DNA of 34,946 nucleotides from a virus (Duplodnaviria; Caudoviricetes): the IMG/VR virus record IMGVR_UViG_3300037760_000125, positions 1-34,946 of that record; one strand, 5' to 3'. Under the pieces are notes generated by a model. It did not search any database. It was given only the letters and a program-made list of their open reading frames with translations, and was not told the origin of the DNA. Shown piece by piece: positions 1 through 34,946 of this stretch. Positions within the stretch are counted from its first letter, which is position 1. Each line of letters starts with the position of its first letter. Both the position numbers and the translations under genes were made by a program.

Positions 1-36
1 GAGAGGCCAGGGCGACGACCAGCCAGTGCGCCGCAG

Positions 37-336
37 TCATGGCTCGGCCAGCCCGCCGTGAGCACGGTCGTGGGCACGGACCGCCACGTCGAGCGCCTGA
101 GCGGCCTCACGTGCCGTGTCGCACCGCATCGACGGCTCCCACATCGGCGGGCCGATCACCCACCACCCCGCCCGGCGCGACCTCGTCGGCTCGGCACGGC
201 GACGTTCGATCAGCGCGGCACGGCCGCCGCGGGTGAGGGGCATCCCGAGCGGCGTCAGCGGCACATACCGCCCTGGACCTCTGGACTGGAAGATGCGGCG
301 GGTACCGAACCGGCGATGTAACCGCCGCTCGGTCAC
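37..336 (-). CDS. Hypothetical protein
   Basis: GTG at 336 overlaps the upstream TGA (GTGA) and has GAGG upstream; stop overlaps the next ATG at 40. Confidence 0.55.
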   Translation of the reverse strand: MTERRLHRRFGTRRIFQSRGPGRYVPLTPLGMPLTRGGRAALIERRRAEPTRSRRAGWWVIGPPMWEPSMRCDTAREAAQALDVAVRAHDRAHGGLAEP

Positions 337-596
337 GTCGTGTCCTCGTCGACCCGTACCGCAGTGCCCGGAGGCCACGGGAGGATGATCGGGCCGGGCA
401 GGCAAGACCCGTCGATGCCGACGTCGACGGTCTCGCCTCGCCAGCGGGGCTCGCGGTCCGGCTGGGCGATGTAGCGACGCAGCGCGACACGGATGACGGC
501 AGCCATCGACCGGTCTTCCTGTTCGGCTCGTTCCTTGACCGCGGCGTGCAGGTCGGCGGGGATGCGAACGACGAGGTCGACGGTGTCGTCATCCAT
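333..596 (-). CDS. Ribbon-helix-helix (Arc/CopG-like) DNA-binding protein
   Basis: VDLVVRIPADLHAAVKERAEQEDRSMAAVIRVALRRY is a typical RHH pattern; ATG at 596. Confidence 0.85.
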   Translation of the reverse strand: MDDDTVDLVVRIPADLHAAVKERAEQEDRSMAAVIRVALRRYIAQPDREPRWRGETVDVGIDGSCLPGPIILPWPPGTAVRVDEDTT

Positions 597-888
597 CGGC
601 CGGGTCCTCGGTGACGGCGACCACCTGCACACGGGCGTCTAGGTGCTCGACGTACTCAGCCTCCGGCACCTGGATGGTCAGCTCGACCACGCCGGTCACC
701 ATGTGGACCGCATCGAGCAGCGTGCCCTCTGCGAGCACGGTGGCCGGTCGGGTGGACCACAACGCCATCACGGCGTCGGCCATGACGTCGAGGTCATACT
801 CGTCCCAGTCGGTCCAGGTGTCGGCCAGTGCCTTGCGCACCTGCTCGCGTGTGGGTGGTTCCTCGGGCATCCCAGGCTGGTCACCCAT
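589..888 (-). CDS. Hypothetical protein
   Basis: ORF overlaps both neighbours; GGAGG RBS. Confidence 0.75.
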   Translation of the reverse strand: MGDQPGMPEEPPTREQVRKALADTWTDWDEYDLDVMADAVMALWSTRPATVLAEGTLLDAVHMVTGVVELTIQVPEAEYVEHLDARVQVVAVTEDPADG

Positions 889-1666
889 CTGTCGCCTCCG
901 GGTACTTCGGTTCGCCGGCCAGCAGGAGCATCACGGCGTTCGCGATGCGGTTGACCTGCGTGTAGCTGAACGGCTCGTTGGCGTCACGCAGCGCCGCGTT
1001 GACCTGGTGGCGCACCTGCTCGCGTGTGGGGCCGGGTGTTGGCGGCGGAGAACCAGCCGCAGCCCGCACGTGGGTGGAGTCGGTAGCGCAGGCGCCGCAG
1101 CAGCCCGCCATGCCCTTGCTGGCCACGAGGTGGGCGCAGACCTTCGGGTCGGTTCCGCACTCAGTACAGGGCGTACGCTGGTCGGGGTTACGAGGCTCTG
1201 CCCGGTCCCCCGGTCCCGGCCGGGGGACCACCGGTTGCGCCGCAGCCCGCAGACGCTCGGCCTGCGCCCTGAGCGCTTCGACCTCGGCCCGTTCCCTCGA
1301 CAGCGCAGCCCGCAGACGCTCGACCTCGGCGAGCAGACCGGGCAGGGCGTCGCAGGCGGCCTTGACGGCGTCCCGGTGGCGTCGTGCTGGGCCGTAGCCA
1401 ATCGAGCGCCACTGCTGTTCAGCGAGGACATCGGCATGCCGTCGCAGCTCGGTTAGGTCGTCATCGGTCCGCTCGATGGTTCGCAGCTCGGCCTCGGCCT
1501 GCTGCCCTCGGCGCATGATCGCCCGGAGCCGGTCGTACTCGCCGATGAGCCACTCGAAGTCCTCACGCAGCGGGCGGGTGGCGTCGTCGAGGGCTGCGTT
1601 CAGCCTCGCCCAACGTCCTCGCTCCGGTCGGTCGTCGTCGGTGGGCTCGTCGGGTGCACCCATCAC
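881..1666 (-). CDS. Hypothetical coiled-coil protein with Cys-rich segment
   Basis: LLAEVERLRAAL heptads; CTECG...C...CCGAC; coupled start. Confidence 0.75.
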   Translation of the reverse strand: MMGAPDEPTDDDRPERGRWARLNAALDDATRPLREDFEWLIGEYDRLRAIMRRGQQAEAELRTIERTDDDLTELRRHADVLAEQQWRSIGYGPARRHRDAVKAACDALPGLLAEVERLRAALSRERAEVEALRAQAERLRAAAQPVVPRPGPGDRAEPRNPDQRTPCTECGTDPKVCAHLVASKGMAGCCGACATDSTHVRAAAGSPPPTPGPTREQVRHQVNAALRDANEPFSYTQVNRIANAVMLLLAGEPKYPEATDG

Positions 1667-2250
1667 GAACCGCCTTCGATGCGATCGAACACGATGTCGA
1701 CCCGCCAGACGTGGCCGTCGTCGGATCGCAGCTCAAACCACCGGCCTCGGTGGCGTTCCCGGACCGGGGTCTGGTCGAAACGGCGGTACGTGGCCTCGCG
1801 GAGCAGGTCGGTCAGGGTCTCGGTCAACTTGTCCTCGCGGCCGATCAGACCAGGCTTGCGCTCGTCGGTTCCCTGTGGGTCGGGAACCGGACCGTCAGCG
1901 AGCCGGCGCAGGAAATCGGCCATGTCGCCCACGAGCGCCCACGGCGCAGGCGTGCCTTCGACCGACTCGACCCAGGCGTCGACCCGTTCGAGCAGCGCTG
2001 TGACGGTCATCCGCTCGCCCGCGTTCAACCGGTGCGGCGGCTCGGTGGCCGCGGCCAGAGCAGCACGCAGGGCGTCACGAGCATCGGTGTATGCCTGTCG
2101 AGCGGCGATCGTCCGGTCGAGGCAGGCGGTGCGCGAGTCGAAGTCGTAGTTCGTCTCGGAGGCTTCCTCATACTCCCGATCGAGCGCGTGCATCTCGTCT
2201 TCGGCATCGAGGTACGCCTGGGCGGCGGTGTGCAGGTCGGCGTCACCCAT
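1663..2250 (-). CDS. Hypothetical protein
   Basis: ATG at 2250 (MGDADLH...) with GAGGGG RBS; the longer ORF-track start overlaps another gene. Confidence 0.7.
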   Translation of the reverse strand: MGDADLHTAAQAYLDAEDEMHALDREYEEASETNYDFDSRTACLDRTIAARQAYTDARDALRAALAAATEPPHRLNAGERMTVTALLERVDAWVESVEGTPAPWALVGDMADFLRRLADGPVPDPQGTDERKPGLIGREDKLTETLTDLLREATYRRFDQTPVRERHRGRWFELRSDDGHVWRVDIVFDRIEGGS

Positions 2251-2461
2251 CGTCGTCCCCCTCGTCGAACTCGTCGCAGGGGCAGACGCCACAGCGCCAC
2301 TCGCCTCGCCCATCCAGCGCATCACCGTGCTCATCGAGCATGTGGCCGCACACGCACGACGGGTTGCCGATGTGGAGCTGACCGCGCTTCGTCTGGCGCT
2401 CTCCGTCTGTGGGGTCGCTGGGCGCGGGCGGGCCGTGCCCGCTGTCATCGGTGGTGGTCAT
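2243..2461 (-). CDS. Small Zn-binding protein (CxCxH...H...CxxCxC)
   Basis: SCVCGHMLDEH...RCGVCPCDEF; ATG 7 nt downstream of a TACCAT -10 box. Confidence 0.75.
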   Translation of the reverse strand: MTTTDDSGHGPPAPSDPTDGERQTKRGQLHIGNPSCVCGHMLDEHGDALDGRGEWRCGVCPCDEFDEGDDDG

Positions 2462-2470
2462 ACCCCCGAT

Positions 2471-2484
2471 GGTAGCGCACTACC
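2471..2484 (-). promoter_or_regulatory. GGTAG-N4-CTACC palindrome / -10 element
   Basis: GGTAGCGCACTACC; minus-strand TACCAT-7nt-ATG(2461); contains the stop codon of the protease gene. Confidence 0.8.
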
Positions 2485-4015
2485 GGCGGAGGCGTTCCCT
2501 CGCACGAGCCGTGCCCGCGGCACGCAACGCAGCCCGGGCCGGAGCAGCGACCGTGCGCTGCAGGTCGGCGACCTGTGCCGTCAACCGCTCGACGGCGGGC
2601 GCCATCTCGGCCACACCGCCGCTCATCGTTGACCTGTCGAGCGCACCGGCGGCGACGATCGCCAGCGGCCGGCCACGCCGGTCGAACCGTGCGACCGGGT
2701 AGCCCGGATGGTTGACCTGGTGCACAGCGATCAGCTCCGACCCTCCACCCGACCCGCGCCAGTCACCCGAGGGGACGCTGCCACGGATCGCCCGGAGCTG
2801 CGACGGCGACAGGCCCGGCCGGGCGGCGCCGCACGCCCACCCACCGAACCGGCCCTCGACGACCCGCACATCAGCCCACGCGGTGGCTGTGTCGTCGTAG
2901 TGCTCGCGGGCGGGGACGATCCCGAGGGTCTCATCTGCGTGGCCGCCGCCGATCGTCAGCACCCCTGTGGCCACCCTGTCGCCCTCAGCGGTCACGGTGT
3001 AGCCGGTGTGGAACCAGGGCAGCCCCGGGCTGGAGCGGGGCGCACGGAGGCACTGACCGGCCTGTGACGACGTGTGGCAGGCACCCGACCAGACGTGCCC
3101 GTAGACCTGGCCGTCGTCGCCGACGTGCAGCGGGGTGTGCTGGTCCGGCTCGGGCATCTCGAACCAGGCGGCCGGCGGTTCCGTGTCCAGGGGCTGGTCG
3201 CTCAGCGCACGGGCGACGCTGCGGCCAGCAGCGGCGACCAGTGTGCGCTGCAGGTCGGCGACGACGATCGGGTCGACCGGGGTCTCTCCGCTCGTGACCG
3301 TGATCCGCTCACGGCCGGCCGGCGCCGAACTGGCGGCGACCGGCTCAGGCTCGACCGCGTCCGCGGTATCAAAACCGGCATCTTCTCCGGCCCCCGCGTC
3401 GTCTAGGCCCATCCGGGCCCGGTCGAACGCCGGCATGTCGACGATCGTCGCGCCACGGCCACGGGCCGACACGAGCCGTTCGAGGATCTCGTCGGCGGCG
3501 AACACCCACCAGATATCACCATCGTCGACGTCCGGGTCACCCGCCGCCGCGGTCACGGCGTTGGGACGGAGCTGCGAGCGCAACGGCGACGCGCCGAGCC
3601 GGAACGTGTAGGTGTCGAACCGGGCCAACGCCCGGCGGGCGGCGGCCATGCGCTCGTCGTCGATCGGTTCGCCGTGCTCGTCGAACAGCGTGTCGACGAT
3701 CTCGACCACCACGTCGTCGAGGTCGAGGCTGACGCCCATCGGGACACCGGAGTCGATGAGCTGGATCGCGGCGGCGCCGCCGGGGATGGCGTCGTCGACC
3801 CATCCCGATGACAGGAGGTTCTCGCCCTCGATCCGCTGCGACGTGATCGCCCCAGCTGTCACGGCGCCGAGGTGCATCCCCCAGTCTTCCGACGCGAGGC
3901 GCAGCGGCTGGTCACCGGTCGGGAAGCGGAGGGCGTCGGGGGTGATCAGGCGGCCGTCGCCGGTCTGGACGCCGACCTGGGCGAACACCCGGTCTGTGAA
4001 CGTGCGTCGTGCCAT
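2480..4015 (-). CDS. Capsid maturation protease (actinophage type)
   Basis: Immediately after portal; motifs TGDGR, GQVYGH...CH...C, GHA...EHYD, SGDWR...ELIAV...VNHPGYPV recalled from actinophage head proteases. Confidence 0.7.
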   Translation of the reverse strand: MARRTFTDRVFAQVGVQTGDGRLITPDALRFPTGDQPLRLASEDWGMHLGAVTAGAITSQRIEGENLLSSGWVDDAIPGGAAAIQLIDSGVPMGVSLDLDDVVVEIVDTLFDEHGEPIDDERMAAARRALARFDTYTFRLGASPLRSQLRPNAVTAAAGDPDVDDGDIWWVFAADEILERLVSARGRGATIVDMPAFDRARMGLDDAGAGEDAGFDTADAVEPEPVAASSAPAGRERITVTSGETPVDPIVVADLQRTLVAAAGRSVARALSDQPLDTEPPAAWFEMPEPDQHTPLHVGDDGQVYGHVWSGACHTSSQAGQCLRAPRSSPGLPWFHTGYTVTAEGDRVATGVLTIGGGHADETLGIVPAREHYDDTATAWADVRVVEGRFGGWACGAARPGLSPSQLRAIRGSVPSGDWRGSGGGSELIAVHQVNHPGYPVARFDRRGRPLAIVAAGALDRSTMSGGVAEMAPAVERLTAQVADLQRTVAAPARAALRAAGTARARERLRR

Positions 4016-4021
4016 CGTTGG

Positions 4022-6613
4022 TCAACCCTCCGTGATCGGTGCGAGCACCGCGGTTGTGGAGCACGTACAGCCGACGTGATCTCCTGGGAACAGGTGCGAG
4101 AACGGCGGGAACGCCCCCGTGTTGAGCAGGGCGTCAGCGCCCCAGTCGGAGAACCTGGTGCCGGCGAGCGCCGAGTGCGCTGGCAGCGGGTTCGAGGGGA
4201 TCCCGTGGTGCCATTCCCACGCGGAGACCGTGTACCCGGCGATCCGCAGGGCCCGGGTGGTGTTGGGGCCGGTGGCGATCCCGCCGACGGACTGGCCGGG
4301 GCCGATCTCGCTGGCGAGGCCGAACGGCTGGCCCCCCGGGTTCCCGATGCCGCCGGTGGTGGCGATGGCGTTGCGGACGATCCCGGCGGGGACACGGACC
4401 AGAGCGTCCGACTCGCCCTCGGGGGTCAGTGCCGACGGGTCGAGGGTCCGCGCGACGGCCAGGCCAACCAGCGCGGAGAGCAGCGTCGACCAGCCAGCTG
4501 TCGATCGTGCCTCCTGCGCGGCGGTGACCTCAGTCGTGATCCGGTCGGCCGTCGCCTCGTCGGCGTCGGGGGTCGCCCTCACGACCGCGTCGGCTGTCGC
4601 TGCGAACGCGGCGGGGACCCACACCGCCCACCGGTCACCGAGCCCACCGAACTGATCAGCGGCGAGGGGTTCGATGTCGGGGACAGGGAGCCCAGCGGCG
4701 AGCAACGCCGCGGCGACCTGATCGGCGGGGACACCCTTCACAGCCTGGGCGGCGGCGGGGTTGCCCTGCGCCTGGGTGCGCAACCGGTTCCCGATCACCC
4801 GTAGCGCCTCCGTGAGCGTGTCGCTGGCGGAGAGCAGCAGCCGGGACATCAGCTCCCGGTCGATCGACCCGAGCCGCTCACCCAACGCCGGGGCCATCGA
4901 CTGGCGCTCAGCGAACCGGGCCGACCGGTCGACGGGCGGTGACAGCTGCCGGCCGACCAGGCCCGGCGCCGACCTCGACGTCCGGGCGCTGCGTAAGCGG
5001 GCCCGGGCCTGGGCCAGCGCGTCGTCGGACGCGCCGAGCACACCGGCGATACCGACCCGCGCCGCGGGCGCGGACTGCTCGGGCTCGTCGTCGGGGATCG
5101 GCTGATCACCACCGGCCGGCGCCGGCTCCGGTGCCGCAGCGGCGGCGGCTTCGGCCTGGGCCTCGGCGACCTCGCCCATCCCGGCGATCGCGTCGGGGAA
5201 CAGGCCGGTCTCTTCCAGCATCGGAGCGGTGATGGTCGCGGCGCCGATCGAGCGGGTGAGGGCGAGGCGGAGCAGCATCTCGTCCTCGTCGGGGGCCTCG
5301 TCCTCCCCGAAGTTCAGGTGGTCACGCAGCGCAGCCCACGAGATCCCCCACCGGTCGAACGCGTCGAGGGCGTCCTTCGCCCGGTTGGGGCGGACGACCA
5401 GCGCAGCGGGGTTGATCGCCACCGTCAGCTTCCGGATGAACGGGATCGCAGCGGGGCCGAACAGGTCGAGCAGCCCCGGGCGCAGCAGCTCCGTGGTGAG
5501 CGCCGTCGCGAACACCAGGGCGTCCGGTTCGATGTGAGATTTATAGGTGGAATCTTCGATTTGCCATGCAGTCCAGTGATTTACGTCCGCAATTCCCGTG
5601 ATTATTTCGACGGGAACGTCCAGGCCATGGGCTAGACGCTTGACAAGGAACGAGATTCTTTCGATTGCTTTCTCGTCTATTTTTCGCGAAAGGTCGATTG
5701 TGAAGATCGCATCCTTGGCTGGGACTGCGTTTTGTCCTCTCCCGAAGGCTGCGGGGCCTCGGATCATGTTGGGGGCTGCGGCGCTGACGGCGGCGTCGTC
5801 GGTGATCGCGGCGACGAGGCTGGTGATGAGGTTGGTTTCCCAGAGGGTGGGTTTGCCGTCGGTGTTGGGGGGGTCGCCCATCTCGTTGGCGACGTACAGG
5901 AGGGGTGCGCTGGTTCTGCTCTTGCCGACGGCGCGCATCTGCCGGGCGTAGATGAGGATCTCTTCGGCGGTGCCGAGCACGGCACGCATGTTGGCGTCGG
6001 CGAGGTCGGGCCAGCGGGGGTGGGGGCGCCAGACGCGGATGACGGCGGCTTGGTCGAGGTTCTCGGGGGTGCCGCCGGGGCGGGTGCGGATCGCTACGGC
6101 CTGGCCTGTGGTCCCGCGGACCATGTTCGACTCGGAGAACAGGCGCCACGTCTCGCCGGTGTCGGCCAGCTCAGCGGTCTGGCCGACTAGGTAGGACTCG
6201 CCGGACACGGTGGCGATGCCGCCCCACTGGCCGAGCAGCTCCGACTGCTGGTCCTGCGACCCGAGGCGATCCAGTTCGGCGGCCGCTGCGGTGGCGATCT
6301 CGGCGGGGATGTCGCCGGCTTCGGCTGCGTCCTCGACCGGGATCGGTGCCTGGCCGGGGTCGGTGACGAACCCGGCGTAGAGGAGCAGGCGGCGCATGAG
6401 GGCGCCACGGAAGTTGGCGGCGAACTTGACCTCTTCGATCTCGTCGGCGTATTCCCACGCCTCTTTCTGCCAGGCGTTGCTGCCGGCGGTGGCGCGGCGG
6501 CGGGCGACGTCGTCGGTCAGGTCAAGGCGCCGGGCGGCGAAGGCGTCGGTCCCCTGGGTGGCGGTTCGGCGGAAGTCTTCGACGACGGCCAGGCCGGAGG
6601 GGAGTTCACGCAC
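4022..6613 (-). CDS. Portal protein fused to a C-terminal MuF-like domain
   Basis: WQKEAWEY, RVWRPHPR and NHWTAWQI portal motifs; C-terminal WEWHH...H...FPGDHVGCTC MuF-like signature. Confidence 0.8.
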   Translation of the reverse strand: MRELPSGLAVVEDFRRTATQGTDAFAARRLDLTDDVARRRATAGSNAWQKEAWEYADEIEEVKFAANFRGALMRRLLLYAGFVTDPGQAPIPVEDAAEAGDIPAEIATAAAAELDRLGSQDQQSELLGQWGGIATVSGESYLVGQTAELADTGETWRLFSESNMVRGTTGQAVAIRTRPGGTPENLDQAAVIRVWRPHPRWPDLADANMRAVLGTAEEILIYARQMRAVGKSRTSAPLLYVANEMGDPPNTDGKPTLWETNLITSLVAAITDDAAVSAAAPNMIRGPAAFGRGQNAVPAKDAIFTIDLSRKIDEKAIERISFLVKRLAHGLDVPVEIITGIADVNHWTAWQIEDSTYKSHIEPDALVFATALTTELLRPGLLDLFGPAAIPFIRKLTVAINPAALVVRPNRAKDALDAFDRWGISWAALRDHLNFGEDEAPDEDEMLLRLALTRSIGAATITAPMLEETGLFPDAIAGMGEVAEAQAEAAAAAAPEPAPAGGDQPIPDDEPEQSAPAARVGIAGVLGASDDALAQARARLRSARTSRSAPGLVGRQLSPPVDRSARFAERQSMAPALGERLGSIDRELMSRLLLSASDTLTEALRVIGNRLRTQAQGNPAAAQAVKGVPADQVAAALLAAGLPVPDIEPLAADQFGGLGDRWAVWVPAAFAATADAVVRATPDADEATADRITTEVTAAQEARSTAGWSTLLSALVGLAVARTLDPSALTPEGESDALVRVPAGIVRNAIATTGGIGNPGGQPFGLASEIGPGQSVGGIATGPNTTRALRIAGYTVSAWEWHHGIPSNPLPAHSALAGTRFSDWGADALLNTGAFPPFSHLFPGDHVGCTCSTTAVLAPITEG

Positions 6614-6668
6614 GTGGCGCAGGTTACTCCCGTGCCTGTTCGTGGTCGCTGGTCACCGCTCGTACGCG

Positions 6669-6711
6669 GCAGCGCCGCCCGGGCCGCTGGGGAACGGCGG
6701 GGCGGCGCTGC
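6669..6711 (-). other. GC-rich stem-loop (terminator or sRNA element)
   Basis: GCAGCGCCGCCC ... GGGCGGCGCTGC inverted repeat in the intergenic gap upstream of portal. Confidence 0.65.
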
Positions 6712-6759
6712 TGTCGTGGTCGCACTGTTGATGTGACCAGTGCGGATGGTAGCGGGCTG

Positions 6760-7194
6760 TCAGCTGCGGGGGTTGGCGTACTGGGCCATGGCACCCGTCG
6801 CTGCGCGCATCCCCAGAGCGAGAGCAGGGACGAACCACCAGGCCCGGTCCCCGAAGCACCACGCCGACCACGCCACCGGCGCGGCGATCCAGCAACTGGC
6901 GCACCATGGGCAGCGCAACAGATACATGAGGGCCGCCCGCTTCGACATCGGAATCTCGTCGACGAGCTGCTGGCGGGCGTCGTGGACGTGGTCGAGCAGG
7001 TCGTCGAGCGACTCGGCCCACATCTCGCACGCGCACTCGTAGATCCCCGAGGCGCCCCTCGGGCCGGCGTAGCCGTGGCCGGAGATGCGGGTCAGGAGCC
7101 ACTGGCGGGGTCGGTCGGTTACCTTGTCGCACACCACCAGCAGGGTCAGGCTGTAGGTCGCCAGCGTGGCGACCACCACAGTGAGCGCGGTCAC
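6760..7194 (-). CDS. DUF1360-like membrane protein
   Basis: LATYSLTLLVVCDKVTDRPRQW and YLLRCPWCASCW motifs plus hydrophobic helices. Confidence 0.75.
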   Translation of the reverse strand: MTALTVVVATLATYSLTLLVVCDKVTDRPRQWLLTRISGHGYAGPRGASGIYECACEMWAESLDDLLDHVHDARQQLVDEIPMSKRAALMYLLRCPWCASCWIAAPVAWSAWCFGDRAWWFVPALALGMRAATGAMAQYANPRS

Positions 7195-7367
7195 GTCTTG
7201 CCTTTGTTCTGGGAGCGGTCACGCAGCGACTTGTTGATGTTGCCGATCTCACGGCGGGCGTTCCGGGCGGTCTTCGCGTCGGTCTTCGGGTCATCGGCCT
7301 TGGCCTGCAGGCCCTTGCGGCGAGCGACGAGATCGCCGCCCTTGGCGTCCTTGATGCGGTCAGCCAT
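7191..7367 (-). CDS. Small basic hypothetical protein
   Basis: TGATG coupling at 7367; K/R-rich, 58 aa. Confidence 0.65.
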   Translation of the reverse strand: MADRIKDAKGGDLVARRKGLQAKADDPKTDAKTARNARREIGNINKSLRDRSQNKGKT

Positions 7368-8308
7368 CAGCACACCGCCGAAGCGTCGACGAGCGCCCGG
7401 GCGAACTCGTGGTTACCGACCGTGCCGTCCACGGTGATCGTGCCGCCGTAGTGGAGGACATCCCCGCCGGGGACCGGGCCGACGAGCCAGTCGGTGCGGC
7501 CGGCGGAGCGGGCTTCCCAGTCGAACAACACCAGGTTCGGGTACGTCCGGTCTGCGATGAGCTGGCGCAGGAACTGGTTGTAGTGGCGGGTCGCCGCAGC
7601 GAACGGGGCGCCACGAAGGTCGCCGCTCGTGGTGTTGAGGGTGAGCGCCACGACCGTGTCGGCGTCAGCGAGTTCGTTCAGCGCGGCGAGGGCGTTCCAC
7701 TCGGCCTGGGTCGCACCGACCCTCGACAGGTCGTTGGTACCCAGCTCCCAGATCACGCACTGCCCGGCGCTGACCAGCGACATAGCCGGCAGCCAGTCGA
7801 CGGCCTCGGTGCCACCTGCGGCGTTGTAGGAGACGCTCACATCGGGTTGCTGCGCCCACAGTGCGAGCGCTGGTTGGCGGGCCATCGCGCCGAGCGAGTC
7901 ACCGAACAAGACCACTCTCGTCGTGGCGGCCGGTGCCGGGTTCGAGAACGGGGCGAGGATCCGGGGCTGGGGAATGCACGCGGCGCCGGCCGCGAGGACG
8001 ACAGCGACGAGCGCTGTGAGCCCGAGTAGGCGCTGCCGGTAGTGGGGTCTTCGGGGGATGGCCATGGGTGTCTCCTGGGTGTCGTCGGGTGTGGTGATCG
8101 GGATGTGCACCCTCGGTTGAGGATCTGCGGGGGTGTGCCAGACCCGGTGGGCTGTGGTCTGGCGATGCTTGTTGAGCTGCGCGGTCAGCCGCGCGGCGCG
8201 GCGTTCGGCCCGGACCCGTCGGGTGCGTTCGTCGGCGTACATCGACCATCCGGTGACCGCCCACGCGACGAGAGCGACGATGAGCAGGGTCACGGCGACC
8301 GCGGTCAT
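7367..8308 (-). CDS. SGNH/GDSL hydrolase, membrane-anchored or lipoprotein (alternative start 8065)
   Basis: VLFGDSLG, ELGTND and DVLH blocks; LAAGAAC lipobox-like signal. Confidence 0.85.
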   Translation of the reverse strand: MTAVAVTLLIVALVAWAVTGWSMYADERTRRVRAERRAARLTAQLNKHRQTTAHRVWHTPADPQPRVHIPITTPDDTQETPMAIPRRPHYRQRLLGLTALVAVVLAAGAACIPQPRILAPFSNPAPAATTRVVLFGDSLGAMARQPALALWAQQPDVSVSYNAAGGTEAVDWLPAMSLVSAGQCVIWELGTNDLSRVGATQAEWNALAALNELADADTVVALTLNTTSGDLRGAPFAAATRHYNQFLRQLIADRTYPNLVLFDWEARSAGRTDWLVGPVPGGDVLHYGGTITVDGTVGNHEFARALVDASAVC

Positions 8309-8580
8309 GACGCACGCTCCAGGAACTTGGCCGGGCCGCGGGCTGCGCCTGCGTTGGCGTTGCGGTCCATCCGCTCGCACACGGCCCACACGGCGCCGAG
8401 CGGGTGAGCGAAGTCGGGGAGGCACGTCGAGCACCCGGCGCCGCGCACCACCGGCCCGCGCCTCATCATCAACGGCTCGCGCCCGCATTTGGTCACCTCG
8501 TGATCCGGGCGCCGCCAAACCCTGCTCGGGTAGGCGACGGTCTCGTGGATCAGGTCGTCCTCAGCGATCAGACAGAGCAC
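8305..8580 (-). CDS. Hypothetical protein (possible Zn-binding)
   Basis: GTG at 8580; H...TKCG...CSTC; ATGA overlap with the downstream gene. Confidence 0.55.
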   Translation of the reverse strand: MLCLIAEDDLIHETVAYPSRVWRRPDHEVTKCGREPLMMRRGPVVRGAGCSTCLPDFAHPLGAVWAVCERMDRNANAGAARGPAKFLERAS

Positions 8581-9001
8581 CTGTCCACCCTTCGATCTCG
8601 TCGGCCCACACAGCGTGCGCCATCGTGTGTACCCGGTGGTCCTGCGCCGGGATATCCCACAGCGCGGCGGACCGGATGGAACGCCGCCGGCGCGACCGGG
8701 CCATGCTCGCCCGAGCGGTCGCCCACGCCTGGGGGATCTGCTGGCACAGGGCGTGGGTGGCCTCTTCGCTGGCGCCGAACACGACGTGGCGCTGGCCGTG
8801 CAGCATGTCGTTCTCGTCGGCCACCTCGTCGTAGTGGTCGGCCAGCATGTGCGCCGCCCACCCCACCGCCAGCGACATCGCCGCGATGACCGCCACCACC
8901 CGGACCTCGGCATCAGGGGAGATCGCGGCGGTGATCCCGGCCGCCCCGGCGGCGAGCCACAGCACCGAGTTCGTCACCGCCCAGGGGAGCCGGGTCAGCA
9001 C
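8561..9001 (-). CDS. Membrane protein (2 TM)
   Basis: Two N-terminal hydrophobic helices. Confidence 0.65.
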   Translation of the reverse strand: MLTRLPWAVTNSVLWLAAGAAGITAAISPDAEVRVVAVIAAMSLAVGWAAHMLADHYDEVADENDMLHGQRHVVFGASEEATHALCQQIPQAWATARASMARSRRRRSIRSAALWDIPAQDHRVHTMAHAVWADEIEGWTGALSDR

Positions 9002-9321
9002 GACATGCCCCGTTCGGTCAGGCGGCGCAACGCCGCGGCGCGGACGATCTTGTCGTTGGGGCTGAGCTGCCCGCTGCCGTGCCGGACGATCGCCCGGCGG
9101 ATGTCACGGACCACGTTTTTCGGGTCGCGGTGCGCCCGGCGGACGTACACCACGATCCGTGCGTGGTCGATGTGGCGGCGCTGCCAGAACCACCGGCGCG
9201 GGCGGGGCTCGTCGGTCACCTCCATCCCCGGGGGCCACAGGCCGACGCGGCGGCCCATCGCCGTGATCTGCTCGACAACGTCGACGAACTCGGGGTGTGT
9301 CATCTCCTGGATCGCTGCCAT
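8995..9321 (-). CDS. Hypothetical protein
   Basis: Strong AGGAGG RBS before ATG 9321 (MAAIQEM...); an upstream GTG at 9444 is possible. Confidence 0.65.
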   Translation of the reverse strand: MAAIQEMTHPEFVDVVEQITAMGRRVGLWPPGMEVTDEPRPRRWFWQRRHIDHARIVVYVRRAHRDPKNVVRDIRRAIVRHGSGQLSPNDKIVRAAALRRLTERGMSC

Positions 9322-9452
9322 CTTCGCCTCCTGGTCGTGGACGGCTTCGCTGGAGATCAACGGAGAGGCCCCTGTGTGGCCGTGTGCGGGCCTGGGGGTG
9401 GTCTCGGCGTGTTGGTGGACCCGGCAGTACCCGGAACGGCTCACAGGGGCAC

Positions 9453-9977
9453 CTACAGAGCCGGGGCCCACGCGTGCGCGGCGCAGACCGAGCCCGGGCC
9501 GCCGTCGGGTGGTGTGTCGAGCGTCGGAATCATCCGGCACGCCGGGCACGACCCGTAGCCGTGGTTCTCGCTGAGCGGCGGCATCCCGGTGCCGGGGCAG
9601 ACCGCGACGTGGGTGCCGACAGGCAGGTGGAAGGCGGCCATGGCCGCCCAGGCGTCGGCGTAGGAGTCGCCGTCGCGGATGACCAGCCCGAGCGCATGCG
9701 CCTCGTGGGGGTGGTCCTCCACCCAACCGTTGTGGCCGGCGCACAAGGTCACGAGGTTGTCGAGCGTCCAGTCCCAGCCATGCCACGCCTTGCGCAGATG
9801 ATGCGGGGTCAGCGGCCCGCTGCACCACCCGGCGGGCCCCTGGTGGCCACGGAGCACGCACCCGCCGTCACGCGCCAGGACAGCGTCGACGACCGGCTGG
9901 ACGCTGGCCCGCAGCCGGGCGCGCTTGTCGCTCGTCGACCGGAGACGGGTCTTGCGGCGGATCGGCGTGCGCTTCAC
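9453..9977 (-). CDS. HNH endonuclease family protein
   Basis: RDGGC...C...HH...NLVTLCAGHN; GTGA coupling at 9977. Confidence 0.8.
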   Translation of the reverse strand: MKRTPIRRKTRLRSTSDKRARLRASVQPVVDAVLARDGGCVLRGHQGPAGWCSGPLTPHHLRKAWHGWDWTLDNLVTLCAGHNGWVEDHPHEAHALGLVIRDGDSYADAWAAMAAFHLPVGTHVAVCPGTGMPPLSENHGYGSCPACRMIPTLDTPPDGGPGSVCAAHAWAPAL

Positions 9978-10108
9978 GGCTCGGCCCACACAGTCGGGCA
10001 CGGCGGCAACGGCTCGCTGGGCGGCCTCTCTGGCCACGTCAGCAGCATCGCCACGGCAAAGGCCAGAGCGACGAGCGGATACCAGATCGTCCACGGCGGG
10101 ACCTTCAC
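9974..10108 (-). CDS. Small membrane protein
   Basis: GTGA overlaps at both ends; single hydrophobic helix. Confidence 0.55.
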   Translation of the reverse strand: MKVPPWTIWYPLVALAFAVAMLLTWPERPPSEPLPPCPTVWAEP

Positions 10109-10782
10109 GGCCGCCACCGCCAGATTCGCTGGCCGCCCATCGCCGGCACCGGCTCGCACGAGCCGTGGCCCTCGCACGTCGGGCAGTCCTCGCACGAGCA
10201 GTCAGGGTCGTAGCAGGCGCCGCCGCCGTCGAGGTCGCGTACCCGGTCGCCCCAGCATGCGGGGCATCGGTCGGTCGTCGGGGCGATGTCCTCCAGGCGC
10301 CACGCCCACCGGCCCGGCTCCCAGTCACCGAACTCGCGCTGGTCCGAGATGTCCACGCTCAGTTCGCCGTCGGCGATGCCCGGCCGGTAGAACGCGAGCT
10401 GCTCGGGGCCGACGACCACGAAGCCATCGGGCCGGAGCGTCTCGGTCAACGTCTCGGTGCTAATCGGCCCCGGGCCGACCATGCGGACGCAGTCGACCAC
10501 GTTGACCGTGGCCACGATCGCCCCACGCGGGAGCCGCTCGCGCACGCTGGTCGGCATCGGACGCCGGTCGAACCCGAGCGCCGGCCACAGTGCGTCGTGG
10601 ATCGCCGGGAGCGCCACCAGCGCGGCTTCCTCCGGGCGCTCGACCTTCGCCGCGTGGATGCGGAGCGGGCCGCGGTAGCTGGTCCTCCAGCCGCGGGTCT
10701 CCCACCGCTTGGCGCCGCACGCCACCAGCGACGCCCACGGCTGCCACAGGGTGATCGCCGGGAACCCCTCGGTCTCACCCAC
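10105..10782 (-). CDS. ASCH domain protein with C-terminal Cys-rich Zn finger
   Basis: AITLWQPWASLVACGAKRWETRGWRTSYRGPLRIHAAK is the ASCH signature; CPACWG and CPTCEGHG. Confidence 0.85.
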   Translation of the reverse strand: MGETEGFPAITLWQPWASLVACGAKRWETRGWRTSYRGPLRIHAAKVERPEEAALVALPAIHDALWPALGFDRRPMPTSVRERLPRGAIVATVNVVDCVRMVGPGPISTETLTETLRPDGFVVVGPEQLAFYRPGIADGELSVDISDQREFGDWEPGRWAWRLEDIAPTTDRCPACWGDRVRDLDGGGACYDPDCSCEDCPTCEGHGSCEPVPAMGGQRIWRWRP

Positions 10783-10951
10783 GGTCGAGCACCTCGTTCG
10801 CGTGCTTCCACACGGTCGAGCCGTCGTCGAGCTGGACCTCGTAGCCCACCCTGCCGACGTGAACGACGACCGCGGGCACATCCGCTCGCTCGTGGTGGAT
10901 CGTGACCTCGTCGCCGATGGCCCGGGGGTAGCGCTCAGTCGCGGCGGTCAT
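10775..10951 (-). CDS. Small beta-barrel (SH3/KOW-like) hypothetical protein
   Basis: IGDEVTI...YEVQLDDG; TGATG coupling. Confidence 0.6.
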   Translation of the reverse strand: MTAATERYPRAIGDEVTIHHERADVPAVVVHVGRVGYEVQLDDGSTVWKHANEVLDRG

Positions 10952-11415
10952 CAGAACCCGCCGAACGGGTTGCCGCCGGGGCCCTCGGCCGCCGTGCGGT
11001 AGGCGTCGGAGCGCTCGACCGGGCGGGCCAGTTCGGCGACGCGGTCGGTGGCGACCCACCGCGAGTCACGGGTGACGACGTCGCCGTAAACGCCCGGGGG
11101 CAGCAGGCGGGCGAGGCCCTCGCGCTCCAGGCGGCGGGCGGCGAGCGCCTGGTGCTTGCACACCGTCCGGCCACCGGTCGACGCGGCGTGCAGGTGCCCG
11201 TCACGGATCTCGCCGTCGGGGACGCAGTCGAAGATCAGGGGGAGGCCGGGGCCGTCGGCGTGGACCCGGACCTTCCAGGACTTGCCGGTGTGGCCGAGCA
11301 GGTCCGACTTGACCCGGACGAACGAGCCCTTGTCGTCGTGGTCGAGGATGGCGTGGTGGCCTTCCTCGACGGCGCGTGCCTCAGCGGCGACGGTGCGATC
11401 GGTGGTGGTCTCCAT
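10951..11415 (-). CDS. SWIM-like Zn-finger protein
   Basis: Beta-strands followed by FDC...CKHQALA; ATG 7 nt after TACTGT. Confidence 0.6.
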   Translation of the reverse strand: METTTDRTVAAEARAVEEGHHAILDHDDKGSFVRVKSDLLGHTGKSWKVRVHADGPGLPLIFDCVPDGEIRDGHLHAASTGGRTVCKHQALAARRLEREGLARLLPPGVYGDVVTRDSRWVATDRVAELARPVERSDAYRTAAEGPGGNPFGGF

Positions 11416-11424
11416 GCACACGAC

Positions 11425-11450
11425 AGTAGCACGCTACCGTTTGGGTGCAA
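11425..11450 (-). promoter_or_regulatory. Promoter with palindrome
   Basis: Minus strand TTGCAC-16nt-TACTGT-7nt-ATG(11415); near-perfect palindrome AGTAGCACGCTACC at 11425-11438. Confidence 0.75.
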
Positions 11451-11453
11451 GCG

Positions 11454-11813
11454 CTAGGCCGTCGCCGACCGGCGAGCAGCCCCCGTACCGGGGGGGCGCC
11501 ACCGCTTCATCGGGTGCCCGCAGCACCAGGAGCCCCGGTCATAGCGGATCTCCACGACGCCCTCGTGTGCCGGATCAGCGACCGTCCAGCGGTCCGAGCG
11601 TCCCGGCACCGGGACTAGCTCCGCCTCGGCGACGACCAGAGCGAACGGCCGGTCGGTGGCAGCCGACCACGCCCACACGATCACGACCGTCGGCGCCCCG
11701 TCGGTGACGTCACCCTCAACGGTCAGGCCCGGGCCGGCCACCAAGTGGCAGGGCTTGCGTTCGCTGCCGTCCGGCATCGTGACCCGCACAGGCGCCCGAT
11801 GTTCGTGCTGCAT
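11454..11813 (-). CDS. Hypothetical protein
   Basis: MQHEHRAPV..., 119 aa; ATG 7 nt after TACGTT; the upstream in-frame extension is the repeat array. Confidence 0.7.
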   Translation of the reverse strand: MQHEHRAPVRVTMPDGSERKPCHLVAGPGLTVEGDVTDGAPTVVIVWAWSAATDRPFALVVAEAELVPVPGRSDRWTVADPAHEGVVEIRYDRGSWCCGHPMKRWRPPGTGAARRSATA

Positions 11814-11840
11814 AGGGCCGAACGTAGCCCTATGCAGCAC
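11805..11840 (-). terminator. Perfect 14-bp hairpin closing the repeat array
   Basis: GTGCTGCATAGGGC-8nt-GCCCTATGCAGCAC. Confidence 0.7.
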
Positions 11841-11841
11841 T

Positions 11842-12319
11842 TCACCGGGCCTGCCTAGCCACACCCGGCCACATCGCGCCACGCCTGACCTGGACGGGCC
11901 GAGCCCCGCCATGCCTGCCTCGCCATGCCCAACCGGGCCAAGCCTGGCCTTGCCGCCGCCGCGCCCAACCGTGCCTTGCCAAGCCTGCCGCGCCGCGCCT
12001 AGCCGTAACGCGCCCAACCTCAACGAGCCTGAACCTGCCGAGCCTGCCTCGCCGAACCACGCCTGGCCCAGACTTGCCTGGCATCGCCAAACCTGGCCTG
12101 CCGAGACGGGCCTTGCCTTGCCCGGCCAGAACCTGACCGGCCTCACCACGCCTGCCATGCCATGACTTGCCCAACCCAGCCCGACCCGGCCAGACCGTGC
12201 CCTGCCGTGCCTCACCACGCCTGCCGCGCCCAGCCCAACCTAGCCCCGCCTCACCGCGCCCGGCCTGGCCTAGCCACGCCTGCCTTGCCGTGCCGTGCGT
12301 TGCCGAGACTTGCCCCGCC
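11842..12319 (-). repeat. GGY-NN pentamer array punctuated by GGCA; candidate guide-RNA array (VIPR-like)
   Basis: Hand-parsed: 89 pentamers + 8 GGCA + 1 extra nt = 478 nt; + strand GCCTGCC punctuation at 11849, 11913, 11983, 12042, 12096, 12150, 12219 and 12278. Confidence 0.9.
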
Positions 12320-12744
12320 TAGGCGGAGAGCTGCTCGACGTCGTTCTTGACCATGGCCATGAACTCGCCGAGATCCTTGTACCGGCGTAGGAGCGTCTTC
12401 CACTCTCGCTCTGCGTCGCGGAGCAGCATCGCCCGCTTGAGCGGGTCCTCTGCGATGGCCTCGGCCGGCTCGTACACGCTCTCGTCGTCGGTACCACGCA
12501 CAGCGTGGAACGCCCGGATCGACTTCCCCGGGTCGGTGTCGGTCGCCTCCTTGTAGACGATCCTCACCGACCGGATCAGCTCGCGGGCCTGGTGCTTCCG
12601 CCACTTCTCGGAAGCGACCTCGTCGTCCCACTCGAACCGGTCGTGCAGCGGGTGATCGGCGGCGCGTGCCGCGTCGAGGACGATGGCAGGGGTGAGCTTG
12701 CCGTGCTCGGTGTAGATCGCTTGGAGCTGGTCGCGCAGGCTCAT
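12319..12744 (-). CDS. Accessory protein coupled to the RAMP-like gene
   Basis: ATGA overlap; GKLTPAIVLDAAR...HPLHDRFEWDD...ARELIRSV; the array starts within its stop codon. Confidence 0.85.
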   Translation of the reverse strand: MSLRDQLQAIYTEHGKLTPAIVLDAARAADHPLHDRFEWDDEVASEKWRKHQARELIRSVRIVYKEATDTDPGKSIRAFHAVRGTDDESVYEPAEAIAEDPLKRAMLLRDAEREWKTLLRRYKDLGEFMAMVKNDVEQLSA

Positions 12745-13367
12745 CGGTACACCTCGGGCATCACGTCGATCTCGCGGGTGATGTCGATGCGGTAGGACCC
12801 GAACTCGCCACCCTTCTCCGGGCGCCACTCACCGACGCCGACACCCATCCCGCCAGCGTCGATCAACGACAGGACGCTGTCACGGGTCAGCGACGATCGG
12901 ACGTACGTCACCGTGAGCACGGTCGCCCACTCGTGGTAGATCGGCCGGTACCGCAGATCGGTGCCGCCCTGCCCTACCCGGACGACGTCCTCGCGCATCT
13001 CGGCCTCGCCTTCGATCCGGGCCAGGGCCTGCCCGTCGACGCCGATCTTGCCCCGGAAGAACAGGAACTGCTTGAGCGCGGTCATCGTGACCTGCTTGCC
13101 GTAGAACCGGGCACCGCCGACCGTGGCCAGCTTGAACGCCACGACCGGCACGCCCGTGCCGCCGTCCTCGAACCGGTAGAACGCGCCCTCATAGTCCTCC
13201 TGGGGGTTCTTCGGTTGCTTCGGCGTCTTCCGGCCCTGCATGTTGTCGAGCATCTGGCGCTTGGCCTTCTCGCTGAACCGGTGCACGATCAGCGGCGTGG
13301 TGCCGATGATCGGCACCTGCACGGTCTCTGCGTCGATGCGTTGGATCTCTACGGGGGCGTCAGCCAT
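12741..13367 (-). CDS. Stand-alone Cas7/RAMP-like RNA-binding protein (Vipr-like)
   Basis: IIGTTPLIVH beta1, GVPVVAFK helix, RYRP...W, and C-terminal Gly-rich loop AGGMGVGVGEWRPEKGGEFGSY; AAGGAG RBS; 208 aa. Confidence 0.8.
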   Translation of the reverse strand: MADAPVEIQRIDAETVQVPIIGTTPLIVHRFSEKAKRQMLDNMQGRKTPKQPKNPQEDYEGAFYRFEDGGTGVPVVAFKLATVGGARFYGKQVTMTALKQFLFFRGKIGVDGQALARIEGEAEMREDVVRVGQGGTDLRYRPIYHEWATVLTVTYVRSSLTRDSVLSLIDAGGMGVGVGEWRPEKGGEFGSYRIDITREIDVMPEVYR

Positions 13368-13395
13368 GGTGGTCTCCTTGTGGTGGTCGGTAGAC

Positions 13396-13409
13396 GGTAG
13401 CACCCTACC
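13396..13409 (-). promoter_or_regulatory. Palindrome/promoter of the RAMP operon
   Basis: GGTAGCACCCTACC; minus-strand TACCGT -10 upstream of the RBS. Confidence 0.8.
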
Positions 13410-13420
13410 ATCACGATCGG

Positions 13421-14911
13421 TCAGGCCGCACGCGCCCCCGGCGTCCGCTTCGCCACCGCGGCTCCCGTAGGCAGAGACGGGACGACCTGCTCCGGGGTGA
13501 CACCACGCGACGGCGGCGCGGTGATCTCGGGCAACAAGAACGAGCACGCCCACACGAGAGCATCCATCCTGTCGGGTGACGTCTTGTCGGTCGGCACCCA
13601 CGTGCTCATCTGCTCTTCCAGTTCGGAGAAGTGCCCGATGTGGTGGGCGCGGCCCTGGTCGTAGACCATCGCGACCGGCTCGGCCCGGACGATCTTGCCT
13701 TTCGACGCGCGGACCTCGACGACGTTGACCATCGGGTCGACCTGGTGGATCGAGTCCACACCCATCGCCGCCCCGAAGTTGGTCTCTAACACGACGGCGT
13801 CGGCGCCGAACTCGTGGAACAGGGAGACGACCTTCGGGACCCACTCGGCCGGCCTCACCCGGCACGATGCGTCGCGGCGGATGTACACGTGGTGCATCGG
13901 CACGATCAGCCCCGACGCCAACAGCGTGGGGATGGACTCGGCCGACAGGGACACAACGACGATCCCGCACTCGTCGCCGCCGTCCGAGCCCGACGGGTCC
14001 ACGCCGATGACGGTGCGCCTGAACTCGGGGATCAGATCGATGTCGCGTATCGGGTTGAGGCGGTGCTGCTGGATCAGGTCGGGTGTCCACAGGGCGCCCT
14101 CGACGAAGTCCAAGACGATGCCGTGGATCTCCTGCAGAGCGACCCTGGTGCCCTCGTACTTGGCCAGCACGGCGGCGACGTACTCGGGTGCGAGGTTCGA
14201 TGCGTTGTCCAGCAGCGACCCGCGGATGACGTGGATCTTGCCGCCGAGCTTCCCGGTGGTGATGTCCCGGATCTGGGGGATGGGCTTCGGTGTGGTGGTC
14301 ACGATCCCGAGGGGCTGCATGCCCGGTGGGCACTCGGCGCGCAACGCGAAGTCGCAGTTCGTCCACGCCGTGTTGCCGACGCTGTCGATCTTGTGATCCC
14401 AGGAGGCCAGCTCATCTGCGGCCAGGGTGTGGAGGTTGCGGCCTCGCACCTTCTCCGGTTTGACCGCGGTGTGCACTTCGACTTCGGTGACATGCCGGTA
14501 GCCGGCCCTCGGGATGATCAGGCGGCCGTGCAATGCCGACCCGGCGTGCTCCAGCTCGTAGCCCCGCGCCTCGCAGACCTTCTCGATCCCCGATTCGCCG
14601 TGGATCTGGATAGACGACACGGCGTCATGGGTTTGGCCGATCAGGCCCATGAGGTGCGGCCAGCGGGCGTCGGCGAAGGCCTCGCACCGATCGACGAGCG
14701 CCTCGGACGCGCACCTGTTCTTCCCGAACCCGCGGCCCGTGATCCACGCCAGCCACCGCGCCGGCTCCGGAGGGGCGATCTGCTCGGGCCGCGCCAGGAA
14801 CCCATGCCAGTCCACCAGGAGCCGGGTGATCTCCCCTGGGGACAGCGACTCTATGAACGCCGCCTGCTCGTCAGCGGGTGCTTCTGCGAGCAGCTCGGCC
14901 GGACTCTTCAC
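13421..14911 (-). CDS. terL: Terminase large subunit
   Basis: GRGFGK Walker A, LAADE Walker B, TTTPKP coupling motif; nuclease IGVDPS and SPDRMDALVW. Confidence 0.95.
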   Translation of the reverse strand: MKSPAELLAEAPADEQAAFIESLSPGEITRLLVDWHGFLARPEQIAPPEPARWLAWITGRGFGKNRCASEALVDRCEAFADARWPHLMGLIGQTHDAVSSIQIHGESGIEKVCEARGYELEHAGSALHGRLIIPRAGYRHVTEVEVHTAVKPEKVRGRNLHTLAADELASWDHKIDSVGNTAWTNCDFALRAECPPGMQPLGIVTTTPKPIPQIRDITTGKLGGKIHVIRGSLLDNASNLAPEYVAAVLAKYEGTRVALQEIHGIVLDFVEGALWTPDLIQQHRLNPIRDIDLIPEFRRTVIGVDPSGSDGGDECGIVVVSLSAESIPTLLASGLIVPMHHVYIRRDASCRVRPAEWVPKVVSLFHEFGADAVVLETNFGAAMGVDSIHQVDPMVNVVEVRASKGKIVRAEPVAMVYDQGRAHHIGHFSELEEQMSTWVPTDKTSPDRMDALVWACSFLLPEITAPPSRGVTPEQVVPSLPTGAAVAKRTPGARAA

Positions 14912-14920
14912 CAGGCGAAT

Positions 14921-14934
14921 GGTAGGGGGCTACC
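14921..14934 (-). promoter_or_regulatory. Palindrome/-10 upstream of terL
   Basis: GGTAGGGGGCTACC; TACCAT-7nt-GTG(14911). Confidence 0.75.
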
Positions 14935-15010
14935 CGTACGCGACACCGCCCCCGAGGCGGGCGCTACGGAGGCGGCGTCTGCAGGGCGGATCTGCTCGGC
15001 AGCGACGGTA

Positions 15011-15454
15011 TCAGGCCGCCGTGGCGTACTCGGCGAGGTACACCCCGAGCGCGGTGCGGGCCAAGTCGTAGCGGACGACCCCACCGACCGGGCCGATCGG
15101 GAAGTCGTCGACCCGCAGGGTCCGCTGGTAGCTGACCACCCCGGCGGGGCTGAGCACAGCGAACCCGGTCATCGGGGGCCGAGGGCCTCCCATCGCCGCT
15201 GCGACAGCATGGGGCCACGACCCGAACCGGCCGCCCGGGTGGGCTTCGGCCAGCCTTGCTGCGACGTCGAGGCGGCGCAGCGTGTCGACCGTGAACCGGC
15301 GGCGGCTGCCCGACCCGGCGGCCATACCCGGCAGCTTGCCCAGGTGGTCGACGGTCCGGATGGCGTGATCGAGCTGCCGGTAGGAGATGTCGAGCAGGAC
15401 GGCGACGGTGCGGGAGTCGAGTCCTGCGACGACGTCGTCGGTCATCGTCAACAT
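15011..15454 (-). CDS. MerR-family HTH regulator
   Basis: ISYRQLDHAIRT...AAGSGSRRRFTVDTLRRL; start may be 15445. Confidence 0.75.
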   Translation of the reverse strand: MLTMTDDVVAGLDSRTVAVLLDISYRQLDHAIRTVDHLGKLPGMAAGSGSRRRFTVDTLRRLDVAARLAEAHPGGRFGSWPHAVAAAMGGPRPPMTGFAVLSPAGVVSYQRTLRVDDFPIGPVGGVVRYDLARTALGVYLAEYATAA

Positions 15455-15456
15455 GG

Positions 15457-15470
15457 GGTAGCACACTACC
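15457..15470 (-). promoter_or_regulatory. GGTAG-N4-CTACC palindrome
   Basis: GGTAGCACACTACC immediately upstream of the MerR-like gene. Confidence 0.75.
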
Positions 15471-15681
15471 ATCGCGGCCTTTCCGAGAGAACCCCTGCGA
15501 CCAGCACATACCCGCAGGGGCACCACCTAACGACCGTCGCCCTGGTCTCTCCGTAGCCGCCGTGCCGCAGTATCGCGGCCTGTTCGGTCGTCTCGGTCTT
15601 GACGGGCCCGTCGCAGTCGGGACAGCACCCGGCGGGCCTCGTCGTCGGCAGCCGGTCGGGTAGCGGGACGCCATCGGCCAC
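15466..15681 (-). CDS. Small Zn-ribbon protein
   Basis: CPDCDG...WCPCGY. Confidence 0.65.
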   Translation of the reverse strand: MADGVPLPDRLPTTRPAGCCPDCDGPVKTETTEQAAILRHGGYGETRATVVRWCPCGYVLVAGVLSERPRW

Positions 15682-15693
15682 GGTGGATGATCC

Positions 15694-16242
15694 TCATGTC
15701 TCGGTCGACTCCACATCGATCGGCGCCGCCGGCAACGCCCCGGCAAGGTCTTCGCTGCGCTGGTGCAGCTTCCCCAGGAACGTGCGGAGCTGCTCGGCCG
15801 GGTCCGGACCGCCGGCCCCGCCGACGATCGTGGTCTGGTTGATCTCGACCAGCGGCGTCCCGAACGCCAGGCGCAGCAGCCGGTCAGCCGCACGCACCCG
15901 CGCCCCCGACGTCGCCCGGGGGTTGTCCCGGATCGCGGCGAGCACCTCGACCGAGCGCATCGCCTCGTCGCCGATCTTTGACGTCACCGCGCGCAGCAGG
16001 TCCGTGCGCTCGTCCTCCACCCGGGCACGGAACGCAGGGTCTGCCAGGCGCCGGTCGATCGTCGTCTTGTGGCACCCGACCAGCTCGGCCGTCTTCACGA
16101 GGGTGTTCCCGGCGAGCAGGTAGAAGATGATCAGAGCGTCGAGCGACTCGCTGCGCGGCTGCCGCTCGGCGATCTCGGTGGTCTCGGTCGGCGGGGGGCC
16201 CGGTGGTCGTGGCCGCCGCTTCCGGTTCGGTTGGTAGGCCAT
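15694..16242 (-). CDS. Putative terminase small subunit (HTH)
   Basis: GNTLVKTAELVGCHKTTIDRRLADPAF HTH followed by helices (ARVRAADRLL); two genes upstream of terL. Confidence 0.65.
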   Translation of the reverse strand: MAYQPNRKRRPRPPGPPPTETTEIAERQPRSESLDALIIFYLLAGNTLVKTAELVGCHKTTIDRRLADPAFRARVEDERTDLLRAVTSKIGDEAMRSVEVLAAIRDNPRATSGARVRAADRLLRLAFGTPLVEINQTTIVGGAGGPDPAEQLRTFLGKLHQRSEDLAGALPAAPIDVESTET

Positions 16243-16243
16243 C

Positions 16244-16257
16244 GGTAGCAGGCTACT
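16244..16257 (-). promoter_or_regulatory. Near-perfect palindrome/-10
   Basis: GGTAGCAGGCTACT; minus-strand TAGCCT-7nt-ATG(16242). Confidence 0.65.
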
Positions 16258-16377
16258 GGCCGGACGCGAACCGCCCCCGGCAGCCGAGCGGAGGGGGAGG
16301 TGCTCGGTACCGGGGGCGGCGCTTCCGCTGGCCACCGGAAGACCACCACGTCAGACGGTGGCCAGCGGGGAGCGGGG

Positions 16378-16421
16378 GTGGGCTGCTGACCTCCCCGGCG
16401 GGGAAGAGGTCAGCAGCCCAC
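16378..16421 (-). terminator. 16-bp perfect stem-loop after the helicase
   Basis: GTGGGCTGCTGACCTC ... GAGGTCAGCAGCCCAC. Confidence 0.75.
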
Positions 16422-16430
16422 GATTGGTGC

Positions 16431-17924
16431 CTACGTTGCCGCCTGCGGGGCAGCGGCCATGTCCCGCAGCAGACGCACCCCGGAGACGTCCAGCGCCTCC
16501 TGAGCCCGTGTGACGCTCACGTAGAGCAGGCGCATCTCTTCGTCGGAGACGTCGCGCTCGTCGGGGTCGGGGAAGTCGTCGGCCAGCGCCACGCTTGCCC
16601 ACTCCCTGCCCTTTGCTTTGTGACTGGTCGAGATGATCTCGTCGGCCCGGTCCTCGGGCACCTGGTTGTCGAGCGCCTCCAGCAGCACCTCTGGTGTGTG
16701 CTCCGAGACCAGGTCGACCAGCAACGCCAGCTCGCTGCCCTGCGGGTCGGCGTCGACGTAGTCCTCGACCTGAGCGATCGAGTCGAAGCACGACAGCTCC
16801 GGGTGCGGGGTCCAGCCCTTGTCACGCAGCTCGACCCACGCCCGAGCGAACGACGCCAGCTCCTTGCCCCCACCCACCAGATGCGGGCGGCGGCCAGCCG
16901 CGAGCGTGTCGAGGAACTGGCGCATTGCCCTGGCGTTGGTGCGGCACAGGAACGCGTCCGGGTCGGCGACCTCGCCGATCACCGAGTCGATCCGGTCGAA
17001 CCCGACGATCCGCAGATCGGCCGACGGGATCCGGGCCAGGCAGGCGTTGGCCATGTCTGCGATCGCGGGGCCGAACCGGAACGACTGGGTGAGGCACGTC
17101 CGCTCGACCCCGGGCTGGGCCTCCAGCTGGTTGAGCGCGTCGACCGCGCCGCGCCACGCGTAGATCGCCTGCTCGCTGTCACCGACGTAGACCCGCTGGG
17201 CCCGCCCGGCCTGCTGGGCGACGATCGACGCCATCACCGGCGACGCGTCCTGTGCCTCGTCGAACAGAACGAAGTCCGCGTTGATGACCGGCTCCGACAG
17301 CTCCCACAGCTTGAGGTACACGTCGTGGGAGTAGCGCAGCTGCCCGGCCGGGTCGATCAGGTCCGCCCACGCCTTGCCCAGCATCGGCTCGATCGCCATC
17401 GCGATCAGGTCGTTGTTCACGTAGGTGCGGCGCCCGGCGCCGTCGGGCATGTCGAGCCCTTCGATGTACGGGACGTGGCGGCGGGTCGGGGCCGGGTCCG
17501 ACGAGTTGCAGAAGTTGGCCATGGACCGCATGACGTGACCGGCGAGCCAGCCCGGCGCCAGCCACTTGGCGGCCTGCCCGATCTGGATCTTGACCGGCTC
17601 CCGGATCCCGAGCAGCGCGGCGACCTTCGCCGACGGCATCCGCTTCGACTGCAGCTTGTGCGCCAGCGGCTTACCCACCGCGGTGAACGCCAGGCTGTGG
17701 GCGGTGCGGGCCGAGACGGTGCGGGGCATCTTGCGGCCGGCCTCTTCGACGATCGACCGGTTGAAAGCGATGTACTGGCCACGCTGGTGCGGGGCGGCCT
17801 CGGCCATCAGGGTCAGCGTTGACGTTTTTCCCGCTCCGGCTCCGGCGCGGACGACGAGGTCGGCGCCCGACAGGAAGAGGCCGACAGCGGCGTCCTGTTG
17901 GGGTGTGGGCTGGAAGGTGCTCAT
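16431..17924 (-). CDS. UvrD/Rep-like SF1 DNA helicase
   Basis: AGAGAGKT, FDEAQD, VGDSEQAIYAWRGA, LTQSFRF, STSHKAKGREW, LLYVSVTRA; AGGAG RBS. Confidence 0.95.
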   Translation of the reverse strand: MSTFQPTPQQDAAVGLFLSGADLVVRAGAGAGKTSTLTLMAEAAPHQRGQYIAFNRSIVEEAGRKMPRTVSARTAHSLAFTAVGKPLAHKLQSKRMPSAKVAALLGIREPVKIQIGQAAKWLAPGWLAGHVMRSMANFCNSSDPAPTRRHVPYIEGLDMPDGAGRRTYVNNDLIAMAIEPMLGKAWADLIDPAGQLRYSHDVYLKLWELSEPVINADFVLFDEAQDASPVMASIVAQQAGRAQRVYVGDSEQAIYAWRGAVDALNQLEAQPGVERTCLTQSFRFGPAIADMANACLARIPSADLRIVGFDRIDSVIGEVADPDAFLCRTNARAMRQFLDTLAAGRRPHLVGGGKELASFARAWVELRDKGWTPHPELSCFDSIAQVEDYVDADPQGSELALLVDLVSEHTPEVLLEALDNQVPEDRADEIISTSHKAKGREWASVALADDFPDPDERDVSDEEMRLLYVSVTRAQEALDVSGVRLLRDMAAAPQAAT

Positions 17925-17962
17925 GGTGGTGGTCTCCTGGTGCTGACGTGGTGTGCCAGGAC

Positions 17963-17976
17963 GGTAGCACACTACC
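17963..17976 (-). promoter_or_regulatory. Palindrome/promoter of the helicase
   Basis: GGTAGCACACTACC; TACCGT -10. Confidence 0.8.
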
Positions 17977-18002
17977 GGCCGGGTGCACCAGGTTCGGCGC
18001 GG

Positions 18003-18035
18003 AGCACCCCGCCCCCCGGACGAGGGCGGGGTGCT
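18003..18035 (-). terminator. Stem-loop
   Basis: AGCACCCCGCCC ... GGGCGGGGTGCT, intergenic. Confidence 0.65.
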
Positions 18036-18094
18036 GCTCATCGGGGCAACACGCCGGCCATCAAACGGCGTGCCAGTCCCCCTGGGCCCCGAGA

Positions 18095-18517
18095 TCAGTC
18101 CGGGCGTGGCCGCCGTGCCCGAGCCGGCCCGGCCGCCGCTGGGGAAGCGACCGGGTCCGGCTTCGGCCTCGTGACCTCACGGCCGCGGCGATGGCCCTTC
18201 ATCGCGAACCCGATGGCGTTCGCCGAGACACCGGCGGTCTCGGCGATCAAGTCCCGGGCCACCCGCTGGTCGGCCAGCTGGTGGAACAGTGCCGTCCGGT
18301 ACGGGCGCAGCGGGCCCGGCGGCTTGCCCTGCACGGCGTTGCCGGCGTCGACCGCGTCGAAGATCACACGGAGCGCCCCGAGGTGCTCCAGCATCACGCT
18401 GTGATCGGCGTCATCGGGGACGCCGTCGACGAGCGCCTGCGCTGCGCCCTGGAGCGCCAGCCCGAGGCGGACACGCTCGGCCGGGGCGAGCGTCGGGGCG
18501 TCTCCGTTGCTGGTCAC
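18095..18517 (-). CDS. Hypothetical protein with C-terminal HTH
   Basis: VARDLIAETAGVSANAIGFAM; GTGA coupling. Confidence 0.6.
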   Translation of the reverse strand: MTSNGDAPTLAPAERVRLGLALQGAAQALVDGVPDDADHSVMLEHLGALRVIFDAVDAGNAVQGKPPGPLRPYRTALFHQLADQRVARDLIAETAGVSANAIGFAMKGHRRGREVTRPKPDPVASPAAAGPARARRPRPD

Positions 18518-18999
18518 GACAGTTCGTCGTCGAGCGCCGACGCGTCGTCGGGGACGGTCACCCGCTCCATGCCGTCGTCGGCGGGGCGGCCCTTGCGTGA
18601 GCGGGCGCTGTCCTCCCACTCCGCGTCGCCGTCCACCTTGGACTCGTCCTGCGGGAGGCTGCCCTGCCCGGGCTGCGAGCCCTTCGCCGTGCCGGCCTGG
18701 GCGAGACGCTCGGTCATGTCGTTCAGTGCGGCGAGGCTGGCCTTGTGCAGCTCGTGGTCACGGGTGATCAACGTCGCCCGCGAGGTGACCAGCTTGTGCA
18801 CACGGATCAGGCCCTCACCCTCCGTCGCCGACTTGAACGTCACCGCGCCGACCTCGCATTCGAGGACGACCTGCACGATCTGCTTGTGGTGCAGCTCGGT
18901 CGGTTCGATCTCCAGGGCGGCCGAGAGACCGTCGCCTGCCTTCGTGATGGCCACGGTCGTGTCGACCACGTCGCGGCCCTCGAACTGTGAGAGGGTCAT
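18514..18999 (-). CDS. Hypothetical protein
   Basis: ATG 18999 lies 7 nt after TACCAT (alternative ATG 19008). Confidence 0.7.
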   Translation of the reverse strand: MTLSQFEGRDVVDTTVAITKAGDGLSAALEIEPTELHHKQIVQVVLECEVGAVTFKSATEGEGLIRVHKLVTSRATLITRDHELHKASLAALNDMTERLAQAGTAKGSQPGQGSLPQDESKVDGDAEWEDSARSRKGRPADDGMERVTVPDDASALDDELS

Positions 19000-19008
19000 G
19001 CCGGCCAT

Positions 19009-19022
19009 GGTAGTCCGCTACC
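19009..19022 (-). promoter_or_regulatory. GGTAG-N4-CTACC palindrome/-10
   Basis: GGTAGTCCGCTACC; includes the rusA stop codon. Confidence 0.75.
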
Positions 19023-19479
19023 GGACCACCGGGCGGATGGCGATGCGGACGCCGGTCACGTCGTCGTAGTCCTTCGACACGCTCATGCCGATCACCAGCG
19101 AGTCGTCTTTCAACAGCACTCCGGTCAGCGCGTCGAACACCGCCCGGGCCAGCTTGTCGAGGTCCCCCGAGTTCTTCCCGATCGGGTAGGTGCGCCTCGT
19201 CCTCGGCGCCGACGCCGGGCGGCGGAGCCCGAAGATCAGCCGCAGCTGCACCGGGCCGGCCAGCGGCTCGAACTCCCAGTGCTGGTCACACCACTTCCGG
19301 GCCTCGGTGGCGATGTCCGACCGCCAGGCTGCCAGGCTTTTCTTAGCCTTGTCGCTGGACCCCTGCACCACGATCGGCTGTTTCCGTCCCTTCGGCAAGA
19401 CCGCCCGGACGCTGCCCTGGGTCTGCGGGACACCCCGGACGTGCAGGTGGATCACGTCGGGCCCCTCGAACAGGCTCAC
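19018..19479 (-). CDS. rusA: RusA-like Holliday junction resolvase
   Basis: GVPQTQGS...GDLDKLARAVFDALTGVLLKDDSLV. Confidence 0.9.
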   Translation of the reverse strand: MSLFEGPDVIHLHVRGVPQTQGSVRAVLPKGRKQPIVVQGSSDKAKKSLAAWRSDIATEARKWCDQHWEFEPLAGPVQLRLIFGLRRPASAPRTRRTYPIGKNSGDLDKLARAVFDALTGVLLKDDSLVIGMSVSKDYDDVTGVRIAIRPVVR

Positions 19480-20069
19480 GAGACCCGGGCGGCCAGCACC
19501 GCCCGCTCCAGCTCCGTGAGATCCCACGTCGCCTGAACCGTCCACAGGTCGCCGCGGAGGTGCCGCAGCAGCGCCGGATCAACCGGCGGGGTCGGGTCCC
19601 ACCGCTCGACCTCCCACAGGACGTGGAAGCGGTGCAGCCGGTTCCGGCGCGGGCGGACGTCAGGCGGGACCGAAGGAACGACCGTGCTGGCCGACCACGG
19701 GCGATTCGTGTAACTGGCAGGTCCGGCCACCTCGACCTCGACCCTGTGGGCGCCGACCCGAGCCCTACCCCTGTCCCATTCGTTGTCACAGAACGTGACC
19801 CGAGTCCGCTCGGTGCCGAGGTTCCCTATCCGGACCCAGCATTCGGACGCGTCGGCCCGGATCACAGCGAGGCGGGGGAGCCCGTTGGGGAACCAGCCGC
19901 CCGCGGCGATCGTGTTGGGCAGGTGGATCACCGGCAGCCCGCGGGCGGCGGCACGGTACCCGGCCCGGATGGCGTCGTCCTCGGCCGTGCGCTCGTCGGC
20001 CAGCTGCGCCTCGTACGCCGCTAGGCGTTCGGTCGCTTCCTCGGGGCTGATCAGGGTGGACAGTTCCAT
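19476..20069 (-). CDS. Hypothetical phage protein
   Basis: AGGAGG RBS; 197 aa ORF coupled to rusA. Confidence 0.8.
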   Translation of the reverse strand: MELSTLISPEEATERLAAYEAQLADERTAEDDAIRAGYRAAARGLPVIHLPNTIAAGGWFPNGLPRLAVIRADASECWVRIGNLGTERTRVTFCDNEWDRGRARVGAHRVEVEVAGPASYTNRPWSASTVVPSVPPDVRPRRNRLHRFHVLWEVERWDPTPPVDPALLRHLRGDLWTVQATWDLTELERAVLAARVS

Positions 20070-20087
20070 GGTTCCTCCTGGTGGTGG

Positions 20088-21827
20088 TCAGAACAGGGCG
20101 GACTGCCCGGCCGAGACCGGCACAGCACGCCGCTTCGGTGGCTTCGCCGACGGCAACGGCGCTTCGTCGCCGGCTAGGTGCACCGATCGGGCCTCGGGTT
20201 CGTCGTCGCTGCCCCACACGTGCCACACGTCCCCGGTGAGCCGGGCCCACCGCTGATAGTCAGCCGGGTGCGGCGACCCGGGGCCGAGCGCCCGCGTGCG
20301 CAGCAGCTCAAGGTCCGGTTCGGGCCACTCGACGTCGAGCCACATCCCGACCCGTTCCATCGCCAACCCGACGTTCGTGTAGTCGAGATCGATCCCGATG
20401 CTGTCCCGGCCGAGCCCCGAGCACACCTGCAGGGTCGTCCCACTCCCCACGAATGGGTCGAGCACGAGCCCGGGGCGCCAGCGGTCCTCCCCGGGACAGC
20501 CGCAGTCCGACCAGCCGAGCGTCGGGGCCGACCGGACCATGCCGCCGTCCCGCTTGTTGGAGTGGGCGCCCTTCCCCTGCGCGACCCCGGAGTCCCACTC
20601 ATCGGCGGCGCCGGCCGGGCGGCTGGCGCTGGTGGTGCCGTTACTCGACGGGACGTAGGTGGCCTCCCCGACGATGCGCCGTGAGGGCTGACCGCAGGTG
20701 GCACAGACCCGCCGTGGGCACATCTCTTCGATGAGCAACCGCACCAGCTCTGGCGGCCAGACGGCGTAGTGAGCGCCCTTGTAGCCCTTCGGGGACACGT
20801 CGAGGGCGTCGACCGTCGAGAGGATCCCGGCGCGTTCGAGGGCGCGGCGCAGGTGCACACCACGGGCCCCCGCGGTGACCGGCTCGTAGGGACCGATCTC
20901 GCCGCCCTGATTCGTGTGCAGGCGCTTGGCCCCACCGTCGCCACGTGGCCCGTGGCTGACGGTCTTGCTGGCCATGTCGTCGAGGCAGGCGTCGAGGACG
21001 CCGTCGACGTGGTGCCACCAGTCCCGCGGCGGCGCACCCGCAGCGTTCGTGGTGCGCTCGTTGAAGTGGGCCCCTTCCCTGCCCTTGCCGTCCCCGCGAT
21101 CGTCGGCAGCGTTCTTGGCCCCGTTGGTCGGCTGGTACCGGTCGTTCGCCGATGCGGTGCGGACGGCGTCGAGGTCGAAGTACCGCTGCGCGTCCCGCGT
21201 CGCCACCGTGATGTAGCTGGTCGCCGGCCGCTCCTTGTCCCCCAACGCCCCCACCGGCGGGTTGCTGCGGATCCACGGCTTGAAGTTCCGGACCCGCCAC
21301 CGACCCGCAGGGGAGTCCGGGCCCCGCCGGTCCAACACGTTGTAGCCGTAGGCGAGCGACAGCATGAACGCCTCAGGGATCCCCGCCAGCGACTTGTCGA
21401 GCGGCCAGCCGTTGCCTTGCTTGTCCTCACCTCGTCGGCCGCCACGGAACACCTTGCCGTTGCCATCGGCCCGGGTACGGGCGGCCGACCCGTCGAAGGC
21501 GTTCTGTCCGGCCCGCAGCCCGTCGGGGTCGTAGTCCCCGCCTGCGCCGCCCGACCCGGCGTAGGTGTCGCCCAGCTCGAACGCGATGCTCCCCCACGGT
21601 TCGAGCACGTGGGCCAGTTCGGCGACGAGCGCCAGCATCACGTCGATGAACGCCGCCGTGGTCGCCTCGCTGCCGATCTCGCTGCCCTTGAGCGGGTGCC
21701 CGTCCGGCAGGTACGACCGCAACGCGAGGAAGGGCGGCGAGCACAGGACCAGAGCGACCCGGATGCGACGGCGGCGTAGCTCGGCGACCTTCGCGAAGAC
21801 GTCGCCGACGATGTAGAGCGCGGTCAC
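20088..21827 (-). CDS. DNA methyltransferase (N4-C/N6-A, beta class)
   Basis: N-terminal CSPPF motif IV, HYAVWPPEL, C-terminal VLDPFVGSGTT motif I. Confidence 0.9.
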   Translation of the reverse strand: MTALYIVGDVFAKVAELRRRRIRVALVLCSPPFLALRSYLPDGHPLKGSEIGSEATTAAFIDVMLALVAELAHVLEPWGSIAFELGDTYAGSGGAGGDYDPDGLRAGQNAFDGSAARTRADGNGKVFRGGRRGEDKQGNGWPLDKSLAGIPEAFMLSLAYGYNVLDRRGPDSPAGRWRVRNFKPWIRSNPPVGALGDKERPATSYITVATRDAQRYFDLDAVRTASANDRYQPTNGAKNAADDRGDGKGREGAHFNERTTNAAGAPPRDWWHHVDGVLDACLDDMASKTVSHGPRGDGGAKRLHTNQGGEIGPYEPVTAGARGVHLRRALERAGILSTVDALDVSPKGYKGAHYAVWPPELVRLLIEEMCPRRVCATCGQPSRRIVGEATYVPSSNGTTSASRPAGAADEWDSGVAQGKGAHSNKRDGGMVRSAPTLGWSDCGCPGEDRWRPGLVLDPFVGSGTTLQVCSGLGRDSIGIDLDYTNVGLAMERVGMWLDVEWPEPDLELLRTRALGPGSPHPADYQRWARLTGDVWHVWGSDDEPEARSVHLAGDEAPLPSAKPPKRRAVPVSAGQSALF

Positions 21828-21836
21828 GACGTGGAC

Positions 21837-21850
21837 GGTAGCACGCTACC
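21837..21850 (-). promoter_or_regulatory. Palindrome/-10 upstream of the MTase
   Basis: GGTAGCACGCTACC; TACCGT-7nt-GTG(21827). Confidence 0.8.
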
Positions 21851-22028
21851 GCTGGCGTGGTGGGCGGACCGACCACACCACCCGAGCCAGCCGGTCCGGA
21901 GCGAACGCCGCGGACAGGCCCTCGACTGCCCTGCGCACGTCCGCCCCGGACCAGATCGGCACCGACGCCTCGCCCAGGCCGGGGACCTCGGCCACCAGCA
22001 GCGGGCGGGGGTCGTCAGCGGGTCTCAC
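21846..22028 (-). CDS. Hypothetical protein
   Basis: GTGA coupling; fills the gap between genes. Confidence 0.5.
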   Translation of the reverse strand: MRPADDPRPLLVAEVPGLGEASVPIWSGADVRRAVEGLSAAFAPDRLARVVWSVRPPRQR

Positions 22029-22855
22029 GTCATGCACCACCCGGAGTCGCAGCCGTCCATTCCGTCGAGAACGAGCTGATCATCGACCGCCTGGTCGAGC
22101 GGGAGCGTCGGCGAGGCAAGACCAGCTGGACCGGTCCGGAGCCTGGTGTGCCGTTCGCTCATGACCCGGTCGAGTTCGACCGCCCGGCCCCACAGCCCCG
22201 GCTCGTTCCTGCGACGGGACCGCCACTGCTCAGGCCCCTGGAAGGGGCAGAACCAACACGACGACTTCGCAGGCACCGGCAGCCCTGCCTCAGCGATAAC
22301 CCGCCGGCAGTCGGTCCGGGACAGCCCGAGGTCGAGCAGCGGGTTAACCCGTGTCGTCCATGGGTGTTGCCGGTCGACGCCGACGCGGGCGCGCTGGTAC
22401 TCGTCCGTGGAGATCCCCATGGCGATGACCGCCGGGTCGTCGGGCTGGGCGCCTCGGTCGCGTAGCTCACGGGCGACGACGTCGATCTTGTAGCGGCCTG
22501 TGCACTTCCGGGGCCCGAAGCCGCCTGTGTCCCGTAGCGGGATGGTGAGGCTGTTCTCCTGGCGCAGCAGGTCGTCGTACAGGTCCCGGGTCCGGCCGGT
22601 CCGGTCGACCCATCGCAGCTCGACCAACTCGATCCCGTGGGCGAGGGCGTACGGGACGGCGTGCTCGGTGATGTAAGCGAGGGTCGCTGGGTTCTCGGCG
22701 TTGTCGCCGACGTTGGCGAACAGGAACAGCGGGAAGTCGATGCGGCCCTGTACGGCCAACACGAGCAGAGCGGTGGACTGCACCCCGCCGCCGTACGAGC
22801 AGGCCCGGACCGGCGGCGCTGGGCCTTCTCCCGCGGTGCTAGCGGGTGACGCCAC
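22025..22855 (-). CDS. PAPS reductase family (adenine nucleotide alpha-hydrolase) protein
   Basis: SYGGGVQS PP-loop, RKCT..YKI, GISTDE, NPLLDLG, KSSCWFCPF; start approximate. Confidence 0.85.
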   Translation of the reverse strand: MASPASTAGEGPAPPVRACSYGGGVQSTALLVLAVQGRIDFPLFLFANVGDNAENPATLAYITEHAVPYALAHGIELVELRWVDRTGRTRDLYDDLLRQENSLTIPLRDTGGFGPRKCTGRYKIDVVARELRDRGAQPDDPAVIAMGISTDEYQRARVGVDRQHPWTTRVNPLLDLGLSRTDCRRVIAEAGLPVPAKSSCWFCPFQGPEQWRSRRRNEPGLWGRAVELDRVMSERHTRLRTGPAGLASPTLPLDQAVDDQLVLDGMDGCDSGWCMT

Positions 22856-23510
22856 GACGCGGCCCCAGCTCGCCGCTCGCCCACGCCTCGGTCGCCTCCG
22901 GGCGGCACTCGGCGCACGGCTTGACGCTGAACGTCGCCGGGTTGTCGTCGACGGTGACCATGCCGGTGTCGTTGCAGTGCCGGCAGCGGACCAACGGAAC
23001 CGGCTGCGGCGCCGGCACCAGGCGGCGGGCGGCGAGCAGCTCGGCGACCCGGGCCTGGAACTGCTCGGCAATCTCGCCGGACCGGGAACACACCGGGCAG
23101 TTCGCTGCGCCGCGGTGGTGGTTGTGGCCGCGGGTGTCGTCCCCGGCGGGCATGGCCTCGCTGAGAGCGGTGCGCAGGACGTCGACCATCTCTCGGCCGT
23201 GCCGGTCGTCCATCGTCGGCGCCCCACGCCCGGCCCGTTCCAGCGCGAGCTGATCCCGTGCCTGCGCGGCGGCGATCTTCGACCGGGCGGCGCCCTGGTA
23301 GGCGATCAGCAGCTGGTGGAGGCTGGGCATCCGGTCCAGCTCGTCGACGCACGCCTCGGCGACCGCCAACAGCAGGTCCACGTCGGTGAACGGCGGCGAG
23401 GTCATGCGGTCCAGGTAGGTGCGGGCCGTGTCCTCGGTGATCACCGGGCTCGGGAACGCCCCGGTCAGGAGCCGCAGGACAGCTGCGGCGGACTCGCGGG
23501 AGATCGTCAC
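22839..23510 (-). CDS. Putative helicase loader/inhibitor-like replication protein with Zn fingers
   Basis: LTGAFP...RMPSLHQL N-terminus; CPVC, CRHCNDTG, CAEC; follows the Rep-like gene. Confidence 0.55.
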   Translation of the reverse strand: MTISRESAAAVLRLLTGAFPSPVITEDTARTYLDRMTSPPFTDVDLLLAVAEACVDELDRMPSLHQLLIAYQGAARSKIAAAQARDQLALERAGRGAPTMDDRHGREMVDVLRTALSEAMPAGDDTRGHNHHRGAANCPVCSRSGEIAEQFQARVAELLAARRLVPAPQPVPLVRCRHCNDTGMVTVDDNPATFSVKPCAECRPEATEAWASGELGPRRGVTR

Positions 23511-24007
23511 GAGCCGACCCCGAGGGCAAGCTGCCCGGTCTGCGGGGCGAGCGCGGCGGTGATCGGGTCGTGCGGGCGTAGGGCTGCGTCGATGGCGGCT
23601 GCGCTGCGCCCCCGGCGGGCGCTGTTCTGTGCCCTCGCGGCGACGGCCATCTGGTCCCAGTGATCCCGCAGGGCGTGCGCTGAGCGGACCTGCGCTGCCC
23701 AACAGAACGACCCGCGGCCCTCGGGTTCGGCCATGTGGTCGAACACCCAGTCGATCGTGTTGCGGACCTTCGCCGGTGCCATCGGCTCCGGTGCGTTGCG
23801 GTGGAGCGGGCCCCGTTCGACGAGCAGGCGCATCTGCTCTCGCCAGCGTGGGGTGACGGGCGGGCGGGCGCCGTGCTGGAAATCGGCGATGCGTTCAGCG
23901 AGGTGGTCGCAGAGAGCATCTACTACCGGGGTGGTAGCGTTTGTGGTCACGGGAGCCGGAACCTCCTGGTCTCTGAGTCGCCCACCCTTGCCGGGGTGGG
24001 CGCTCAT
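23507..24007 (-). CDS. Phage replication initiator C-terminal-like domain (alternative GTG start 23950)
   Basis: WREQMRLLVERG...VRNTIDW...WAAQVRSAHALRDHWDQM resembles actinophage RepA C-termini. Confidence 0.6.
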   Translation of the reverse strand: MSAHPGKGGRLRDQEVPAPVTTNATTPVVDALCDHLAERIADFQHGARPPVTPRWREQMRLLVERGPLHRNAPEPMAPAKVRNTIDWVFDHMAEPEGRGSFCWAAQVRSAHALRDHWDQMAVAARAQNSARRGRSAAAIDAALRPHDPITAALAPQTGQLALGVGS

Positions 24008-24098
24008 CGTTTTCGGACGATGTGGGCGGCATGGTAGCCGTGCCACCTGTGGGCCGCGCCCGCTACTGTCCCGCCCGTGGAGACGCAGCCGTGACGCG

Positions 24099-24129
24099 AA
24101 AGGGGCCGCCACCGAAGTGACGACCCTCT
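24099..24129 (-). terminator. Intrinsic terminator with cUUCGg loop
   Basis: Minus strand GGGUCGUCAC-UUCG-GUGGCGGCCC-CUUU; G-U pairs work only on the minus strand. Confidence 0.7.
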
Positions 24130-24567
24130 GCGCTCGTTCTTGGCCGAACGACGCCGATGGTAGCAGCCCGTGAAACGCGGACGACAGCGACAAGCCACCG
24201 TGTATGCCGTGGGGGTGCCGCAAATGCCATGGCGTGGCGCTCAGGGGAGCAGCTCACCGACCGAGCCCGACACCGTCGGCCGGGAACACCGGGAGCCCCG
24301 AGCGTTCCGGACGTCCAACACGGACGCCGGCCAGGCCGGAGAACCGAGCCGAAATCTCGGAGGGCACTAGGCGAGCCGAGAGGCCGCCATGGGGAGAGTC
24401 ACGGTGGGTCAGCGACGAACACGATTCGCCGCGACACGTGCTCAGGATCTCATCCAGAGAGCACAGCCCTTAGCCAAGCCGCACCGCCCGGGGTGCCAGG
24501 CTAAGGGCGCGGCCCGCGCACGAATTCAGTTACGTGACCAGCGCGCGATGGTCCCCTGTAGACGTGA
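24099..24567 (-). ncRNA. Candidate structured non-coding RNA
   Basis: ORF-poor gap with at least six hairpins, bounded by a minus-strand -10 box and a terminator. Confidence 0.4.
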
Positions 24568-24574
24568 CACGGCA

Positions 24575-24592
24575 ACGGTAGGGTGCTACCGT
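24575..24592. promoter_or_regulatory. Extended palindrome, probable divergent promoter
   Basis: ACGGTAGGGTGCTACCGT gives TACCGT on both strands; + strand TACCGT-7nt-ATG(24600). Confidence 0.8.
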
Positions 24593-24599
24593 CCGCCGC

Positions 24600-25001
24600 A
24601 TGACCACCACAACCAAACGGAACCTGATCGGGTTCGCCGTCGGCCTCGCGATCGCCGCCGTGATCATCGTCACCAACCAGCCCGGCACCATCCCCGCCAC
24701 CTCGCCCATCGACACCGCCGTCGAAACCTGCGACGTCGCCGGCAACCCCCACGTCGCTGTCCTCGACGACGGGCACACGCTCACGGTCCACGGCGACGGC
24801 GACACCGACCCGGGCCTGCAGTACGAGGACGTCGCGTGCGTGCTCGCAGAGACCGGCGTGACCGGCGCTGTCATCGCCCGCATGGACCGCACGAGGGCGC
24901 TCGACGGGACCCAGGACGCGACGTGGGGCGACTACGCGGCCTCCTGGACCTACCACCCCGACGCCGGTCTGAACGTCCTGATCACCTGGGGCGACGCGTG
25001 A
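24600..25001 (+). CDS. Secreted/membrane-anchored protein
   Basis: N-terminal KR plus hydrophobic helix; two Cys; SWTYHPDAGL. Confidence 0.8.
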   Translation: MTTTTKRNLIGFAVGLAIAAVIIVTNQPGTIPATSPIDTAVETCDVAGNPHVAVLDDGHTLTVHGDGDTDPGLQYEDVACVLAETGVTGAVIARMDRTRALDGTQDATWGDYAASWTYHPDAGLNVLITWGDA

Positions 25002-25183
25002 GCGACGTCAGCGACACGCTCGCGGCTGAGCCGCCGTTCGACTTCCGGATCGTCCGCGCCTTCGCCGCCATCGACCGCCGCCACACCGCGCTACGTGCCA
25101 GCGGCGCCCACTACGCCCACGGCCCCGCCGTCGACCCCGACCCCGACTACACCCCTCGCCACCGGAGGACCGATGCCCGCTGA
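24998..25183 (+). CDS. Hypothetical protein
   Basis: GTGA coupling. Confidence 0.55.
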   Translation: MSDVSDTLAAEPPFDFRIVRAFAAIDRRHTALRASGAHYAHGPAVDPDPDYTPRHRRTDAR

Positions 25184-25607
25184 CCACCTGCCCCACATCG
25201 CCGGGCAGCCCCTGCCCGCCCCCCGTGACGTCCTGGCCGACGCCCGGGCTTACCTGTCCACTGCGCACGACACGCGCGCCGCTGCGCTGATCGACGGCCT
25301 CGCCGCCGAGGTGTCGGCGCTGCGGTGGCAGGCGGGCGTCGACCAGGTAGCGGTCGACCGGGCGCAGCACCACGCCGACATGGAACGGATCGACGCCGGG
25401 GACCTGGCCGGGACCGACACCGTCACGGTGTTCGCCGTGCTGCGCGACATCGCCGACGCCGAACCGCTCATCTACCAGGGCGATATCAGCGGCGTGACCT
25501 GCGTGTTGTGCGACGCGGTGGCGCCCGGCGCTGAACCGGTGCCGCACCTGATCTCGTGCCCGTGGGCGCGCGCCGTGCGGATCGTCGGGGTCAAGACCGG
25601 TGGCTGA
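25173..25607 (+). CDS. Hypothetical protein with C-terminal CxxC...H...C
   Basis: GGAGG RBS, ATG 25173; CVLCD...HLISCPW. Confidence 0.7.
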   Translation: MPADHLPHIAGQPLPAPRDVLADARAYLSTAHDTRAAALIDGLAAEVSALRWQAGVDQVAVDRAQHHADMERIDAGDLAGTDTVTVFAVLRDIADAEPLIYQGDISGVTCVLCDAVAPGAEPVPHLISCPWARAVRIVGVKTGG

Positions 25608-25788
25608 CCCGCTCATGCGCGAAGTGGATGCCCGCCGCCGCATCTCGCTCACAGGTATCGGCGACCCGGAGCACCGGTACTACCTGGCCTCCTGCGACGA
25701 CAGTGGCGTGATCGTCCTGACCCCGGCCGTCATCTTGCCGGCGACCGAGGTCGAACAGATGCGACAGGAGCGAGACCTCCATGGCTGA
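25600..25788 (+). CDS. AbrB/MazE-like swapped-hairpin DNA-binding protein
   Basis: EVDARRRISL...DDSGVIVLTP. Confidence 0.6.
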   Translation: MADPLMREVDARRRISLTGIGDPEHRYYLASCDDSGVIVLTPAVILPATEVEQMRQERDLHG

Positions 25789-27337
25789 CGCGAAGCGGGT
25801 CGAGTGCCCGATCTGCACGAAGGATGTCGCTGTGACGAAGGCCGGGACGCTCCGAGCGCACCGCAACCACGGCGACTCGTGCCCCGCCTCCGGTCTCACC
25901 CCCGGCGACGCCACCCGTGCGGCCGAGGTGACCGTGGCCCCGTCCCCGGCTGACGTCGAGCCGGCGCCGGTCGAGCGGGGCGAACTGGTGCAGCGCACCG
26001 AACTGGTCCACGACCAGGCGATCGAGTCCGCGATCGAAGCCGCCGCCGAGGCCGCGCTGTCCATGCCCGGCGTCCCCGGCCGCGACGAGTTCCTGCAGCT
26101 CGCCGTGACCGCCCGCATGCTGTCGATGTCGGGGGCGGCGCCGAAGCTGATCCGGGGGAACCCGCACCTTGCGTTCCACGTCGCGCTGGTCGGCCGGGAC
26201 CTCGGGATCTCCCCATCGGCGGCGTTGGAACTGATCGACGTGCTCGACATCCCAGGGCAGGGCCCGCGCCTGTCGCTGTCGCCGCAGCTCATGAACGGCC
26301 AGCTACGCCGGCTCGGCCTCGGGTCGGTGAAGCCCCTCAAGCGCACGATGACCGAGGCCATCGCCGGGGCTTACGACCCCGAGGGCGTGTTGATGGGCGA
26401 GTCCGAGTTCACCTGGGAAGACGCCGTGGTCGCCGGGCTCGCCGACAAGCGGTGCAAACCGAACGTGCACTGGGTGCCAAACAGCGGCAACGGGAAGTGC
26501 GATTGCCGTCAGGGGTACCGCGCTTGGCCGAAGCGGATGCTGTGGTGGAGAGCAGCAGGGTTCTGCGCGGATGACTATTTCCCGGAGGCCGGGCTGGGCT
26601 TGTACTCGCCGGAGGCGCTCGGGGCGATGGTCGATGAGCACGGCCGCCCGGTCGACCCCGCCACGGTGGCGCTCCCCGACGGGTACGACCCCGGCGGGAA
26701 CGGCGCCACGAAGGGTCTCCCCCCGGCGGACGAGCGTGCCGACGGCGCCGAGCTGTGGGCGTTGCAGGCAAGGGCGTTCGCTCTCCCCGACGATCACAAG
26801 CGGGAGCTGCGCCAGCGCCGCGAGCAGACACCCGCGCTGCGCACCGACGCCGGGGTCATCCCGTTCTGGCAGCTCCCCGACCGTGGGCTGCGGATCGCCA
26901 AGTCGCTCGTCGCCGGGCTGGAGTCGAGGGCCGAGCGGGAGGTAGACGGCTGGGACCGGGCCGAGGCGCTCGACGCCGTCGGCCGGCACCTTGCCGGGCT
27001 GCTCGTCGGCGCGATGGCATCGAGGTTCGGCCACCCGGCCGAGGCGCCCACAGGCCCTCAGAGCGCCCAGGCGCCGACCCCGCCCCCACAGGACCCGGAA
27101 CCCGCTGGGGACGCTCCTGCGGCCACACAGCCCCCTGAGACGGGCGAGCAGGCCGACACGGTCGACCCGGAGCTGCGTGCGAAGGTCGAAGCGGAGGTGA
27201 CCGCGCTGTCGGTCGCCGACGTCGAGACCGAACTACGCGACGTCCACAAGGTCGACACGGCCGGGCTGAACCCGCCCATGATGCGGGCCCGGCTCGTGAT
27301 GGCCGAACTCGACAAGCGGAAGCGCCTCGGTGTCTGA
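25781..27337 (+). CDS. RecT-like ssDNA annealing protein with N-terminal Zn finger
   Basis: GRDLGISPSAAL, FTWEDA..AGL, YRAWPKRML..RA....FPE...GLYSPE; CPIC...H...C N-terminus. Confidence 0.8.
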   Translation: MADAKRVECPICTKDVAVTKAGTLRAHRNHGDSCPASGLTPGDATRAAEVTVAPSPADVEPAPVERGELVQRTELVHDQAIESAIEAAAEAALSMPGVPGRDEFLQLAVTARMLSMSGAAPKLIRGNPHLAFHVALVGRDLGISPSAALELIDVLDIPGQGPRLSLSPQLMNGQLRRLGLGSVKPLKRTMTEAIAGAYDPEGVLMGESEFTWEDAVVAGLADKRCKPNVHWVPNSGNGKCDCRQGYRAWPKRMLWWRAAGFCADDYFPEAGLGLYSPEALGAMVDEHGRPVDPATVALPDGYDPGGNGATKGLPPADERADGAELWALQARAFALPDDHKRELRQRREQTPALRTDAGVIPFWQLPDRGLRIAKSLVAGLESRAEREVDGWDRAEALDAVGRHLAGLLVGAMASRFGHPAEAPTGPQSAQAPTPPPQDPEPAGDAPAATQPPETGEQADTVDPELRAKVEAEVTALSVADVETELRDVHKVDTAGLNPPMMRARLVMAELDKRKRLGV

Positions 27338-27533
27338 CACCGAGCTGCTACCCGACCGGCAGGTCGAGGTGCTCCGCATCGTCCGGGCCGCGCCGGGCCC
27401 GATCTCCACCCGGCTCGTCGCGCTCCGCCTGCGGCTGGAAGTCCCGGTGGCGTCGCGGGTCCTGAACCGGCTCGCCGACTTCGGGATCATCGCCTACGAC
27501 ACCGACGCGCAGGGGTGGGTGCACTGTGGGTAG
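27330..27533 (+). CDS. Winged-helix DNA-binding protein
   Basis: LPDRQVEVL...ISTRLVALRL...VASRVLNRLADFGII. Confidence 0.75.
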   Translation: MSDTELLPDRQVEVLRIVRAAPGPISTRLVALRLRLEVPVASRVLNRLADFGIIAYDTDAQGWVHCG

Positions 27534-28101
27534 ACGCCCGCTCGAACCGATCGAGTCGCCCTACGACCACGGCACCGCCTCCTGCTACCGGTACGGGTGC
27601 GGGTGCCGGCCGTGCCTCGACGCCCATTCCCAGGCGCTCCGCGACTACAAGGAACGGCGGGCCGACCAGCTGCAGCTGTTCCCCGACGACCCCACGAAAC
27701 CGGGGCTGCTCGGCGAGCGGAAGCGCCTCCCGCAGATGCCCCCCGGGGTCGACCTCTCGGCGGTCGCTGCTGCGCTCGCTGATCCCGACCCGCACTGGGC
27801 GAACCGGGCCCGCTGCAAGGGCAACCAGCGGATCTCCGACGTGTTCCACGAGGTCGTCGTCGTCCAGATCCGCCACGACGGCACGAAGGCGTACAGCGCC
27901 CCCGGCGACTTCGTCCCGGAGGGCTACCAGCGATGGTGCGCCGGCTGCCCCGTGTGGGCCGAGTGCATCGCCGACGCGCTCCGGGTCGAACGGATCGGCC
28001 CCGGCCTGACCAGCTACCGCGCCGGGTTCTGGGGATCGACCCCAACCCAGCGAAAGAACATCGACGCCGCCCTGGCCACCCTGGAGGTCGCAGCATCGTG
28101 A
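27526..28101 (+). CDS. WhiB-family protein with extra N-terminal Cys/His domain
   Basis: WANRARCKG...CAGCPVWAEC...GFWGSTPTQR; N-terminal HGTASCYRYGCGCRPC. Confidence 0.8.
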   Translation: MGRRPLEPIESPYDHGTASCYRYGCGCRPCLDAHSQALRDYKERRADQLQLFPDDPTKPGLLGERKRLPQMPPGVDLSAVAAALADPDPHWANRARCKGNQRISDVFHEVVVVQIRHDGTKAYSAPGDFVPEGYQRWCAGCPVWAECIADALRVERIGPGLTSYRAGFWGSTPTQRKNIDAALATLEVAAS

Positions 28102-28784
28102 ACAGTCCCCTGACCGACGACCTGACCGACCCGATCGACGACGACGCCCTCGACACGTGGGTCGAACGCACCATGTTCGACGACAACACCGCACCCGAGA
28201 TCGCGGCGAAGGTCGAACCGCAGGCCCACTCGCATCCGCTGCACGGCTGGCGGCCGGCCAGCCAGGATCAGGCCGAGTGGGCGATGGCCCGGCTCGTCGA
28301 GATCGAACGCGAGCTACGCAAGATCCGCGTCGACCACGACGAGTGGGCCGACCGCGTCGAGCAGTCCAGGCGCAGCGCTACCCGAGGCCTTGAGTACCGG
28401 TCCCGGTTCTTCACCGAAGCGCTCCGCGGGTATGGCATCACGTGGCGCGAAGAGGCCCCTGACCTGCGCGGGACGTTGCATCTCCCGTCGGGGGTCGTCG
28501 AGACGACCGTGCCGCGCAAGCCTGTCGTGCAGTTGGTCCCCGCCCGCCGCGGCGAGCTGGTCGCGTGGCTGCGGGAGCAGGACGCACAGCGGGTCACCGC
28601 GGCGAAGGCGCTCAAGGTCCCCGACCCGGAGCCGTTGATCTCGGGGGTCCGGAAGCTGGTCGAGGTCGTCGCCGATGACGGCGACTGGGTCGTCGTCGAC
28701 CCCGCCACCCGCGAGGTCGTGCCCGGTGTGCAGGCCCTCCCGCCCGGCCCGACCACCGCCACACCGAAACCGCACCTGCCGTAG
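28098..28784 (+). CDS. Mu Gam-like host-nuclease inhibitor
   Basis: AEWAMARL coiled coil, FFTEALRGY, TLHLPSGVV; GTGA coupling. Confidence 0.7.
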   Translation: MNSPLTDDLTDPIDDDALDTWVERTMFDDNTAPEIAAKVEPQAHSHPLHGWRPASQDQAEWAMARLVEIERELRKIRVDHDEWADRVEQSRRSATRGLEYRSRFFTEALRGYGITWREEAPDLRGTLHLPSGVVETTVPRKPVVQLVPARRGELVAWLREQDAQRVTAAKALKVPDPEPLISGVRKLVEVVADDGDWVVVDPATREVVPGVQALPPGPTTATPKPHLP

Positions 28785-29143
28785 TGCCGATCCGACCGGA
28801 GAACCGCAGCCGGTACCCCGCCGACTGGTCGAAGATCAGCGAGCGCATCCGATTCGGGCGCGCCAGCGGGCGATGCGAGTGCGAGGGGGAGTGCGGCCGT
28901 GGTCACGTCGGGCGCTGCGACCGGCGCCACGGCGACCGGCTCGGCCTGGAGATCGACAGCCCCACCGTCGTGCTGACCACAGCGCATCTGAACCACACCC
29001 CCGAGGACTGCCGCCCCGAGAACCTCAAGGCCATGTGCCAGGGCTGCCACCTGCACTACGACCGGGAGCACCACACACAGACCGCCCGGGCCTCACGTGA
29101 GCGCCAGCGGACCGCCAGCATGGATCGCCTGTTCGAGCCCTGA
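28784..29143 (+). CDS. HNH endonuclease-like protein
   Basis: YPADW...RCEC...VLTTAHLNH...NLKAMCQGCHLHYD. Confidence 0.85.
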   Translation: MPIRPENRSRYPADWSKISERIRFGRASGRCECEGECGRGHVGRCDRRHGDRLGLEIDSPTVVLTTAHLNHTPEDCRPENLKAMCQGCHLHYDREHHTQTARASRERQRTASMDRLFEP

Positions 29144-29147
29144 CGCG

Positions 29148-29187
29148 GCGAGTCCCCCGCCCGGGGGCTCCTGGGTGGGGGACTCGC
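29148..29187. terminator. Stem-loop between convergent operons
   Basis: GCGAGTCCCCC ... GGGGGACTCGC. Confidence 0.75.
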
Positions 29188-29224
29188 TGGTTGATCAGCG
29201 CAAGCGACGTTACCGCACAGGTCG

Positions 29225-29929
29225 CTACCCGAGCAGGCTCGCCCAGGTCCGCCGCCCGGCGATCCCGTCGACCCGGAGCCCGTGCTTGGCCTGCCAGTCC
29301 CGGACCACGTGGTTCGTGCGCTCCCCGAAGATCCCGTCCACCTGGATGTGCCCGTACCCGCGGCGCACGAGCTGGCGCTGCCACGCCTTCACCGCGTCGC
29401 CACGGTCGCCCATCTCCACCTGCCCGGGGTACAGCGGCTGCGCGGGGGTGCGGGGCGGGACGTGCGGCACCTGCGGGGTCTTCGCCCCCAGGAACGCCCG
29501 CAGCCTCGCCTCGATCCGGGCGGCGTCGAACTTCGTGCCCATGAACTCGAAGTGCATCGGGTCGGGGACCGACCCCTGGTAGTCGCCGCCCCACCGGAAC
29601 CCGTGGGCCTTCCACATGTTGACCACAGCCCTGGGGATGTTCGTGGTCAGCGGCCGCTTGCGAGGGTTGGTCGGGGCGTTGATGTCGACCGCCGTGCCCC
29701 ACGAGTGGTTCGAGGCCGTCGATGTGCCGGCGATCGGCCTGCACGCGTAGCCCCACGTCCAGTCGGGGCGGACGTTGTAGCCGCGCAGCTCGGTGAGGTC
29801 GAGCAGGATCGCGACCAGCCCGGCGAGATCCTGGTGGATCGGGAGGCGGAGCCCGTCGGAGCGGACGAGGGTCACGATCCGGGAGCGGTCGCAGTTGGGC
29901 CAGCCGGGCCCGAACGAGCGGTCAGCCAT
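29225..29929 (-). CDS. Endolysin: M15 peptidase plus peptidoglycan-binding domain
   Basis: SNHSWGTAVD, RWGGDY...DPMHFE; PGBD DGIFG...WQ...GLRVDGIAG. Confidence 0.92.
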   Translation of the reverse strand: MADRSFGPGWPNCDRSRIVTLVRSDGLRLPIHQDLAGLVAILLDLTELRGYNVRPDWTWGYACRPIAGTSTASNHSWGTAVDINAPTNPRKRPLTTNIPRAVVNMWKAHGFRWGGDYQGSVPDPMHFEFMGTKFDAARIEARLRAFLGAKTPQVPHVPPRTPAQPLYPGQVEMGDRGDAVKAWQRQLVRRGYGHIQVDGIFGERTNHVVRDWQAKHGLRVDGIAGRRTWASLLG

Positions 29930-30107
29930 CGTCGTCGGTCTCCTGCGGGTCCTCGTCGATGAGCACGCCGGCCATGCCGTCGGTGTCGTCGACCTCGTCG
30001 TGGTCGTAGTCGAGGTTCCCGTCTGGGACGTCGACACCGGTGGGCATCGCCGCCTCGTCCTCGTCGCCGAGGGGCTCGGTGAAACTCGAACGCTTCCACT
30101 GGTCCAT
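29922..30107 (-). CDS. Small acidic hypothetical protein
   Basis: AAAGGGAG RBS; D/E-rich, 61 aa. Confidence 0.6.
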   Translation of the reverse strand: MDQWKRSSFTEPLGDEDEAAMPTGVDVPDGNLDYDHDEVDDTDGMAGVLIDEDPQETDDDG

Positions 30108-30132
30108 CGGTGCTCCCTTTGATCGGAGTTGC

Positions 30133-30146
30133 GGTAGCACGCTACC
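30133..30146 (-). promoter_or_regulatory. GGTAG-N4-CTACC palindrome
   Basis: GGTAGCACGCTACC upstream of the acidic-protein/endolysin pair. Confidence 0.75.
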
Positions 30147-30561
30147 CGAGGACGTTCTCTGGTTCAGTGTCACAGATCGCCACCGCGTCCGACCGCAACG
30201 CGCTGACACGCTCCAGTTCGTCGGCGAGCTGGGCGAGACGCTCCGTGTAGAGCTGCACAGCTGGGGTGTCGGCACGGCCCGCCGCAGCCAACGCCAGCGC
30301 GACGGTCACGAAGACGTCCGCCTGCACCCGGCCCACATCAGCGCCGAGCACGTACCGGCAATCGAGCTGCTGCTGCAACAGGTCGTTGTGGTCGCGCTGG
30401 TCATCCAGAGCGACAGCGAGCGCCGACCGGTCGTTGGCCGACGACCGCGCCGAAAGCGCCTGCGTCCCCGACGACACCAGCGCCGACACCGCGAGCCCGG
30501 CCATCGCCCACGCCAGCACCTGCCGGTAGCCGGTGGCCGAGAACCGCTGGCGCATGGTCAC
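30142..30561 (-). CDS. Lysis-cassette membrane protein
   Basis: N-terminal TM, coiled segments, two Cys; between the holin-like gene and endolysin. Confidence 0.65.
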   Translation of the reverse strand: MTMRQRFSATGYRQVLAWAMAGLAVSALVSSGTQALSARSSANDRSALAVALDDQRDHNDLLQQQLDCRYVLGADVGRVQADVFVTVALALAAAGRADTPAVQLYTERLAQLADELERVSALRSDAVAICDTEPENVLG

Positions 30562-30881
30562 GTCCCGTTCCCGCCGGTGCGTTCAAGCTTGGTCAATCTG
30601 TCCTGCAGCAGCTCGTTCGCGTCTTCTAACGCGGCCCGGTCGCGGTGGCAGTCCCTCACGTCGACCCGCAGGCCCCGGACCTCTGCCGTCAGATCCCGCA
30701 CGTCGGCACGGAGGCGGACGATGTCCTCGGCCCTGGCGTCGAGCGACAGCTTGAGCGTCTCGTGCACACCCTGGGCCCGTTCAGCGGACCGGGCCCGCAT
30801 CCCGGCGTAGCCGGCACCCGCACCGGACGCGAGAGTCCCGCAGGCTGCGACCACCGCAGCCAGAGCGGTCGCGTCCACCAC
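30558..30881 (-). CDS. Holin-like TM plus coiled-coil protein
   Basis: Hydrophobic N-terminus followed by heptad repeats; lysis-cassette position. Confidence 0.6.
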   Translation of the reverse strand: MVDATALAAVVAACGTLASGAGAGYAGMRARSAERAQGVHETLKLSLDARAEDIVRLRADVRDLTAEVRGLRVDVRDCHRDRAALEDANELLQDRLTKLERTGGNGT

Positions 30882-31111
30882 TACTCCTGATCGGCGTAAA
30901 CCAGCTCAGTGACCCAGCCGCCTGGGCTGGTCGCCTCGCCGATGGCCGCCAGCACAGCGGCAAGAGTGGTCTCCACTTCGGCGCCCGACGCCACCGGCGT
31001 GACGACCGCGGAGCCGTCCTCGTTGTCGACACCGTGAGCGACAGTGACGACCTCGGTCTGTGCGCCGCCGTCCCAGGGTCGGGTCTGGGTGATCGTGAAC
31101 GGGAGAGCCAC
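30881..31111 (-). CDS. Hypothetical (virion-associated?) protein
   Basis: 76 aa ORF in the tail/lysis operon. Confidence 0.65.
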   Translation of the reverse strand: MALPFTITQTRPWDGGAQTEVVTVAHGVDNEDGSAVVTPVASGAEVETTLAAVLAAIGEATSPGGWVTELVYADQE

Positions 31112-31120
31112 GCCGCCACC

Positions 31121-31879
31121 CTACGCCGCGTCGGCGATGACCGAGGCGATCCAGTCAGCGACCGGTTCGACAGGGGTGTACAGGTTGCCGCCGTGGTCGC
31201 CGTGGCGTTGCAGCCCGATCGCGCCGACCTGCGGGGCGTAGGTCTGGGGGATCGTGGGGGCGATGAACTCGTCTTCGTCGGTCCAGTCGATCCGGCCCCG
31301 TTGCCCGAACGTCGCCAACGCCAGGCGGTTCGCTGCGACGTTGGGGTCGATCGTCGGGTAGGCGGCGACCAGCCCGGCCAGGTTCGTATACGCGGTCTCC
31401 ATCGACGCGGCGAGGCCACCGGGGTTTGCGTCGTGGAACGCCTGGAAACTCACGATCGGGGCGCGTACCCAGTAGCCGACGCACGCGGTCGGGTTCGTCC
31501 ACGCCTGTTGCAGGGCGAGGGTCGAGCCCATCGACTCCCCGGCGGCGAAGAACTTGTCGCCTCGTACCCCGGTGTTGGCAGCGAGCCACGTACGCAGCGT
31601 TGTGAACCGGGTCCGGGCGGTGGTGTTGGCCCACAGGTTGCCACCGAGGTCTGCGGCGACAACGGGGCAGCCGGTCCGCTCGGCGATCATGCCGAGTCGC
31701 TCCCAGTACGGGGCACCGGCGACGACCTGGCAGGGGAACGTGGTGAGGGAGAACCCGTGGCAGAAGATGATCGGGATCTTCCCGCCGGTGCCCTGACCGG
31801 AGGGGTAGATCTCGATCTGCATCTCGCTGGCCTGGTAGGCGCCGATGCGCCGCCACTGCCACGCCGCTGGTGTGGTCAC
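31121..31879 (-). CDS. Alpha/beta hydrolase (esterase)
   Basis: IIFCHG oxyanion motif, GESMG nucleophile elbow, DEFI Asp, GDHG His. Confidence 0.85.
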   Translation of the reverse strand: MTTPAAWQWRRIGAYQASEMQIEIYPSGQGTGGKIPIIFCHGFSLTTFPCQVVAGAPYWERLGMIAERTGCPVVAADLGGNLWANTTARTRFTTLRTWLAANTGVRGDKFFAAGESMGSTLALQQAWTNPTACVGYWVRAPIVSFQAFHDANPGGLAASMETAYTNLAGLVAAYPTIDPNVAANRLALATFGQRGRIDWTDEDEFIAPTIPQTYAPQVGAIGLQRHGDHGGNLYTPVEPVADWIASVIADAA

Positions 31880-31882
31880 CTG

Positions 31883-32302
31883 TCAGGCCCGGGTCGCCCA
31901 GAACTGCGTCGGCACAACGCTGGTAGCGATGATCGATGCGCTCGCGCTCCCGGAGATCTGAGCGCCGCCGAGGATGTAGTCGCCGCCGCTGTTCTCTGGG
32001 AGACGGACGCACGAGAACATCTTGCGTCCCACCTGGACGTCGGTAGCGACCACGCCGTACTCGTGCATCCCGTCGATAACACCGAACTGGTTCGGGACAG
32101 CAGCAGGGGCCATGCCCATCAGGATCGCCCCGGTATGCGCCGTGGTGGTGTAACCCACCAGCGCCTCGAACTGGATGTAGATCGGGACCGGCAGCGACGG
32201 GATGTTCAACCGAAGGATCTCGGTGAGGCTGATCCCGGTCGCTGTGATCGCCAGGTTGCTCGTGAGCTTCGCGTACGCGACCTCGCGAGGGAACGTGTAC
32301 AT
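31883..32302 (-). CDS. Minor tail/beta-sandwich protein
   Basis: Beta-rich 139 aa; ATG 32302 lies 7 nt after TAGGCT. Confidence 0.6.
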   Translation of the reverse strand: MYTFPREVAYAKLTSNLAITATGISLTEILRLNIPSLPVPIYIQFEALVGYTTTAHTGAILMGMAPAAVPNQFGVIDGMHEYGVVATDVQVGRKMFSCVRLPENSGGDYILGGAQISGSASASIIATSVVPTQFWATRA

Positions 32303-32312
32303 GCCGGGCAGC

Positions 32313-32597
32313 CTACGGCACGACCCCGTGCACGTAGCTGGTCCCCGGGCCACCCGACCACACCACCACCCGGGCCCCGATCACCTGGTCCGACGCGTTC
32401 GTGATCGTCGCCGGGGCGAGCGTCCCCGGTGCGTCGTCGGGCTCGAACAGGGCGTCGGCGCCGTCGGCGCCGTTGACGTCGGAGATCACCCCCGAGATGT
32501 ACCGGCCGACGTTGCGGCGGCCCATCGCTGTCTCGATCGACTCGGTGACGATCGCCCGGATCACGTCGAGCTGCGCCGGGGTGAACGGCTCGGCCAT
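32313..32597 (-). CDS. Minor tail protein (OB-fold-like)
   Basis: GVISDV...IGARVVVW...YVHG; follows the hub-like gene. Confidence 0.6.
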   Translation of the reverse strand: MAEPFTPAQLDVIRAIVTESIETAMGRRNVGRYISGVISDVNGADGADALFEPDDAPGTLAPATITNASDQVIGARVVVWSGGPGTSYVHGVVP

Positions 32598-33661
32598 CAG
32601 TACACCAGCCTGACGAGGTGGTTGTGCCGGCCGCCCGAGCGCAGGACCATCGACGACTTCGTTTCCATCCCGGTCTCACCGAACACGACCACCGGATCCC
32701 ACGTGTCGTGGCGCGGATCGAACGGCGAGTCGAACGACCACCACCGGTAGGTCGTGTTCATCGTGACCGCCAAAGCCTTCGCCGCGGCGTCCGCCCTCGC
32801 CTGGGTCTTGAGCCCCGACATCGGCTGGGGGTCGCACACCTCGTAGCCCCGGTTCTCCACCGAGTGCGGCGCGCTCGCGGGGATCCGGTACTCGCCGATC
32901 AGGCTGGTCTGCCCCGACTGCTCGTAGACCCGGAACACGTTCGGGGCGTCGAGCTGATCGTTTGACCGGGCGATCGACCCGTCGATGACCCGGCCGCCGG
33001 CCTCGTACACGAGCGCCGGGTCGACGGTGTCCATGTTCGGCGTAGCGACCAGCTGCAGCACCCCGTCACGGTTGATCCACGGCGGCAGGAACCCGACCAG
33101 CTTCATCAGCTCGGCGAGGATCTGCCGGCGCGACGTCCCGATCGGATGGGTCACTCCGACACCCAGGTCAGCGTCGATCGCGTCGATGTTGACCTCGTCC
33201 TCTGTGAACACGTCCAACGCCAGACCCAGCGCGGCCAGGCCGATGTCGGCGCCCTTCCCGAACCCGATCGTCTGGGCGGTGCCCTGGTTCAGCGCGACCA
33301 TCTTGTCGCTGAGGGTGCTCGCCCGTTCGCTGCCCCACGGCCGGACCGGTTCGGAGTCGGTTGCCCACAGGAACACCCCCAGCGAGAACTCGGCCCCGTT
33401 CTGGAGGATCCCTACGGGCCGGACCCGGTCGGAGAACGTGTCGACGTCAGTCCCCTCCGCCGCGGTCAGGTAGAAGCTGGACAGCACCCTAGGGACCGCC
33501 GCTGACGAGTCGTTGTTGATCGTCGGGGCCCGGTTCATGTCCGGGTGCACCTCGCCGATCACCGTGTTGGTCTGGTCGATCAGCTCGAACCGGAACTGGT
33601 CGGCCCGGCGGCGGACACCGTCGAGATCGAGCAGCTGCGCCGTCGTCGGTGCCCACACCAT
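32597..33661 (-). CDS. Minor tail protein (baseplate hub-like)
   Basis: ATG 33661 coupled; SLGVFLW, WINRDG, PNVF, FDPRHDTWD typical of actinophage minor tail proteins. Confidence 0.7.
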   Translation of the reverse strand: MVWAPTTAQLLDLDGVRRRADQFRFELIDQTNTVIGEVHPDMNRAPTINNDSSAAVPRVLSSFYLTAAEGTDVDTFSDRVRPVGILQNGAEFSLGVFLWATDSEPVRPWGSERASTLSDKMVALNQGTAQTIGFGKGADIGLAALGLALDVFTEDEVNIDAIDADLGVGVTHPIGTSRRQILAELMKLVGFLPPWINRDGVLQLVATPNMDTVDPALVYEAGGRVIDGSIARSNDQLDAPNVFRVYEQSGQTSLIGEYRIPASAPHSVENRGYEVCDPQPMSGLKTQARADAAAKALAVTMNTTYRWWSFDSPFDPRHDTWDPVVVFGETGMETKSSMVLRSGGRHNHLVRLVY

Positions 33662-34946
33662 CAGGCCGACGATCCCGCGATCGGGACGCCGCTGACCGGA
33701 GTCACGGTGACCGGGACCCGGTAGCGGTGCCCGGGCATCTGGCGGCGGCCGGTCCCGAGCCGGACCTGCGCGTAGGTGACCACACCGTCGCGGTGGCGCA
33801 CCGCGACGTAGGGGATCGTCGTCGCCCGTGTGATCCGCCGCAGCGGCCCGAACACCGCGCGCATGTTGAGCGCCCGCGCCAGGTTGTCGGACGGCTGCCG
33901 CCCGAAGTTGACGACCAGATCGAGCTGCTCGGCCACACCCCGGTCGTTCGGGTCGAAGAACGCGACCTGGTAGTCGGCGCCGTAGATCGGGATCAGTTCG
34001 TCGGTGGCGTGGTCGAGCATCACCAGGTCGACGTCTGGGTCGTGGTCGTAGACGACCTGCAGGCCGGGGTCGAGGTTCGACGTGAACACGACCTCGTTCC
34101 CGCGTGACCGGGCGGTCACCCAGTCGGTGGCGGTCCACGCAGAGAACGCCGTCGACGTCGACAGGACCCGCACCCGGTAGCGGACCGGGCGGTCCATCGG
34201 CATCTCGTAGTCCCACCACACCGACGTCGCCTCGGTCGTGATCGTCCACACCGGTTCCCACCCGGCTGACTCGCCGTCGTCGATCTCCCGCTCGATCTCG
34301 TACCGCGAGAACGACCCCCCGAGCGCGGTGGCCGCCCAGTCGACCTCGATCTGGTCGATCTCGCTCGTCGAGCACCAGCAGCCGTCGCCGTCCTGTTGCT
34401 GGGCACGGACCGTGGCGGTAGCGGTGGCCGGCGCCGCGGGTTGCTCCAGGAGCATGATCGTCAGATCCTGCTCAGTGAGCGACGACCCGGCGCCGATCGT
34501 CCCGAGCCGGGCGAAGTCGGTTGTCCCACCGAACGACTGGCCACCAGCGCCGACAGCGGATGGCACGATCACCCGCCAGTCGCCGGCCGAGACCAACATC
34601 TGGATCTCGTACTGCGTGCCGGTAGCCAACGTCGCGACGCTGCTCAGGAACCCCTCGACGTACTTGGCCAGCGTCCCCGAGATCGCAGGGAGCGCCCGCA
34701 CCTCATCGGCGGTGATCGTGAACGTCCCCCCGAACTGCACCGAGTCCGACACGCGCAGCACCCGCACCGTCAGCGTCCCATCCGCGCTGTCCGGGGGGAT
34801 GACCAGGAACCGCACACCCAGGTAGGAGCGGGGCCCGGTGCTGGTCGTGACCCGCTGCCCGACCTGCTGCGCCGCGGTCAGGTCCCGGAGAACCACAGTG
34901 CTGGAGTCCCGGACGTAGGCGAGGCTGTCGGCCGAGTCGGCCGGCG
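33661..34946 (-). CDS. Minor tail protein with FN3-like domain (5' truncated by window edge)
   Basis: Open frame to the window end; PAAPAT...VDW...YEIER...YRVRV FN3-like pattern. Confidence 0.7.
   Translation of the reverse strand, partial: PADSADSLAYVRDSSTVVLRDLTAAQQVGQRVTTSTGPRSYLGVRFLVIPPDSADGTLTVRVLRVSDSVQFGGTFTITADEVRALPAISGTLAKYVEGFLSSVATLATGTQYEIQMLVSAGDWRVIVPSAVGAGGQSFGGTTDFARLGTIGAGSSLTEQDLTIMLLEQPAAPATATATVRAQQQDGDGCWCSTSEIDQIEVDWAATALGGSFSRYEIEREIDDGESAGWEPVWTITTEATSVWWDYEMPMDRPVRYRVRVLSTSTAFSAWTATDWVTARSRGNEVVFTSNLDPGLQVVYDHDPDVDLVMLDHATDELIPIYGADYQVAFFDPNDRGVAEQLDLVVNFGRQPSDNLARALNMRAVFGPLRRITRATTIPYVAVRHRDGVVTYAQVRLGTGRRQMPGHRYRVPVTVTPVSGVPIAGSSA

Follow-up and report, generated by a model that had tools for sequence, protein, structure and literature searches.

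The window analysed here, a 34,946-nt stretch of DNA from a tailed-phage record (Duplodnaviria; Caudoviricetes), carries a compact locus of ~1.6 kb on its minus strand. The operon comprises a palindrome, a ribosome binding site (RBS), a 208-aa ORF, a 141-aa ORF, an array and a hairpin, in that order. An earlier reading of the letters alone (the sequence-only reading) had placed the palindrome, AAGGAG motif, both ORFs, the ATGA overlap between them, the 478-nt array and the hairpin; all of these positions were reproduced. The features are listed below.

13394..13409, minus strand, 16-nt palindromic element, likely promoter or operator (13409-13396 in the sequence-only reading; 8 window copies)
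13374..13379, minus strand, RBS AAGGAG, 6 nt 5' of the ATG (read from the sequence)
12741..13367, minus strand, vipr, 208 aa, single-RRM RAMP with thumb and G-loop (36pp homology, model, fold matches, phrog_4652)
12319..12744, minus strand, accessory (vap) gene, 141 aa, with a winged-helix-like domain predicted at the N-terminus and helices at the C-terminus (model, phrog_15946)
11842..12319, minus strand, staggered GGY/NN array of 97 units, 478 nt (parsed)
11805..11840, minus strand, 15-bp hairpin closing the array (fold of an 81-nt stretch, z = -7.5)

The ATGA overlap (12744-12741) couples vipr to the accessory ORF, and the first G of the array is the last base of the accessory gene's TAG stop codon. 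A public contig spanning 11300-13293 has zero differences from the window at a depth of about 117; the agreement is not independent, since the window may itself derive from that sequencing run. The neighbouring genes are those of a phage. The terminase large subunit is encoded directly upstream, and the other neighbours include a UvrD-type helicase, an HNH protein, a methylase and an endolysin. With vipr, one vap, and both terminase and endolysin in the same window of a virus record, this is a minimal phage locus. No integrase was found in the window by tblastn with one integrase query, and the record may be incomplete. A host in the actinobacteria is suggested by the GC content (70.7%) and by the closest named homologues, which come from Thermoactinospora (73%) and Gordonia phages (58-64%). 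An NCBIfam scan of 78 of the 172 window ORFs of at least 90 aa found no cas genes, and no CRISPR-like repeat family was present among the 20 largest of the 53 repeat families in the window. To this extent, the claim that the window lacks cas genes and a classical CRISPR array was upheld.

The only significant PDB sequence match of the 208-aa protein is SUSP1 Vipr (36pp), with an E of 4.5e-6 (profile E 8.5e-8). VIPR is a CRISPR-related system for RNA-guided DNA silencing published in 2026 (bioRxiv 10.64898/2026.04.26.720920). The sequence-only reading had suggested such a match; it is genuine, given the published system and the homology to SUSP1 Vipr. We compared an AlphaFold model of the protein (pLDDT 87.6) with known folds, as that reading had proposed. 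Csm3, Cas7 and Cmr proteins head the matches (Foldseek E 5e-6; VIA Z 10.8, rmsd 4.0-4.3 A, 156 residues aligned). The entry 36pp is absent from the fold-search matches (the Foldseek library ends in April 2026). The RAMP identity first claimed from the letters is supported both by these matches and by homology to the solved SUSP1 structure. In the accessible part of its description, SUSP1 Vipr contacts G1, G2 and Y3 of the guide through H17, R138 and D177/W178/R179 (10.64898/2026.04.26.720927). These residues align with H29, R141 and E180/W181/R182 here. Among 109 sequences, R141, E180, W181 and R182 are invariant and H29 is kept in at least 90%. The protein was assigned to phrog_4652, and its family numbers 3124 matches at 90% clustering and 5457 at 50%. 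Pfam and NCBIfam gave no name for either Vipr or the accessory protein.

The palindrome had been described as the promoter of the unit. It is present at the expected place, but it is not a dedicated VIPR element. There are 8 copies in the window, against 0.07 expected, and 0/37 related loci contain it. Hence, the palindrome is not VIPR-specific, and we rejected it as a part of the system. The copies (minus strand, 2469-2484, 11423-11438, 13394-13409, 15455-15470, 17961-17976, 21835-21850 and 30131-30146; plus strand, 24577-24592) mostly sit shortly 5' of apparent gene starts. No σ70 consensus promoter was found. The copies likely form a promoter or operator regulon that belongs to the phage itself; the VIPR cassette sits under one of them, which probably drives the VIPR operon.

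The array has a regular anatomy. A perfect GGY is present in 84 of its 97 units. Pairs of GGY spaced by exactly 5 nt occur 63 times; 2000 shuffles averaged 3.8 such pairs and never exceeded 11, and other 478-nt stretches of the window contain at most 8. All eight runs of at least four tandem GGYNN in the 35-kb window are inside the array. The four-base units are, in 8/8 cases, GGCA and each is then followed by GGC, giving a one-base overlap. Since these eight overlaps split the array, we read it as eight separate guides. The GGY-NN pentamer array of the sequence-only reading is thus real, but in place of the single guide envisaged there are about eight, in a staggered layout. Guides g0 to g7 contain 8, 12, 14, 11, 11, 12, 14 and 13 pentamers and are followed by a 2-unit stub; VIPR guides in general have about 9-16 GGY/NN pentamers. 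The one 6-nt unit, at 11960, lies within g6. The guides are as follows.

12281..12319, minus strand, g0, 8 units (7 informative NN), short (array parse)
12222..12280, minus strand, g1, 12 units (11 NN), predicted to target tyrosine-integrase genes at their 5' end (seed scans)
12153..12221, minus strand, g2, 14 units, target not found (array parse, seed scan)
12099..12152, minus strand, g3, 11 units, target not found (array parse, seed scan)
12045..12098, minus strand, g4, 11 units, target not found (array parse, seed scan)
11986..12044, minus strand, g5, 12 units, target not found (array parse, seed scan)
11916..11985, minus strand, g6, 14 units including one 6-nt unit, target not found (array parse, seed scan)
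11852..11915, minus strand, g7, 13 units, target not found (array parse, seed scan)

There is no sequence between the guides and hence no tail or spacer. The array has no Rfam match and there are no hammerhead ribozymes between guides, where the units leave no room for them. We conclude that the phage locus is a VIPR system with eight abutting guide units.

The stub (11851-11842) separates g7 from the hairpin (11840-11805), which has 14 Watson-Crick pairs, one closing U-G pair and a 6-nt loop. A U-tract 3' of the hairpin is absent, and it was not flagged as a U-tract terminator. The hairpin is likely a terminator or a 3' protector of the array. We rejected it as a conserved tail; in a crude test, a 10-bp stem was found at only 16/48 array ends in relatives. 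A 119-aa ORF without a Pfam match (11457-11813, minus strand) has its ATG inside the 3' arm of the hairpin, which could couple transcription of the array to this ORF.

We examined 37 related viral loci, among which two pairs look duplicated. An array and an accessory homologue beside vipr are present in 36/37; the exception stops at a contig end. The adjacency of GGY/NN arrays to vipr homologues, which the sequence-only reading had singled out for checking, is therefore conserved in this clade. The array is on the same strand in 36/37 relatives, and its position relative to the genes varies. Across the clade, GGCA accounts for 413/603 four-base units, and guides are most often 11 units long. 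Among cleanly parsed clade guides, 237/303 have 8-13 units (all of these counts include two duplicate loci and the window). At one related locus (L033 2022-2591 and 4001-4591) there is a second vipr-like stretch, holding a stop codon, and there are about 43 GGCA junctions in two arrays.

Named phages have the same layout. Gordonia phages Pipp, UmaThurman and ODay, Mycobacterium phage Donkeykong and cyanophage Cy-LDV1 encode Vipr proteins 33-64% identical to the one here, with GGCA-staggered arrays. The accessory family is also the same in UmaThurman, ODay, Donkeykong and Cy-LDV1. Those loci differ in having other guides, an array between or before the genes, and annotation as hypothetical proteins only. 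Even arrays are annotated in this way, as for Pipp gp43 (L039 3126-3395) and Donkeykong gp48 (L065 1480-1866); NN diversity in the array of Donkeykong is very low. Separate guide tracts occur in distant Vipr loci (L068 2628-2687; L067 1591-1885), one in Gordonia phage Trine and three in Pseudomonas phage LESphi2. The accessory genes of Trine and LESphi2 differ from the phrog_15946 family.

The accessory protein was modelled with a pLDDT of 93.1. Residues 1-99 are weakly winged-helix-like (Foldseek E 0.07; VIA Z up to 6.4); the comparison covers chiefly this part, and residues 100-141 were barely tested. Foldseek and VIA gave no nuclease fold, and neither PDB sequence searches nor Foldseek gave a significant match. 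In the Atlas, the protein belongs to unnamed viral clusters only. Residue His34 is invariant in the family, phrog_15946. The protein shows no sequence homology to the gene 3' of vipr in SUSP2 (E 0.11); a winged-helix-like fold may be common to the two. Among six more distant phages, the family is present in ODay, Donkeykong and Cy-LDV1, which have staggered arrays. It is missing from the four loci without staggered arrays (SUSP2, LESphi2, Trine and Medea1).

The closest known systems are the staggered-array VIPRs (10.64898/2026.04.26.720920). As described in the text of that report and the legend of its fig. S18, these are phage loci with vipr and one vap, GGY/NN pentamers, a 1-nt guide overlap and no cas genes, and nothing in that description separates our locus from them. 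The locus is a good new example of an already-published system, with both VIPR and the staggered layout in print. VIPR systems are sorted into types I-VII, and the supplementary data of the same report may include this clade already, along with its type and targets. Its text holds no target prediction for staggered arrays. Small RNA sequencing confirmed the ribozyme and single-guide layouts (10.64898/2026.04.26.720920), and in the accessible part of the VIPR literature we found no experiment on staggered arrays.

The type II systems of SUSP1 and SUSP2 (36pp), as far as the accessible descriptions go, share with our locus a homologous Vipr, conserved GGY-contact residues, the order vipr-vap-array and, as predicted for g1, a wobble-aligned target in a recombinase gene. 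Conversely, Vipr identity is about 28% over the C-terminal third only, the accessory proteins show no sequence homology and the type II loci have four tailed guides, not eight abutting tail-less ones. The conserved structured 3' tail on each type II vrRNA (SUSP1 clade) is absent here. Target engagement by SUSP1 starts at a 3' pseudoknot, according to the accessible part of 10.64898/2026.04.26.720927; the guides described here lack this element. SUSP2 has tails between its guides and our locus has none, so the layout differs from the one characterised for type II. Class 1 CRISPR Cas7 and Csm3 have the RAMP fold, thumb and G-loop in common with Vipr, at 9-15% identity. They differ in having partner cas genes, a repeat-spacer array and contiguous pairing in place of a pentamer code.

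The staggered layout could also be read another way. The array might remain uncut, as one long RNA on which Vipr would form separate filament segments between the GGCA register breaks. The lack of a tail or spacer between units, the absence of an Rfam match, an accessory protein without a nuclease fold and the single hairpin closing the whole array would all fit such an RNA. Conversely, the legend of fig. S18, in the part of the source available, refers to 'individual processed vrRNAs' (10.64898/2026.04.26.720920), and in type II each guide is an RNA of its own, about 100 nt long (10.64898/2026.04.26.720920). We consider an uncut array possible but rather unlikely, and treat the array below as a set of eight separate guides.

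One guide has a candidate target. Decoded as codons, g1 resembles what we take to be the N-terminus of an integrase, an idea formed ahead of any scan. According to the published target rule, NN pairs are read with one skipped base between them (10.64898/2026.04.26.720920). We scanned for g1 with a 9-unit seed, which forces 18 of the 22 bases. There were 18 seed matches, 2 in viral, 8 in genome and 8 in metagenome collections. Ten of these fall at one N-terminal site in tyrosine-integrase genes; they lie on the sense strand, place the skip at the wobble position and score 19-21 of 22 (best 21/22). The domain PF00589 was confirmed in four of the matched integrases; the others were assigned by phmmer to one of those. 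The set is redundant in part: one protein accounts for two matches, a further match is 84% identical to it, and 9 integrases are distinct. Nine to ten consecutive codons match in the 9 distinct proteins, whose pairwise identity is mostly 25-53%. At the skipped positions their genes differ, except at a Trp codon, and mismatches sit at the 3' end of the guide. In 8/9 distinct integrases, a potential start codon precedes the site by 5-30 codons; a site so close to the gene start is a good place for a transcription block. Among the carriers of the site are a phage with 70% GC, two genomes from Chloroflexota and one from Acidimicrobiales. The Acidimicrobiales integrase (L054 about 14450-15232; g1 20/22) directly adjoins the start of what, from its sequence, looks like a housekeeping nucleotidyltransferase-like gene. 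This junction is likely an element boundary.

These matches have to be set against chance. No genome or metagenome contained the full 22/22 pattern of g1. The other 8 of the 18 seed matches are non-integrases, two of them homologous Streptomyces genes at 19-20/22. As a control, 401 genomes were searched at 19/22. The true pattern gave 1 match, already known, and the reversed pattern gave 6. Hence, a score of 19/22 alone is chance at this scale. The position of the g1 mismatches at the 3' end also counts against the reading, given that SUSP1 begins engagement at a 3' pseudoknot and the guides here have none. It is conceivable, therefore, that the locus is a true VIPR whose g1-integrase match is coincidental, the real targets being unsampled elements. 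The imperfect matches, attainable by chance at gigabase scale, and the lack of a credible target for six other guides speak for coincidence. So does the abundance of integrase genes, which means that any integrase-like guide gathers many matches. Conversely, coincidence accounts poorly for nine to ten consecutive codons in the wobble frame at one conserved site in 9 distinct integrases, and five other seeds gave zero viral matches. Furthermore, in the accessible part of 10.64898/2026.10.15.759431, SUSP1 VIPR acts on a satellite recombinase with a wobble-aligned target. We regard coincidence as unlikely. The case for g1 rests on convergence at one site, and it probably targets the 5' end of tyrosine-integrase genes. 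The sequence-only reading had proposed a block on competitors or host defences; g1 points to integrases of mobile elements, but no target evidence supports the part concerning host defences.

Six guides besides g1 were scanned; g0, with 14 bases, was left out of the collection scans. The exact 9-unit seeds of g2, g3, g4, g5 and g7 gave 0 matches each in viral contigs, which is no proof of absence, because an exact scan misses targets mismatched within the seed. The g6 seed had one viral match (21/26), which we took as chance since it lies in a 23%-GC contig within short frames. The antisense of g6 resembles a conserved Vipr motif. An anti-vipr role for g6 was rejected, the best DNA match being 18/26 and the best protein-level match 7/13 codons among 269 homologues, where shuffles give 6-8. 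Against the phage and contigs carrying three of the g1 sites, the other guides gave nothing above shuffles. No guide reaches 80% in its own genome.

We also examined the skip rule across the clade. Two of 205 clade guides match a non-self vipr gene at 90% or better under a skip of 1, and 0 do so under skips of 0, 2 or 3. Among 100 shuffles, one gave 1 such match and none gave 2. Both guides are wobble-aligned, and both match the vipr of another phage better than their own (19 vs 16 of 20 and 18 vs 15 of 20). The test is weak at an 80% cut-off, with 4 against 0-3. When all DNA in the analysis was compared at 85% or better, there was a small excess for skip 1 (14 guides vs 8-9 for other skips). 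As a comparison of sequences, the clade-level check supports the one-base-skip rule for staggered guides. Anti-vipr guides, like recombinase targeting, have been published for the SUSP1 family (10.64898/2026.10.15.759431, accessible part). The anti-vipr guides here are L013 4606 (19/20), L019 4624 (18/20) and L020 5107 (17/20), all of which match their own vipr less well; those of L013 and L019 are the first guides 3' of their own vipr. A further guide, L001 5937, matches L004 at about 5999 (minus strand) with 22/24 under skip 1, just downstream of the L004 array.

A last reading is extremely improbable. In it, a class 1 CRISPR module left as an orphan (type IV-like Cas7) sits beside an unrelated simple repeat, or the repeat codes for protein. 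In its favour, fold searches return Csm3/Cas7, the array is crossed by open frames, and arrays of this kind are annotated in phages as hypothetical proteins. Against it, no cas gene was found among the 78 ORFs scanned and no CRISPR repeat among the 20 largest repeat families, 36/37 relatives keep a same-strand array at a variable position relative to the genes, one-base shifts every 40-70 nt are incompatible with a reading frame, and the direct Vipr homology, together with the conserved arrays, largely refutes it.

Taken together, we hold with considerable confidence that the locus is a staggered-array phage VIPR, in which we predict that Vipr polymerises on eight short guide RNAs, through which it would bind and silence the dsDNA of rival mobile elements, with g1 likely directed at the start of tyrosine-integrase genes. 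Transcription would run from the palindromic element to the hairpin. By analogy with the type II papers, one Vipr protomer per pentamer would grip the GGY, and the NN pairs would read the first two of every three target bases, with the skipped base on the codon wobble position. The bound filament would then repress transcription without cutting. Each GGCA overlap would break the filament register and set guide boundaries, by processing or by capping, and the winged-helix-like accessory protein may assist. With its integrase silenced, a resident prophage or satellite would fail to excise during replication of this phage.

A bolder proposal, which we offer tentatively and think unlikely to be right in full, assigns the accessory protein a specific role. 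It would be the junction factor of tail-less arrays, capping or cutting at GGCA, and g1 would be a family-wide anti-integrase guide that pins many unrelated prophages. A winged-helix protein would here replace the pseudoknot tail of SUSP1 and the Cas5/Cas6 of CRISPR. The suggestion stems from the distribution of phrog_15946, which accompanies staggered arrays (36/37 near loci and 3/3 distant phages) and is missing from 4 non-staggered loci, and from the invariance of His34. Kinship alone could explain this co-occurrence.

Since VIPR is already published, the staggered-array VIPR described here will not surprise a specialist. Its use is a practical one, as a staggered example packed into 1.6 kb that comes with a concrete, testable target. 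The layout is shared by cultured Gordonia and Mycobacterium phages, so guide maturation, the tail-less skip rule and the role of the accessory protein are directly testable. If tail-less guides work, eight targets in 478 nt would make a very compact multiplexed repressor.
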